A DNA stretch of 64,000 bases, taken from positions 64,001 through 128,000 of the forward strand of contig JBHLNF010000009.1 of assembly GCA_048937405.1 (NCBI GenBank), written 5' to 3'. The DNA is from Promethearchaeota archaeon. Lineage in GTDB: Archaea; Asgardarchaeota; Lokiarchaeia; Sigyniarchaeales; SOKP01. A program made the translations under genes and the position numbers. The notes beneath the pieces are model-generated. The model was given only the letters and a program-made list of their open reading frames with translations. It searched no databases and was not told where the DNA came from. Below are positions 1 to 64,000 of this stretch, piece by piece; position 1 is the stretch's first letter; every line of letters begins with the position of its first letter.

Positions 1-249
1 AAAAATGAGAATTTAACTGAATTAGAAAGTTTGAGAGAAGAACAGGAAAATCTAATGGAAAAAAACATTGAAAATTTTCGAAATTCATCTGATTCAGCAT
101 TGAAAACATTGACTAAAAATTTGGAGGATAAAAATATCTTTATAAAAGAGAAATTAAAAGAATTTAAAAATAAAATGAAAAAAACCTATAACGATAATAA
201 AAAAAACTTAATAGAATTAATTATAAAAGATATTGGTTTTGATTTTTAA
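1..249 (+). CDS. A/V-type ATPase peripheral stalk subunit H/G-like, 5'-truncated by the window edge
   Basis: Frame is open from base 1 (aaa aat gag aat tta...). Charged helical protein whose stop overlaps the start of subunit F (TAATG). Assignment mainly from operon position. Confidence 0.55.
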   Translation, partial: KNENLTELESLREEQENLMEKNIENFRNSSDSALKTLTKNLEDKNIFIKEKLKEFKNKMKKTYNDNKKNLIELIIKDIGFDF

Positions 250-569
250 TGCCAGATCAGAAAATTCATGTATTAGGTCAAGAAGAATTTGTTTTAACAT
301 TTGGTCTTTTAGGTATAGATGGTACTATTATTGAAAAAAGTGAAGAGTTTCTTAAGAAATTTGACACATTGATTAAAGATTCCTCAATTGGAATGATAAT
401 AATTTTTATGGATTTATCAGATGAAATTATAGACTTTATTTTAGACTTTAAAATAAGCAATAAAAGTCCATTTATATTTTTTATACCTAATATTTTCCGA
501 CTAGATTTTGAGAATCGAGATATATTTTTTAATAAAATTTTTGAATCTATTGAAAAAATTATAACTTAA
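249..569 (+). CDS. atpF: A/V-type ATPase subunit F
   Basis: 106 aa. KIHVLGQEEFVLTFGLLGI matches the subunit F N-terminus (KIxVIGDxDTVxGFxLAGI); IGMIII and P-x-IP motifs present. Confidence 0.85.
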   Translation: MPDQKIHVLGQEEFVLTFGLLGIDGTIIEKSEEFLKKFDTLIKDSSIGMIIIFMDLSDEIIDFILDFKISNKSPFIFFIPNIFRLDFENRDIFFNKIFESIEKIIT

Positions 570-581
570 GAGATGTAGATC

Positions 582-1310
582 ATATCAGAAATTAATTTAT
601 TAAAAGAACGATTTGGGAAATTAGGATTATATCTTATTGATAAAGCTAAAACTGAAATTAAAAAGCTTGATCAACAAACCTTATTTCAAATTGCAGAAGT
701 TAAAAAGAGGTATAGAGAACGAATAGCAGATAGTTCTTTAAAAATTAAAAATAGTTTTATTGATACATATAATAAGCAATTAAATAATTCAATATCTTCG
801 ACCCTGTTAAAAATTAAGCAGGAAACATTAAGTGTTAAAAATGATTTAATTTCAACTTTAATTAAAGATTTAAATTTACTTTTAGAAAAAAAAATTAATG
901 ATAATTATTCAAATTATATAAAATTCCTATTATCAACATTAGAAAAAATCAAAAATTTAATAGACAAGCCTCCACAAGTCGTTATAAATTTAAATTCTAA
1001 AGATTATGAATATTTTCTTGGGAAATTTGACAAAATTCAAAGTATTTTCAAAAATAGAGTTACATTAAATCCTACAAAAGATGAATTTATAGGAGGATTT
1101 AGAATTTTGCAGACTGAAATGAACATTTCTTATGATTTTTCCATTGTAAATTTAATAAATAAAAAAAAATCAAGTATCGAAATTAAATTCTCAAAAATCT
1201 TTTCAGATACATATTTAGAACTAAATGAAATAATCGAAAATTATGAAAAATTCATTCAAGATCAAAAATTAGCTATAAAAGAATATTTACAAGATTATGA
1301 CAATTTCTAA
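582..1310 (+). CDS. atpE: A/V-type ATPase subunit E (about 242 aa, probable ATA start)
   Basis: The frame of the 1107..1310 ORF is open back to 579 with no ATG/GTG/TTG. Translation gives a long N-terminal helix, then VVINLNSKD and FIGGF..., typical of subunit E. SD-like GAGATG at 570-575 lies 6 nt before ATA TCA GAA. Confidence 0.8.
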   Translation: MSEINLLKERFGKLGLYLIDKAKTEIKKLDQQTLFQIAEVKKRYRERIADSSLKIKNSFIDTYNKQLNNSISSTLLKIKQETLSVKNDLISTLIKDLNLLLEKKINDNYSNYIKFLLSTLEKIKNLIDKPPQVVINLNSKDYEYFLGKFDKIQSIFKNRVTLNPTKDEFIGGFRILQTEMNISYDFSIVNLINKKKSSIEIKFSKIFSDTYLELNEIIENYEKFIQDQKLAIKEYLQDYDNF

Positions 1311-3147
1311 TAAAAAAGCTTATGAGAAGTTAAATTTTGGGTATATAACCTCAATAAATGGATCCTTAATTGAAATAAAAGGATTTGAAAGTCAAGTTCG
1401 TACTCACGACTTAATAAGAGTATCTGAACAAAATATATTAGGTGAAGTGATTCAAATTTATTCAGATCACGCCACTGCTCAATGTTTCGAGAGTACTAAT
1501 AACTTAAAGTTAGGTGAGAAAGTAACCAATTTAAGAGAACCATTATCAATGGAGTTAGGTCCAGGATTATTAGGTAATGTTTTCGATGGTATTCAAAGAC
1601 CTTTAGATATAACCTTTGAAAATACAAATAAAGGTTTTTTAGAAAGAGGGAATGATTTACCAGCATTATCAAGAGAAAAAAAATGGCATTTCATTCCCAA
1701 AAAAAAATTAAATGACATTGTAAGTAGTGGTGATATTATTGGTACGGTACAGGAAACTCTAGTCATAGAACACAGAATATTGGTTCCAATAGGTATTAAA
1801 GGAAAATTGAGTTTTATAGCTAAAGAGGGAGATTATACGATTAAAGACAAAATATTTTGTGTGAAAGAGAAAAATGTTGAGAAATCTTTTAGTATGTTGC
1901 AAAAATGGCCAATTATCAAAAATAGACCTTATAAGAGGCGTGAATCTCCTATTGAACCATTAATTACAGGTATGCGGGTAATAGACCTATTATTTCCCAT
2001 AGCAAAAGGAGGTACTGTTGCTGTACCTGGAGGTTTTGGTACAGGTAAAACAGTAATTCAACAATCATTAGCTAAATGGTGTAATGCTGATGTTATTGTT
2101 TTTGTAGGATGTGGTGAAAGAGGAAATGAAATTGCAGATGTTTTAAAACAATTTATTGAAATAATTGATCCAAAAAGTGGAACTGCATTGTTGAATCGAA
2201 TAGTTTTAATAGCTAATACATCTAATATGCCAGTTTCAGCTCGAGAAGCTAGTATTTTTTCAGGAGTAACAATTGGAGAGTATTATCGAGATATGGGATA
2301 TGATGTAGCAGTATTAGCAGATAGTACCTCAAGGTGGGCAGAATCACTACGAGAGATCTCAGGATTATTAGAAGAAATGCCAGCTGAAGAGGGATATCCT
2401 GCGTATTTACCATCAAGAATTTCTAGTTTTTACGAGAGAGCTGGAGTTGTAAACCTTTTAGGTGAAGATCCCGCGAATAAAGAAAGATATGGATCTTTAA
2501 CAATAATCGGTTCTGTCTCCCCGCCTTCTGGAGATTTTAGTGAACCTGTTACGGCAACCACCAAACGTTTTGTACAGGCTTTTTGGGCATTAGATGCTAG
2601 TCTAGCATACTCTAAGCATTATCCTGCAATAAATTGGCTCAACTCTTATTCAAATTATCCCGATTATATAGTTGACTGGTGGTCTGATAGGGATATCTTT
2701 TGGCCTGAGATAAATCTCGATTGGTATGAAAGTAGGGATCAAGTGAATAACATTCTTTCTCAAGAAAATGAATTAAGAAATATAATGCAACTAATTGGGG
2801 AAGAAAATCTACCTGATGATCAACAATTAATTCTTTTTATTTCCAAATTAATTAGAAATAGTTTTTTAATTCAAAATGCCTTTGATGATATTGATAATTT
2901 CACTGATACTAAAAAACTACTTGGTCAGATTAAATTAATTCTTCTATTATATAAAGAAGGAATGGAACTATTAAATTCAGGATATTTAATTGAAGATATT
3001 AAGAACCTCGAAGTAATTGATGACATTTTACGAATAAGTTATTCGATTTCTAATGATAATTTTTCAGAAATAGAACAATTAAAGAAAAGGTTAAATAATG
3101 AAATAGAATCATTAAAATTATCATATGGGGTCTCTAAAGAAAAATGA
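1297..3147 (+). CDS. atpA: A/V-type ATPase catalytic subunit A (copy 1, canonical)
   Basis: Walker [57 protein letters not shown]. Confidence 0.97.
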
Positions 3148-4535
3148 GTATTATCTATGGAAAAATTGAACAAATTGTAGGACCGTTGTTATTCTTAAGT
3201 AATGAACATGATGCACAATATGGGGAGATTGTTAAAATATTAACTAATGGTGGGATAGAACGTACTGGTCAAGTTGTAAAAATAGATGAAGATACTATTG
3301 TTATTGAAGTATTTGAAGATACAAGTGGTTTATCCTCAGAGAATTCTAAAATTCTTTTTACAGAGGATTCTTTTAAAGTTAAAATCTCGAATGATATGTT
3401 TGGTAGAACATTCAATTCACTTGGAAAACCAATTGATATAAATACTAAAAAGGTTTTAGAATCTGAGTTGATAACAGAAGTTGAACGAGATATTAATGGA
3501 GCACCAGTTAACCCATTCGCAAGAGAATACCCAACCGAAGTAATCCAGACAGGTATATCTGTTATTGACGGGCTGTTTACTTTAATAAGAGGACAAAAAC
3601 TTCCTATATTTAGTGGACAAGGAATGCCACATAATGCACTAGCGGCTCAAATTGTTACACAATCTAGAGTTTTAACAGAAGAACCTTTTCTAATTATTTT
3701 TTGTGGTATAGGAATTATCCAGGATGAAGCAATTTATTTTTTAAATAGGTTTCAAGAAAGTGGAAATATCCAAAATATCATTTCATTTATAAATTTTGCA
3801 GATGATCCCATAATGGAGCGTTTAATAATTCCAAGAGTAGCATTAACTACTGCAGAATATTTCGCTTTTGATAAAGATATGCACGTTCTTGTTATTTTAA
3901 TAGATATGACTAATTATGCTGAAGCATTAAGAGAACTTAGCTCAGCAAAAGAAGAGATTCCTAGTAGAAAAGGTTATCCAGGATATCTATATACTGATTT
4001 TGCTTCAATTTATGAGCGAACTGGCAAAATAAAAGGTAAAAAAGGAACAATAACTCAAATACCTATTCTAACAATGCCAAATGATGATATATCTCATCCA
4101 ATTCCAGATACCTCAGGATATATTACTGAGGGGCAATTAGTCCTTAATAGAAATTTGCATAAAAGAGGTATATATCCACCCTTTGAAGTTTTAGCTTCTA
4201 TATCGCGACTTATGAAAGATGCAATTGGTGAAAATACAACAAGAGAGGATCACAAGGATATAAGTTCCCAATTATTAGCTTCGTATTCAAATACTCTTGA
4301 AGTTAGAGATCTTATATCAATTGTTGGTGAAGATGGATTGAACAGTAATCAAAGATCTACGTTAAAGTTTGGAGAAATCTTCGAACATGAATTTTTAAAC
4401 CAAAACGTAAATGAGAATCGAGATTTTACAACAACTTTTAAAATAGCTTGGAAATCTTTATCTGCTTTACCAAAAAATCAATTATATAGAATTCATCAAG
4501 AATTTATTAAAAAATATTATCAAGAGCAGGTGTAA
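3144..4535 (+). CDS. atpB: A/V-type ATPase subunit B
   Basis: [49 protein letters not shown], arginine finger SISRLM. ATGA overlap with atpA. Confidence 0.97.
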
Positions 4536-4542
4536 TACTACT

Positions 4543-5193
4543 ATTAGTTTTAGAGAATTCAAACCTACAAAAACAAACTTAATGAGTTTACAGAAAAGAT
4601 TAAATTTTGCTGTGAAAGGTAAGAGCTTTTTAGAATTTAAACAAGAACAATTGATATTTGAAATTAAAAAGTTATGGAGTGACTATAAAATACAGCGTAA
4701 AAACTACCTAAATCTATTCATAGAAGTCATGATTTGCTTGCAACAGACTTATATGGAAATGGGAAAGAACAATTTTAAAATAATTAGTAGTTTGAGCAAA
4801 ATCCAATTCACCCCAACTATCAATGTTAACTATGTAAAAAAGATTGGTAATGTAGTACCAGAGATAGAATATGAACTAATAAGAAAAGAAAGACTTCCCG
4901 CTTATTCTTTTGAATATACAAGTCATTATCTAGATGACTTAATAAAAAAATTAACAAATCTTTTCAATATAATGATTCATTTGGCAGAAATCGAAGATGT
5001 AATGTTAAAACATTCGCTAAGTTTTAAAAAAATAACTCGAAGAATCCATGGACTAAATAATATTATTATCCCCTCACTTAGTCAAGAAATTAAAAAAATA
5101 AAAGATATATTAGAAGAAGTTCAACGAGAGAATTTTGTAAGATTAAAAAGTATAAAAGATCTAATTTATGAAAAAAAGTTTATAAAAATGTGA
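4543..5193 (+). CDS. atpD: A/V-type ATPase subunit D (probable ATT start upstream of the tracked ATG at 4582)
   Basis: The in-frame upstream extension SFREFKPTKTNL carries the conserved N-terminal PT motif. ITRRIHGL..IIIP and RENFVRLK match the subunit D C-terminus. CAGGTG lies at 4527-4532. Confidence 0.88.
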   Translation: MSFREFKPTKTNLMSLQKRLNFAVKGKSFLEFKQEQLIFEIKKLWSDYKIQRKNYLNLFIEVMICLQQTYMEMGKNNFKIISSLSKIQFTPTINVNYVKKIGNVVPEIEYELIRKERLPAYSFEYTSHYLDDLIKKLTNLFNIMIHLAEIEDVMLKHSLSFKKITRRIHGLNNIIIPSLSQEIKKIKDILEEVQRENFVRLKSIKDLIYEKKFIKM

Positions 5194-7481
5194 ATGCGAT
5201 GGTAACCAAGACGGTAATGTGCTTATTTGACGTAGCTATACATAATGATTATAAAGATTTTCTATTACAAGAATTAGCTCAAATAAAAGTAGTTCATATT
5301 AGACCAAAAGAAAAAATAATTGAAAATGTCGAAAAAGGAGATCGTTTCTCTGAAAAAATAAAAACATTAAGATCTGAGATAGAAAGATTATTCAAAATGC
5401 TTAATATTACTGATAATGATATACAAAGGTTGAATGTTAAAAAAAAAGAAAGAATAGAGTTTGTTGTTAAAGATATCCTTGAATTAATAAACTATATTTT
5501 AGAAGAGATTAATTTCTATAATAATCGTGTAGCGGAATTAGGAAAATATGTAGCAAAAGTTAATATTGAACAAGATAAAATGAAAATTATTGAAGAAAGT
5601 TATAACTTTCTAAATAATATTGGGGTATCTAGAGATAATTTATCCCAATTAAAACAGTTATCTTTTAGAGTTTTTACCACTTTTTCAAAAAATTTGGTTT
5701 TCATAAAAAATCTTTTTGATTTTTCAAATTTTCCAAATTTTTTTGACACCCAAAAAATTTCAGAAGATCGAATAGTATTTTTCACAATTTATCCTAAAGA
5801 TAAAGAAGAAGATTTAAAAGAAAAACTTCGGGTTATTCAAGTAGAAGAAGTACCCATTTTAAAAAAATATCTACTTATTGATGGTATTAACTTTCCTAGA
5901 ATTAAAAGTGAAATTAATTTTATTACAAATACTTTAATTAAGTATGAAAAAGAATTGGAGCGGCTTAGAGATGATAATATAATATTATTCGCCGCTATGT
6001 ATGAAATTGTTCAAAATATCGAAGATTATGATTGGGCTGAGAATCAATTCAGAGATATATCATCAAATGCTTCAAGCCTTCAATTCTTTATTCCTGTGGG
6101 CCGAAAGGAGGAAGTTCGTAAAAGATTAATTGATGTTTTTAAAGATAAGATAAATATTCATTCTATGGAAATATCAAAAAAAACCATTATAAACGTTAAA
6201 GAAAAAGAACAGGAAGAAGATTTAAAAGAAAAATCATATTCAAAATATAAACTTAAGAATAAAGAGGTTATCTCGAGTAACGTAGAAGCAGATGAAGATT
6301 TAAGAGAAAAAACGCCACGACTTATGAAAAACAATTTTTTTGTAAGACCTTTCGAAACATTAACAAGAATGTATGGTACTCCTTCTTATTCTGAAATTGA
6401 TCCAACACCATTTTTAGCACTTATATTTCCTATTTTGTTTGGGTTAATGTTCGGTGACATTGGTCATGGGATAGTTTTAATTATAGCAGGTTTAATTGGT
6501 GCTGTCATTTTTAGAAATAAAAAAGGAACTGACTTTTTAAATTTTTGTTGGATAATCTTTTATTGTGGCCTGGGAGCTGTTTTATTTGGTTTTTTATATG
6601 GTGAATTTTTTGGAATGCATGACATAGAAATTGGAGGTCAAGTTTTTCTTCATCTAAATCCGGTTACAATTCCTATATTGAATATGACATTACATAATCC
6701 AATTTCGCGTGTAACAACGGTTTTAATATTTGCAATACTGATTGGTGTGATCCATATTAATTTAGGTTGGATAATACAGTTTTTGAATTATTGGAGACAA
6801 GCGAGAAAATATTTGGCAATTACAGATTCATTAGTTAAGATATTTTTATTAATTGGTGGTACAATTTTAATTTTAAATTATAAATTTGACATAAATGCAT
6901 GGGTATCACCACCATTTCCAATATTATTACCCTTGATTCCAGGCATATTACTCCTTATTTTAAAACCTATTGGCAAAATTCTAGGAGTATCGTATATGAA
7001 AGCTGAATCATATAAAGATCTTGTAAGTGAAGGTTCAATGGAAACATTTGAAACATTATTATCCGTAATAAGCAATGTTGCTTCTTATATACGATTATTA
7101 GCACTAGCACTAGCTCATATAGCTTTAATGATTGCCATCCAAGCAATGACAGATTTAATTGAAGGATCGGGATTTTGGGTTGAATTTGCAAAATCTACAG
7201 GTTTAATTTTCGGTAATATAGTGGTTATTCTTATAGAAGGATTATTAGTTTTTTTAAACGCGTTGAGGCTGAATTTTTATGAATTCTTTTTCAAATTTTA
7301 TAGTGGATCTGGAACAAAATTTTATCCCTTTTATTTAGGTGATAATTTTTCAATTATAAACTTTAAATTAAGTGATGAAAAGGATATTGTTTCTGAAGAA
7401 ATAGAAAGAGAAATTGAATCTAAGCAAATTCATGAGGACATTCTTGAAGCAACAAAACAAATTTCTAAAAAATATTTTTAA
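5190..7481 (+). CDS. atpI: A/V-type ATPase membrane subunit I (a)
   Basis: PFETLTRMYGTPSYSEIDPTPF, FGLMFGDIGHG, essential Arg in SYIRLLALALAH, LRLNFYEFF.KFY. Start may be ATG 5199. Confidence 0.95.
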   Translation: MNAMVTKTVMCLFDVAIHNDYKDFLLQELAQIKVVHIRPKEKIIENVEKGDRFSEKIKTLRSEIERLFKMLNITDNDIQRLNVKKKERIEFVVKDILELINYILEEINFYNNRVAELGKYVAKVNIEQDKMKIIEESYNFLNNIGVSRDNLSQLKQLSFRVFTTFSKNLVFIKNLFDFSNFPNFFDTQKISEDRIVFFTIYPKDKEEDLKEKLRVIQVEEVPILKKYLLIDGINFPRIKSEINFITNTLIKYEKELERLRDDNIILFAAMYEIVQNIEDYDWAENQFRDISSNASSLQFFIPVGRKEEVRKRLIDVFKDKINIHSMEISKKTIINVKEKEQEEDLKEKSYSKYKLKNKEVISSNVEADEDLREKTPRLMKNNFFVRPFETLTRMYGTPSYSEIDPTPFLALIFPILFGLMFGDIGHGIVLIIAGLIGAVIFRNKKGTDFLNFCWIIFYCGLGAVLFGFLYGEFFGMHDIEIGGQVFLHLNPVTIPILNMTLHNPISRVTTVLIFAILIGVIHINLGWIIQFLNYWRQARKYLAITDSLVKIFLLIGGTILILNYKFDINAWVSPPFPILLPLIPGILLLILKPIGKILGVSYMKAESYKDLVSEGSMETFETLLSVISNVASYIRLLALALAHIALMIAIQAMTDLIEGSGFWVEFAKSTGLIFGNIVVILIEGLLVFLNALRLNFYEFFFKFYSGSGTKFYPFYLGDNFSIINFKLSDEKDIVSEEIEREIESKQIHEDILEATKQISKKYF

Positions 7482-7507
7482 CTCACATTTTAATTGATTA
7501 TTGAATT

Positions 7508-7927
7508 ATGGAAAATGATAACAAAAAAGTCTCTCAGAAGGACGTTATTCGTAAAACTATTAGTATGATTTTTCTAATAATATTTCTATTAATTCTTTAT
7601 TATTTTTTAATCAATTTTAAAACAAATCCTATTATTATCATTCTAATTATCAGTTTTATACTCGTAACTTTTCTAGGACTTATATTTAAAAACCGGACAA
7701 AAAACCTTTATTCAAGAATGTTCCCTGATAAAGATAAAAGGAAAAATCAACCTTATCGGAAAAAAGAATTATATAAAATAGAAGGAGAACCTGAAATAAG
7801 AAAATTGTCAGATGTAAGCCTCAATTTTAAATATCGTAAACCTCTCATTAATAGATGTATGAAATGTGGAATGACACTTCCAAGTTATGTCAAAAAATGT
7901 CCTATTTGTGGTACACCAAATAAATAA
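7508..7927 (+). CDS. Two-TM membrane protein with C-terminal zinc ribbon
   Basis: Two hydrophobic segments, a basic linker, then CMKC-x10-CPIC. 26 bp after atpI and 40 bp before the second atpA. Confidence 0.75.
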   Translation: MENDNKKVSQKDVIRKTISMIFLIIFLLILYYFLINFKTNPIIIILIISFILVTFLGLIFKNRTKNLYSRMFPDKDKRKNQPYRKKELYKIEGEPEIRKLSDVSLNFKYRKPLINRCMKCGMTLPSYVKKCPICGTPNK

Positions 7928-7967
7928 AATAATTAAAAAAATAAAAAAAAAATTTGGATAGTAATTA

Positions 7968-9785
7968 ATGTCAGTTGAAGAACTTCATAAATATGGTGTA
8001 ATTACATCAATTAAAGGTTCAATAATTAAAATAAAAGGATTAGAAAATGAAATAAGACTTCATGACTTAGTCAAAATTTCTAACCATAATATTTTAAGTG
8101 AAGTTATTCAAATTTATCCTAATTACATTGTAGCCCAATCTTATGATGATACAAATAGTTTAAGGTTATATGAAAAAGTCATTAATCTTAAAAAACCATT
8201 ATCCATGGAGTTAGCTCCTGGATTGATGGCAAATGTCTTTGATGGAATTCAAAGGCCTTTAGAAACAATTTTTGAGCATTATAAAGAAGGAAAATTAGAA
8301 AAAGGAATCGATTTTTCACCATTATCAAGAAAAAAAAAATGGCATTTTGTGCCGCTAAGAAAAAAAGGTGATAATGTAAATAGTGGAGACATTATTGGAA
8401 CAGTACAAGAAACTGAAGTAATTACCCATAAAATTATGATTCCACCTACAGTTTTTGGGAAAATAACTTTAATTGCAGAAGAGGGAGATTATAATATAAT
8501 AGATACAATTTATTGTTTAACAGAAAATGGACAAGAAACCTCGTTCTCAATGTTACAAAAATGGCCAATTACTAAAAGGAGACCCTTTGAAAGGAAAATT
8601 AAACCAAATGAACCATTATTGACAGGAACACGAATAATTGATTTACTATTTCCAATAGCAAAAGGAGGGACATCTGCAGTTCCAGGAGGATTTGGTACAG
8701 GGAAAACAGTTATTTTACAAACAATTGCAAAGTATTGTAAAGCCGATATAATTATTTTTATAGGCTGTGGGGAGCCAGGTAATGAAATTGCTAATGTTTT
8801 AAAACAATTTAAAGAGATTTATGATGCTAAAAATGGGAGACCATTATTAGATCGCACAATTATTATTGCAAATACTTCAAATATGCCTGTATCTGCTCGT
8901 GATGCCAGTCTTTTTTCAGGAGTCACTATAGCGGAGTACTATAGAGATATGGGATATGATGTTGCCGTTCTTGCAGATAGTACATCAAGATGGGCAGAAT
9001 CCTTAAGAGAAATATGTGGATTATTGGAAGAAATGCCAGCCGAAGAAGGATACCCTGCATATTTACCAACAAGACTCTCAAGTTTTTATGAAAGAGCGGG
9101 TGTTTTTAGAACCAATGGACGAAATCATTTAGGAAAACAAACTATTGGGTCTTTGACAATTATAGGATCAATATCGCCTCCTGCAGGAGATTTTAATGAG
9201 CCAGTTACTACAGTTACTAAAAGGGTTGTACAATCATTATTAGCTCTAGATAATAAATTAGCATACTTAAAACAATATCCTGCTATAAATTGGATGAAAT
9301 CTTATTCAAATTATCCTGAGCAAATTTCAGAATGGTGGAGAAATAACGATATTTATTGGTCAGAAATTGATCTAGATTGGATAGGGTGTCAAAAACAAGT
9401 AGATGAAATACTATCAAAAGATCATGAGTTAAAATTTATAACACAGTTAATTGGAAAGAAAAATTTACCTGATGATCAAAAACTTGATCTTTTTATGGCA
9501 AAATTAATTCAAAATAGTTTTCTAAGTCAAAATGCATTTGTAGAGATCGACAATTTTACAGAACATAAGAAATTATTGGGATTAATTAAAATAATTCTAT
9601 TATTTTTCAAAGAGGGAAAAATTCTGTTAAAAAAAGGATTTAGATTTGATGAGAATAAGGAAGACGAGGTCATGAATAGTATTATGAGAATTACCCATTC
9701 CATTCCAAATGCAGATTTTGACCAAATAGAACAATTTAAAAATAAGATGCTTAGCGATATTTTAAAATTGGTTTTTGTAAGATAA
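7968..9785 (+). CDS. atpA: Second A/V-type ATPase subunit A paralogue with altered catalytic motif (GEPGNE)
   Basis: Full-length, colinear paralogue of 1297..3147. Walker A GGFGTGKT and ADSTSRWAE intact; codon 8775-8777 is CCA (Pro) where copy 1 has AGA (Arg). Confidence 0.93.
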   Translation: MSVEELHKYGVITSIKGSIIKIKGLENEIRLHDLVKISNHNILSEVIQIYPNYIVAQSYDDTNSLRLYEKVINLKKPLSMELAPGLMANVFDGIQRPLETIFEHYKEGKLEKGIDFSPLSRKKKWHFVPLRKKGDNVNSGDIIGTVQETEVITHKIMIPPTVFGKITLIAEEGDYNIIDTIYCLTENGQETSFSMLQKWPITKRRPFERKIKPNEPLLTGTRIIDLLFPIAKGGTSAVPGGFGTGKTVILQTIAKYCKADIIIFIGCGEPGNEIANVLKQFKEIYDAKNGRPLLDRTIIIANTSNMPVSARDASLFSGVTIAEYYRDMGYDVAVLADSTSRWAESLREICGLLEEMPAEEGYPAYLPTRLSSFYERAGVFRTNGRNHLGKQTIGSLTIIGSISPPAGDFNEPVTTVTKRVVQSLLALDNKLAYLKQYPAINWMKSYSNYPEQISEWWRNNDIYWSEIDLDWIGCQKQVDEILSKDHELKFITQLIGKKNLPDDQKLDLFMAKLIQNSFLSQNAFVEIDNFTEHKKLLGLIKIILLFFKEGKILLKKGFRFDENKEDEVMNSIMRITHSIPNADFDQIEQFKNKMLSDILKLVFVR

Positions 9786-9813
9786 TCTAAGAAGTGTAAA
9801 ACTAATGCATCAA

Positions 9814-9845
9814 TTTTTTTATCTGTATTTTTTCTTTATTTTTTT
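9814..9845 (+). terminator. Oligo-T tracts, probable archaeal terminator of the ATPase operon
   Basis: Several T runs about 30-60 nt after the stop at 9785. Confidence 0.45.
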
Positions 9846-10040
9846 AAATAAACCATTACCTAAAATAAAAATAATTTATTGATATTTAACTGTAAATCTA
9901 ATATATAGCTTAATTATAAAATAGATAATAAAATGTGTTAAAGTAGTAATTTTAATATTTTAAGATAAAAACTATTTAATAGTAAAATTTAGAATAACTT
10001 ATTAATACAATTCAATCAGTAAGTATAGTTAATTTTCATT

Positions 10041-10634
10041 TTACGGCTTAAACCATTCAAAGAAATAATATGATTTTGTTAATGGGTTTGCAATAACAAA
10101 CTTTTTCCTTACTGACGTTGCGAGTCTTCCTGCTCTAACCATATCAATAGCAGTAATTTCAGAATCATGAGGTAAAACGTGAACCATAAAAAGTGAATGT
10201 TCTAAACCTGGTCCTTTTTTATAAACGACATAATCTGCACCAAATTTAAGACCTGGTCTTGGAATATATCCCTTTTCCCTTAAGTCTTTGTATATGATAT
10301 ATTTTTCTTCAAATTTATGATGAATTTTCTTAGCAATCTCATGAAATTCCTTAGAATTTAATAGTTTATTCTCTTTTACATCATGAATTGTTATTTCTTC
10401 CGATTCCAATAAAAAATAAGCCTCTATTAAAGATAATTCACTTGGCTTGGAAAAATATTCTAATCTGGGTTTATTTATACCCAATGGAGAACCAAAAAAT
10501 CCTTTCTTAACATATAAATATGAAGCATATAAAGGATTGAAAACTATAACCCTTGAATTAATAAATTTTGTTGGAATTTTATCTGGTAGTTCAATATCAT
10601 CAAGAGAGATTTGATTGTCATTACTTTGGGTCAT
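10041..10634 (-). CDS. endA: tRNA-splicing endonuclease (single-unit, alpha4 type)
   Basis: YKDLREKGY, GLKFGADYVVY, GPGLEHS, RLATSVRKK give the Tyr-His-Lys triad; 197 aa. Confidence 0.93.
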   Translation of the reverse strand: MTQSNDNQISLDDIELPDKIPTKFINSRVIVFNPLYASYLYVKKGFFGSPLGINKPRLEYFSKPSELSLIEAYFLLESEEITIHDVKENKLLNSKEFHEIAKKIHHKFEEKYIIYKDLREKGYIPRPGLKFGADYVVYKKGPGLEHSLFMVHVLPHDSEITAIDMVRAGRLATSVRKKFVIANPLTKSYYFFEWFKP

Positions 10635-10756
10635 TACTAAAAAATTATTAAATATAATTTAATAAATCTTTCAATTTTACTAAAATCAGATGAAATTATA
10701 TAATTTTTAAAACTAATATTTTTAATATTCAAACTAAAAAAAATTGTGTAAAAAAA

Positions 10757-11641
10757 ATGGTTATAAGAAAGGCTGCTGCAGCGGGCAGCTTTTATCCACG
10801 TTATAAACCAGATTTAATCAGTGTATTAAAAGATTCATTTTTAAATGAAAAGTTCGGACCTGGGGAAGAACCTAAAACTTTGAACCAAGCTCAAAGAACA
10901 ATAATTGGTGGGGTATCTCCTCATGCAGGATATATATATTCTGGATGTTGTAGTGCATTTACCTTTTTAAATCTATTTAAAGAAAGAATTCCAGATACAG
11001 TAATAGTTTTAGGTACAGATCATATTGGTTATGGTAAAGTTGCTTTAATGGATGAAGGCGAATGGGAAACCCCCCTAGGGAATATTAGTATTGATAAAGA
11101 ATTATCCAATAAAATACTAGAACATAGTAAGAATATAAAAAATGATGAATCCGCATTTATGGGTTATCCTTTTGGAAGAGAACATAACATTGAAGTACAA
11201 TTACCCTTTATTAAATTCTGTTCACAGGAGAAAAACGTTAAATTTATACCAATAAAAATTTCCACAAAGAATTTCAACGTCTTAAGTCAAATATCCCTCG
11301 ATATATCTAAAGCAATTAATACTTTTGATAAAGATGTTGTTATTGTTGCATCTTCTGATATGACTCATAAAGAAATCTATGATTCCAAACAATTAGTAGA
11401 ATTTAAAGAGCTAGATCAAAGAGTAATAGATGCGTTTGTTGATCTTAATCCTGAAAAAACACTTGAAATGGCTTCAAAAACAACAGTTTGTGGGCCTCAA
11501 ACAATTACTACTCTCATGATGATTTCTAAAAATTTAAATGCAAGTAAGAGTAAATTATTACAGTACTATACGAGTTCAGAAAAAACAGGAAATATTAGTG
11601 GATATTGCGTAGGATATTTTTCAGGAATATTAATAGAATAA
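10757..11641 (+). CDS. amrB: MEMO1 family protein (AmmeMemoRadiSam system protein B)
   Basis: RKAAAAGSFYP, PHAGYIYSG, EHNIEVQLPF, ASSDMTH, TVCG, VGY. Confidence 0.93.
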   Translation: MVIRKAAAAGSFYPRYKPDLISVLKDSFLNEKFGPGEEPKTLNQAQRTIIGGVSPHAGYIYSGCCSAFTFLNLFKERIPDTVIVLGTDHIGYGKVALMDEGEWETPLGNISIDKELSNKILEHSKNIKNDESAFMGYPFGREHNIEVQLPFIKFCSQEKNVKFIPIKISTKNFNVLSQISLDISKAINTFDKDVVIVASSDMTHKEIYDSKQLVEFKELDQRVIDAFVDLNPEKTLEMASKTTVCGPQTITTLMMISKNLNASKSKLLQYYTSSEKTGNISGYCVGYFSGILIE

Positions 11642-11689
11642 ATTAATTAAATATATAAAAAATAGGATAAAAAAAAGATTTGAATTAAA

Positions 11690-12796
11690 ATGCCAGAAGA
11701 TAATGAAAAAGTTGAGGATTTTATAAGTCTCTGGAGAAAAAAAATGGAAAGCGACATAAAAACACCAAGTACCATCGGTGATTCAATTGAAAAAATTAAA
11801 GCAATTGAAATTGAAAATGAAGACCTAAGAAATAAAATAAAGGAGAATGTAGAATTAATTACAAAAACGGAAAAAATTGTTAAAAATGTAATTAAAGAAA
11901 ATAAAGATTTAAAGGAACAATTAGAAAAGGTAGGAAAAACTGACGGAGCAAATGAAAGCAAAATTCAAAAAGAAAATATTGAGTTAAAAAGTAAGTTAAA
12001 AGTGTTAGAAAACAATTTAGAAGAAAAAGACGTTATCTTGAAAAATAAAGATAATGAAATTACAGAACTAAAAATAAAGCTGGAAACAGCCACAATGACA
12101 TCAAAATCTATTGAAAAAGCTACTAAGGAGAAAGAATCTGAAGAGACAAATGCTTTAATTGACAATTTAAAATCTGAATTGTCGATGAATAAAAATCAAA
12201 TTGCTGATCAAGAAAAAAGAATTAATAGTTTATTGGAAGAAAATGAGTCTTTAAAACAAGAGTTAATTGAAAAAATGAAAAAAGAACCTGTAGATTATAT
12301 AGCTCCTGTGGAAGAGCAAAAACCATTTCCTACAAAGCCTCAATCAACCCAATCCTCTTCAGAGACATTAGAATTATTATGTCAAGATCTTCAATCTGAT
12401 CTTAATAAATACAAACAAATTGTTCAAAAACTGAATAATGAAAAATCTGATCTCGAACGAACAATTAAAAGTAGAGGATTCCAATTAGAACCTGAAGAGT
12501 TAAAGCAACTTAAAAAAGAGAATGAAGACCTCAAAAACGAACTTTCACAGATACAGGCATCTTTAAAGAAAAAGGAGACGGATAAAGCTCAAATTAATCA
12601 AATTAATGATCTACAAGAAAAATTGAAAGAAAAAGAAGAATTGATTGTCGAATTAAAAAATAAGCAACAATCTCAAGCTGATCTTCAAAAACCATCGATG
12701 CCAGATTTGATTGAGGATTTACAAAATAAAATAAATAAGTTAAAGATAACATTAGAAGAAAAGAATAATATTATTGAACAATTAAAATCCTCATAA
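11690..12796 (+). CDS. Long coiled-coil protein of unknown function
   Basis: E/K/L/Q-rich heptads across 368 aa with short Pro/Ser linkers; no ATPase motif. Confidence 0.75.
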   Translation: MPEDNEKVEDFISLWRKKMESDIKTPSTIGDSIEKIKAIEIENEDLRNKIKENVELITKTEKIVKNVIKENKDLKEQLEKVGKTDGANESKIQKENIELKSKLKVLENNLEEKDVILKNKDNEITELKIKLETATMTSKSIEKATKEKESEETNALIDNLKSELSMNKNQIADQEKRINSLLEENESLKQELIEKMKKEPVDYIAPVEEQKPFPTKPQSTQSSSETLELLCQDLQSDLNKYKQIVQKLNNEKSDLERTIKSRGFQLEPEELKQLKKENEDLKNELSQIQASLKKKETDKAQINQINDLQEKLKEKEELIVELKNKQQSQADLQKPSMPDLIEDLQNKINKLKITLEEKNNIIEQLKSS

Positions 12797-13795
12797 ATGA
12801 AAAAAATAACCATTGATTATACCTCTATAATTTTTGCAGGTCATTTCGCTATTGATCACATTATTCGTTTTAAACGAATTAATAAACCTAGTTTAGGAGG
12901 AAGTACTACTTTCTGTTCATTAGCCCTAAGTAAATATTCGGATAATGTTAAAATAAGTATAATCTCCCATATAGGGAAATCAAACTTCAATTTGTCTTTA
13001 TTAGATAAAATGAAGAATAAAAATATTGATTTAAGTGGTATTAAATACTCTCAAGTAGATAATACAAATTTTGTTCTCGATTACTTTAATCATCATAGAA
13101 TTTTAACTCTGAAATCTAAAAGTCCTGATCTTGTATTTAATGATATTCCATTAAATTTTTTTAAAAACCCTCCTAAAGTTTTTGTACTGGTCCCACTATG
13201 CAATGAAATATCTTATGAATATATAGCTCAAATTTTAAAGAGATTTCCTAAGACATATATTGGTATAGATTTGCAGGGTTTTATAAGAAATATTGAAGAA
13301 GATGGTAAAGTTACATATATCTATGATACTGAAATCATAGCCAACATGCGGAAAATTATCGATTTAATAGGTGACATGTTGATATTGAAAGGTTCAGAGG
13401 AAGAAATGAAACTTCTTTCAGGAAAATCTAAAAATTATGATGATGTCATGACTCACTGTTATGAATATAATAATAATGGGATATATATTATGACATTGGG
13501 AGAAAAAGGCTCGATGCTCATAAAAAGGGGTGAAAAAATTTTGAAAATTCCCGCTTTTAAACCTAAAAAGGTTGTAGATGAAACTGGTACTGGAGATGTA
13601 TATTTTTCAATATTTTTATATGAATTTATTCATTCCGATAAGACTTGGAAATCAATAGAAAAAGCAGCTTTTTTTGCATCTGCAGCAGCATCTTTTCTCG
13701 TAGAAAAGAAAGGACCTGATGGATTTAAAACTAAAAAAGCAGTTATAAAAAGAATTAAGAAGGAGAAATATATCAATTATTCAATCACTCGATAG
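12797..13795 (+). CDS. PfkB/ribokinase-family kinase
   Basis: GHFAID, LGG, IDLQG, MTLGEKGS, DETGTGD signature. Confidence 0.88.
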   Translation: MKKITIDYTSIIFAGHFAIDHIIRFKRINKPSLGGSTTFCSLALSKYSDNVKISIISHIGKSNFNLSLLDKMKNKNIDLSGIKYSQVDNTNFVLDYFNHHRILTLKSKSPDLVFNDIPLNFFKNPPKVFVLVPLCNEISYEYIAQILKRFPKTYIGIDLQGFIRNIEEDGKVTYIYDTEIIANMRKIIDLIGDMLILKGSEEEMKLLSGKSKNYDDVMTHCYEYNNNGIYIMTLGEKGSMLIKRGEKILKIPAFKPKKVVDETGTGDVYFSIFLYEFIHSDKTWKSIEKAAFFASAAASFLVEKKGPDGFKTKKAVIKRIKKEKYINYSITR

Positions 13796-13807
13796 TAATT
13801 TGTACTT

Positions 13808-14401
13808 ATGCATATAAATAGTCATTTTGCATTAGGAGTTATCATTGCATCATTGTTCAATAGTTATTTCCATTTTAATCTTATCGAGTTCTCAATAATT
13901 GTTTTATTCTCATTTGTTTGCGATTTTGATGTATTTATTTCTAAATTTGCAAAAGATAATAATCACAGGATGTTAATAACCCACTCAATTATTCCAAGCT
14001 TGATTATTCTATTTTTAGGACTTACTTTAAATTGGATTGTTTTGATTATTGCTGGTATTTCTTATTCAATTCATATTTTGTTTGATACTCTTGATTGGGG
14101 TACAAATTTTTTCTACTTTCAAAAAAAGCAGGTAGGATTAAAATTTTTAATCTCTAAAGAGGAGTTTGAAAATCTTTCAAAATATTTATCAAAGTATAAC
14201 AATCCTGCCTCATTTTTTGATGAAAAGTATTATAAAAATAAAATTTGTGTAGGTTTTGAGATTTGCCTTTTTATTCTTATGATGATAATAATAACTATTT
14301 ATGCCATTGAATATATCCTTATTACTCTCCTATATTTTCCATTTATCTGGTTTCATTTAACTAGACATTTTCATTTAAAAAAAATGGAAACGATAAGTTA
14401 A
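13808..14401 (+). CDS. Membrane-bound metal-dependent hydrolase (YdjM-like)
   Basis: N-terminal SH, DFD, HRMLITHS and HILFD motifs among TM helices. Confidence 0.7.
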   Translation: MHINSHFALGVIIASLFNSYFHFNLIEFSIIVLFSFVCDFDVFISKFAKDNNHRMLITHSIIPSLIILFLGLTLNWIVLIIAGISYSIHILFDTLDWGTNFFYFQKKQVGLKFLISKEEFENLSKYLSKYNNPASFFDEKYYKNKICVGFEICLFILMMIIITIYAIEYILITLLYFPFIWFHLTRHFHLKKMETIS

Positions 14402-14521
14402 AGATATTCACAAGATAATAAATAATTTAAATATATTATTAATTTGTGTCAAAATATTTATAAGATCTAATAATAAATTAAAATCATATAACCTTAAAAT
14501 AATATTTATGAGGTGTGAGTT

Positions 14522-14989
14522 ATTTCAGAAGAAATAAAAACTAAAGTCAGATTAAAATTAGATGATTCTGAATCTCAAATGATTTTTAGATGCGATTTAG
14601 GTAATATGAAGGTTAAAGATTGTTATATCGATGAAGAACATCACAAAGAAGTTGATATGTTAGGACCAAATCCCTCAAGGATGGTTGCTTTAGGAGTATT
14701 AGGATGTATGAGTGCTAGCTTTATCTTTTGCTTGAAAAAACGAAATTTTAAAGTTGAGGATTTTAAAGGTGAAGCAGAGGTTACAATAACCAGAAATGAG
14801 AAAGGGTTTTTGAGAATTAGGAAAATAGATGTTAAAATTGAACCCAAAATAGGAAATCCAGAAGCTCTCAAGAGAGCAAAACAATGTTTAAAACAAGTTA
14901 AAGATGGATATAGTTTTTTCGAACAATATTGTATAGTAACACAATCGATAAGATCTGGAATAGAGGTAAATGTAAATATTGATCTTTAA
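14522..14989 (+). CDS. OsmC/Ohr-family protein 1 (probable ATT start)
   Basis: GPNP..LGC...YC motifs. The in-frame extension SEEIKTKVRLKL aligns with the start of the paralogue (MSNEKKSKVELKL). GAGGTG at 14510-14515; in-frame TGA at 14516. Confidence 0.85.
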   Translation: MSEEIKTKVRLKLDDSESQMIFRCDLGNMKVKDCYIDEEHHKEVDMLGPNPSRMVALGVLGCMSASFIFCLKKRNFKVEDFKGEAEVTITRNEKGFLRIRKIDVKIEPKIGNPEALKRAKQCLKQVKDGYSFFEQYCIVTQSIRSGIEVNVNIDL

Positions 14990-15059
14990 TTTTTTCTTAT
15001 TTAAAACACTATGGAATTTCATTTTATAGATTTAGTTAAAGTATAAAAAAAAAATTCAA

Positions 15060-15497
15060 ATGTCAAATGAAAAAAAGTCAAAAGTAGAGTTAAAGCTAGA
15101 AGAAAAGATGTTATTTAGATGTAATCTTGGAAAATTAAAAATGGATGATTTATATATTGATGAAAGAACAGAAAAAAGAAATGATCGAATTGGCCCCTCT
15201 CCTGTAAAACTACTTGGTTTATCTGTATTATCTTGTTTAGCAGCAAGCTTTGAGTTTTGCATAGAGAAGAAAAATCTCTCTTTATCAGATTTAGAAGGAA
15301 GAGCTGAACTTACAGTTGCAAGAGATAATAATAATTTCTGGAGAATTAAGAAAATAGATATTGAAATGATGCCAAAAATCGATAATCCTGAATTGCTTAA
15401 TAGAGTAAATCAATGTAAAAAGTTATTTGAGCAATACTGTATTATTTCAGAATCATTAAAAAAAGGGATTGAGATTAATGTCAATCTTGAATATTAA
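15060..15497 (+). CDS. OsmC/Ohr-family protein 2
   Basis: GPSP..LSC...QYC motifs; tandem paralogue of the previous gene. Confidence 0.88.
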   Translation: MSNEKKSKVELKLEEKMLFRCNLGKLKMDDLYIDERTEKRNDRIGPSPVKLLGLSVLSCLAASFEFCIEKKNLSLSDLEGRAELTVARDNNNFWRIKKIDIEMMPKIDNPELLNRVNQCKKLFEQYCIISESLKKGIEINVNLEY

Positions 15498-15500
15498 TGA

Positions 15501-16499
15501 CTAATCGGTAATACCATCTTCAGTTATCGAAAAGACAGAGTCACTTTCTGGAATATGTGGAGCATCAACAACTTTAGCAATTCTCTGTTCTCCTTTCCCC
15601 TTTCTTAGAAATATACGTATCGTAGCGCCATGAGCTACTACATGTCCACCAGTATGGATTAATGGATTACCGTAAAATACATCTGGTTTCGCTGAAACTT
15701 GATTTGTAAATATTACCGCTAATTCATTATATGTTTCCGTTAATCTTAGTAAATCATGTATATGAGAATTTATTGTTTGTTGGCGACTTGCTAGTGTCCC
15801 ACGCCCAATATATTCACTACGAAAGTGTCCAATAAGTGAATCAACTACTATTAATTTTATATTTTTTTCTGAAATAATTTTAGGAGATTCTCTAACTAAT
15901 AAGATTTGATGATCACTATTATACGCTCTCCCTACAGTTATATTTTTTAGAATTATATTATGATCTAAATCCTTCGCTATTGCCATTTGGATTATTCTTT
16001 CTGGTCTAAAAGTACCCTCTGTATCAATATATAATGCACTACCTTCAAGTCCTCCTTCCTCGTAAGATAATTGAACATTAACACATAATTGATGAGCCAA
16101 TTGTGTTTTTCCTGTTCTAAATTCGCCAAAAACTTCTGTAACAGCCCCTGGTTCAATACCGCCATATAATAAATCATCTAAATTCTGACTACCTGTGGAT
16201 AATTTGTTTAATACTTTACGTTTTTCCCATATTATATCTGCAGATTTGAACCCCATTTTTTCTATATCTTGGGCAACTTTAATTATTTTCTCAGCTGTTT
16301 TTTCACCTATACCTGCTTCTTCCATTAACTTATTCATTGGATACATAGCAAGAGTTCTTATGGATAGAATTCCTGCGTCTTTTAATTTTTTTACCGTTGC
16401 TTCACCAACTCCGGGTAAATCCTTCAGGGAGTAAGAAGATTCTGATTCAGAAATTCCTTTTTGGTTTGTCTCTTCAGATGTTTCTTTTTTTTTTGCCAT
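15501..16499 (-). CDS. radA: DNA repair and recombination protein RadA
   Basis: N-terminal HhH (LPGVG), GEFRTGKTQ, YIDTEGTFRPERI, VVDS, HFRSEYIGRG. Confidence 0.96.
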   Translation of the reverse strand: MAKKKETSEETNQKGISESESSYSLKDLPGVGEATVKKLKDAGILSIRTLAMYPMNKLMEEAGIGEKTAEKIIKVAQDIEKMGFKSADIIWEKRKVLNKLSTGSQNLDDLLYGGIEPGAVTEVFGEFRTGKTQLAHQLCVNVQLSYEEGGLEGSALYIDTEGTFRPERIIQMAIAKDLDHNIILKNITVGRAYNSDHQILLVRESPKIISEKNIKLIVVDSLIGHFRSEYIGRGTLASRQQTINSHIHDLLRLTETYNELAVIFTNQVSAKPDVFYGNPLIHTGGHVVAHGATIRIFLRKGKGEQRIAKVVDAPHIPESDSVFSITEDGITD

Positions 16500-16612
16500 T
16501 ATACTATATTAAATGCTAACTTTTTATTTGAATTCCTTATAAAATTGATATCGAACTAATTATAAAAATAATAATAAAAAATTAAAAGAAGAATAAAAAA
16601 TTATAATTTATT

Positions 16613-17275
16613 TTATTTTGTTTCCATGCCCGAACGTGTTATAATTAGCAAAATTATGAAGAGTATTACTGAAAACATAAAAGTTAATACACCCATCATT
16701 TCTGGAACCCAGATAAAGCTTAAGTATAGGAAAGGAATAATGAAAATAGCAACAAATATTATAATAATAGGTAAAGGAGCTTCTTCATCTTTGATATCAA
16801 TGATTAAAGGAATTATAATAAGAAATACCAATAATGTAGCAACAAGTTTGAAAACTAAGGCAATTGAATTCTCAAATATTGCTGAATGTACGTTTGGTAA
16901 CCAGAAATATAATATTTGTTCTGTGTTATCTTTCAGGTCTTCATTGACTTCTGGCATGATTGCGCTAACTATCAATTGAATTATGATAGCAAGAAAAAGA
17001 TACATCAGTATTTCATTAATATCCTTGTTCTTCTTAAGTTGTAATCCTATTGTATCACGTAATAATGTAATAATCCATAAAACGAAAAGGATAATATATG
17101 CAATAAGGGGGTCACCACCAGCACCCCAAAAGTAATTAACTGGGAGTAGTGCAACAGCGTATGCAAAGTATCCATATTTCTCATTCCTTTCAAATAAATC
17201 AAATACTAAAAAAACTGCGAAAATAACACCTAAAGTTGCTAGTATTATTATTGAAGTAATATCGTCCACTGCCAT
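16613..17275 (-). CDS. Multi-pass membrane protein of unknown function
   Basis: About 7 hydrophobic helices in 220 aa. Confidence 0.75.
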   Translation of the reverse strand: MAVDDITSIIILATLGVIFAVFLVFDLFERNEKYGYFAYAVALLPVNYFWGAGGDPLIAYIILFVLWIITLLRDTIGLQLKKNKDINEILMYLFLAIIIQLIVSAIMPEVNEDLKDNTEQILYFWLPNVHSAIFENSIALVFKLVATLLVFLIIIPLIIDIKDEEAPLPIIIIFVAIFIIPFLYLSFIWVPEMMGVLTFMFSVILFIILLIITRSGMETK

Positions 17276-17424
17276 GATATAACCAACTTTTTTAATTCTA
17301 ACTTTAAATTATATTATTATATAATTAGTTCTTTTTTTTTATATTTTTAATTCATTTTCATATATCATATATTAAATTTTACTAAAATAAAATTAAAGTA
17401 TAGAATAAATGATTCATAATTATT

Positions 17425-18813
17425 TTAAAGCTCTTTTATTATCTTTTCTAACTCAAGAATCAATTTTTGAGCCTTTTCTTTTTCATCGGATTCAGCGGAT
17501 AGAAGTATTGCATTTCGATATAATGCTGCTTTAATAACTACATAAGTTTCATCTTTAATTATCTTCAATTCATTTATAATATCATGGTAATAATATCCTT
17601 TTTCATCTGTTATTTCTCTTAATCGATTGTGAATATTTTCTCTCAATTCTGGTGAAACTGGAACGGTTCTATTAATTTTCATTCCTTTTGGAAATCCTTT
17701 TGTTAATGAACTAAGTAAGTCATTTTGAAGTGTCATTATTTCCAATAATTTCAATAAAATAAAATTGCCATCACTGAAGGGAGCGAATTCTGTAAAATAG
17801 AATTTTAAAGTGTCTGCAGCAGCAAAACAGGCTCTTTCTTCTCTTATTTGTCTTGAAATCTCCCCAGGATAATTTTCCACTTGTTTAATAGGGAATCCAA
17901 TATCTTCAATAAAATTCTTTACAACTAGTGAGAGTGATGGTGTAGTTATGATTGTATTGGATTTTGATCTTTGTATTCTTTTATCATAAGATACAAAAAG
18001 CATTAATAAGTCTTCAAAACTAATTTCTAAACCATTTTCATCTATTACCAAAATTCTTGACCCATCTACATCGAAACAAACTCCAAGATGACTGTTAGAA
18101 GCTTTTACAATATCTGCAGTATTTCTAATTGTATTAATGCTGGGAACAGCACTCGAAGATCTTTCGCGATAATGAGTATTTAAAGCAATAACCTCAACTC
18201 CAATATCATTAATTAAAAGCGGAGTGATTTTTCCTGTGGGACCATACGAACAATCCACTACTATTTTCAAATTCGCTTTTTTGATTTTTCTTTTATCTAC
18301 AAACTGTTGAAGGGATTTGATATAAACATCTGCTGTCTGTGGAATTGATGTAATTTGTCCAATCTCATTGGGATCTACTCTTCTTACATTTTGAGGGTAA
18401 TTATTATAAGATTCAATTATTTTCTGTATTTCTGATTGTGATAATTCAATTCCTCCGGCATCTAAGAAACGAAGCCCTACATCTTCACTATATAAATGCC
18501 CTCCTGAAAAATAAACACCTCCACTTGCTCCAAAACGTCTAATTGTAAATTGAAGGAGTGGAAAAGTACAATCTGAAAGATTCAAAAGATTTATACCCGT
18601 AGACATCAAACCTGATGTATATGCTCTTTTTAACATCCGACTATCATTATGATAATCCCTGCCAAGTACAACTGAATCATCTTGTTTGAATAAGCTACCA
18701 TGAATTGAACCTATCGAGCTAGAAATTTCGGGAGTGAAAACATAGTTTGCTTTCCCTATGATTCTCCCTTTTTTTTTTAATTCATTTAGATTTTTAATCG
18801 GAGTTAAACTCAT
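17425..18813 (-). CDS. Phosphoglucomutase/phosphomannomutase-like protein with degenerate active site
   Basis: VLGRD, SRMLKRA, KIVVDCSYG, metal loop FDVDGSR, DG. The phosphoserine loop reads SGGH instead of (T/S)ASHN. Confidence 0.85.
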   Translation of the reverse strand: MSLTPIKNLNELKKKGRIIGKANYVFTPEISSSIGSIHGSLFKQDDSVVLGRDYHNDSRMLKRAYTSGLMSTGINLLNLSDCTFPLLQFTIRRFGASGGVYFSGGHLYSEDVGLRFLDAGGIELSQSEIQKIIESYNNYPQNVRRVDPNEIGQITSIPQTADVYIKSLQQFVDKRKIKKANLKIVVDCSYGPTGKITPLLINDIGVEVIALNTHYRERSSSAVPSINTIRNTADIVKASNSHLGVCFDVDGSRILVIDENGLEISFEDLLMLFVSYDKRIQRSKSNTIITTPSLSLVVKNFIEDIGFPIKQVENYPGEISRQIREERACFAAADTLKFYFTEFAPFSDGNFILLKLLEIMTLQNDLLSSLTKGFPKGMKINRTVPVSPELRENIHNRLREITDEKGYYYHDIINELKIIKDETYVVIKAALYRNAILLSAESDEKEKAQKLILELEKIIKEL

Positions 18814-18982
18814 TTAAAATACTTTTTCATGCTCATGTTTCAATTGGAAAATATATATGATAAAAAGCTAAATTAGGTTATAAAACTTTATCGGTTTTAT
18901 ATTATTTTTTACTCTTTACTTTTTAAGAAGTTAAAATTATTATAAATAGACTTATTTCTAATATTAAAAAAAAAAGAATAAA

Positions 18983-20704
18983 TTGAATAAAATGAGTGAG
19001 ATTGGAAGCTATTGTTTAGTTCTACATTCACATCTACCATGGGTTATTGGACATGGAATATGGCCTCATGGTATGGACTGGGTTAATGAAGCTGCAGCTG
19101 AAACTTATATACCTCTTTTAATGGAACTATATAAACTTACTGATGATGGATATCATCCAAAACTTACTATCGGGATTACACCTGTTCTCTGTGAGATGCT
19201 TCGTCACCCAAGATTCGTCGATGGATTCTTAGGTTATATCGATGAGAAACATAATGCAGCATTATTTGATTATGAAGATTTTACAAGAAACAAATATGAA
19301 GAAGGGAGAATCAAATTAACTAAATGGTGGCAAGAGTTTTATGAACGAGTTAGAGATAATTTTACACATAGATACAATAAAGACATTGTAGGTGCATTTA
19401 AAAACCTTCAAGATAAAGGACTTATTGATATTATTACCTGTGGTGCAACTCATGGATATTCCCCCTTACTTTCTAAAGAATCTTCAATTGACGCTCAATT
19501 TAAAACAGCCGTTGATAATTATAAAAAGCATTTTGGACAAGCTCCTACTGGTGCTTGGTTACCAGAATGTGCCTATCGTCCTGGATATCGATGGAAAAAT
19601 CCTATAACAGAAGAGGAATATAATCGCCCTGGGGTTGAATATTTCCTCGCAAAAAACGGATTGAAATATTTTTTCATCGATACAACCTTATTACTGGGAG
19701 GAAAGTCTCAAGGTGTATATGCTGCTCGTTTTCCTCTTTTAGCAGAACTCTGGAAGCAATTTGAATCCCAGTATGAAGAAATTCCTACTTCATTTGAAAA
19801 ATCTCAATATGAACCATATTTAGTGTCCACTGATCCATCAACAGGAGCTCCAGTAGGGTTCTTCACAAGAGATGAAAAAACAGGAATTGTGGTGTGGAGC
19901 GGAGAACATGGATATCCTGGTTGTGCAGAATATTTAGATTTCCACAAGAAACATTATCCAGGTGGTTTACGATATTGGAAAGTCACAGAAGCTAAATTGG
20001 ATTTAGGTAAGAAAATGTTATATTGGCCTGATGATGTTCCAGGAAAATTAGATGAAAATGCTAGCCATTACATAAATCTGGTAAAAGATATATTAAGAGA
20101 TTTTAAAACTAAATTTAATAAGAATGGAATTGTTGTAGCACCTTATGATGCAGAATTGTTTGGGCATTGGTGGTTCGAAGGGAATTGGTGGATAACAAGG
20201 ATACTAAGGTGGATGGAAGATGATCCTGAGATTGATCTTACTAATACTAGAATATATTTGGAAAATAATCCTCCTAATAAGGTAGTTTCAGTGATTGAGG
20301 GGTCATGGGGCCAAGCATCTTCACACTGGGTATGGCTTAATGAGTGGACTACATGGACATGGGAGAGAATTTATGAATGTGAGGCAAAATCTGAAGAAAT
20401 TATTGCTAAATATAAAGGCTCACCTGATCCTAATTTAATCAAAATTCTTAAACAAATGGCACGAGAACTTCTACTCTTAGAAAGCAGTGACTGGCAATTT
20501 TTAATAACAACATGGTCTGCAAGGGATTATGCAGAGAATAGGGTTGCTTTGCATTATGAGAACTTTATCAGGCTTTATAATATGGCAAATACATATGCAA
20601 ATGGTCAAAATGTTGAAGAGGGTGAATGGCACTTTCTTGGTACTATTGAAGCTAACGATGATTTATTTGATGCTTTGGATCTTGAACCATTTGCCAAGAA
20701 ATAG
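18983..20704 (+). CDS. GH57 1,4-alpha-glucan branching enzyme (DUF1957 type)
   Basis: LHSHLPWV, ETYIP, CGATHG, WLPECAY, PYDAELFGHWWFEG, ARELLLLESSDWQF. Start probably ATG 18992. Confidence 0.93.
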   Translation: MNKMSEIGSYCLVLHSHLPWVIGHGIWPHGMDWVNEAAAETYIPLLMELYKLTDDGYHPKLTIGITPVLCEMLRHPRFVDGFLGYIDEKHNAALFDYEDFTRNKYEEGRIKLTKWWQEFYERVRDNFTHRYNKDIVGAFKNLQDKGLIDIITCGATHGYSPLLSKESSIDAQFKTAVDNYKKHFGQAPTGAWLPECAYRPGYRWKNPITEEEYNRPGVEYFLAKNGLKYFFIDTTLLLGGKSQGVYAARFPLLAELWKQFESQYEEIPTSFEKSQYEPYLVSTDPSTGAPVGFFTRDEKTGIVVWSGEHGYPGCAEYLDFHKKHYPGGLRYWKVTEAKLDLGKKMLYWPDDVPGKLDENASHYINLVKDILRDFKTKFNKNGIVVAPYDAELFGHWWFEGNWWITRILRWMEDDPEIDLTNTRIYLENNPPNKVVSVIEGSWGQASSHWVWLNEWTTWTWERIYECEAKSEEIIAKYKGSPDPNLIKILKQMARELLLLESSDWQFLITTWSARDYAENRVALHYENFIRLYNMANTYANGQNVEEGEWHFLGTIEANDDLFDALDLEPFAKK

Positions 20705-21091
20705 AAAAATAAGAAATTTCTTTAACTTTAATAAATATATTCTTCAATTAATAACACTTGAATAATATTAAGTTTAATAGAATGAGTTAATATTTTTTTT
20801 GACTCTTTTCCGCCTTTTTTTTCCATATCATGATTCTTTTCTCTAGGGATAATAATTACTTGGTTAGGTTTTACTTTTTCTTGAGAAAATGAACCAAATT
20901 TTTTAGGATTTATCTAAATTTCTTTTGTAATTATTATTTGGTTAAAATCCTTTTTTCATTTTGTAATTTTATAATAGATTGCTTTAACTATTTTCCATAA
21001 ATATAGATTTAAATAAAAATTATGTTATAAGTTTTCTAACTATAAAAAAGTCATTTAAGAGGAGAACAATATATTTTTTCAAAGATTTTCT

Positions 21092-21889
21092 ATGGCTGAT
21101 GAGACGATAATTTTCATAGTAATTGGAGTCATAATGATTGGTGCGTTTATATTCTTTCAGAGGAAATTTAAATTAACAAGAAAATCGGTAGGACTTAAAC
21201 TTTCATTACATATTTTATTATCAGCAGCTAATATGAGTGGCTTTACAGCAATTGCATATATATTATTCGATCAACCAATCTATAGAATGATATTTGTTAT
21301 CAGTGCTTTTTCTTATGTTATCTTTGTAATCTATTATTTACTCAAAACAATTCTGAGACAAGAATTGAAAATATCTACTGTATTAAAAGAAAGTTCGGAT
21401 GCGTCTGTAAATGTTTCAAATATTGCTACTGAATTAGCTACAAGTGCTAGTGAAGTAAATGCCGCTTCAGAAGAAATCGCAAACTCAACTCAAATTATAA
21501 CGCAAGAGGTTCAAGACGCCATAAATGCCACTAATAACATAAAAAAAGTTATTGAAATGGTTACTAATATTGCAGATCAAACAAATTTATTAGCACTAAA
21601 TGCCAGCATTGAAGCCGGTAGAGCTGGTGAACAAGGTAGAGGATTTGCGGTTGTTGCAGATGAAGTTCGAAAATTGGCTGAAGAATCAAAAACGGCTGTT
21701 CTTGAAACAAATAAAGATATCAATGATATAGTAAATAAAATTAAATCGACATTCAGTTCTATGGAAGGAATAAATGCATCAGCAGAACAACAAACAGCTT
21801 CTATGGAAGAAATATCAGCAACAGCTAATAAACTTGGCAACCTGGCTGAGAATTTAAAAAATAAATTAACAGGTAATTCCTCGAAATAA
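21092..21889 (+). CDS. Short methyl-accepting chemotaxis-like protein (3 TM plus signalling hairpin)
   Basis: [38 protein letters not shown]. Confidence 0.92.
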
Positions 21890-21918
21890 AAGGAATTTTT
21901 TATTAATTTTAAATCGAT

Positions 21919-22054
21919 TTTATAATATGATAAATATTTATACGAATGATCAGAACATTGAAGAGGGTGAATGACATTTTCTTGGTATTATTAAAGTTAA
22001 AGATAATTTATTTGGAGCTTTAGACCTTGAACCATTTGATAAGAAATAGAAAAA
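21919..22054 (+). pseudogene. Decayed direct-repeat copy of the 3' end of the GH57 branching-enzyme gene (matches 20574-20709)
   Basis: Gapless alignment at offset 1345; 113/136 identical by hand count. Translates ...NIEEGE*HFLGIIKVKDNLFGALDLEPFDKK* versus ...NVEEGEWHFLGTIEANDDLFDALDLEPFAKK*. Confidence 0.92.
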
Positions 22055-22113
22055 ATATGAAAAAAATCTTAATTTTATTAAACAGGAAATTTAGAGTCCT
22101 TCTCTAATAATTC

Positions 22114-24657
22114 TTAATCTTTAAACTTGAGTTTTTTCCGGATTATTACTATGCTAGCTATTGAAATAATTCCTAGAATAAGATATGTCTCATATCCAGG
22201 TATTCCATTCCCTGATTGTTCTTCTTCAACAATAATATAATTTATTCTGGTTTCAATGTCAGAATCACCATTGGCATCTGTAACATTTAAACTAACTGTG
22301 TAAGTTCCTACCGCCGTATACTGATGAGTAGGATTCTGATTAGTAGATGTATATCCATCCCCAAATTCCCAAAGGAAAGTTGCTGGAGGATCACCTAAAG
22401 TTCCAATAATAGTAAATTGTACCCACTCATTTACTAGAATAGCTGTCCTATTTACAATAAAACTTATAGTCGGTAATTGATTAGGTAAAGGACTAGAAAA
22501 TCCCCTAACTAAATTATACCTAAAAGTTTCCCATTGCCAGGTATAGTTCCATTCATTATTGATAACATATCCTGTCTTACCATTCCCCAACCAAATATGT
22601 TGATATTGGAAGGTTTGAGACCAGTCAGCTAGTTCATTATATAATTCCTCTTCTCTAGTTTCGTTTGCAAACCACAGCTCATCTAAAATATTATCACAAG
22701 TTACATTAAAATTAAAACCCATATTATTGAACCCAACAAATGTAAATTGAGAATGAGGCGTTAATGTTGTATTATATATCCAATTTGAAATCACCCCATA
22801 AGTACCTGTGGGATCTTCCTCTATAATACCAGGACTTCCATAATAATTTTGAAGATAACCCAGATTAATTATTTTTTGGTTATAACGGTTCAATAAAAAT
22901 CCATCAGTTGTAAACCAAGGAAAACTGTAAAATGGGTACATTCTAGTATAAGTATCAGGGACATCTTGTTCTAAGATAATATCACATCCAATCTCTTCAA
23001 GAGCAGTTTCTATTAGATATCTAACCCCTAAATGAGCTTGATCCCAATTATATTCCATTTCGTAAATAGGATTGTCATTTGCCACATCTTTCCAATCCTG
23101 TGTGTCATTTGCAATAGTCAATCCTCTCGCAGCGATAATAGGGCCCCAATATGGATCATCTATAAGGGTTTGTCGAGCTATGTTGATGTTATAATAAGGA
23201 AGTGGTATAGATGGATTATAATATTCATGAGTTTTTGGTAGAATTCCTCCAGAACGTACCACTTGGTTATCTTGGATAACATTAACGTAATAATCATAGT
23301 CCATAGCGTAGGAAAGTGCTTTCCTAAAGGCACGATTTATTCCATGTGCTATTATCGTGTCATCGAATTCCAATAAGGTAGGGCGAAATACATCATATCC
23401 GGGACTACAATTCAAATTTATTTCATCCCAATATCTCAAATAAGTTTCATTGATACAATTTAAAATAATGTTTTCTCCATAATCTTCAAGACCTATTTCA
23501 TCATATCTTATGTTAGTAGCAGCACTTATATCCGCATAATCAAGAGGTTCCCAAGAACGGTCCCATGCAAAGTCAATATCTCCAGTTACTATAGCAAGTT
23601 TTCTGGTATCATATCCCGCCTGGCTATGAGCAAAAGTTTGTAAACCAACTCTTTCGAGTGTATGCCAACCTTCAGCTTGTTGAGCCGTAGCATTCCACCA
23701 ACTATCGTATCTTATCATTGTACCTGACTCGGTAGAATAACTATGTTCCTCAAAAATATAAGGACCTGTACCGATTAAATGTCCTGGGAATACAGTAGGA
23801 TTATTTTGTGGAAAATTTGAATCATCTCCATACCCTTCTATTGGGATATCAAAATAATCTTTATAGGCATCCATTGAGATAAAATTTATATAACTGAGAT
23901 AAATTGGACCCATACGCCAATCATTAAAATAAATTCTAACTTTTCCGCCTGATTCTAAATTTTCTGTTATTGTTACATTTGTAAATCTAGGAAAGTAATC
24001 AATCATATCAGCAGAATACCCATAAAAAGGATATTCTGCTGGTCCGGAAAAAATCGAAACATTCCAACTATTGGTTGCAAAATCATCCCAATCACTTACT
24101 CTTAACCAATAAGTTTCCCTATTTTCTAACACACCTATAGGAGGGTCAAATTCTAAGCAATTACTGATATTTCCAAGGATGTACATCAATCTATCAATAT
24201 TCCATTTACATACTGTCGCATTCCAATCTGAACCATCATGAAATGTAACTCCTTCTCGAAGGGTTACCTCCATTGATGCAATACCATCATAAGCCATAAA
24301 ACCAGCCGCAGTCATTTCATCCGGTCTATCTTCCCAACTCCAGCTTGTTGCTAGTACAGGATATAATTCATCAAGGTTTCCCGTTGAATTAAATGGAAAT
24401 TGAAATAGACTTTCAAGAGCATTATCCAAATAATAATCTCCAGTGCTAGCTATATAACAAGGCACATCCCAATCTGCTATAGAACGTGGACCACAAGCTC
24501 CAACTGTAAAATTAACTGGACCTGCAGATTCTTTAACAAAATAATCTAACAATTGTTTATCATAAGTTTCATTTTCTAATACTTTAGGAAGAAGAAATGG
24601 GATTGATAATGATATAAATAAAATAATAAATGCTAATCCTTTTGAAGTCTTTCTCAT
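22114..24657 (-). CDS. Family-5 ABC substrate-binding protein with PKD domain and IPGY (Loki-CTERM-like) anchor
   Basis: Signal helix, LATSW, LREGVTFHDG, GTGPY, RKALSYA; PKD WEFGDG...NPTHQY...GTYTVSL; C-terminal IPGY, TM helix and basic tail. Confidence 0.88.
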   Translation of the reverse strand: MRKTSKGLAFIILFISLSIPFLLPKVLENETYDKQLLDYFVKESAGPVNFTVGACGPRSIADWDVPCYIASTGDYYLDNALESLFQFPFNSTGNLDELYPVLATSWSWEDRPDEMTAAGFMAYDGIASMEVTLREGVTFHDGSDWNATVCKWNIDRLMYILGNISNCLEFDPPIGVLENRETYWLRVSDWDDFATNSWNVSIFSGPAEYPFYGYSADMIDYFPRFTNVTITENLESGGKVRIYFNDWRMGPIYLSYINFISMDAYKDYFDIPIEGYGDDSNFPQNNPTVFPGHLIGTGPYIFEEHSYSTESGTMIRYDSWWNATAQQAEGWHTLERVGLQTFAHSQAGYDTRKLAIVTGDIDFAWDRSWEPLDYADISAATNIRYDEIGLEDYGENIILNCINETYLRYWDEINLNCSPGYDVFRPTLLEFDDTIIAHGINRAFRKALSYAMDYDYYVNVIQDNQVVRSGGILPKTHEYYNPSIPLPYYNINIARQTLIDDPYWGPIIAARGLTIANDTQDWKDVANDNPIYEMEYNWDQAHLGVRYLIETALEEIGCDIILEQDVPDTYTRMYPFYSFPWFTTDGFLLNRYNQKIINLGYLQNYYGSPGIIEEDPTGTYGVISNWIYNTTLTPHSQFTFVGFNNMGFNFNVTCDNILDELWFANETREEELYNELADWSQTFQYQHIWLGNGKTGYVINNEWNYTWQWETFRYNLVRGFSSPLPNQLPTISFIVNRTAILVNEWVQFTIIGTLGDPPATFLWEFGDGYTSTNQNPTHQYTAVGTYTVSLNVTDANGDSDIETRINYIIVEEEQSGNGIPGYETYLILGIISIASIVIIRKKLKFKD

Positions 24658-25191
24658 TATTAGATTTCTCCTTAATAATTTTTGGATATAATTTTTTTCT
24701 TGAAGAATTATTAGACTTGAATGATACCTGTATATTTAAATCTAACGTAAAATTCGTTCAATTCGAAAAGAAATAATTTTGAGAATAATCATAAGGAATT
24801 ATAATTAAATTAAATAATATTTTAGTACTATTAGGAGAATAGATTAATAGATGTCTTTAAAGTTAGTATAGAGATGAAATTTAATAATAAAGAAAAGAAA
24901 AAAAATAAAATTGTAAAATTCCCAATTAAAAACAATAGAAATCGTAGATAAAATTGAAATGGTATTGAAGAAAATGATAGATTATTTAAATCTATTATTT
25001 TAATTTGTTTTTAAAAAGTTAAAAGATAAATTGGAAAATGTTTTTTATTAAATAATATATTAAACTCAATTATACTTGAGTAATCACTATTTTTATCCAT
25101 TTTTTTTGCAGAATAAATATAGTAGTTTTTGTTTCAATAGGTTTAAAATTTAAATAAAATACTATTTTATAATCAAAACATAAACACAAAG

Positions 25192-26400
25192 GTGGGGAGT
25201 ATATCAAATTCATCTCTGTATAATAAAAACTCCGCAATAGATCACGTGAGTGCTCTGGCTTTTGGAAGAAAAGCAGGAACAACAGAGGCATACATTGCTA
25301 TGGACTATATCAGAGATACTTTAAAAAAAGAAAATATGAAAATAGAAATAGATCCTTTTTTATGGGTCTCTATTTGGGCTCTTTATATTTTAATGTTTGT
25401 AGTTCTTATTCTTATAATGTCATTTGTTATTATTATTAGTTTTTTCACACTAGCAGGAACAGCATTTGGTTATATTACTCTTTTTGTATCATTTTATTTC
25501 CTAGTTTATTATTTACGTTCTATTTCAATATATAAAAATTTTGATTTACTAAATCCAGTTCAAAAAGGTCATGTATCACATAATATTACTACCAGAATTG
25601 CATCAAATAAATATAAAAGGGAAAAACCAGTTATTATTTTTTGTGCCCATTTTGATTCTGTTTCTATTAGTTATTCTGAAAGAATCATAAATTCTATGAT
25701 TATAATTTTTGTCTTTTATGTTTTTATTTTATTTCCAATAAATTTAACAATGGATGTACATATTATCTTCAAAATATTTAATATAATCTTATTATTTGGA
25801 TTTTTATTCTTCTTTTTAAGTATTAGAGCTAAAAATAAATCAAAAGGTTCTGTTGATGATGCAAGTGGTACTGCTATACTAATTGAATTATCAAAATTAT
25901 TTCACAATAACCCACTAAATAATATAGATTTGATCTTTTTATGGACAGGAGCGGAAGAAATGGGATTGTTTGGTTCAAAAACATTTTGTTATAGAAATTT
26001 TAAAAATTTGAATAATGAATATAATCTAGATAAGTCATATGTTATTAACATCGATATGGTTGGATCCTATATTGGGTTAATTGATCAAATTGGAATGTTT
26101 AAAAAAACCAAGTTCAATAAAAGCTTAAATAATATCTTTGAAGAGATTGCGAGAAAAAAAGAGATTCCACTAAGAAAGGAAATAAAATCAATATCTTTTA
26201 TGAGTGACCACACAGTTTTCCAATCATATGCTAAAAAATACAAACGAGAATTACAGATTTGTTGGTTTTATTCAGGTGAGGACTCAAAATTCATACATAG
26301 TTCAAAAGATACACCCGATAAATGTATACCTGAAAATCTTAATGGTTGCATTGAGCTGTGCTACTATACTTTAAAGAAGTTAGATAAATCATTAGAATGA
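25192..26400 (+). CDS. Membrane-embedded M28 family metallopeptidase
   Basis: AHFDS, DDASG, EEMG, DMVG, SDH, IHSSKD with inserted TM pairs. Start may be ATA 25201, 6 nt after AAGGTG. Confidence 0.88.
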   Translation: MGSISNSSLYNKNSAIDHVSALAFGRKAGTTEAYIAMDYIRDTLKKENMKIEIDPFLWVSIWALYILMFVVLILIMSFVIIISFFTLAGTAFGYITLFVSFYFLVYYLRSISIYKNFDLLNPVQKGHVSHNITTRIASNKYKREKPVIIFCAHFDSVSISYSERIINSMIIIFVFYVFILFPINLTMDVHIIFKIFNIILLFGFLFFFLSIRAKNKSKGSVDDASGTAILIELSKLFHNNPLNNIDLIFLWTGAEEMGLFGSKTFCYRNFKNLNNEYNLDKSYVINIDMVGSYIGLIDQIGMFKKTKFNKSLNNIFEEIARKKEIPLRKEIKSISFMSDHTVFQSYAKKYKRELQICWFYSGEDSKFIHSSKDTPDKCIPENLNGCIELCYYTLKKLDKSLE

Positions 26401-26435
26401 ATACTTGAGGACGGAGATTAAAAAATTAAGTTGAT

Positions 26436-27584
26436 TTAAATCTCTTGACCAACTTCTAGTGTTCGATCACGGATTTGTGAATTGCTGCTAATCTTACAGT
26501 TTGGAGCGATTATTGCTTTATCTAAAATAACGTTATCTCCAATATCACAATTATTACAAATTATACTTTCTGTTATTATACAACCACCACCAATTTTTAC
26601 TTCATCCCATATGACACTCTTTTCTATTACTGTATCCTCTCCTATAGTTACATTTTGACCTATAGATGTCAACTCTTTGATTTTAACTCGATTATCAAGC
26701 CGAACATACTCTCCAAAACAAGTTGGTTTATCAATCCTAATATTTTGCCCTGAGCTTATAATTCCCATGATATAAATACCATCATATTCAACCCCATTAG
26801 GTAAGATTGGCCAAGCATATTTACGCAGCATATCCCAATTTGCCCATAGATAGGTAGTGGAATTCCCAGCATCCATCCAATAATAATTTTCAACAAAACC
26901 ATAAAGATCAAATTTATTTTCAAGAAGATAAGGAAAAACTTCACCTCCAAAATCCATTAGTCCTGTTTCATGAAGGATACCTCCAATATCTTTTTGAAAA
27001 CAATAAATACCTGTATTAATTATATTAGTATGTAAAAAAAGATCTTCTCGCTGCGAAATACTACTCAAATATAATTCCATTGGTGCAGGTTTTTCTAAAA
27101 AAAGATATATCTTTCTATTTTTATCTAATAGCACAACACCATATTGAGAAATATGACTTTCAACTGTTTTCATCGAAATTGTTGATAATCCACCTTTTTC
27201 AGAGTGAAAATCCATAAAACGTTTCATAGGAAGGTTTGTAACAATATCCGCCATTGAAACAGCTACATTTTTAGAATCTAAATGATCTGTTAAAAGTCTA
27301 TAAGCATCCGCAGTCCCTCTACTCTTTTGAATTTCACACTCTAATTCTACATCTCCCAATCTGTCTGCTGTCCAGGTTTTTTTAATATATTCCTTCATTT
27401 CCTTTCCCATATAAGCTAATGCTAATATTATATGTTTAATGCCAGCATACACTAAATGAGCTATTGCATAATCAACCATAGGAACATTTGTGACTTTAAC
27501 AAGTGGTTTTGGAATTATAGAGGTCAAAGGCATCAATCGTTTGCCCTTACCACCTGCTAAAATAATCGCAGACCAATCTCTCAA
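26436..27584 (-). CDS. NDP-sugar pyrophosphorylase (mannose/glucose-1-phosphate nucleotidyltransferase) with left-handed beta-helix
   Basis: ILAGGKGKRLMPLT..PKPL, GTAD, FLEKP, NTGIY, YWMDAG, C-terminal hexapeptide repeats. Confidence 0.92.
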   Translation of the reverse strand: MRDWSAIILAGGKGKRLMPLTSIIPKPLVKVTNVPMVDYAIAHLVYAGIKHIILALAYMGKEMKEYIKKTWTADRLGDVELECEIQKSRGTADAYRLLTDHLDSKNVAVSMADIVTNLPMKRFMDFHSEKGGLSTISMKTVESHISQYGVVLLDKNRKIYLFLEKPAPMELYLSSISQREDLFLHTNIINTGIYCFQKDIGGILHETGLMDFGGEVFPYLLENKFDLYGFVENYYWMDAGNSTTYLWANWDMLRKYAWPILPNGVEYDGIYIMGIISSGQNIRIDKPTCFGEYVRLDNRVKIKELTSIGQNVTIGEDTVIEKSVIWDEVKIGGGCIITESIICNNCDIGDNVILDKAIIAPNCKISSNSQIRDRTLEVGQEI

Positions 27585-27772
27585 TTTTTGAATCTCTGAA
27601 AATTTTCATTTAAAATATAAAAAGTATTAGATTTAAATCTAATTTTAATTGAGATTTAAAATTTATCTATTGGATTTATAATTTTTATATTGAATGGAAT
27701 AGAAACCTTTAGATAGCCATCTTCAAGTAGAAATAGAATTGAAAATCTAAGTTTTTAATAGATAAAATATGG

Positions 27773-28999
27773 CTATTTATTATTCAATGAATCTCTAATT
27801 TCTTTAGCTGCTATGTGAGGTAATTTTCTAGCAACTCGCATATCATCAGCCATCTCAGCACCCCCAATTACTTCATGTGGGATAATATCAGCAAACAAAT
27901 GAAAATCCGCATCATAACCATATGGACAACAATTAAACAAAATATTACGATTTTTTTCAATTTTTAAGTCATCTAATGCTTGAAAAATCATTTTAAGTGA
28001 TACTGCTAAATCTTCAATTTGATTGATTTTTAGCTGAGAAAATCTTCGTAAATGTTCATTTGGATGAAATCTTATGTGATAATTTCTTACTGGGCTTCCT
28101 GTAGTATAAAAAGTCCAAAATTCTGTTTCTAATATGATACGATCAGATCCTCCATGAGTACTTCTACATAAGTGACACTTATCACCCATTTCTTTAAAAG
28201 CTTCTAAATATCCCTCCAACCTGCTTCCATGACCATCCATATTTAAATCAATATAAGTTTGACTATGAATTCGAGGTTGAGAACCCCCAACTTTAGATCC
28301 GATATTAAAAAAGGGCATTACTGGAATATCATAATAATCTCTCTCTATAGCCTCTTCAATGCAATAAAGGATTGCTGCTTTCATAGAAAGAAAGATGCCA
28401 GTTAAGACATCTACAGGTATTAAATTAAAACATAGAGAAGGATAAAAATCTCGAGAAATTGTTACTAAATTAATTCCTATTGACAGTTTTAAATGAGAAG
28501 GAAGGTTTTTTACAATATTATCATAAATATCGGGATCTATTATTCTTACCATTGAAGGATATCTATTGATTAAAGTAAGAGCTTTACAATCATCTGGAAT
28601 CCTTTCTACTTGATGAGGTGTTCCCAAAAAGGGATTATCTCTCCTCATTTCATCTTGAGTTATAATTATAGTATGACCATCACTGAGAGCTTTTCCCCTG
28701 TCATCATGAACAATTTTCCCCTCTATAATAGAACTAAACACATCCTTGCAGTCATTCAAAACCTTATTGGAACAATCTGAGAATTTGTCTTCTCCTTCGT
28801 CAGTCTTAAATCCTCGAGGTCTTTCACTTCGTATAGGGCTGATATAAGAATAGCGACCAAAGTATCTTGGACGTTCTTTTCTAAGACCAAAACCCTCAGT
28901 TTGTATTATTCGAGTTGATAAAGGATCCCATCTTTTAATTGGAACATCATAGGTGGTTTTATTATTAAAATTTTCTTTATTTATTATACCCCATTCCAT
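27773..28999 (-). CDS. GalT/HIT-superfamily nucleotidyltransferase-like protein
   Basis: RSERP, NRYP, FFNIGSKVGGSQPRIHSQ (GalT N-x-G-x3-G-x-S-x2-HxHxQ variant), CHLC, C-terminal GG.E...P..AA..IR. Confidence 0.75.
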   Translation of the reverse strand: MEWGIINKENFNNKTTYDVPIKRWDPLSTRIIQTEGFGLRKERPRYFGRYSYISPIRSERPRGFKTDEGEDKFSDCSNKVLNDCKDVFSSIIEGKIVHDDRGKALSDGHTIIITQDEMRRDNPFLGTPHQVERIPDDCKALTLINRYPSMVRIIDPDIYDNIVKNLPSHLKLSIGINLVTISRDFYPSLCFNLIPVDVLTGIFLSMKAAILYCIEEAIERDYYDIPVMPFFNIGSKVGGSQPRIHSQTYIDLNMDGHGSRLEGYLEAFKEMGDKCHLCRSTHGGSDRIILETEFWTFYTTGSPVRNYHIRFHPNEHLRRFSQLKINQIEDLAVSLKMIFQALDDLKIEKNRNILFNCCPYGYDADFHLFADIIPHEVIGGAEMADDMRVARKLPHIAAKEIRDSLNNK

Positions 29000-29223
29000 A
29001 AATTCAGTATTATAATGGTTAGATTTTTCTTTTTTTTTAGAAATATAAATAACCTCTATTCTTTTTTAGCTTAGATTTTATATATATTACAACAATGCTA
29101 TATATTATTTACTCCCTTTAGAAATTATAAGTATTGCTGATATATAAAAAAAAGAAAAAAAAGGGGTGAACCTTTTTCTATTCAACCTATACTATAACTA
29201 TAAAGAGCTGGAGTTGTAATTTC

Positions 29224-29514
29224 TTAATACTCTAATCTTTTAATAATTTTGTAGGTTTTAAACTCACGAACTGGTTGATCCTTATCATTTAAACGCTCAA
29301 TTGGTACCCTTACAAAATTTTCGTCATCAAAATCTTCGATTTCAGTCTCTTTATATTTCGCCATAGTATCAGCCATCTTCAGCTCTCGAAGTAAGAAATC
29401 TCTAACAGCCACTCGAATCAATTCTGATCTTGAGGGATATAGACCATTTTCTCCAACTAATTTTTCAATACTATCGAGATAAGATTCAGGAATATTAACA
29501 GTTACTATTTTCAT
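29224..29514 (-). CDS. CopG/Arc/MetJ ribbon-helix-helix regulator
   Basis: MKIVTVNIPESYL..IEKLV...YPSRSELIRVAVRDFL. Confidence 0.88.
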   Translation of the reverse strand: MKIVTVNIPESYLDSIEKLVGENGLYPSRSELIRVAVRDFLLRELKMADTMAKYKETEIEDFDDENFVRVPIERLNDKDQPVREFKTYKIIKRLEY

Positions 29515-29993
29515 AATATCACATTATATCAGTTGTTAAATTTACCAAATTTAAAATCCGGCAAAATGACTAAAGCTATTTAAAAAACTACCGCCTTAAA
29601 CCACATTTTTTTTTATAAGTTATTTTATTACACATTAATATATAAAGTTAAGTTTTTATCGGATTAATATATTTAAAGAAAGACATATTAGTCATTTCTT
29701 AAATATTCCAAATATGGTATTAATGTATTAATCTTTAAAATGTTTTTATACTCCTCAAATTTAAAGATATTTTAAGTATTTATTTATTTATTTATTTTGG
29801 TTAAAAAAATTTTATTATCCTTCATATTAAAAATAAAAAATAGTGAAAAAAATAAGGAAATAAATAAATAATGTTCATAAATATTAAAATACTTAAAAAT
29901 TCTTTAGTTTAAATAATTATATATTTAAACAAAATTATAAAATAATCCACAAAGAAAAATAATGTTCTTTTTCCAGGTTTTTAATTGTCTATT

Positions 29994-31046
29994 TTAGTAC
30001 TCTTCTTCTAAATTCACAATATTAAGAAAATCTTGACGATTTTGAGCTGCTCGAGCAATATTCTCGATTAGTTCATTCCATCTTAGTAAATCATTAAATG
30101 GAGAATAACCTCTATGGGGCGAAAGTATAATATTATCTAATGTATGAAAAGGAAAATTATAGGGAAATTTTTTTCCTTCTTTATCACTTTCTGGAGAATA
30201 TTTATACCAAACATCAATAGCAGCTCCTTGAATAACTTTTTCTTTCAATGCATAGAATAAATCTTCCTCATTAATTATTTCACCTCTACTGACATTCACT
30301 AAAATACCATTTATGCCTAAAAGTTCAAGCTCGTTTCTACCAATCATTTTTTTTGTTAAAGAAGTAGCTGGAATAGCTATAATTAAAATATCAATATCTT
30401 TAAGAAACTGATCAAGTTGAGGGAAATCATATCTTTTTGTATTTTTTGGTAATGGCTTTTCTTGTTTTTCCCAATGTTTTCTTAAAATCGAAAATTCAAT
30501 ATCAAATCCACTTAAAAAACAATGTACTTTTTGATTTATAGCACCATATCCAAGTAATCCAACTTTTTTATATCTTAAGGGAATTGAAGCAGCATTTTCA
30601 TCTCCCGTGCGCCATTTGCCTTGACGCATCCATTCATGATGTTGAACTATTTTATTCATTAATGTTAAAAGAAGTGCAACTGTATGTTGAGCAACAAAAT
30701 AAGAATTTCCATGACCATTGATGAGTAGTACACTCCTATTTTTGTTAATTTCTCGAAATATTTCTATAAGATTTTGAATACCAGCACCAGGATTAATAAA
30801 TATCTTTAGATTGGTAGCCCTTAACAATAATTCTTTTGTAGGACGCCAACCTATCAATATATCTGCAATTGATATAATTTCATCCAGATTTTCCTTAAAT
30901 TTATCATTTCTAAAATTTAGATTAATATTATCATAATCTTTCAATTTTTCTATGATATATTCTTTAGTCTGTTCAGGAATATTAGATATAAAACAAACAT
31001 TAATTTTTTTTTTTATACTATTGATTTCTTTAGTTGATTCATTCAT
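29994..31046 (-). CDS. D-isomer-specific 2-hydroxyacid dehydrogenase
   Basis: GLLGYGAI, LVNVSRG, AAIDVW, ILSPH. Confidence 0.9.
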   Translation of the reverse strand: MNESTKEINSIKKKINVCFISNIPEQTKEYIIEKLKDYDNINLNFRNDKFKENLDEIISIADILIGWRPTKELLLRATNLKIFINPGAGIQNLIEIFREINKNRSVLLINGHGNSYFVAQHTVALLLTLMNKIVQHHEWMRQGKWRTGDENAASIPLRYKKVGLLGYGAINQKVHCFLSGFDIEFSILRKHWEKQEKPLPKNTKRYDFPQLDQFLKDIDILIIAIPATSLTKKMIGRNELELLGINGILVNVSRGEIINEEDLFYALKEKVIQGAAIDVWYKYSPESDKEGKKFPYNFPFHTLDNIILSPHRGYSPFNDLLRWNELIENIARAAQNRQDFLNIVNLEEEY

Positions 31047-31203
31047 AATTCAAGATCATTATAATTTATGCTCTAAAATATATTAGGATTTATTTTATAT
31101 CAAATAGAATATTCTTAATTCAAATAAATTTTTATATACAATTGGTTGTTATAATAACAAATATCTTTAATTCAAAATAATTTAGGTTAGAAAGGTAGAT
31201 GTA

Positions 31204-32640
31204 ATGTCACAACAAAAGCTTTTTAATATTTTTGTGAATAAGTTGGAATTCGATCCCTTGGAATACTTGGTTTCCAGTGAAGAGCAAGAACTTACTGAGT
31301 TTCAGAAGAAAATGATTGAAAATGCAACAACAATCATGAAAGATAATATAATAGGAGAAATCAAAGCATTTGGTGGAAATCTCAAAGTAAATGAGGAAAA
31401 ATTTAAGGAATTTGAAAAAAAGCTTGATGAGGAATTAAAAAATGAAGAATTCGAGGATATCAAGAAAGAATTAAAGAGTTATCCTAAAAAACTACGAGAA
31501 TTAATTGAAAAAACTTGTGTAGCTATAGTTCCTGTAAAGGAAATGCCTTGGGTTGATTTAATATTTCGAACAATACCTCGTATTGTATTTAATGAAAAAT
31601 TAGAATTATTAGATAATATTATTGCTTATTATGGAGAAATTAAATGTGTAATTTCACGTCCAATAATTTTTGGGAAAATGAAGAATGAAAAACCATTATT
31701 TGCTCCAATAATGGGAAATATTGATTTAGGAGGGTATAAATTAGATGATACTCAGAAAGGGTCAAAAGCTCAAATTTTATCTTATATTTCTGCTATAATT
31801 GATTCACTTGATTCTAACATAAATAAAAATCATCTGGCAAAATATCATGAAGGATATCAAAGACATGGAGATCCAATTTGTGATTTTTTAATGAATAATA
31901 ATGAATTGATGAATTCCTTGGAACGGATTAGTTCTGGTATTGAATCAGAAAGAATAGCTTCAGATATTGCAGTATGCTGTATAGCAATTCCTCAAGTTGC
32001 TGATAAAAACACTTTAATATTAGTTACTGATGAAGGAAAAGATCCTAATAAATACTCAAGGTGTTTTGAATCTTTTTTAAGATTTTCTGCTGAATGTTGT
32101 AATGTTCCCACTCAACAATCTCAAGTTCCTACTCAAGCAGCATCACAACAAACTGGCGCAGTTAGAACTCCAGGTGGTCAAGAATTAAAAACTTGGACTG
32201 CTGAAGAATTAGCTCAGGAGGCTCAAAAACGGATGGCTTCTCAACCAGATATGCCCTCCTGGACAGAAGAAGAATTAACTAAATTTACTTCTGAACGTGG
32301 GACCGGATTACCTGAAGGAATGGAGGTTTGGACTGAGGATGAATTACATGAATTATCACGAAAAAGACAAGGAGGACTGGATATACCAGAATGGAAAGTG
32401 GATGAAAGTATGAAAGAATGCATTAAATGCGGCTATAGTTTAAGACCTGGATGGAGTCGTTGTCCAATTTGTGAAACTCCAGTAGACGCACAACCAGAAC
32501 AGGAGATCTCTGAAGAATCCAAGGAAATGGATTCTAAGGTACCTAAAGAAGATTTTTCTGAAAAAGATATTCAAGAAGTTAATGAGGAATCAAAAGAAGA
32601 ATCCTTAGAACAACTTAAAGATGAAAAAGAAGAGGACTAA
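31204..32640 (+). CDS. Unknown protein with WTxEEL repeats, zinc ribbon and acidic tail
   Basis: About 300 aa globular N-terminus, Q/T linker, three WT(A/E)(E/D)EL units, CIKC-x10-CPIC, E/K/D-rich tail. Confidence 0.8.
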   Translation: MSQQKLFNIFVNKLEFDPLEYLVSSEEQELTEFQKKMIENATTIMKDNIIGEIKAFGGNLKVNEEKFKEFEKKLDEELKNEEFEDIKKELKSYPKKLRELIEKTCVAIVPVKEMPWVDLIFRTIPRIVFNEKLELLDNIIAYYGEIKCVISRPIIFGKMKNEKPLFAPIMGNIDLGGYKLDDTQKGSKAQILSYISAIIDSLDSNINKNHLAKYHEGYQRHGDPICDFLMNNNELMNSLERISSGIESERIASDIAVCCIAIPQVADKNTLILVTDEGKDPNKYSRCFESFLRFSAECCNVPTQQSQVPTQAASQQTGAVRTPGGQELKTWTAEELAQEAQKRMASQPDMPSWTEEELTKFTSERGTGLPEGMEVWTEDELHELSRKRQGGLDIPEWKVDESMKECIKCGYSLRPGWSRCPICETPVDAQPEQEISEESKEMDSKVPKEDFSEKDIQEVNEESKEESLEQLKDEKEED

Positions 32641-32818
32641 TAAATTTCTTAATTTTTTATTTAAGTATGCAATTTTACCTTATAGATATCAATAAAAGGT
32701 AATTCTTCAATACTATATTCCAAAATCTTAATATTAAAAGAAATCAATAAGTTTCCCAACTTTTTTTAATTTAATTTTATTTTCAAAAATATATAAATTA
32801 AGCTTTTTGAATATATAG

Positions 32819-33817
32819 TTGCTACTTAACATATTTTTATTCAAAGGAAATAAGATCCAGGATTTACAAGATCTAAATATATATAGCTATCCCAATGAAA
32901 TTATCAGTATTGATAATAAAACACTAATCAATAAGATTATAAAGAATCATGATAAAGATAAATCTAGTCAAAAAACAAATTCAAATCAATTCACAATCGC
33001 GGAACCAATCGCTCAATTTATTGATGATTTAAATATATACTCTTCTTGTATTAATGGTAAAATCATTATTGGTTTAATTTTTGATAATGAAGATAATCCT
33101 TATGATTATAAAGAAATAATTGAGGAAGTACTGACTGAAATTTTGAATGATAATAATGGGTACTCCTTCAATGATGAGATTGAAGTTGAAAATTTACTAA
33201 TTTCTATGTTTATTGATATTAGAAGGTTTGGTGACGAAGTAATCGAAAAACCTCTTGATATTGAATATTATTATCAGACGGAATCCTTTTTCAAAATCTT
33301 TCTTTTTGGAATTGATGAAGTGGGAAAATCAAGTTTAATAAGACGAATGAAAACTGGTGAGTTTAATGATAATTTCTTTGTTCCAACAAGAAAATTCAAC
33401 ATTGAATATATCCCTGTAAAAGAAAAAGGTTTACTCGCAGTATGGGATATGCCAGGACAAAAATTATTTAGATCAAAATGGTTAAAAGGACTTCAGGATT
33501 CCAATATTATCATCTATATGATTGATGTAGCTAATCAAAGAAGGTTTGAAGAATCAAAAGAAGAGTTTTGGAATGTTTTGAATAACTATGAATTGAATGG
33601 AACGCCCCTACTTATATTAGGCAATAAGACAGATTTAGTAAAAGTTTCTAATGAGAGTAATGATGATCAACTAATCCTCTTGAAAGAAGAATTATTTAAT
33701 TTTTATGGTTTGAATAAAATAAAAAACCGAAAGTGGAAATTCCTATTTACCTCAGTTAAGACTAATTTTAATATCAGTAATGTAATTTCTGAGATATTTA
33801 ATCTACTCTCATCTTAA
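32819..33817 (+). CDS. Arf-like small GTPase with N-terminal extension (longin/uDENN-like)
   Basis: G1 GIDEVGKS, G2 PT, G3 WDMPGQ, G4 NKTD, G5 TSV. About 150 aa N-terminal domain (IIIGLIFDNEDNPYDYKEII). Confidence 0.85.
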   Translation: MLLNIFLFKGNKIQDLQDLNIYSYPNEIISIDNKTLINKIIKNHDKDKSSQKTNSNQFTIAEPIAQFIDDLNIYSSCINGKIIIGLIFDNEDNPYDYKEIIEEVLTEILNDNNGYSFNDEIEVENLLISMFIDIRRFGDEVIEKPLDIEYYYQTESFFKIFLFGIDEVGKSSLIRRMKTGEFNDNFFVPTRKFNIEYIPVKEKGLLAVWDMPGQKLFRSKWLKGLQDSNIIIYMIDVANQRRFEESKEEFWNVLNNYELNGTPLLILGNKTDLVKVSNESNDDQLILLKEELFNFYGLNKIKNRKWKFLFTSVKTNFNISNVISEIFNLLSS

Positions 33818-33907
33818 ATTAGAATCTATTATCTATTATCATATTACTATAATCCCTATAATAACAATGATAAGAAATAACATATTTTAACTCAAAATAA
33901 TAATCTT

Positions 33908-33961
33908 TAATGTTTTTTCTTTGGAAACCAAGGAATTAATCTTGAAACTTGTTTTTTATAA
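33908..33961 (-). pseudogene. Direct-repeat copy of the 3' end of the DUF1295 gene (matches 34595-34645)
   Basis: 33911-33961 versus 34595-34645: 48/51 identical. Encodes YKKQVSRLIPWFPKKKH* versus YKKQVSRLIPWIPKKKHQ. Confidence 0.92.
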
Positions 33962-34042
33962 AAATTTTTTTACTAAACTAGACAAAACTGTTAAAATAAT
34001 TTAATTCTTATTAATATTATTGTAAGAGGTAGAAATTGTATT

Positions 34043-34552
34043 ATGGTAAAAATTTATTGTTCCTATACCATCACAAATCCTCAAGAAATATATAATCCAA
34101 ATGATCAAATTTCAGGTATTTTTTATATTGAAAGCAAGGAAAAAGAAGGTAAAAAGGATAAAATATTAAAAAAAGTGGAAATTCATCTATGTGAAATATA
34201 TAAAGAAAAAGAAACGGATTTTGACATGGCAGTAGGATGGGGTACAAAAACTGAATGGTTTGAATATAAAAGGAAAATAAGAAAATATGAATTTAAAAGT
34301 AATATCAATATTAAATCAGGTGAAATAAAAAGCTATAAATTCGAAATCAAGCTGCCTTGGTGGACTCCAAGAGTTTCTGAAGATATTAGGGATTGGCACC
34401 TTGCTCTACTTTTTAAGCAGAAAACTGGTATGAAGTTAAATTTAGGTAAATCACCACTCAATGCTTATTATGTGATCCCCGTATTATATTCTGCTCGCCC
34501 AAGCTCCCCAATTAGTACTGCTGGAAGAAAAGAGGAAATTCCTAATTTTTAG
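34043..34552 (+). CDS. Arrestin-N/SpoOM-like beta-sandwich protein
   Basis: YNPNDQISG, IKSGEIKSYKFEIKLP pattern (Y.PG..I.G ...G...Y.F.F.LP). SD GAGGT upstream. Confidence 0.6.
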   Translation: MVKIYCSYTITNPQEIYNPNDQISGIFYIESKEKEGKKDKILKKVEIHLCEIYKEKETDFDMAVGWGTKTEWFEYKRKIRKYEFKSNINIKSGEIKSYKFEIKLPWWTPRVSEDIRDWHLALLFKQKTGMKLNLGKSPLNAYYVIPVLYSARPSSPISTAGRKEEIPNF

Positions 34553-34569
34553 GAGCTCCTAAAAAAACT

Positions 34570-35493
34570 TTAATGACTATCGAAAGTAGTTTGATGTTTT
34601 TTCTTAGGAATCCAAGGTATTAATCTTGAAACTTGTTTTTTATAATTTATATAACTAGGTTTCCTTTCTAAATTTCTCCTTTCCATTAGAGGAATACTTA
34701 CTGCATTGAAAAGTATAGTTATAGAAATTGGACCAACAATCGTCCAATAATAGGATACATTCGCTGCTAAGGCAAAAAGAAATAATCCCCACCAAAATAA
34801 TATTTCTCCAAAATAATTTGGGTGTCTCGAAAAAGCCCATAATCCCTTTGTAATAATCTCTTGATTGCTTTTTCGTTTTTTAATAAATTTATAAAGCTGT
34901 TGATCAGCTAGTGCTTCTATAAGTATTGCAATAATCATAACTAAAAATGCAAAAATATCGATAATCCCGATTCTGTTTGCAGCTAAAGAAAATATTGGAT
35001 ATAGTGAAGTTGCCCCTAAATACACCAAGATTGTAGGCATTAATTGTAAGCCAATAAGATTGATAATCCAAAACTCTTTCCCCATTTTTAATCTGTAATT
35101 TTTATACCTCCAATCTTCATGCTTTAACCCTTGCCATTGACGTAACCAGTTATAAGTTAATCGAATTGACCAAATGGTAATGAGGATAGCAACAATTATA
35201 CTCCGTTGATAACCATATTTACTTGATGAGGTAAAAAGTAAATAATATAATGTTATTATTAATGGTGCTACACTCCAATAAGGATCATAAAAACTTGTAT
35301 TCTTGAAAATCGAGCTTATTATAAAAATAACAACTGTTCCCACTAAATCAGCGAATAAAATCATTAATAAAGGGTGTAAATGCCTGAATAAAATTCCAAC
35401 CATAATTGATATTGTACTTGCAATAATATAGGAAATTGTACAATACGCATATGCTTTGAATATTGATTTATTGTGTCTAGTGATATCTTTCAT
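34570..35493 (-). CDS. DUF1295 membrane protein (steroid 5-alpha-reductase/ICMT-like)
   Basis: YDPYWS, WSIRL, EDWRY, ADQQL, GLWAFSRHPNYFGE, Y..YKKQVS..IPW. Confidence 0.92.
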   Translation of the reverse strand: MKDITRHNKSIFKAYAYCTISYIIASTISIMVGILFRHLHPLLMILFADLVGTVVIFIISSIFKNTSFYDPYWSVAPLIITLYYLLFTSSSKYGYQRSIIVAILITIWSIRLTYNWLRQWQGLKHEDWRYKNYRLKMGKEFWIINLIGLQLMPTILVYLGATSLYPIFSLAANRIGIIDIFAFLVMIIAILIEALADQQLYKFIKKRKSNQEIITKGLWAFSRHPNYFGEILFWWGLFLFALAANVSYYWTIVGPISITILFNAVSIPLMERRNLERKPSYINYKKQVSRLIPWIPKKKHQTTFDSH

Positions 35494-35533
35494 ATCTAAC
35501 TCACATTTCCCATTTCTGGTTAAGATTAATTCA

Positions 35534-35552
35534 ATAGATTTATTAAATCTAT
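35534..35552. promoter_or_regulatory. Perfect 9-1-9 palindrome around a TATA-like core between divergent DUF1295 and cdhA
   Basis: ATAGATTTA-T-TAAATCTAT. The same AGATT-N5-AATCT core occurs at 24979-24993 and 38633-38647. Confidence 0.5.
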
Positions 35553-35741
35553 GGAATTCTTTGAAATTACAATATCTTAATGGATTAATTAGAGTGAAAT
35601 TTCACACTTTTTTCAATTAATAGAGATTAGATTTTGAGTTTTGGAATATAATAATTAAAATAAAATCTAATATAACTCTAATTATAATCAAATATCAAAA
35701 AAACAAAAAAACAAAAAAATAAAAATTGATGTGAGAAACCT

Positions 35742-38087
35742 TTGGAAAAGAGAGGAGCCAAAGTAAAAATTGATGAATATAAAGGGCCTTTAGGTACAAT
35801 TAAAGGATTTGAATTAACAACAGGTAAAGTTTCTTATGGCGATGAAACTGAATGGGAACCTATGGGACCACATCCAATGCCACATATTCCAACTCTACGT
35901 TCATGGTTTTTCAAAATGATGAAAAGATATAAGCCTTTCTATATGCCAATTTGTGATATGTGCTGTTTATGCACATATGGGAAATGTAATCTTTCCAAGG
36001 GGCGAACAGGTGCATGTGGGATCAATATGGAGACACAACAGAGCCGAATAGTAGAGATTGCTTGTTGTATAGGAGCAGCGTGCCATTCTGCACACGGAGA
36101 TCATCTATTACATTGGTTAAAAGAAAAATATGGTAATGTTCCCATTAATTTCGGTAATAATATAGCCGTTGAGATGCCTCATACAAGATTAGTTGTTGGT
36201 ATGAAACCTGAAACTTTAGAAGATTTAGAAACCGCTATGGAGTGGGTGCATTTTACAATAACACACTTATTAGCAGCTGGACATACAGGACAAGAAAGTT
36301 CTTATTTAGATTATGAATCGAAAAGCTTTTTAGCAGGCTTAGCAGATTCAGTTGGTATGGAGATTTCTGACGCTGTTCAAATTGCTGCATACGGATTTCC
36401 TATGGGAGACCCAGATGTTCCAATAGTAGAACTTGGTATGGGAACATTAGATACAAGTAAGGCTGTAATTTTAATGATTGGACATAATGTTGCCCCTGGA
36501 GTCGAATTAGTTGATTATATAAGAGAAAAAGGTATAGACGATAAGGTAGATGTTGGAGCAATTTGTTGCACTGCTCATGATTTAACTAGATATTATGATG
36601 GTGCTAAGATTGTAGGTTCAATGTCAAGACAGCTTCATGTTATTCGATCAGGGATTCCAGATGTTGTAATGGTTGATGAACAATGTGTAAATCTAAGATC
36701 ATTTGAGCAAGCCCAATTGATTGGTGCTCCTTTTATCGCTACAAATGAAAAGAATATGAGTGGGTTACCTGATAGAACAAATGATCCAATCAATGAAATT
36801 GTTGATGATTTAGTAAGTGGAAAGGAACCAGGAGTCTTAATTTTAGATCCAATAAAAGCTGGTGCAGTGGCATCCGAAACGGCATTAAAAGTCAAACCTA
36901 TTAGAAAAGCAAAAAGTGGAGTTCCTGATGAACAAGGTTGTATTGATATGGCGATGAATTGTAATGGTTGTGGTAATTGCCAGAGAAATTGTCCAAACGA
37001 TTTACCCCTTGTAGAAGGAGTAAAATTGGCAAAGGATGGGGATTTTTCAGTATTGGCTGGAGTATTTGATGACTGTTTAGGATGTGGACGATGTGAGGGA
37101 GATTGCATGAAGGGTGTGTCTCCTTTGACTTTATTACAGTATGCTGCTAGAGAAAAGATTAGAAATGAGAAATTTAACTGTCGAGTAGGGCGCGGGCCTA
37201 TTATGGATACAGAAATTAGGAATGTTGGTGCTCCCATTGTCTTGGGAGAAATTCCAGGAATTGTTGCAATTATTGGATGTGCAAGTTATGCTCATGAAAT
37301 TCAAGAACTTTATAAAATGGCTGAAGAATTTCTAACTAGAAATTACATAGTTGTAGTCTCAGGCTGTGGAGCAATGGATATTGGTCTTGTAAAGGATGAA
37401 GAAGGGAAGACATTATATGATAGATTTCCAGGTGATTTTGATAGAGGCGGTTTAGTAAATGTAGGAAGTTGTGTAAGTAATCCTCATATTACTGGAGCTG
37501 CTATTAAAGTTGCTAATATCTTTGCTCGAAGACCATTACGTGGTAATTTTGAAGAAATTGCGGATTATGTTTTAAACAGAGTTGGTGCAGTTGGTGTTGC
37601 ATGGGGAGCTATGTCTCAAAAGGCAGCTAGTATAGCTAGTATGGCAAATGGTTTAGGTGTGCCTGCTGTTTGTGGACCTCATGCCGCAGAATATAGAAGA
37701 ATGTATATTGGACGCTCTGATGATGAAGATGTTTGGAAAGTGTTCAATGCTCGAGATGGAACAGCTGATCATCTAGTTGGACCTGGACCTGAACATCTAT
37801 TAACAACCGCGGAAAGTATAGAACAAGCTATCTGTTTAGTCGCCAAACTAGCTTTAAGACCAGCAGATAATTCTAAAGGACGAATGATAAAATTATCTCA
37901 TTGGATCGATTTAGAGAGAAAATATAAGGGTGTTAAATTCCCTAATGATTTAGAGAAATTTATCCGTCTAGAAGCTGATATTCCTATTAATATGAAAGAT
38001 GAAATAATGGCATATCTGAAAGAAAAAGGATGGAAACCAAAAGAGATAGTAGATCCAACACTTTTAAAAAGACTATGTAGGACCTAA
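35742..38087 (+). CDS. cdhA: CO dehydrogenase/acetyl-CoA synthase complex alpha subunit (Ni-CODH)
   Basis: CDMCCLCTYGKC, C-cluster ligands GHN, ICCT, IIGC, SGC, GSC, SQKA; two ferredoxin-type motifs CNGCGNC..NCP and CLGCGRC..DC. Confidence 0.97.
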   Translation: MEKRGAKVKIDEYKGPLGTIKGFELTTGKVSYGDETEWEPMGPHPMPHIPTLRSWFFKMMKRYKPFYMPICDMCCLCTYGKCNLSKGRTGACGINMETQQSRIVEIACCIGAACHSAHGDHLLHWLKEKYGNVPINFGNNIAVEMPHTRLVVGMKPETLEDLETAMEWVHFTITHLLAAGHTGQESSYLDYESKSFLAGLADSVGMEISDAVQIAAYGFPMGDPDVPIVELGMGTLDTSKAVILMIGHNVAPGVELVDYIREKGIDDKVDVGAICCTAHDLTRYYDGAKIVGSMSRQLHVIRSGIPDVVMVDEQCVNLRSFEQAQLIGAPFIATNEKNMSGLPDRTNDPINEIVDDLVSGKEPGVLILDPIKAGAVASETALKVKPIRKAKSGVPDEQGCIDMAMNCNGCGNCQRNCPNDLPLVEGVKLAKDGDFSVLAGVFDDCLGCGRCEGDCMKGVSPLTLLQYAAREKIRNEKFNCRVGRGPIMDTEIRNVGAPIVLGEIPGIVAIIGCASYAHEIQELYKMAEEFLTRNYIVVVSGCGAMDIGLVKDEEGKTLYDRFPGDFDRGGLVNVGSCVSNPHITGAAIKVANIFARRPLRGNFEEIADYVLNRVGAVGVAWGAMSQKAASIASMANGLGVPAVCGPHAAEYRRMYIGRSDDEDVWKVFNARDGTADHLVGPGPEHLLTTAESIEQAICLVAKLALRPADNSKGRMIKLSHWIDLERKYKGVKFPNDLEKFIRLEADIPINMKDEIMAYLKEKGWKPKEIVDPTLLKRLCRT

Positions 38088-38092
38088 GATAA

Positions 38093-38120
38093 TTTTTCTT
38101 ATTTTTTTTTCTATTTTTTT
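38093..38120 (+). terminator. Oligo-T terminator of cdhA
   Basis: TTTTTCTTATTTTTTTTTCTATTTTTTT directly after the stop. Confidence 0.6.
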
Positions 38121-38197
38121 AGTTTCGTTTATAAAATAATAGGTTTACTAGACTATATTAAAATTTATTAAATTAGATTAGACTACTATTTAACTAA

Positions 38198-38587
38198 TTA
38201 TTTTAATAACCATTCTTTAGCATCTTCCATTGAGGATACTGCTTTAGCATTTAATCCTGAGAATTTATTCACAACATTAAGAAGTATTTTTTTTACACCT
38301 GTTATCCCTACAACAGCAGTTTTTTTTAAAAGTGGTTTTGATTTCTTACCAGATTCAACAAATGCATCAACTGCTTCTTTATTCGCATATGATCCAGTTA
38401 CATCAACTATTAATAAAATATCTTTTTTTCCTGATTGAAATGTAAGATCAGTAATTTTTTTGATTAAGGGTGCAAATTGTTCGGGATAAATATTAGTATA
38501 ATCATCAAGAAGAATTTCTTGTCCCTTGTAGTTAATCCATTTCATTCGCTTTTTAGCTTCAGCATCAAAATCTTTAATTTCTTGCAT
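38198..38587 (-). CDS. SpoIIAA/STAS-like small alpha/beta protein
   Basis: WINYKGQEIL..DY, LLIVDVTG, KTAVVGITG.KKILL pattern. Confidence 0.6.
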   Translation of the reverse strand: MQEIKDFDAEAKKRMKWINYKGQEILLDDYTNIYPEQFAPLIKKITDLTFQSGKKDILLIVDVTGSYANKEAVDAFVESGKKSKPLLKKTAVVGITGVKKILLNVVNKFSGLNAKAVSSMEDAKEWLLK

Positions 38588-38717
38588 AGTAATTCAATTC
38601 TGATTGAATTCAAATAATCTAACAATAGACTAAGATTATATAAATCTATTCAAATAGAAAAGCTAAAACTTAATGTGAAAAGAATCTTATCATTACAAAA
38701 TAAGATCAAACTAAGAG

Positions 38718-38942
38718 ATGTATGGTATTTTGGATAAACAAGACAAGGATATTTTAAAATTATCAAAACTATGTAAACATTGGGCTGAACATAATGATTC
38801 CCATAAGGAAAATTTTATGAAATGGAGAAATATAGCAAAAGAAAAAGGTTTAGTATCTATAGCTGAAAAATTAGATGATGCAATTAGAATGTTAGATAAG
38901 TGTAATGAGTATTTAATTTCAGCAAATCAAGAATTAGAATAA
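38718..38942 (+). CDS. Small helical His-motif protein (HWxEHNxxH), putative metal-binding
   Basis: KLCKHWAEHNDSHKENF..W; 74 aa or fewer (alternative TTG start at 38730). Confidence 0.65.
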   Translation: MYGILDKQDKDILKLSKLCKHWAEHNDSHKENFMKWRNIAKEKGLVSIAEKLDDAIRMLDKCNEYLISANQELE

Positions 38943-38966
38943 ACTTTAAAAATTTCATAAAGATAT

Positions 38967-40175
38967 TTAGAGAAAGAGATTAATTAGTGGGAGTAATTGT
39001 TCCCTAAAGTAATCGAGTCTTCCGTCTAATAATTCTGGGTTTTCTGAAAGCATCCATAAATATACAGGAATTTGTAATTCTGAATATTCAAATAGTTTTT
39101 CTCCACATATACTAAAACCATTAAGTGGCAAATCCAGTTTTATTGAATTTTCCCTTATTAAGCCAATTGAGTTGTAGAAGTTTGAGAGTGTTTGAAGTAA
39201 TAATGCTGTGTTATTTACTAACATTTCATCTGTATCTGACCCAGTATAGCTTCCAAAAATCAAACCATCCATTGATACTAAACTTGAAGCTTTTGCTTCT
39301 ACTTGATGGGCAAACTCTTCGAGTATATGTTCGATTATTTCAGAAGTATCAGATACTTTCTTTAGAGCTACACTGAACATTTGCATTATTGTTTCTCTCT
39401 GAAAAATCGTTGTATCACAATAATCGACTGAGAATCCTTCAAATTCCTTAGCTATACTGTTAAATTTGTTTTTTATACTTGTTACATTTTGCTGCCATTG
39501 AAGTGTTTTTCGTATGTCTTGATCACTCTTGCTTAAAACAACCAAAACTGAAGGCAATTCATGTAATTCTTGCAATACTTTTAAAACTTCTCGAAAATAA
39601 TTAGCAGCTTCAGGAATTCTATCAGGATCTTGGCTATCTACTACATATAACATAATATCCGCTTCAGTGAAAAATAGTTCTGGTCTATTAAAATATAGCT
39701 TCTCTCTGTACTGCACCTGTCCACCAAGATCCCAACTTATAATTGGATATCCAAAAAAATCGAGCTTCTCTCTTTTTACACCTCTAGTTGGTAAAAGAGA
39801 TTTAATAATAGAAAATTTATCTTGAACTACTGCAAGAATAGATGTTTTTCCTCCATTGTCAAGCCCTATCATCAATAGCTTTTTATGGCGTCTTAGTTGT
39901 TCCTTTATATTTTTCTGTATTACTTGAGCGATTTTTACCCATTTCAATAGCATACTAGGTAGAATCTCTTTTATCTCAGGAAGATTTGCTACAGATAAAT
40001 TTGCGAGTTCTTCAATATTTTTGATGCCTTCATTAGCCAAATGCTCAGAACTGATTTTATCAACACCTATTAACGTATCTGGTTTAAATCTTAGCACTTC
40101 ATCAATTTCATTAATCAGAACATTCCTTTTAAAGAAGTCTTTAATGGCTACACTCTTACTACTGTTTTCGGACAT
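38967..40175 (-). CDS. Arf/Rag-like small GTPase with N-terminal HhH-like and C-terminal roadblock-like domains
   Basis: G1 GLDNGGKTS, PTRG, WDLGGQ.YR, YVVD, SKSD, TTI; C-terminal ASSLVSMDGLIFG; N-terminal LIGVD....LANEGIKNIEELA. Confidence 0.88.
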   Translation of the reverse strand: MSENSSKSVAIKDFFKRNVLINEIDEVLRFKPDTLIGVDKISSEHLANEGIKNIEELANLSVANLPEIKEILPSMLLKWVKIAQVIQKNIKEQLRRHKKLLMIGLDNGGKTSILAVVQDKFSIIKSLLPTRGVKREKLDFFGYPIISWDLGGQVQYREKLYFNRPELFFTEADIMLYVVDSQDPDRIPEAANYFREVLKVLQELHELPSVLVVLSKSDQDIRKTLQWQQNVTSIKNKFNSIAKEFEGFSVDYCDTTIFQRETIMQMFSVALKKVSDTSEIIEHILEEFAHQVEAKASSLVSMDGLIFGSYTGSDTDEMLVNNTALLLQTLSNFYNSIGLIRENSIKLDLPLNGFSICGEKLFEYSELQIPVYLWMLSENPELLDGRLDYFREQLLPLINLFL

Positions 40176-40397
40176 TAAACATCAAATTTAATTATTAATT
40201 TTCTTTTAACTAGTATTTTTATCTTTACTAGTAAAAAAAGGTATTATTAAATATATATTAATATTTGTAAAAAAAAACTTTATCTAATTGAAGTAGTATT
40301 AATTAATTAGTAATTAATAAAAGTATAAAAAATCAATTAATCAATATACCTATTTTCTATATTTAGGATAAGATAAACTTGAATTAGTTTAAATAAA

Positions 40398-41603
40398 ATG
40401 TCTGAGAATCGAATTCCTGAAAATCTGGTTATTTGCATAGACACGTCTAGATCAATGTATAGAACAGATTTTTCTCCACACAGATTAACATGTTGTATTT
40501 CTGCAATTAAGATACTGATTAAAGAGAGATTCACAATAGATAATTTAAGTGCGTTTGCTTTAATAAAATATGCTGACATCCCTACAATGGTTGTAGATTT
40601 TAGTACTTCAGGTTTTGAACATCATCTCATTGAAGGTTTAAATTCTTTGAAATGTGGTGGTTATTCTGCTATGGGGAATGCACTAGCTTTATCAATTAAA
40701 ACTTTAATTGGAGAATTACGTAAAATTGGAGCTAAATCACCTCGGATAATTCTGATTTCTGATGGAAATTTTATGAAAACAGCGGTTGATCCAATCAAGA
40801 TGGCACGTGTGGCTCAAGGGTTAAATATTCGAATAGATTCTTTTGGTATAGGCATAACAAGACGAGAAAATGTACTTAAGAAAATAAGTGATATTACTGA
40901 TGGTAGATTCTTTTATACTAATGATCCTGAATCATTAGTTAATTCAGCTAAGGAAATTGCTGATGATAACTATAAAACATACGGATCAGGTAAAGAAACA
41001 CTTATAGAAAATCCTGCTTTTCTTAGAAAGATTGCAGCAGATTTATTGAGAGTTCAAGATTTAACAAAAGATCAAGAACAAAGGGCAAAACAAATTAGAG
41101 GAGAAGTTGATTTTAAAAAATGTTCTATTTGCTTTTCGGATCAAAATCCATATACAAAAGGTTCTTTTTATGTAACTGGAAGATATTGTCCAAATTGTAC
41201 AACACCTTTTCATATACATTGTTTAGCAGCATGGGCAGACTCTCAAAAAAATCATCAAGTAAAGAAATCTGGTACTGCTAGATGTCCTCATTGTTTTTAC
41301 CTCCTGAAAATACCAATGGAGGTTACTCAAATTCAAAAACTACAAGTTCTTACCAGAGGAACGAAAGAAGACACTTCGCAGAAACCTGAAATTATGCCAG
41401 CTAAATATATAGAAGATGTTGCTTTGCTAGGGGAAGAGGCTCTCTTTAATGCATGCCCTGTATGTCATTTAATTTTTGACAAAGGTCAATCAGCTGTTCA
41501 ATGTGGAAATCTTCAGTGTAATACTCTTTATCATGAAGATTGTTTTAAAAAATTAAAAGAAGGACATTGTCGCAGTTGTGATATGAAGTTACATCTTTTC
41601 TGA
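40398..41603 (+). CDS. vWA (Ssl1/Rpn10-like) domain protein with two C4HC3 RING/PHD-like fingers
   Basis: ICIDTSRSM..TDFSPHRL, ISDG; CSIC..CPNC..FHIHC..W..CPHC; CPVC..CGNLQC..YHEDC..CRSC. Confidence 0.85.
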   Translation: MSENRIPENLVICIDTSRSMYRTDFSPHRLTCCISAIKILIKERFTIDNLSAFALIKYADIPTMVVDFSTSGFEHHLIEGLNSLKCGGYSAMGNALALSIKTLIGELRKIGAKSPRIILISDGNFMKTAVDPIKMARVAQGLNIRIDSFGIGITRRENVLKKISDITDGRFFYTNDPESLVNSAKEIADDNYKTYGSGKETLIENPAFLRKIAADLLRVQDLTKDQEQRAKQIRGEVDFKKCSICFSDQNPYTKGSFYVTGRYCPNCTTPFHIHCLAAWADSQKNHQVKKSGTARCPHCFYLLKIPMEVTQIQKLQVLTRGTKEDTSQKPEIMPAKYIEDVALLGEEALFNACPVCHLIFDKGQSAVQCGNLQCNTLYHEDCFKKLKEGHCRSCDMKLHLF

Positions 41604-41636
41604 ATTTTTTAATCAGAACATTTAGAAGCTATAAAA

Positions 41637-41888
41637 TTACTCATTTTTTCTTGATTTCATCTTAATATCTATCTCTGAGATCAAATAACATAAAATATCA
41701 TATGTTGGACCAGAAAAGAATATTTCAGCAGCTTTTTCTCTTATCCTACTTTCAATATTATAATTTGGGTCTCGTTGAACAAATAGTTCTCTTTCTGCTA
41801 ACATCCAACACAATTTATCATAAGTATATCCTTTCTGCGCGAGATAGTATGCTGCCACATTAACCTGTGAAATTTCATCACTATTCAT
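41637..41888 (-). CDS. Small protein of two internal helical repeats (DUF2934-like)
   Basis: AAYYLAQKGYTYDKLCWMLAE versus KAAEIFFSGPTYDILCYLISE. Confidence 0.65.
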   Translation of the reverse strand: MNSDEISQVNVAAYYLAQKGYTYDKLCWMLAERELFVQRDPNYNIESRIREKAAEIFFSGPTYDILCYLISEIDIKMKSRKNE

Positions 41889-42131
41889 CTTAATCAGATT
41901 TTTAATTTTTTTTTATTTAGTTTTTTTTGAACCTTACTTAATTAATAGTCTTCATACTTTTAATTCCAATTCTTAAATGAAATTTGATCAACAAGGATAT
42001 TTGAATTTTATTTTTCTAGAATTAATTTTAGAGATAGCATCACAGATAATTTTCTTTACCTTGAAAAAGTAAGCAGATTAAATAATATGTAATTCCTTTT
42101 TTAAATAATACATTAATTAATTGAATTAAAA

Positions 42132-43016
42132 ATGGATGATACTGAATTTTATACTTATAGAAAAGTAAAAGTGGAAAGAGGAAAATTTGAGCTACCCCCC
42201 CTACTAATTGGAACAATCTTCTATCAAAATGAAACTCTTGTTGATCGAAAAAATCCTGAAATTTTTGACCACCAAAAAGCGATTAAACGTATTAAAACAC
42301 AACAAACCTTATCAGAAAGATTTAAGATACCCAATTTAGTGGAAATATCTGCTAATACCCCTAAATCAATGATAAAATATTTAGAGTTTTATTTAGACAA
42401 TTTTGATCCTCCTTTCGTATTAGGAGGAGATTTTGAATCAAGGGTAGTTGGAATTGAATATCTTAATGAGCATGGTATAAAGCCAGATCAGTATATATAT
42501 AACACAATTTCAAATTTGAAAAACAAGAGAGAAGTAGAATTATTGCAGAAAAATAAAATAAAGTCAGTTGTAATATTAATTCTAGGTTCGGGAAATATGA
42601 CATCAACACAAAGATATGGATATATCACTCATAAAAATCAACCTAATAATGAGAGTTTAATTGATGGATTAAAAAAAATTGGAATTGAACAACTCTGGAT
42701 AGATGGTGGTGTTGTGAATTTAGAAAGTTTGGCTCATATAATCGAAACACAGCAATTAATCAGTACGTCATTAAAATTTCCTGTTGGTACAGCACCAAAT
42801 CTTTTTCTCTTTCCATATTCTTCCCCTCGATTAAATATAAAATATCTTACCAGATATCGAAGAGCTAGTATAATGTTTATTGTAGCATGGTATAGCAATT
42901 TTATATTTTATGGTGCGATTGAAGATGCTAAGGAATCCTTTGCATCGGTGTTTCAGTCAATAGAATTCAAAAACGTAATAAAAAGAGGAAATATTAAACT
43001 TTTTAATCAATCCTAA
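42132..43016 (+). CDS. MtrH/MtgA-like pterin methyltransferase homologue (divergent)
   Basis: PPLLIGTIFY, IFD..KA...IKTQ..LS, YIYNTI, WID, PVG.AP.N follow the MtrH family pattern. Confidence 0.75.
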   Translation: MDDTEFYTYRKVKVERGKFELPPLLIGTIFYQNETLVDRKNPEIFDHQKAIKRIKTQQTLSERFKIPNLVEISANTPKSMIKYLEFYLDNFDPPFVLGGDFESRVVGIEYLNEHGIKPDQYIYNTISNLKNKREVELLQKNKIKSVVILILGSGNMTSTQRYGYITHKNQPNNESLIDGLKKIGIEQLWIDGGVVNLESLAHIIETQQLISTSLKFPVGTAPNLFLFPYSSPRLNIKYLTRYRRASIMFIVAWYSNFIFYGAIEDAKESFASVFQSIEFKNVIKRGNIKLFNQS

Positions 43017-43180
43017 AAATAAAATGCTTTTTATTCTTATACAAAGATATCTAAATTCAAATTTATGATAAAAAGCTATTAATGCTAAGGTTTTAATATC
43101 ATAATTAAGCTTATGTATTTGCATAATAATTTTAATTTATCAATTTGATTACCCGATTTTATGAATAAAAGGAGTATGAG

Positions 43181-44329
43181 ATGATGGATAATCGTTATAC
43201 TGATGAGAAAGAGCTGGAGGCTATAAAACTAATTGATCAAGCAGAAACCTTTGCCGATCGCGGAAAAGGAAAGGAATCTATTCATTTTTACGAGAAAGCA
43301 GCTTCTATTTATCTTGAGCTAGGGAGTTACATTAAATTAGATGAACTTTACATTAGAATTGCTCAAATTATATCACAATTTAAGGATAACATTCAAGCGG
43401 TTTATAGATTAAAATCTATTATTAGAAAAACTGAAGAACTTAAACTTTATGAAGTTTCTGCAAAATTATTGATTCAATTAGGAAATCTATCATTTAATAT
43501 GCATGACTGGGAATCTGCTGGGGAAGCTTGGGAAAGTGCTTCAAATTATCTATTTCAAACTGATCCTGAAGAATATATCAATCTCTCTTCAATACTTCTC
43601 TTAAAAGCTGGGCAATCCTTTGAACGATCTAGAATTAAAAAGGATGAAGGTAAACGTCTGATTCTAAAAGCAGTAATGAAAATAAATAAATTTGATGAGC
43701 TCTATGAACAAGAAGAAAAAAACGCATTAAATTTGTTAATTAGGAAGGAGTTTGATGCTTCTGCTAAGAAATTCAATAATATTGCTTCATATTTTAAAAA
43801 AGCTCTAGCTGATTTAGATAATATAATAGATAAAGAAGAATCAGAAGAGACTTACCTCAATACAAAAGCTAGATTTATACATTTTGTAGCAGAATATCAA
43901 ACAGTATCTGCTTTATGCTTAAGGGTATCTGAAAATCATATTTACAATGAGAGAATAAAACAACTTGGAAATGAATCTTTTGAATTATTTAAGGAATCTA
44001 TTTCCATGCTTAAGACATATTTAGGCCCATTAAAATCAGATTTCGATCATGAAATAATATTAAGAATTACCTTTGATATAATGTTAATGGGAATAATTCA
44101 AGGAATGCTAGGAAAGCATTTTATCAGTCCGAATGATTATCTCTTCGAAGATATTGAGAAAAATAAACAATTGACAAAGGAATTAAAAAATTCACCATAT
44201 TATAAAATAACTGAAAGGATTGAAAAATTAGGGATAAGGGAAGCTCTCGATGAACTTAAAAAAACTCATCTGGGTCATTTTGAGCTGATAAAAAATACTT
44301 TAATCGAATATTTTGAAACCCTCAAATGA
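43181..44329 (+). CDS. Alpha-solenoid TPR/SNAP-like protein
   Basis: Repeated A..(Y/W/F)..A(A/S)..(Y/F) helices, e.g. FYEKAASIYLELG, AGEAWESASNY, SAKKFNNIASYF. Confidence 0.6.
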   Translation: MMDNRYTDEKELEAIKLIDQAETFADRGKGKESIHFYEKAASIYLELGSYIKLDELYIRIAQIISQFKDNIQAVYRLKSIIRKTEELKLYEVSAKLLIQLGNLSFNMHDWESAGEAWESASNYLFQTDPEEYINLSSILLLKAGQSFERSRIKKDEGKRLILKAVMKINKFDELYEQEEKNALNLLIRKEFDASAKKFNNIASYFKKALADLDNIIDKEESEETYLNTKARFIHFVAEYQTVSALCLRVSENHIYNERIKQLGNESFELFKESISMLKTYLGPLKSDFDHEIILRITFDIMLMGIIQGMLGKHFISPNDYLFEDIEKNKQLTKELKNSPYYKITERIEKLGIREALDELKKTHLGHFELIKNTLIEYFETLK

Positions 44330-44410
44330 TTAACTATCAATAACAGTGTTAATTTATACTCTCAGAAAATAAGAATATAACCTGGTATAGCTATTTTCTT
44401 AATTATTACC

Positions 44411-44566
44411 TTATAATTTATTTAAGATGGAAATTAGATAGCTAGCTTGAATCCCAATAATGTCAATTAATCTTTTTACCTCTTCATCAGTTTTAGGAAA
44501 AACATCAATATTCCCAATTTGAATTTGCTTTAATCCAACTTCTTTAACAACTTTATATGTCTCCAA
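44411..44566 (-). pseudogene. Orphan 51-codon fragment resembling the C-terminus of a PFL-activating/AmrS-type radical SAM protein
   Basis: LETYKVVKEVGLKQIQIGNIDVFPKTDEE resembles the (A)Y..AK..GL..V.IGN tail; no upstream body present. Confidence 0.45.
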
Positions 44567-44785
44567 AATTTAAAAAATTTAGCTAAAACAAAGAAGATAT
44601 AAATCTTGATGTAAAAGAGAGATTTTTAAGATTTTTTATAGAGCAATGAAAGAAAGAAAAAATAAAGATACATTAAAAAAATCATACTATTTCATATATT
44701 GAATTTTCAAGCCCTCTTTGTCTTTTTTGTAGCTATGTAGATATAACAAAAAAGTTTAAATAGATAAATTTATTATGTAACATTA

Positions 44786-44886
44786 AAGTGTTTATTTATC
44801 TAGAGAACTCTTTATAGATTTCTCGTACCACTATTTCTTTATTAATATTATTAAGTTTAATCCTAGATAGTGGTATTTAGACACTT
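44786..44886 (+). ncRNA. Candidate structured 5' leader RNA (three-way junction)
   Basis: AAGTGTTTA 44786-44794 pairs with TAGACACTT 44878-44886; ATCTA/TAGAT hairpin 44798-44819; TACCACTAT 44826-44834 pairs with ATAGTGGTA 44867-44875; TATA box TTTAAATA at 44755-44762. Confidence 0.45.
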
Positions 44887-44925
44887 ATATAAAAAGAATC
44901 GAAAAAAAATTGGAGAATTAGGAAA

Positions 44926-46509
44926 TTGAAGATTTTATATGTTAACCCTGCTCGATTAACTTCTGGACTTGATGCCATAATTAAAGGTCCTCCTTTAAGT
45001 TTAATTTCAATTGCTGCAATGGTTCCAGAACATGATGCGAAATTATTTGATTTCAAAGTTCATAAGTATAATGAAAAGAGATTTCTTTCATTATTAAATC
45101 AAAATGACATAGTAGCTCTCACAAGCATGACACCACAAATATCTCATGCATTTGAAGTTGCCCAAATGGCAAAAGAGCAAGGATGCACTACAATAATTGG
45201 AGGATATCAGCCAACTTTAGATCCAGAATCAGTAGCGAGACATCCAGCAGTAGATTATGCTGTACGTGGGGAAGGGGAATATACTTTCCGCGAACTTATA
45301 GAATATATTGATGGTAATAAAGGAAATATACCATTAAGTAAAATTGATGGTGTCTCATATAAAAATAAAGAAGGCATAGTAATTCATAATAAAGATCGTA
45401 GATTAGAACTTAATTTAGATAATTTTCCAATGCCTCGAAGAGATCTATTAGATGATAAAAAATATGTTTATTTAGGTGCTAGGGTTGCTCAACTTGAAAC
45501 ATCACGAGGATGTCCCCATAATTGCAAATTCTGTTGTATTATAAAAATGTGGAGAAATCCAGATCGTCCTGTTACCTATCGTACAAAATCAACAAAAAGG
45601 ATCATGCAAGAAATATATAATATCGATTGGAAAAATGATTTCATTTTTTTCTGTGAAGACAACTTTACTATTAAAGTAAAAAGAACAAAAAAAATTCTTG
45701 AAACAATGATTCATTCGGGAATTCCAAATAAAATGTATTTTTCTTGTCAATCTAGAGTTGATACATTATATCGGAATCCATGGTTAATTGATTTAATGCA
45801 TAAAGCAGGTATGAGGCAAGTTTTTCTCGGAATTGAATCAGTTCATCAACAAAGTCTTGATGCTATGAATAAGCAAAATACTACTCCAGCTATGGTCAGA
45901 AAAGTTGTTACTGAACTTCAAGATCGTGGAATTTCGATTTTTGGTGGTGTTATAATTGGATTTCCTGGAGAAACTAAAACAATGGTGAGGCAAAATATTC
46001 AATTTGCTAGATCATTAAATTTAACCTGTATTCAATTTACACCTATTACCGCATTTCCAGGAACAGATTTTCATAATGAAATGAAAGAAAAAAATATGAT
46101 TACCAGTCACAATTACAAACACTATAACTTATTTCATCCGATGATGAGAACAGAGCAATTGTCTAATATAGAAATGTATAGACTAGTAGCTGAAGCCTAT
46201 TCTGCTTATTATTTAAGCGGTAATTGGTTAAGAGTACTCGCAAAAAGATACTGTAATCCATTTGGTAAATTTAATTGGATGGGTAAAAATGTTCCTCGAT
46301 TTGTTAAAACATGTATTGTGAGTGGTGTAGAAATGCTTCATACAATGGGGATGACAAGTAGTATAATTTCTGAAGAAATGAAACAAATTATGAAGAATGG
46401 AAAAAATATCAAATCTTTTGAAATTCAAAAACCAATAATTCAGGAAAAGAAATGTGATGTTGTACCTCTAGTTAAAAAAAAACAAGAATCAGTTAAAATT
46501 TCCTATTGA
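44926..46509 (+). CDS. Cobalamin-binding radical SAM enzyme (class B methyltransferase-like)
   Basis: N-terminal B12-binding domain (PPLSL..IAA, IIGG, GEGE), TSRGCPHNCKFC, DNF, GIES, IIGFPGET. Confidence 0.93.
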   Translation: MKILYVNPARLTSGLDAIIKGPPLSLISIAAMVPEHDAKLFDFKVHKYNEKRFLSLLNQNDIVALTSMTPQISHAFEVAQMAKEQGCTTIIGGYQPTLDPESVARHPAVDYAVRGEGEYTFRELIEYIDGNKGNIPLSKIDGVSYKNKEGIVIHNKDRRLELNLDNFPMPRRDLLDDKKYVYLGARVAQLETSRGCPHNCKFCCIIKMWRNPDRPVTYRTKSTKRIMQEIYNIDWKNDFIFFCEDNFTIKVKRTKKILETMIHSGIPNKMYFSCQSRVDTLYRNPWLIDLMHKAGMRQVFLGIESVHQQSLDAMNKQNTTPAMVRKVVTELQDRGISIFGGVIIGFPGETKTMVRQNIQFARSLNLTCIQFTPITAFPGTDFHNEMKEKNMITSHNYKHYNLFHPMMRTEQLSNIEMYRLVAEAYSAYYLSGNWLRVLAKRYCNPFGKFNWMGKNVPRFVKTCIVSGVEMLHTMGMTSSIISEEMKQIMKNGKNIKSFEIQKPIIQEKKCDVVPLVKKKQESVKISY

Positions 46510-46607
46510 ATTAAACTTAGTAATGAGCTTCAGATCTTTTCAAAAATTGTGGTATAAAAATAGAATTATGACCTTAATTAAAGCCCTATTTTTTAGAATA
46601 CTACCGT

Positions 46608-46931
46608 TTAAAATTTTATTATAAGTCTATTAAATTTCAATTTTGAGATTTTTCGAACTCCATGGTCACCAGATGCATAATCACAAGAAATTAATCCAGC
46701 CTCTTCAAGTTTCTTAATTTGGGCCGATATGTTTGCTTCAGTCATTTTTAAATTAGAAGCGATATTAGAAACATCCATTGGTTCTTCTTGGATATGATTA
46801 AGTATTTTGCGTCTAGTTCGTGAAGATAAGGCTTTAACTATTTTTTCAATTTGTTCATCTGACTCTACAGATATAGATTCAGATTTATTTTGCAAACTAA
46901 CTTCTAAAATACCTGATTGTGTGATTTCCAT
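46608..46931 (-). CDS. ArsR-family winged-HTH regulator
   Basis: KALSSRTRRKIL, MDVSNIA, ANISAQIKKLEEAGLI. Confidence 0.88.
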   Translation of the reverse strand: MEITQSGILEVSLQNKSESISVESDEQIEKIVKALSSRTRRKILNHIQEEPMDVSNIASNLKMTEANISAQIKKLEEAGLISCDYASGDHGVRKISKLKFNRLIIKF

Positions 46932-47776
46932 GAGTTTTTATCCAACCCTTAATAACTTTCTTATGGGGATCTACATTAAACCTATATTTTTGACGATATA
47001 TATATTTTCCTTGTGTATCTTTTGTATGGTTTCAATACATATGATTACATTAATTACAAATGATATTGAAAATCATTGAATATATAAAACAAAATTTTAT
47101 TTGGATAGATATTTGTTTAATAAAAAAAAACAAAGAATCTTAATGATAAACTTGCAATTTTCTAAGAATTCAGCGTAGTATATTTATGACCCTAAAGATT
47201 TTCAATGATAACTTATTCGAGAAAAATTAATTGATTTAATCATTATGAAATCATATCATTTTAATTTTCATAAAATAGCTTAAAAATTTATTAAATAAAA
47301 GTATCATTTTTTAATAATAATTAAATTTAAGAACCTTAAGCACTAGATAATGTGACCTACATTCTTTATTTTTTTGTAAAAATAATTTCTTAAAAAATAA
47401 AGTCAGAAATAAGATATCAATAAATTTCCATAGAATATTTCTCAATTAAGAATAGAAAGATAACTTTCTTAGTATTGAAATATAATAGATGAAAAAATAA
47501 TGAATAATATATTATAAAAGCTTCAAAACCTTAAAATAAGTTAATTTTTCCTTATTTTTTATATCTTATCATTCTAAATTTACGTTCAACAGATGATTTG
47601 AGAACAATTGAAATTAGAATTTTCCTTGATATTAATCATTTATATACTAATATTACTTATGTTACATATATATATAATAATTACAAATAAAAAGATATGA
47701 GTAATTCACAAATGAGCCTAAATTTAGCTCAAAAATCTTAAATGAAAAGAATATTTATTCAGAAAGATGAAATCAA

Positions 47777-48382
47777 TTGAAAGAATCAACTAATGTTATA
47801 ACTGTTAGAATTGATGAAAATTTAAATGATAATTTAGAGAAGGTCCGAAGAAAACTGGGTATTTCTAAAGCTGACCTTATTAGAAACTATTTAGAAATAT
47901 CAAAATATATAATTAAACAAAAAGGTTCACTTCAATCTTTAAATGATCGAGATTTTATGATAGTAAAAAGAAGTTTTTTAAGAAAACTTGTTGAGAAAGA
48001 AGAGGAAGAAGCACAAATTAAGTTAGGAGATAAATTAGCTCGCTTCATAAATGATTGCGCAAGAATAAATAGTAAAATTGATGATATCTTTTATAAATTA
48101 GATTTATGTGATAATTTAGGATTTTTTCGAAATTTTATTGATGATAATAAATATATTTTAATAGATAAGAAATTTGGACCTCAAAAATTTGTGGAAGCCT
48201 TTGCATGGAGAATTTTTAATCAAGAAGAATTCAATGCAAATTGGACTACGTCGAAAATTACTGACCAAAGCAAAATACGAACTGCTTACCAAAAACAGGT
48301 CCAACCAATTGATATATCCTCCTCCCATTATTCCTTTGAATTTGCTAAACTAACTGATGGAGAAGAAGAATATAATTTTTAG
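47777..48382 (+). CDS. Ribbon-helix-helix regulator with C-terminal domain
   Basis: VITVRIDENL...LEKV...GISKADLIR followed by about 150 aa. Confidence 0.75.
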   Translation: MKESTNVITVRIDENLNDNLEKVRRKLGISKADLIRNYLEISKYIIKQKGSLQSLNDRDFMIVKRSFLRKLVEKEEEEAQIKLGDKLARFINDCARINSKIDDIFYKLDLCDNLGFFRNFIDDNKYILIDKKFGPQKFVEAFAWRIFNQEEFNANWTTSKITDQSKIRTAYQKQVQPIDISSSHYSFEFAKLTDGEEEYNF

Positions 48383-48386
48383 ATAT

Positions 48387-50117
48387 TTAACTTTTGTCAA
48401 TTATCTCTTTTAGACCCAATATTGGAGTAATGATCATATTAGGTCTAAATAACATCTCATAGTTTAATTCATGCAATGTTCTTTCGATATAGAAATAAGT
48501 AATCAAAATATAGTCTGCTTTCAGATTTTTTAATATTTTTCCCATCAACTTATTTTCCCATATATTAAGAACATTAAGTACTATATCGAGAACTTTTTTT
48601 AAAGGTCTTGCTGCGCGTCTGAAGAAAAGATTATATAGAATTTCTTCAGGTACTTCATATTTGTCTTTCTGAATAATTCTATTTTCAATAAATTTAAGCA
48701 AAGTGTTGAATTTTATATAGCTGAGAGCCCTTAAAAAAGAGGCTAGATCTTTCTCAATTGGAAATTTACTTTTTTTCTCTTCTAAAGAAAGTTGTGGATC
48801 GCCTTCAAAATCTATGAAATAAAAATTGTATTGGTCATCGATTTTATTATAAAGAATTTGCTCCATGTGCAAATCTTGATGTACAGGTTGAATATTAATC
48901 TTTTGGGCTTTAAATTCTGATTGAAATCTTTCAATAATATCTTTAATATCTATAAGGATTGAGCTAACTTTTGGTAAATTAAAAAATGCGCTTTCTGGTT
49001 GATCCGTCATGTAAGTGAGTAATTCTGAGATCATCGAATTCAATCTTTCTGTGTAGACTTTAAGATAGGGCTTACTATCAACGGTTTCTAAATTATATTC
49101 TGCTTGAGAGGATAAAATTAATGATTTATGTAGATTGTTGATATATCTTCCTATCTCAGAAGATACTCTAATGGTTTCAAAGCAATGATCTTTAATTAAT
49201 TGAGAAATATTTGATTTATTGTCAAATTTTGAATAATCATTATTCGCATCCTTGAATACAGTATTTATCATGTTATTAAGTTCAGTCCAGTATATGTCTC
49301 CCAAATTTCCTTTATTTGGAACACTTTCGATAATTCCAATCGTCTCTTTATCAAGTAGTTTAATTGTTCCATAAATCTTTGGAGCATTTGGAAATTTGTT
49401 TTTAACTAATACAAATAAAGCAGAAGGTTCTATAGTTGTTGAATAAACTTTGTAAGATTTTAGCACATATGAAATTGGGTCTTGTCCGGGAAATTTGTTA
49501 TTAATTATATTTAATGAAAATAAGGTATTTGTAGTGTTTCCTTTCCCTAATTGATTTATTGAAAGGCTATAGCGATCAGGATATAAGCTTGCTTCTACTA
49601 AATTTTGTACTTTTTTCATATTAACTTCATCCTCAAATTGTTTATTATAGAGGATTAATTTTAACTGCAAGGATGGGAATCTCTCTGAGATATTTGTATC
49701 AAATAACATTTTTTTCCAGAAAAAAAGACAAAATTCAGCTTCTAATAAGTTGAGCGTAAATACTTTTTGGTTATTTTCTATATTCATAACCAACTTTTTG
49801 CTGAAAGTATTTTCAGTAAGATCCACTATATTTGAATGTGTTTTTTCACTTGAATCCAGAATTTCTTCAATCTTTTTATAATATATTAGTGGAAGAAAAT
49901 ATGTTTTAGAATAATTTGGAGTCTTAACTTCGATTATTGTGAGAAAAATATTTTCTGTGATATTTTCAAAATATTGGAGAGAAACATCAAAATCTAAATT
50001 TGATAGGCTTGATTTATCCCCAAACCATCTTCTTGATAATAGCCATCCTTTAAACTCGTTTGAATTACAAATTCCTTGAATCATATTTTTTTCTAAAAAA
50101 TTTATCATAAAAATCAT
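48387..50117 (-). CDS. Maltokinase (Mak/Pep2)-like kinase
   Basis: WLLSRRWFGDK N-terminal cap, VLKSY, LH..L, VHQDLHMEQ, IDFEGDP, KDLASFLRALSY, ELNYE...RP. Confidence 0.85.
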   Translation of the reverse strand: MIFMINFLEKNMIQGICNSNEFKGWLLSRRWFGDKSSLSNLDFDVSLQYFENITENIFLTIIEVKTPNYSKTYFLPLIYYKKIEEILDSSEKTHSNIVDLTENTFSKKLVMNIENNQKVFTLNLLEAEFCLFFWKKMLFDTNISERFPSLQLKLILYNKQFEDEVNMKKVQNLVEASLYPDRYSLSINQLGKGNTTNTLFSLNIINNKFPGQDPISYVLKSYKVYSTTIEPSALFVLVKNKFPNAPKIYGTIKLLDKETIGIIESVPNKGNLGDIYWTELNNMINTVFKDANNDYSKFDNKSNISQLIKDHCFETIRVSSEIGRYINNLHKSLILSSQAEYNLETVDSKPYLKVYTERLNSMISELLTYMTDQPESAFFNLPKVSSILIDIKDIIERFQSEFKAQKINIQPVHQDLHMEQILYNKIDDQYNFYFIDFEGDPQLSLEEKKSKFPIEKDLASFLRALSYIKFNTLLKFIENRIIQKDKYEVPEEILYNLFFRRAARPLKKVLDIVLNVLNIWENKLMGKILKNLKADYILITYFYIERTLHELNYEMLFRPNMIITPILGLKEIIDKS

Positions 50118-50189
50118 CAGTTCTTTTTTTACTAAATATGCTTGTTAATTTACAAAAACTATTATATTTTTCAATTCATTGAAACTTGG

Positions 50190-50414
50190 TTAAAACATTT
50201 TATTCACAAGGTCATTAGTAGATTGAAAAATTTGTGTATTAGTCATCTTATTAGTTAAGAGTTTTTCATAGAATCTTTCAAAATTTTTAAGAAATCTTTA
50301 CATTTTTGAACAAAAAATTTCATAGTCTTGATTAAAAATAAAAGTTATATTCATTCATCCTCTATTTTCGATTAAAATATTGAAAAGTTCTTGCCTTAAA
50401 TCATTGAAAGAATC
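50190..50414 (-). pseudogene. Decayed 3' gene fragment with two internal stops (longin-like C-terminal domain)
   Basis: DSFNDLRQELFNILIENRG*MNITFIFNQDYEIFCSKM*RFLKNFERFYEKLL...TQIFQSTNDLVNKMF*; starts directly after the ABC gene stop. Confidence 0.5.
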
Positions 50415-50416
50415 TT

Positions 50417-52276
50417 TTATTTTTTTATACTTACAAATTGACTATTATAGATGTCGGCATAAAATCCATCCTTTGCTATTAATTCTTCATGAGTTCCTTG
50501 TTCAACTATATTTCCCCCATTCATTACGAGAATAATGTCTGCGTTGTGGATTGTTGATAATCTATGAGCTATAATAAAACTTGTACGGTTTACCATTAAT
50601 TTATCCATAGCTTTTTGTATTAATATCTCAGTTCGGGTATCTACGGAACTGGTAGCCTCGTCAAGAATAAGTATTTTGGGATCCGCTAAAACAGCTCGAG
50701 CAATGGTTATAAGCTGCATTTGACCTTGAGATATATTAGTAATTTGTTCATTAATAATCATATTATAGCTATTAGGTAATGAATGGACAAAATCATCCAC
50801 ATGTGCAGCTTTAGCAGCTTCAATGACTTCTTTATCACTCGCATCATTATGTCCATATCGTATATTTTCCATTATAGTCCCATTAAAAAGCCATGTATCT
50901 TGCAGAACCATAGCATATAATGTACGCAGATCTTTTCTAGTGAAATTTCTAATATCTTTTCCATCTACTAAAATAGTACCATCAAGTACATCATAAAAAC
51001 GCATGAGAAGTTTGACAATTGTGGTCTTTCCTGCCCCTGTTGGACCAACGATAGCTATTTTTTTACCAGATTCCGCTAAGGCAGAAAAATTATGGATCAC
51101 AATTTTATTTGGATCATAACCAAAATGTACATTTTTAAATTCGACCTGATAGGTATTTTTATCTTCAATTTTAATAGGATTTATCGTCTCTTCAATTTCT
51201 TCTTCTTCCTCAAGGAATTTAAAGACTCTTTCTGCAGCTGCAATAGTTTGCTGAATAGTGTTAGAGATATTTGCAAGTTGAGTTAGGGGTTGTGTAAAAG
51301 TACGGATATATTGGATAAACGCTTGAATATCACCAATTGATATAGAATTTATTACAACAAGCCAACTACCTAATATGCAAATTCCAACATAACCTAAATT
51401 CCCTATAAAAAACATCAATGGCATCATTAAACCAGAAAAAAAACTCGCTTTCCATGCAGATTTGTAAAGTGTATTATTGTACTCAGTAAATTTTTTAATG
51501 CTTTTTTCCTCTCCGTTAAAAGCTTTCATTACAACATGACCACTAAACATCTCTTCAACATGTCCATTTACATTTCCTAAATATTGTTGTTGTTTTATAA
51601 AATACTTCATAGACCTTTTCATAATTGTGCGCATTAAAGTTAGTGAAATTGGGATAATAATCAACGCAATGAGAGTTAGAAACCAACTGATAGATAACAT
51701 CATTATGAGAACACCAACTACAGTAACAATTGAAGTAATTATCTGGGTAAGGGTTTGACTTAAAGTCTGGTTGATTACATCCACATCATTAGTTACATGT
51801 GCAAGCACTTGACCATGTGTTCTTTTATCGAAATATTTGAGAGGTAATTTGTTAATCTTTGTGGAAATATCTTGTCTTAAGCGATAAGATGTATCTGTGG
51901 AAACTTTGGCCATTATCCAACCTTGTACAAATCTAAATATCGCAGAAAGTACATACAACCCAATTGTTAAAAGAATTATAAATCCAATATATTCAAAATC
52001 AATTGAACCTGTACCTCTTATTTGTTCAATTAAACCTTCAAATAATTTTGTAGTTGCCAAACCTAAAATCTTCGGACCAAAAATGACAGCGGTTGTAGAA
52101 GCTATCGCAAAAATGAAAGCAACTATTACTGCCTTTTTATACCTAGCCATATAAGCAAGTAATTTTCGGATTGTTCCTTTAAAGTCTTTTGATTTACCCC
52201 CCATCATCATAGGGAATGCTCCTCTACCCATTGGACCTCTACTCATTGGACCTCCTGGGGGGCCTCTTCGCATCAT
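50417..52276 (-). CDS. Heterodimeric ABC exporter, TM288-like subunit
   Basis: TMD plus GPTGAGKT, signature ISQGQ, Walker B ILDE, switch AHR. Confidence 0.95.
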   Translation of the reverse strand: MMRRGPPGGPMSRGPMGRGAFPMMMGGKSKDFKGTIRKLLAYMARYKKAVIVAFIFAIASTTAVIFGPKILGLATTKLFEGLIEQIRGTGSIDFEYIGFIILLTIGLYVLSAIFRFVQGWIMAKVSTDTSYRLRQDISTKINKLPLKYFDKRTHGQVLAHVTNDVDVINQTLSQTLTQIITSIVTVVGVLIMMLSISWFLTLIALIIIPISLTLMRTIMKRSMKYFIKQQQYLGNVNGHVEEMFSGHVVMKAFNGEEKSIKKFTEYNNTLYKSAWKASFFSGLMMPLMFFIGNLGYVGICILGSWLVVINSISIGDIQAFIQYIRTFTQPLTQLANISNTIQQTIAAAERVFKFLEEEEEIEETINPIKIEDKNTYQVEFKNVHFGYDPNKIVIHNFSALAESGKKIAIVGPTGAGKTTIVKLLMRFYDVLDGTILVDGKDIRNFTRKDLRTLYAMVLQDTWLFNGTIMENIRYGHNDASDKEVIEAAKAAHVDDFVHSLPNSYNMIINEQITNISQGQMQLITIARAVLADPKILILDEATSSVDTRTEILIQKAMDKLMVNRTSFIIAHRLSTIHNADIILVMNGGNIVEQGTHEELIAKDGFYADIYNSQFVSIKK

Positions 52277-54489
52277 AATAATTCCTCCATTGTATGTTGA
52301 GATAAAGCAATTTCCTTATATGTTTCACATGTCTTCAACAGCTCAATATGTTTACCCTTACCTACAATTTTACCATTGTCAAGTACAATTATTTGTTCTG
52401 CATCCATAATAGTGGAAACCCTTTGAGTCACAATTATTAATGTGATATTTTCAAAATTTTCTTTGAATGCCTTACGTAATGCTCTATCAGTTTTAAAGTC
52501 TAACGCGGAAAAACTATCATCCAAGATATAAATTGGAGATTGCTTTACAAGTGCTCGAGCTATGGATAATCTCTGTTTTTGTCCACCAGATACATTTCTT
52601 CCACCTTGTGCAATTCTTGTCTCCAAACCACTGGTTTTAGTATTTACAAATTCGGAAGCTTGCGAAATTTCAATTGCTGATTTTAAGGTTGTACTTTCAG
52701 CGTTTTCATTCGCATAATATAAATTACTTGAAATAGTTCCTGAGAATAAGGAACTTTTCTGAGGCACATATCCTATTTTTTCTCGTAAATCATATTGTGA
52801 AACTTCTCGAATATCCAAGCCATCGATTAAAATTGATCCAGACGAGACGTCATAAAATCTGAGTATCAAATTCATAAGTGTGGATTTACCGGATCCGGTT
52901 GCTCCTATAAACGCTGTCGTCTCTCCTGGACGTGCTATGAAGTTAATTTCACGTAAAACATTCTCTTCAGCACCAGGATATTTAAATGATACATTACGAA
53001 ATTCAATTGTAGCATCAAATGGTTCTTTAAACACGCGTAAATCTAGGGAATCTTTAATGGATGGTTCAGTATCCAATACCTCACCTATTCTTTTTATAGA
53101 TACACTAGCTCGTGGAAGCATAATAAACATCATAGAAATCATCAAAAATGACATTACAATTTGCATTGTGTATTGCATGAATGCCATCATATTTCCAATC
53201 TGCAATAATCCCTCCGCGACTTCATGAGATCCAATCCATATAATTAAAACCATAGTCCCATTCATTATAAACATCATTAGCGGCATTAGTATGAACATTA
53301 GCCTATTTATAAACAAACTCTTTTTCGTTAAATCAAGATTAACCTTATCAAAACGATTTTCTTCAAATTCTTGCTTGTTAAAACTTCTAACAACCATCAT
53401 ACCTGTAAGATTTTCACGTGTAATAAGGTTAAGTTCATCAATTAAATCTTGAATTGACTTAAATTTGGGTAAAGCAATTATAAAAACGATGATTATTATA
53501 AATATAAGTGATGCAACAGGTATAGCTATTATCCACCACATCGATGATGCTGAAGACATTGCATGAAAAATAGCGCCTATACCCAATATTGGAGCATAAA
53601 ACACAATACTAATCAACATAATAATGATCATCTGAATTTGAGTAATATCATTAGTTGAACGGGTCACTAAGGATGCTGTAGAAAACTTATCAAACTCAAT
53701 ATTTGTAAAACTTTCAACTTTTATGAACAAATCCTCTCGAATATCACGAGCCATTCCAGTTGCCGTTTTAGCAGATAAATAACTTACTCCGATAATACAT
53801 AACACTGATATTAATGTCATTAATAGCATTAAAATACCAACTCGCCATATATAATTCATTTGAATCTCTTTCATATCCATACCAAGAAGTTCGTATTCTG
53901 CTCTTATTCCCTGTATTACAGCTTGTCTCAACATTGTATCATCAAATGAATCAAATTCAGAATAGAACTCATTAATAATTTGAATTCTTATAACCTCGGG
54001 CAAATTTTCTAAATAACTGAATAAATCAGTATCTGTAGGAAAACCCAATGTTGTTGCTAGATCTGGATCTTCCATAATTTGTTTAACAAAAAATACAATG
54101 ACAATCGGTTTTGTCATTATTAAACTTAATTGAATGATATTCGATTTAGAATGATTACTGAGAACATATATTGGTTCGCTGCTAATAACAGGATATGTTT
54201 TAACATAATAATCATATTTATCAGAGTTATTATCATAAAGTATGTATTGATTTAGTATCATCGCTTTATCACTTGTACTATTTATGAAAAATAATGTTCT
54301 ATTCATTTCTTTTTGAGTAATTGCATCTGGTACTTTATCCTCAATACCACCTTGTTGAATTCCAACGTTGACAATGTCAGATAGATAATTTGGTAATGCT
54401 AAATTTACATTAGCTTGCACAAATAGTAGCATGATTGCTCCTATTATCATCGGAAGGTAGGGTTTTGTATATTTAAATGTCCTATTCAT
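52273..54489 (-). CDS. Heterodimeric ABC exporter, TM287-like subunit with large extracellular loop
   Basis: GATGSGKS, VSGGQ, degenerate Walker B ILDD and switch TQR; ATGA overlap with partner. Confidence 0.95.
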   Translation of the reverse strand: MNRTFKYTKPYLPMIIGAIMLLFVQANVNLALPNYLSDIVNVGIQQGGIEDKVPDAITQKEMNRTLFFINSTSDKAMILNQYILYDNNSDKYDYYVKTYPVISSEPIYVLSNHSKSNIIQLSLIMTKPIVIVFFVKQIMEDPDLATTLGFPTDTDLFSYLENLPEVIRIQIINEFYSEFDSFDDTMLRQAVIQGIRAEYELLGMDMKEIQMNYIWRVGILMLLMTLISVLCIIGVSYLSAKTATGMARDIREDLFIKVESFTNIEFDKFSTASLVTRSTNDITQIQMIIIMLISIVFYAPILGIGAIFHAMSSASSMWWIIAIPVASLIFIIIIVFIIALPKFKSIQDLIDELNLITRENLTGMMVVRSFNKQEFEENRFDKVNLDLTKKSLFINRLMFILMPLMMFIMNGTMVLIIWIGSHEVAEGLLQIGNMMAFMQYTMQIVMSFLMISMMFIMLPRASVSIKRIGEVLDTEPSIKDSLDLRVFKEPFDATIEFRNVSFKYPGAEENVLREINFIARPGETTAFIGATGSGKSTLMNLILRFYDVSSGSILIDGLDIREVSQYDLREKIGYVPQKSSLFSGTISSNLYYANENAESTTLKSAIEISQASEFVNTKTSGLETRIAQGGRNVSGGQKQRLSIARALVKQSPIYILDDSFSALDFKTDRALRKAFKENFENITLIIVTQRVSTIMDAEQIIVLDNGKIVGKGKHIELLKTCETYKEIALSQHTMEELL

Positions 54490-54537
54490 AAGTTCATTTG
54501 CTCTAATTTATTTGATTAAGTATTTAAACAGATAATA

Positions 54538-54993
54538 TTAATTCTCTAAATCAGGTATATCATCATTTATATTAATTTTATTTATCAATTTGTCTAATAT
54601 GGTGATGATCTCTCTCTTCTCATCATTATTATATGTAAAAATTAAATCTTCAAACCATTTATAACTAGTTCGAAAACATTCATTAAGAAATTCAAGTCCT
54701 TTTTGTGTTAAATTAAGATTTTTAATCCTTCGATCATTAGGATCTTCTGATCTATCAATCAATCCTAATTGAACCATTCGATGCAGCAACTGACTTGCTG
54801 CTGCACTTGAAATTCCCAATTCTATGCCAATAACTGATACATTACAACTGCCTTTACGATAAATTCGTATGAGAGCACCTATCTGAGGCATAGATATATC
54901 ATTTTCTTTTGAGAATTTAAAAATACTATTAAGTGATTTATACAAAGTTAACTGAACCCATTTTTTTACAGTTTCAGAAATATCTGAGCCCAT
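54538..54993 (-). CDS. MarR-family regulator of the ABC exporter
   Basis: ISMPQ, SQLLHRMVQLGLIDR..DPNDRR..L.LT.KG. Confidence 0.92.
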   Translation of the reverse strand: MGSDISETVKKWVQLTLYKSLNSIFKFSKENDISMPQIGALIRIYRKGSCNVSVIGIELGISSAAASQLLHRMVQLGLIDRSEDPNDRRIKNLNLTQKGLEFLNECFRTSYKWFEDLIFTYNNDEKREIITILDKLINKININDDIPDLEN

Positions 54994-55289
54994 TTTTGAA
55001 TTCTATTGATTTTTTAAGACTGTTAAATTAGTTAATGCAATTTAATAATTAAAATTTATTAATATTTAAATTAACTTAGACAAAAAAATCAAATTTAGAT
55101 GAATACTCTAATTTAGAAGATTTAAATGAAAAAGATCTGAAAGAATAACGGATAGATTTAGATCATTTTTTAAATGGTTAATTCTTATTATTTCTAAATT
55201 TCAAACGTATTCTTGATAAAATTTATCATATCTTATAGTAATTCGTTCAATTTTCCAAAAAGTTAAAAATAATTGGTGATTTAAGAAAA

Positions 55290-57467
55290 ATGGATAATGA
55301 TAATACTATTTGCCTATTATTTTGCCTTCATTTTCATCAACCTGTTGATAACTTCAATTTTGTTATAGAAGATTGTTATAAAAAATCATATGAACCTCTA
55401 ATTGAGAATATTTTTAAATATGAAGATGTGAAATTTACACTTCACTTTTCAGGCAATTTATTAGAATGGTTTATTAAAAATAAGCCAGATCTTATAAAAA
55501 AGATAAAGGTTATGGCAAAAAGGGGTCAGATTGAGATTATTGGAGGCGGGTATTATGAGCCAATATTTGCAATCATTCCATATCGCGATAAAATTGCTCA
55601 AATGAAAAAGTTATCGAGGCTAATAAAAGAAGAATTCGGATTAGAAGTAAAAGGTGCTTGGTTATCAGAAAGAGTTTGGGAACCAAATTATCCCTCTTTC
55701 TTAAATGATGTTGGATTAAAGTATGTAATCGTTGATGACAATCATTTTCGTTCTACTGGGATAACCGAGGAAGGAACCTTTTATTCATATATTACCGAAG
55801 ATGAAGGAAAAACTTTACGGATATTTCCTATTAACGAAGAATTGAGATATTTAACACCTTGGAAACCTACTTATATGTCTGTTGATTATTTAAAAGAAGC
55901 TGCTGATGAAAAGGGTGATAGATGTGCTTTATTAATATCAGATGCAGAAAAAATGGGTGTCTGGGGAACAACACATCAAATTTGCTATGTGGATGGGTGT
56001 GGACATGAAGAAGGAGATAATGGCAAGCCTTTTATTCCCGCATTTTTTGAACAAATTAGAAAAAATTCATGGATTAAATCAGTAACACTTTCAGAATATA
56101 TGAATCAATATCCTGCGAAAAGTTTAGTATATCTACCAACTGCTAGTTATGATAAAATGGAAGAATGGGTTTTACCCACTAATATTCGTAAAAAATTCAA
56201 AATAATAAGGAAATCATTAAGAGAAGATGAAGAAAAGAAGGTGATCTATCAATTTCTTCGTGGTGGTTTTTGGAGATATTTTTTAGTAAAATATCCTGAA
56301 TCCAATAATATGCACAAGAAGATGATTCATATAAGAAATAAACTTATTAATGTTGAAGAAACTCTGTTAAAGGTCGAAAATGAACAACTTATTTCTGTTA
56401 TATTAAAAAAAATTGAAGAAGCATGGGATGAGATTTATAAAACTCAATGCAATGATTGTTATTGGCATGGATTATTTGGTGGAGTTTATTTACAATTTCT
56501 TAGATTTTCAGTTTACACTCATTTAATTAATGCTGAGAGAATAATTGATGATATTAATTCTTTAATTAATCCTAAGATGAAATCATACATTTATATAACT
56601 CCTATCGATTTTATCAAAGATAGCAAGACAGAATACTTAATTGAATCTGATGTCTTTAATATTTATGTTAACCCTAACGATGGTGGAACTATTTTTGAGT
56701 TAGATTATAAACCAAAATCTTATAATTTATTGAATACATTAACAAGATGGTCTGAAGCATATCATGAAAGTAAGAAACTAGAAGAAAAAGAAGTTATGGT
56801 TGATAGATTTAAAAGAAATTTATTACGTCTTAGGATATTACATAATGATGTTACTCTTGAACAATTACAAGCAGATCTATATTATGAGTTTGGAGATTTT
56901 ATTGATGATTCTTTCAAGGTCACGAGTAGTGAAAAGGAAGGAAAAACTGCAATTGTTGAGATGGAAAAAATAGGAAGTATAAAAGATCCAGATACTGATG
57001 AAAGAAATACAGTACGAATCATAAAAGATATATATGTAAAAGAAAGTGAAATTGAAATTAAACTAAGAATGAACTTTAACGATGGTCATAAACAAGAAAA
57101 AATAATTGGGCGGATTCTTAAAAACTTAAATGTCGCGATTGATATTCCTTTTTTCTTTAACGGAGACACAAAAAGTTTCCGATGGGAAAGTAAGCATATA
57201 AATATTAAAGATACTGAAAATAATGATTTGTTAGAGCCTTTTGAATTTGTTGGTTCACACTTTAAAGCATATGATGTTACCTATGACCTAAGTTTTGAAC
57301 TTGAGATTTCGAGTAAAGCAGATTCAATAAAAATTCGTAAATTTCCTATAATCGCATATGCTTATACAGATGAGGGTTATAAAGAGATATATGAGGGTAT
57401 AAATATTACACCTATTATTAAGCTTGAGAAGAATTTAGAAGTTCAATTAAAGCTAAGAGTCTTTTAA
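55290..57467 (+). CDS. GH57 alpha-amylase/4-alpha-glucanotransferase
   Basis: HFHQP, GGGYYEPI, WLSERVWEP, DAEKMG.W, SYDKMEEW, KYPESNNMHK, QCNDCYWHG.FGG.Y. Confidence 0.93.
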   Translation: MDNDNTICLLFCLHFHQPVDNFNFVIEDCYKKSYEPLIENIFKYEDVKFTLHFSGNLLEWFIKNKPDLIKKIKVMAKRGQIEIIGGGYYEPIFAIIPYRDKIAQMKKLSRLIKEEFGLEVKGAWLSERVWEPNYPSFLNDVGLKYVIVDDNHFRSTGITEEGTFYSYITEDEGKTLRIFPINEELRYLTPWKPTYMSVDYLKEAADEKGDRCALLISDAEKMGVWGTTHQICYVDGCGHEEGDNGKPFIPAFFEQIRKNSWIKSVTLSEYMNQYPAKSLVYLPTASYDKMEEWVLPTNIRKKFKIIRKSLREDEEKKVIYQFLRGGFWRYFLVKYPESNNMHKKMIHIRNKLINVEETLLKVENEQLISVILKKIEEAWDEIYKTQCNDCYWHGLFGGVYLQFLRFSVYTHLINAERIIDDINSLINPKMKSYIYITPIDFIKDSKTEYLIESDVFNIYVNPNDGGTIFELDYKPKSYNLLNTLTRWSEAYHESKKLEEKEVMVDRFKRNLLRLRILHNDVTLEQLQADLYYEFGDFIDDSFKVTSSEKEGKTAIVEMEKIGSIKDPDTDERNTVRIIKDIYVKESEIEIKLRMNFNDGHKQEKIIGRILKNLNVAIDIPFFFNGDTKSFRWESKHINIKDTENNDLLEPFEFVGSHFKAYDVTYDLSFELEISSKADSIKIRKFPIIAYAYTDEGYKEIYEGINITPIIKLEKNLEVQLKLRVF

Positions 57468-57598
57468 TATTTAAATCTTGGGATTTTTTCTTTGATTATT
57501 GACATAAGCTCTAATATTGTCGGATTTAACTATCTTTAAATATATCATTAAACTAATAAATACTAATAAGTATTAAATTTGCATCGTTTTTGACACTT

Positions 57599-57739
57599 AT
57601 GGGAACCAACGGTAATGGTAAACGGAATGGCTGGACTTACAATGAAAAAACAGTAAAGAGAAATATTGAAAATAATCATTTTGTTAAAAATATTCGAAAA
57701 AAGTTAGTAGAAGAAAAATTAAAGAAAAAATATCGATAA
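57599..57739 (+). CDS. Unannotated 46-aa basic microprotein 1
   Basis: ATG..TAA, MGTNGNGKRNGWTYNEKTVKRNIENNHFVKNIRKKLVEEKLKKKYR; similar to the next ORF. Confidence 0.65.
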   Translation: MGTNGNGKRNGWTYNEKTVKRNIENNHFVKNIRKKLVEEKLKKKYR

Positions 57740-57907
57740 CTTGTTTTAATTATGTATGTTTAATTTTTATAATTATAATTCTTACTCCTTTTATAAATCA
57801 AAAAGTATCTATTAAAATCTCTTCCAATTTATTGAAGGTACTTTCTTATATGCAGTTTCTTCTTTTATTAGTAGATAATATAGAATTAAAAAAAATCGAT
57901 CTGAATT

Positions 57908-58063
57908 ATGAAAGCTTATAAAAATACAGACTGTTCAAGTTGGAACTGTTGTGATGAGAATTTATACGAGTGTATTGATAGATCACAATTCGTGAAAAAA
58001 ATCAGAAAACAACTTAAAGAAAAGAATTTTAAGAAGAATTCAGATAGATTATCTATAAAATAG
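57908..58063 (+). CDS. Unannotated 51-aa basic microprotein 2
   Basis: ATG..TAG, MKAYKNTDCSSWNCCDENLYECIDRSQFVKKIRKQLKEKNFKKNSDRLSIK; shares W-x10-I-x4-FVKxIRKxLxE-x3-KK with the previous ORF. Confidence 0.65.
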   Translation: MKAYKNTDCSSWNCCDENLYECIDRSQFVKKIRKQLKEKNFKKNSDRLSIK

Positions 58064-58077
58064 AATTTTTTCAGAAT

Positions 58078-58797
58078 TTAACTTTCAAAACCATATTTTC
58101 CAATTAATGGAACAAAACGAACGCCAGTTATTTTCTTAGAGTCAAATTGATCTCCTTGTTTTTTAATAATATATAAATTTTGAGCATAACTTTTTGATCC
58201 TGCCGGAATACAGAGAATTCCTCCCTCTTTTAACTGTTTACGCAAAGGAACAGGAACTCTGGTTGGTGAAGCTGCTGTAACTAATATCTTATCATAAGGA
58301 GCTTCTTTAGGATATCCTAATGTTCCATCTCCATGAATTACCGAAACATTCTGATCATACCCTGTTTTTTTAAGGCTTTCCTGAGCATTTTTTACTAACT
58401 CCTCATGGCGTTCAATTGTAAAGACATGACCGGGATTTTCTGAATTTTTTGGTGCAACCAATTCTGCACATAATGCAGCATGATACCCAGAACCTGTCCC
58501 AATTTCTAAAACTTTTTCACCTTCAGATAATTCTAAATACTCACACATCATAGCATTCATATGAGGGGCACTGATAGTCTGTCCTAAGCCAATAGATAAA
58601 GGAGTATCCAAATAAGCACTTGATTCTGCCTCCTTTGGCACAAATTTATGTCTAGGCACGAGAAACATTGCTTTAATCACTTCTGGTTTAGTTAGAATTC
58701 CTCTATCCTTGAGACTTTCAACCAGTCGTTTTCTCTTTTCTTCAAAATTCATTTTTGTTATTGAAACCATAATGCCTAGTATCGCGTGTTCTTTCAC
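58078..58797 (-). CDS. pcm: Protein-L-isoaspartate O-methyltransferase
   Basis: VPRHKFVP, GQTISAPHM, VLEIGTGSGYHAA, GDG..G...APYD, VRFVPL. True start is probably ATG 58770 or 58752. Confidence 0.95.
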   Translation of the reverse strand: MKEHAILGIMVSITKMNFEEKRKRLVESLKDRGILTKPEVIKAMFLVPRHKFVPKEAESSAYLDTPLSIGLGQTISAPHMNAMMCEYLELSEGEKVLEIGTGSGYHAALCAELVAPKNSENPGHVFTIERHEELVKNAQESLKKTGYDQNVSVIHGDGTLGYPKEAPYDKILVTAASPTRVPVPLRKQLKEGGILCIPAGSKSYAQNLYIIKKQGDQFDSKKITGVRFVPLIGKYGFES

Positions 58798-58804
58798 ATA
58801 AAAA

Positions 58805-60040
58805 TCATTTTTTTATGATATAAATCTTTGCGTTTGCTTCGACTTCCTTATTAATGCGTAAATTAATTCTAACAGGATCAGTATATCTTTTTCTAGATAT
58901 GTTTTTTATCTTTTCACCTTTATAAATCATCTTTTTTATTGTTTCAATGGTATAAGTATTGGAACCTATGATTATAATTTCATCTCCTATGTTTAAGGGA
59001 AATTCTAGGCTTTCTAATAAAACATTAGCCGACTTACTGTTTTGATCATATGAAAGGATTTTTCCTATGTAATGTTTTTTAAATTGAGAGATATTTCCTC
59101 TCCTATTTAACTCAATATCTTCAATAGTTGGTCTATGAAAATAAAATCCCGTATGAAATCCTCGATTATATACCATTGAAAGTCTTTTTAACCAGTTAGT
59201 AATTTTTTCTTTTCCATAGGTTCTATCAAAAAAACTATCTATTGCTTCTCTATAACATTCTGAAACTGTTTTTATATAAAGAGGATCTTTCATTCTACCT
59301 TCAATCTTAAAGCTATCGATATTAGCATCAATAAGTTCAGGAATATATTCAATCATACATAGATCTTTTGCATTTAAAAACATTTCTCCATTGTAAATAA
59401 ATTCATTATTCTCATCATCGATTACTCTCCATTCTCTTCTACATGGTTGTACGCAATTTCCTCGATTCGCAGAATATTCTTCAGATTCACAGATAGTAGC
59501 GGATAAATAACATCTTCCTGAAACTGATGTACACATGGAACCATGGACAAAACATTCGATTTCTGCTTTTGAAAGTAAATGCTTAATAAGTTTTATTTGT
59601 TTCAATGACAACTCTCTTGCTAAAATAATTCTTTCTGCGCCCAATTCTTCATAGAATTTAGCAGCTTCTATATTTGAAATATTAGCTTGGGTAGATATAT
59701 GAAATTTCATATTATTACGTTTAGCTATTTGAATCACTGCAAGATCATGGGCAATAATCGCATCAATTTCATTATCTTTTGCTTCTGAAATTAAAGATTC
59801 TAAGTCCTGTAATTCTGAATCATAAATTAGAATATTAGTTGTAAGATATGCTTTTATTGGTGGATTTTGGTTATGACAAAAATCAGCTACTTTCTTTAAA
59901 TCTTTTCTCTCAAAATTTTTAGCCGTTTTCCTCATATTATATTTCTCAATACCAAAATAAATAGCATCTGCTAAACCCCCTATGACTTTTAGTGAATTCC
60001 AATCTTGAATTGGTACAAGTAATTCTGGTTGATTTTCCAT
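58805..60040 (-). CDS. U32 'peptidase' family Fe-S protein (TrhP/RlhA-like RNA hydroxylase)
   Basis: ADAIYFG, HISTQ, LARELS, ECFVHGSMC..VSGRC, NRGNCVQPCR, KIEGR. Confidence 0.9.
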   Translation of the reverse strand: MENQPELLVPIQDWNSLKVIGGLADAIYFGIEKYNMRKTAKNFERKDLKKVADFCHNQNPPIKAYLTTNILIYDSELQDLESLISEAKDNEIDAIIAHDLAVIQIAKRNNMKFHISTQANISNIEAAKFYEELGAERIILARELSLKQIKLIKHLLSKAEIECFVHGSMCTSVSGRCYLSATICESEEYSANRGNCVQPCRREWRVIDDENNEFIYNGEMFLNAKDLCMIEYIPELIDANIDSFKIEGRMKDPLYIKTVSECYREAIDSFFDRTYGKEKITNWLKRLSMVYNRGFHTGFYFHRPTIEDIELNRRGNISQFKKHYIGKILSYDQNSKSANVLLESLEFPLNIGDEIIIIGSNTYTIETIKKMIYKGEKIKNISRKRYTDPVRINLRINKEVEANAKIYIIKK

Positions 60041-60129
60041 ACTATATTATTAAGATATTTATTGACAATCTATAATATTACAATATAAAATAAAGAATTT
60101 TAAAATTGTTATAAAAAAAGGAGTATAAA

Positions 60130-60453
60130 ATGGAATTAAGAATGCCAAAGTGCAAAATAACTATATTGAAGAAGTCATTGAATAAAGAATTGATTGAAGA
60201 ATTTATCAGTGATGAATATACTGGTATGAAACCATGTGAGATTTTTGACGAAGGTCAAGAAATATTAATCGATCCAAATCTAGCTCAGGTACCTGATGGA
60301 TTCTGCCATTGGGCATGGGCAGATATAAGAAAAGATATAATGCTTGTAGCATCAGGAGGAGATGTCCTAGGGATGAAATATAAAGGTACTGTTATTACCG
60401 GATGCTCTGATTGGTTTCGACCTGTAATATTCAAAGTAGAAAGGATTGAGTGA
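60130..60453 (+). CDS. TIGR04076-family small Cys protein
   Basis: PC..F..GQE, P.GFC.WAW, CSD.FRPVIFKVERI. Confidence 0.8.
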   Translation: MELRMPKCKITILKKSLNKELIEEFISDEYTGMKPCEIFDEGQEILIDPNLAQVPDGFCHWAWADIRKDIMLVASGGDVLGMKYKGTVITGCSDWFRPVIFKVERIE

Positions 60454-60589
60454 AATATTTTCATTTGCATTTGAAGGTGAGTTCCCAGAAGATAAAAGAA
60501 AAAAAGGTACTGACTTACTTTTAAAGATCAAACCCAATGAACTAAAAGCCATTGAACATCTAAAAGAAGCAGTAAAAGTTTGGAAATAA
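60446..60589 (+). CDS. Possible 47-aa ORF or gene remnant
   Basis: TTG start overlapping the previous stop; MSEIFSFAFEGEFPEDKRKKGTDLLLKIKPNELKAIEHLKEAVKVWK. Confidence 0.35.
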   Translation: MSEIFSFAFEGEFPEDKRKKGTDLLLKIKPNELKAIEHLKEAVKVWK

Positions 60590-60734
60590 GATTATTAATT
60601 AATATTTCTTTTTTTATTCTCGTTCTAAAAGAGGTAAAATTTAATTATAAAGAAAGCGATTTTATAAAAATTAAAAGTATCGTATTAATTATTGAAAAAT
60701 AATTTGAAAATTGTAATATTTGAGGTTTATAATA

Positions 60735-61301
60735 ATGAAAGTGGTATTATTTAATGGAAGTCCCAGAAAAGAAGGAAATACATATCATTGCTTAAATGTT
60801 GTTATGGATGAATTAAAAGCAGCTGGAATAGAATGTGATTATAATTGGATTGGGATGGAAAAAATGCAAGGGTGTACTGCTTGCATGAAATGTAGAGAAA
60901 ATGGTGATCAAAAATGCGTACTAACTGGAGATAAAATGAATGACTATATTGAAAAGATGATAAATTCTGATGGTATAATAATTGGTTCTCCTACATATTA
61001 TTCTAATTTAACAACAAACACAAAAGCATTAATTGAACGTTGCGGATTTGCTGCTGGAAGAAAATTAAAACACAAAGTAGGAGCAGCAGTTATAGCAGTT
61101 AGGAGGGCTGGAGCAAACCATGCTTTTTCAAGTATAAACTATTTCTTTCTTATAAACCAGATGTTTGTTGTTGGTTCTAGTTATTGGAATGTAGGAATTG
61201 GAAGACAAGCGGGAGAAGTTTTAGATGATGAAGAAGGTATAGAAACATTTGAAAATTTAGGCAAGAACTTTGCTTTTTTGCTAGAAAAACTGAAAAAATA
61301 A
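60735..61301 (+). CDS. Iron-sulfur flavoprotein (Isf/flavodoxin family)
   Basis: NGSPRKEGNT, CTACMKC-x7-C, GSPTY, RRAG, SSYWN. ATG 60735 follows GAGGT. Confidence 0.9.
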   Translation: MKVVLFNGSPRKEGNTYHCLNVVMDELKAAGIECDYNWIGMEKMQGCTACMKCRENGDQKCVLTGDKMNDYIEKMINSDGIIIGSPTYYSNLTTNTKALIERCGFAAGRKLKHKVGAAVIAVRRAGANHAFSSINYFFLINQMFVVGSSYWNVGIGRQAGEVLDDEEGIETFENLGKNFAFLLEKLKK

Positions 61302-61391
61302 CCTTTTTCATTCTTTTAAATAAGATTTTTTCAATATTTATCGAAATTGATAAATATACTATCTATCATTTAGCAATCAAAATAAATAAAA

Positions 61392-62567
61392 ATGCGAGTT
61401 TTGGATTTAGGTCAAGTAAATAAGCTAATTTTGAACAAACAACATTTAACTGAAAATGCAAAAATTGATGATATATTACAAATAACTGATGATTTATGTG
61501 GACTTCATTCCACGGAACTTACTACATCATATTTTTCTCTTTTTGCAAGAACAAAAAATTTTATTAAAAATGATTTGGAAAATGAACTTTACCTAAATAA
61601 AAATCTCGCAAGAATACGAGGAATGAGAAGAACTATCTTTATTGAAACCAAAAATTTTATTCCAATAGTATATGCAGCAACTTCTAATATAATTAGTAAA
61701 TCTTTCGAAAAATATATGGAATTTCATAAGATTACATTGAAAGAATATCAGGAAATATCGAAAAAAATATTGGAACTATTAATAGGAAAAGAATTGTCCG
61801 CATCAGAAATAAGAAAAGAAGTGAACTCCAAATCAAATATTCCAGCAATTATCCAATTTATGTGTAACTATGGTTTACTCATTAGAGGAAAACCAATCAA
61901 AAATTGGAAAGATCGAAGAAATAACTATGCAGTATTTAAAAACTATTTCCCTAACCTAAATTTAACAAAATTTAATGAAAATAAGGCGATTCAACTCCTT
62001 ATAGAAAAATATATTAAAGCATATGGACCAGTTTCAGAAAATGATATATCATGGTGGACAGGTTTAACCAAAACCAAAATAAGAAATGCTTTAAGTGCTA
62101 TAAATAGTAAATTAAGAGAAATCAAAATTACTAATATGAAACAACCATTTCTAATATGTGAAGAAGATATAGACCAGCTAAATAATTTACCTAATTCGCA
62201 AAAACAAACATTAAATATATTACCCAGACTCGATTCGTATCCAATGGGATATAAGGATCGTGAAAGGTATATAGATGCCAAAAATTATAATCTGATATTT
62301 GATCGTTCTGGAAATATAACATCAACTATTTTTTTAGATGGGATTGCAGTTGGTGTTTGGGATCTAGAAGATAAACCTGAACCGATGCTTAAAATATTTT
62401 TATTTGGTTCAATTAATGAAGAATATATCGATGAATTGTATTTAAAAGCTCAAAATGTAGGAGAATTCTTCTTTGATGAGATTGTAAAAATAAAAGAATG
62501 TGAAAAAATGATTCCACTAACAGAAAGAAATGCTGGGGGCTTTATGTCTCCACTTAAAAATTCTTGA
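61392..62567 (+). CDS. AlkZ/YcaQ-like (HTH_42) winged-helix DNA glycosylase
   Basis: KQHL, GLHSTE...SLFAR, MRRTIF, YGP....DISWWTGL, LP.LD.Y.MGY..R, DG.AVGVW. Confidence 0.85.
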   Translation: MRVLDLGQVNKLILNKQHLTENAKIDDILQITDDLCGLHSTELTTSYFSLFARTKNFIKNDLENELYLNKNLARIRGMRRTIFIETKNFIPIVYAATSNIISKSFEKYMEFHKITLKEYQEISKKILELLIGKELSASEIRKEVNSKSNIPAIIQFMCNYGLLIRGKPIKNWKDRRNNYAVFKNYFPNLNLTKFNENKAIQLLIEKYIKAYGPVSENDISWWTGLTKTKIRNALSAINSKLREIKITNMKQPFLICEEDIDQLNNLPNSQKQTLNILPRLDSYPMGYKDRERYIDAKNYNLIFDRSGNITSTIFLDGIAVGVWDLEDKPEPMLKIFLFGSINEEYIDELYLKAQNVGEFFFDEIVKIKECEKMIPLTERNAGGFMSPLKNS

Positions 62568-62733
62568 AAAGTAGGAATAATTGATTGAAAAGAAATAAGT
62601 TTTATTAAAATAATGGAAATTTATTTGGACTTAGGTTAAATTGTGGAAATATTAAGTTTTTGAAGATATTTGCTAAAATTTCTTTAAAATAGTGAAAAAT
62701 TTAAACTAAATAAAAAATAATAAAAATAAATAT

Positions 62734-63315
62734 CTATTTTTTTTTCCAATAAGTAAAGTATACTATTATAAGTATAATCAACGCAGGAATTCCGAGTAAA
62801 ATTAATATCCACATTAAGGTTAAAAACCATGAATAAACCCAATATCCCCATGGCTTATTCCCAATTGGTGTATTATAATTTCCATCTGCAGCAATATAAA
62901 TACAATAAGCTATAAACATAAAGAAACCAAAACCACCACCCCCACCCCAATTTTGCTTTCTATGCTTTTCCTTTTTGTTTCTTGCTTTAAACCACTCTTG
63001 ATCTTCTGTGGGTAACTTACTCCACCATATGTATCCTCCTAAGCCAAAAAATAATGCTGCCGGAGCGCCCACAAATAGTAATTCCGCTAATATTAATTGT
63101 ATAAAGAATCCAACGATATAATTTAGTGTCCAATTTCCAATAAAGCCTGTTTGTGGGTCAACGAAAGGATTTACCTCTATTATCCAAAACAATGTCAAGA
63201 TAGCTCCTATAATTAAAAAAACAGCTGCTACAATCATCACTATAAAAGCATTAGTATGTTTCTTTATTGTTTCTTTCCAGAATTGTTCTTCACTTATATC
63301 ATTACTATTTTCCAT
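62734..63315 (-). CDS. Four-TM membrane protein of unknown function
   Basis: Hydrophobic helices separated by a basic/Gly-rich loop (KKEKHRKQNWGGGGGFGF). Confidence 0.75.
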   Translation of the reverse strand: MENSNDISEEQFWKETIKKHTNAFIVMIVAAVFLIIGAILTLFWIIEVNPFVDPQTGFIGNWTLNYIVGFFIQLILAELLFVGAPAALFFGLGGYIWWSKLPTEDQEWFKARNKKEKHRKQNWGGGGGFGFFMFIAYCIYIAADGNYNTPIGNKPWGYWVYSWFLTLMWILILLGIPALIILIIVYFTYWKKK

Positions 63316-63534
63316 ATAAATTCCCCATTAATTTCATTAAAATTTTTATGTATTGACAGGAAAAATGAGTATTTAAACTTATCTACTCATAATCATTATA
63401 TCCCAAAAATTTTTATACTCTAAGGCTTATTTGGAACTATTATACGATTTGATAATTGAAAAATTAATAAAGACTGAGAACTATAAACATTATAAGGATA
63501 TAAATTATAATGATCCTAACAATTTAGTGTAAAT

Positions 63535-63999
63535 ATGAATGAAGAAGAAACTTCTGGATTATGCGATAATTCATGTAAACCTGAATCTATTGTTGATGTG
63601 TTTTCTTTAATTAATACTTTAAGTAAGAAATATGAAAAATTAAAGCGAAATAATATTCAGGAATTAGAACTAACACCAGCACAGTATTTTATATTAAGTC
63701 AACTATGGGAATCAGATGGACAACAATTTAAAGAATTAGCAGAAAAATGTGGATGTTCAAGATCCACCATTACTGGGGTGGTAGATACAATGGAAAAAAA
63801 GATGATAGTTACTCGTGAATTACATCCTTCTGATAGGAGAAGCCTACTTGTCAAACTTACAAAAAAGGGTAAAAACTTAAAAAATGAAACACCACCTCTA
63901 GAATCGATCCTTGATGGATGCTGCCCAGAAATTAATGAAGAAGAGATGAAAAAGTTAGGGGAATTACTTCAGAAATTATTAAACTCACTAAAATATTAA
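63535..63999 (+). CDS. MarR-family regulator with Cys residues
   Basis: LTPAQY.IL..LW, STITGVVDTMEKK, DRRSLLVKLT.KG; Cys in CDNSC, CGC and CC. Confidence 0.92.
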   Translation: MNEEETSGLCDNSCKPESIVDVFSLINTLSKKYEKLKRNNIQELELTPAQYFILSQLWESDGQQFKELAEKCGCSRSTITGVVDTMEKKMIVTRELHPSDRRSLLVKLTKKGKNLKNETPPLESILDGCCPEINEEEMKKLGELLQKLLNSLKY

Positions 64000-64000
64000 C

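Follow-up and report, generated by a model that had tools for sequence, protein, structure and literature searches.

The head of rotary ATP synthases is regarded as fixed in composition, with three identical catalytic subunits; control of the enzyme is attributed to small inhibitor subunits, MgADP inhibition or c-ring size. The catalytic subunits alternate with non-catalytic B or α subunits, which arose before LUCA by duplication of the catalytic subunit; the copy lost catalysis and the catalytic glutamate (in B the P-loop as well) and stayed in the hexamer.

The arginine of the GER motif next to the catalytic glutamate has been characterized in several enzymes. In E. coli F1 the homologous residue, βArg182, binds Pi and the γ-phosphate (PMC3268026). 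With the substitutions R182Q and R182K, ATP synthesis and Pi binding are lost and the ATPase activity drops from 42 to 0.02 and 0.25 μmol/min/mg, respectively; R182Q also loses the transition state and is unresponsive to the MgATP analogue MgADP-BeFx, and βArg182 is not involved in MgADP binding (PMC3268026). In E. hirae V1, A-Arg262 holds the γ-phosphate together with Lys238 and the Arg finger of B (PMC5095293). F1 alanine mutants of catalytic residues still rotate, 10^3–10^4 times slower (PMC5380711). Wild-type and mutant β subunits form mixed heads statistically in vitro, and a hybrid F1 with one slow β, α3β2β(E190D)γ, shows one pause per turn (PMC2755722).

Here we describe an A/V-ATPase operon that encodes, besides a canonical catalytic subunit A (A1), a paralogue in which proline occupies the position of this arginine (A2). 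We found no published description of A2 in searches covering the evolution of Asgard ATP synthases, second or pseudo-catalytic A subunits, and motif strings including 'GEPGNE'.

The operon and its two subunit A genes

The window, that is, the whole stretch of 64,000 nucleotides analysed, contains one A/V-ATPase operon at positions 1–9785 of the plus strand. The listing of open reading frames and Pfam searches gave the gene order H-F-E-A1-B-D-I-Zn ribbon-A2:

1–249, plus strand: 3' part of a subunit H-like gene for a small coiled-coil stalk protein; the frame is already open at the window edge, with its start upstream
249–569, plus strand: subunit F (PF01990, E = 1.1e-11)
579–1310, plus strand: subunit E-like stalk gene, an open frame of 243 codons from stop to stop
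1297–3147, plus strand: A1, canonical catalytic subunit A (GERGNE), 616 aa, assigned by Pfam and motifs
3144–4535, plus strand: subunit B, the sole B gene in the genome
4582–5193, plus strand: subunit D, central stalk (PF01813, E = 2.2e-33)
5190–7481, plus strand: subunit I, membrane stator a-subunit (PF01496, E = 1e-34)
7508–7927, plus strand: small zinc-ribbon membrane protein, 139 aa, hydrophobic in its N-terminal half, the CxxC..CxxC being C-terminal
7968–9785, plus strand: A2, arginine-less paralogue of subunit A (GEPGNE), 605 aa, assigned by Pfam, alignment, motifs and tree

The genes for K (proteolipid) and C lie just upstream of the window on the same contig, and the operon extends beyond the 5' window edge; at the other end the locus is closed by a convergent gene for a tRNA-splicing endonuclease (endA). 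A Pfam search with the H-like gene (1–249) returned no match above threshold; its position between C and F is kept in relatives. The E-like frame (579–1310) lacks a canonical start near its 5' end, and a homologue is found between F and A1 in every relative. A1 and A2 are the only A genes in the whole 4.47-Mb assembly, which contains a single B gene.

As an earlier note, drawn up from the DNA letters, had stated, A1 (1297–3147) and A2 (7968–9785) are two full-length, colinear subunit A genes on the plus strand. Pairwise alignment gave 64% identity over 597 aa with two gaps. Both proteins contain PF16886 (the non-homologous insert), PF00006 (the nucleotide-binding domain) and PF22919 (the V/A C-terminal domain), with E-values for A2 of 7.7e-31, 5.9e-68 and 9.9e-16, respectively. 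The N-terminal barrel of A2 falls below the Pfam threshold, yet it aligns with that of A1. A2 aligns end to end with the solved A subunits of P. horikoshii (1VDZ/3M4Y), T. thermophilus (3A5C/3W3A) and E. hirae (3VR2), at phmmer E-values of 1e-148 to 1e-162.

The proline reported at the GER arginine is encoded by codon 270 of A2 (CCA, 8775–8777), so that the motif reads GCGEPGNE versus GCGERGNE in A1. In the alignment to P. horikoshii subunit A, Pro270 corresponds to R264, Glu269 to E263 and Lys246 to K240. Walker A (GGFGTGKT), the catalytic Glu269, Walker B (LADSTSRW) and the QNAF motif are all retained, again in agreement with the initial description. The following sites of A2 are referred to below:

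8685–8708, plus strand: Walker A GGFGTGKT, residues 240–247; Lys246 is invariant (119/119 A2)
8772–8777, plus strand: catalytic Glu269 and Pro270 (GAG CCA); the proline replaces the GER arginine
8793–8795, plus strand: Asn276; invariant Asp in A1, Asn in 85% of A2
8910–8912, plus strand: Leu315 (SAR[ED]AS-L); invariant Ile in A1, Leu in 99% of A2
9267–9269, plus strand: Leu434 (LAY-L-K); Ser in A1, Leu in 97% of A2
9459–9461, plus strand: Lys498 (IG-K-KNLPDD); invariant Glu in A1, Lys in 82% of A2

Asn276 is located six residues past the lost arginine, and Leu434 precedes the adenine-pocket Tyr437 by three residues. Lys498 reverses the charge in a loop of the C-terminal domain that may correspond to the DELSEED loop of F1 β. 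Two further changes pointed out before, LLALD for FWALD and KQYP for KHYP, are indeed present in the A2 of the window, but they are not a general signature of A2, being limited to the window's sublineage (G000/G005, partly G015/G017). This sublineage also has SARDAS for SAREAS and GDFNEP for GDFSEP, at positions that are invariant in A1.

With the A/V-type catalytic A subunits (AtpA/NtpA), A2 shares the three Pfam domains, the length, the operon, the P-loop, the catalytic glutamate, Walker B and the adenine-pocket Tyr/Phe; in keeping with membership of the subunit A family, it is encoded together with B, D and other rotary subunits. It differs from them in that every A2 has proline at the GER arginine (R264 in P. 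horikoshii, R262 in E. hirae), in that it accompanies a canonical A as a second copy and occurs in one Asgard family only, and in a relaxed constraint at the pocket periphery and in the C-terminal domain. Judged by its sequence, A2 thus falls within the subunit A homology family and lacks one defining feature of the catalytic class, the GER arginine. Like B and α, it is a duplicate of a catalytic subunit; in contrast to them it is young and family-restricted, has kept the glutamate and the P-loop, and would compete for A positions. The operon's own B has neither the catalytic glutamate nor an intact P-loop, whereas A2 has both.

Conservation and distribution of A2

Residue conservation was analysed for 71 A1 and 119 A2 sequences within an alignment of 200 sequences. 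Proline occupies the position of the GER arginine in 119 of 119 A2-type sequences, a point that the earlier note had proposed to check in orthologues, and it is encoded by all four proline codons (CCT 37, CCA 26, CCG 7 and CCC 5 among 75 distinct genes). Residues one step away from proline (Arg, Ser, Thr, Ala, Leu, His and Gln) were found at this site in none of the 119. The use of four codons and the absence of one-step neighbours therefore indicate selection for proline itself. Lys246, Glu269, Glu273, Arg311, Asp337, Arg341 and Pro438 are invariant across the same 119 sequences, with the Walker B Asp337 and the second phosphate-binding Arg341 (DSTSRW) each at 100%, and Tyr437 is retained in 98%.

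Six positions that are conserved within each set but differ between A1 and A2 (type-II sites; A1 numbering) came from a first alignment of 162 sequences, to which this list is confined: R275P, D281N, I320L, S439L, E503K and R215K. None of these type-II sites provides a new basic residue near the A2 site that could compensate for the lost one. Arg419 was considered in this respect and discarded; it is invariant in A2, but the window's A1 and the P. horikoshii subunit have it as well. The B subunit cannot compensate specifically for A2 because the same B serves A1.

Per-site entropies of A1 and A2 are correlated (r = 0.78), and 158 of the 186 near-invariant columns of A2 carry the A1 residue. 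The additional variability of A2 is local and maps to residues 240–259, 280–299, 420–459, 480–519 and 560–605, whereas the constraint on the N-terminal barrel and the non-homologous insert equals that in A1. This pattern indicates that A2 has retained the ring-building and stalk-contacting parts of the protein, and that the surroundings of the nucleotide pocket and the moving C-terminal domain have loosened.

The dN/dS of A2 is ∼0.11 and thus not near 1, the value that the earlier note had named as refuting its reading. In the comparison with the close relative L060 the values are 0.114 for A2, 0.110 for A1 and 0.088 for B; six further pairs yielded 0.095–0.144 for A2 and 0.090–0.120 for A1. 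One A2 pair is an outlier, with 0.28 at a dS of 0.07. The reading frame is intact in every A2 copy examined.

A scan for the pattern C-G-E-P-G-x-E in all 153 genomes of the order gave exactly one match each in 83 genomes, and the reversed pattern gave zero matches in the same 153. Within one family of the Promethearchaeota, which are Loki-type Asgard archaea, 81 of the 134 genomes (7 of 13 genera) carry A2, against none of the 19 genomes of the remaining families of the order. Two matches outside the family were rejected as spurious: that in G027 contains a stop codon, and that in G041 is on a different contig from the sole one on which an A homologue of this genome was detected. A global scan for G-E-P-G-N-E followed by N-M-P, covering 185,579 prokaryote species by one genome each, yielded 72 loci, a lower bound given that variants such as GEPGSE escape the pattern. 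Of these, the 65 in Promethearchaeota each proved to be a true A2 gene, and the 7 bacterial loci were set aside as lacking ATPase homology; with this pattern, A2 was not found outside the family among the 185,579 species genomes. The order-wide and global scans thus do not bear out a paralogue in Lokiarchaeia at large and restrict A2 to the one family. Its best database matches are MAGs labelled Promethearchaeota or Lokiarchaeota; among genomes, GCA_019058245.1 carries an A2 copy that is 96% identical, and databases label A2 proteins merely as 'V-type ATP synthase subunit A'. Nearly every genome of the window's genus has two A genes ∼6.7 kb apart, of which the distal one is always GEPGNE.

The order I-Zn ribbon-A2, to which attention had been drawn at the outset, is conserved in six genera: g1, g12, g15, g19, g21 and g22 all have the series E-A1-B-D-I-Zn-A2 with convergent endA behind it, often with only a few bases between the zinc-ribbon gene and A2 on the same strand. 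Family members without the GEPGxE pattern have a single canonical A, and I-Zn is still there. In the A2-less G112 and G144, endA directly follows I-Zn; other genes are found there in other A2-less members, and in G012 an opposite-strand FBPase gene occupies the place of A2. Throughout the family the operon includes the zinc-ribbon gene, which follows I in the A2-less G112, G144, G059, G149, G048, G077, G056 and G012. Its occurrence in family members without A2 rules it out as an A2-specific partner; it predates A2 and does not depend on it.

Several near-complete genomes (G012, G112 and G144) have lost A2, which is therefore dispensable. G112 lacks A2, while its sister in the A1 tree, G135, keeps it, so the losses are recent and repeated. 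A2 without A1 was never observed among genomes with an assembled B; G009, G010 and G047, in which A2 appeared to be the sole A, were dismissed because B is also missing there and the contig ends. In g17, A2 stands alone among unrelated genes, and a normal A1-B pair is found elsewhere; the neighbours (an alpha/beta hydrolase, a histidine phosphatase and an MFS transporter) offer no functional clue. In the single-contig genome G006, the I-Zn-A2 block is 860 kb away from E-A1-B-D.

Possible roles of A2

By sequence, A2 qualifies as a pseudoenzyme, with the catalytic arginine changed to proline and the remainder under purifying selection (dN/dS 0.10–0.14). Loss of activity is what the β-R182Q/K mutants would lead one to expect, in which, as in A2, the same homologous arginine is gone from an otherwise intact site. 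These are laboratory mutants with Gln or Lys in all three sites, however, whereas A2 is natural, has Pro and exists beside a wild-type paralogue.

We give about an even chance to the reading that A2 assembles into the head, is catalytically attenuated and modulates the enzyme. A2 would be produced from the same transcript as A1 and would take A positions beside the single B, probably in mixed A1/A2 heads. The A subunits make no mutual contact in A3B3; given a common transcript, A1 and A2 should therefore mix statistically. The A2 site is predicted to bind Mg-nucleotide and to be defective in Pi binding and transition-state stabilization; transferred from F1 and V1, this would leave it silent in ATP synthesis and slower in hydrolysis by orders of magnitude. 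An A2-containing enzyme would be throttled against ATP hydrolysis, and an ion-gradient-driven motor with A2 would make fewer ATP per turn, that is, work at a higher ion/ATP ratio. Head assembly, loss of activity and the physiological role are thus inferred by analogy. The hybrid F1 with β(E190D) behaves as proposed here for a head with one slow subunit, but it is an engineered F-type enzyme with another residue changed, and the mixed A1/A2 heads are a proposal.

If this reading holds, a change in head composition would be a new regulatory principle for rotary ATP synthases, and A2 a young natural model for the evolution of non-catalytic from catalytic subunits. The host lineage comprises energy-starved relatives of the eukaryotic ancestor. 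A more speculative extension, which we hold to be rather improbable, makes A2 a gear and a ratchet: by replacing one or two A1 subunits it would reduce the productive sites from three to two or one, raise the ion/ATP ratio so that ATP could be made at very low ion-motive force, and stall the reverse, ATP-wasting direction. In evolutionary terms this would be a recent and still legible repeat of the ancient step that led from a homohexamer of catalytic subunits to catalytic and non-catalytic ones.

Several observations sit less easily with a throttle. The glutamate, P-loop and Walker B are fully retained over a long divergence, unlike in B and α, which could mean that the A2 site still turns over. 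The gene is dispensable, as its loss in G012, G112 and G144 attests, and its placement away from the operon in g17 would fit a role outside the complex just as well. Nor does a simple loss of function account for the strict conservation of proline, as opposed to any non-basic residue.

That A2 is a decaying duplicate, or its proline a sequencing or assembly error, is extremely improbable and already refuted by the comparative data, even though CCA is one base from CGA and evolution is 1.35-fold faster in A2 than in A1. The earlier note had argued for selection rather than decay, and the dN/dS of ∼0.11, the proline in 119 of 119 sequences with its four codons, and the intact frames in all copies examined support this view; an error at base 8776 is excluded by orthologues from independent assemblies, all of which have Pro. 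The same purifying selection, equal in strength to that on A1, would also suit a fully working alternative catalytic isoform, whose site tolerates or exploits the proline, for example by way of a changed affinity for Pi or nucleotide or a hydrolysis-only pump mode, and which would be used under particular conditions. The invariance of the other catalytic residues in the 119 sequences, including the glutamate and Arg341, and the fixation of proline itself, beyond a mere absence of arginine, point in the same direction, as does the residual, 10^3–10^4 times slower rotation of F1 alanine mutants (PMC5380711). We nevertheless consider such an isoform unlikely: in F1, Pi binding, the transition state and ATP synthesis all depend on the homologous arginine (PMC3268026), and in V1 it contacts the γ-phosphate (PMC5095293). 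A2 has no compensating basic residue, shares its B with A1, is under relaxed constraint near the pocket and in the C-terminal domain, and was never found as the only A. If A2 were fully active, the essential role of the GER arginine in rotary catalysis would need to be revisited.

A function outside the rotary enzyme, exerted by A2 alone or with B only, might be that of a soluble nucleotide sensor or an assembly chaperone of the head, or be unrelated to either. Its dispensability in several genomes, its off-operon position in g17 next to hydrolase and phosphatase genes, and the distance of 860 kb between I-Zn-A2 and E-A1-B-D in G006 are in line with this. We know of no role for the N-terminal barrel and the non-homologous insert outside the assembled complex, however, and both are conserved in A2 as in A1. 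Together with the A1 residue in 158 of the 186 near-invariant A2 columns and an operon position conserved in six genera, this makes a function apart from the enzyme quite unlikely in our judgement.

Duplication and later history of A2

A genus-level tree of 50 sequences groups the Pro-type genes in one clade (SH-aLRT 99) adjoining the A1 genes of the same genomes, with the single-copy A genes from other families placed outside. The deep part of a family-wide tree of 90 sequences is a polytomy. When all of its 40 Pro-type genes were forced into one clade, the log-likelihood fell by 1.65 units (AU p = 0.48), and a single origin of A2 is therefore not rejected. The A2 subclades mirror the A1 subclades. 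Patristic distances of A1 and A2 from the same 31 genomes (465 pairs) are correlated, with r = 0.86 and a rate 1.35-fold higher in A2. In the family's basal lineages (g16, g23 and G048), a single A is accompanied by the zinc-ribbon gene. The simplest history suggested by these trees is one tandem duplication, which placed A2 at the 3' end of the single operon, after g16, g23 and G048 had split off, followed by vertical descent with losses.

A1 and A2 are unusually similar in g12, with 81% identity and a dS of 0.45–0.47; outside g12 their identity is 59–70%, and the dS is 1.3–1.7 in the two pairs measured. The low dS and high identity in g12 point to gene conversion. Despite this homogenization, the two g12 genes still differ at R/P, at I/L (SAREAS-I/L) and at S/L (LAY-S/L-KHYP). 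Since these three differences have survived the conversion, they probably represent the core of the functional difference between A1 and A2.

Similarity between A1 and A2 in genus g12

The canonical catalytic subunit A (A1, motif GERGNE) and the second copy of this gene (A2, motif GEPGNE) are 81% identical in two genomes of genus g12, a genus of the window's family (G045 and G046; loci L074/L075), with a dS of ∼0.46, compared with 59-70% identity outside g12; the two further pairs for which dS was measured have values of >1.3. Such closeness indicates gene conversion between A1 and A2 in g12. The A1/A2 differences R275P, I320L and S439L (A1 numbering) nevertheless persist in these genomes, and Asp281 is without the change to Asn.

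Rearranged operons and other forms of subunit A

The single contig of G006 (L037/L038) has the operon in two parts, E-A1-B-D at 2.19 Mb and I, the zinc-ribbon gene, A2 and endA at 3.06 Mb; F, H, C and K were not found adjoining E in the stretch fetched. Genus g17 of the same family (G060, L078; G061, L079) has a divergent A2 with 58-59% identity and a long branch, isolated among alpha/beta-hydrolase, histidine-phosphatase and MFS genes, and a normal A1-B pair on a different contig. In G012 (L057, 14340-15330), the usual place of A2 between the zinc-ribbon gene and endA is taken by a gene of the FBPase family, which runs on the opposite strand.

The single A gene of G077 (L072/L073), G056 (L066/L067) and G034:C65 is one frame of 1137-1157 codons. 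Its match to subunit A is split near residue 250, a pattern suggesting that the catalytic subunit contains an intein. A2 is absent from G077 and G056.

Some genomes of the order (G123, L065; G022, L052; G031, L051) carry an A-B pair of a second, divergent type, in which A is ∼47% identical to A1/A2 and has the motif GERGNE. This A is the only one found with the query used in G123 (100% complete). For G018, of the window's genus and 98% complete, the queries used detected neither a subunit A (threshold E<=1e-30) nor the pattern GEPGxE.

E-like and zinc-ribbon genes of the operon

579-1310, + strand, E-like stalk gene, 243-codon stop-to-stop frame
7508-7927, + strand, zinc-ribbon protein, 139 aa: hydrophobic N-terminal half, Lys-rich linker, C-terminal CxxC..CxxC zinc ribbon

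The earliest ATG, GTG or TTG in the E-like frame is at 1107. A non-canonical start is likely, since full-length homologous ORFs are present in all relatives.

The zinc-ribbon protein matched no known rotary-ATPase subunit family and gave only a weak match to PF13240. Its gene has a dN/dS of 0.19 and belongs to the ATPase operon, positioned after I, throughout the family, genomes without A2 included.
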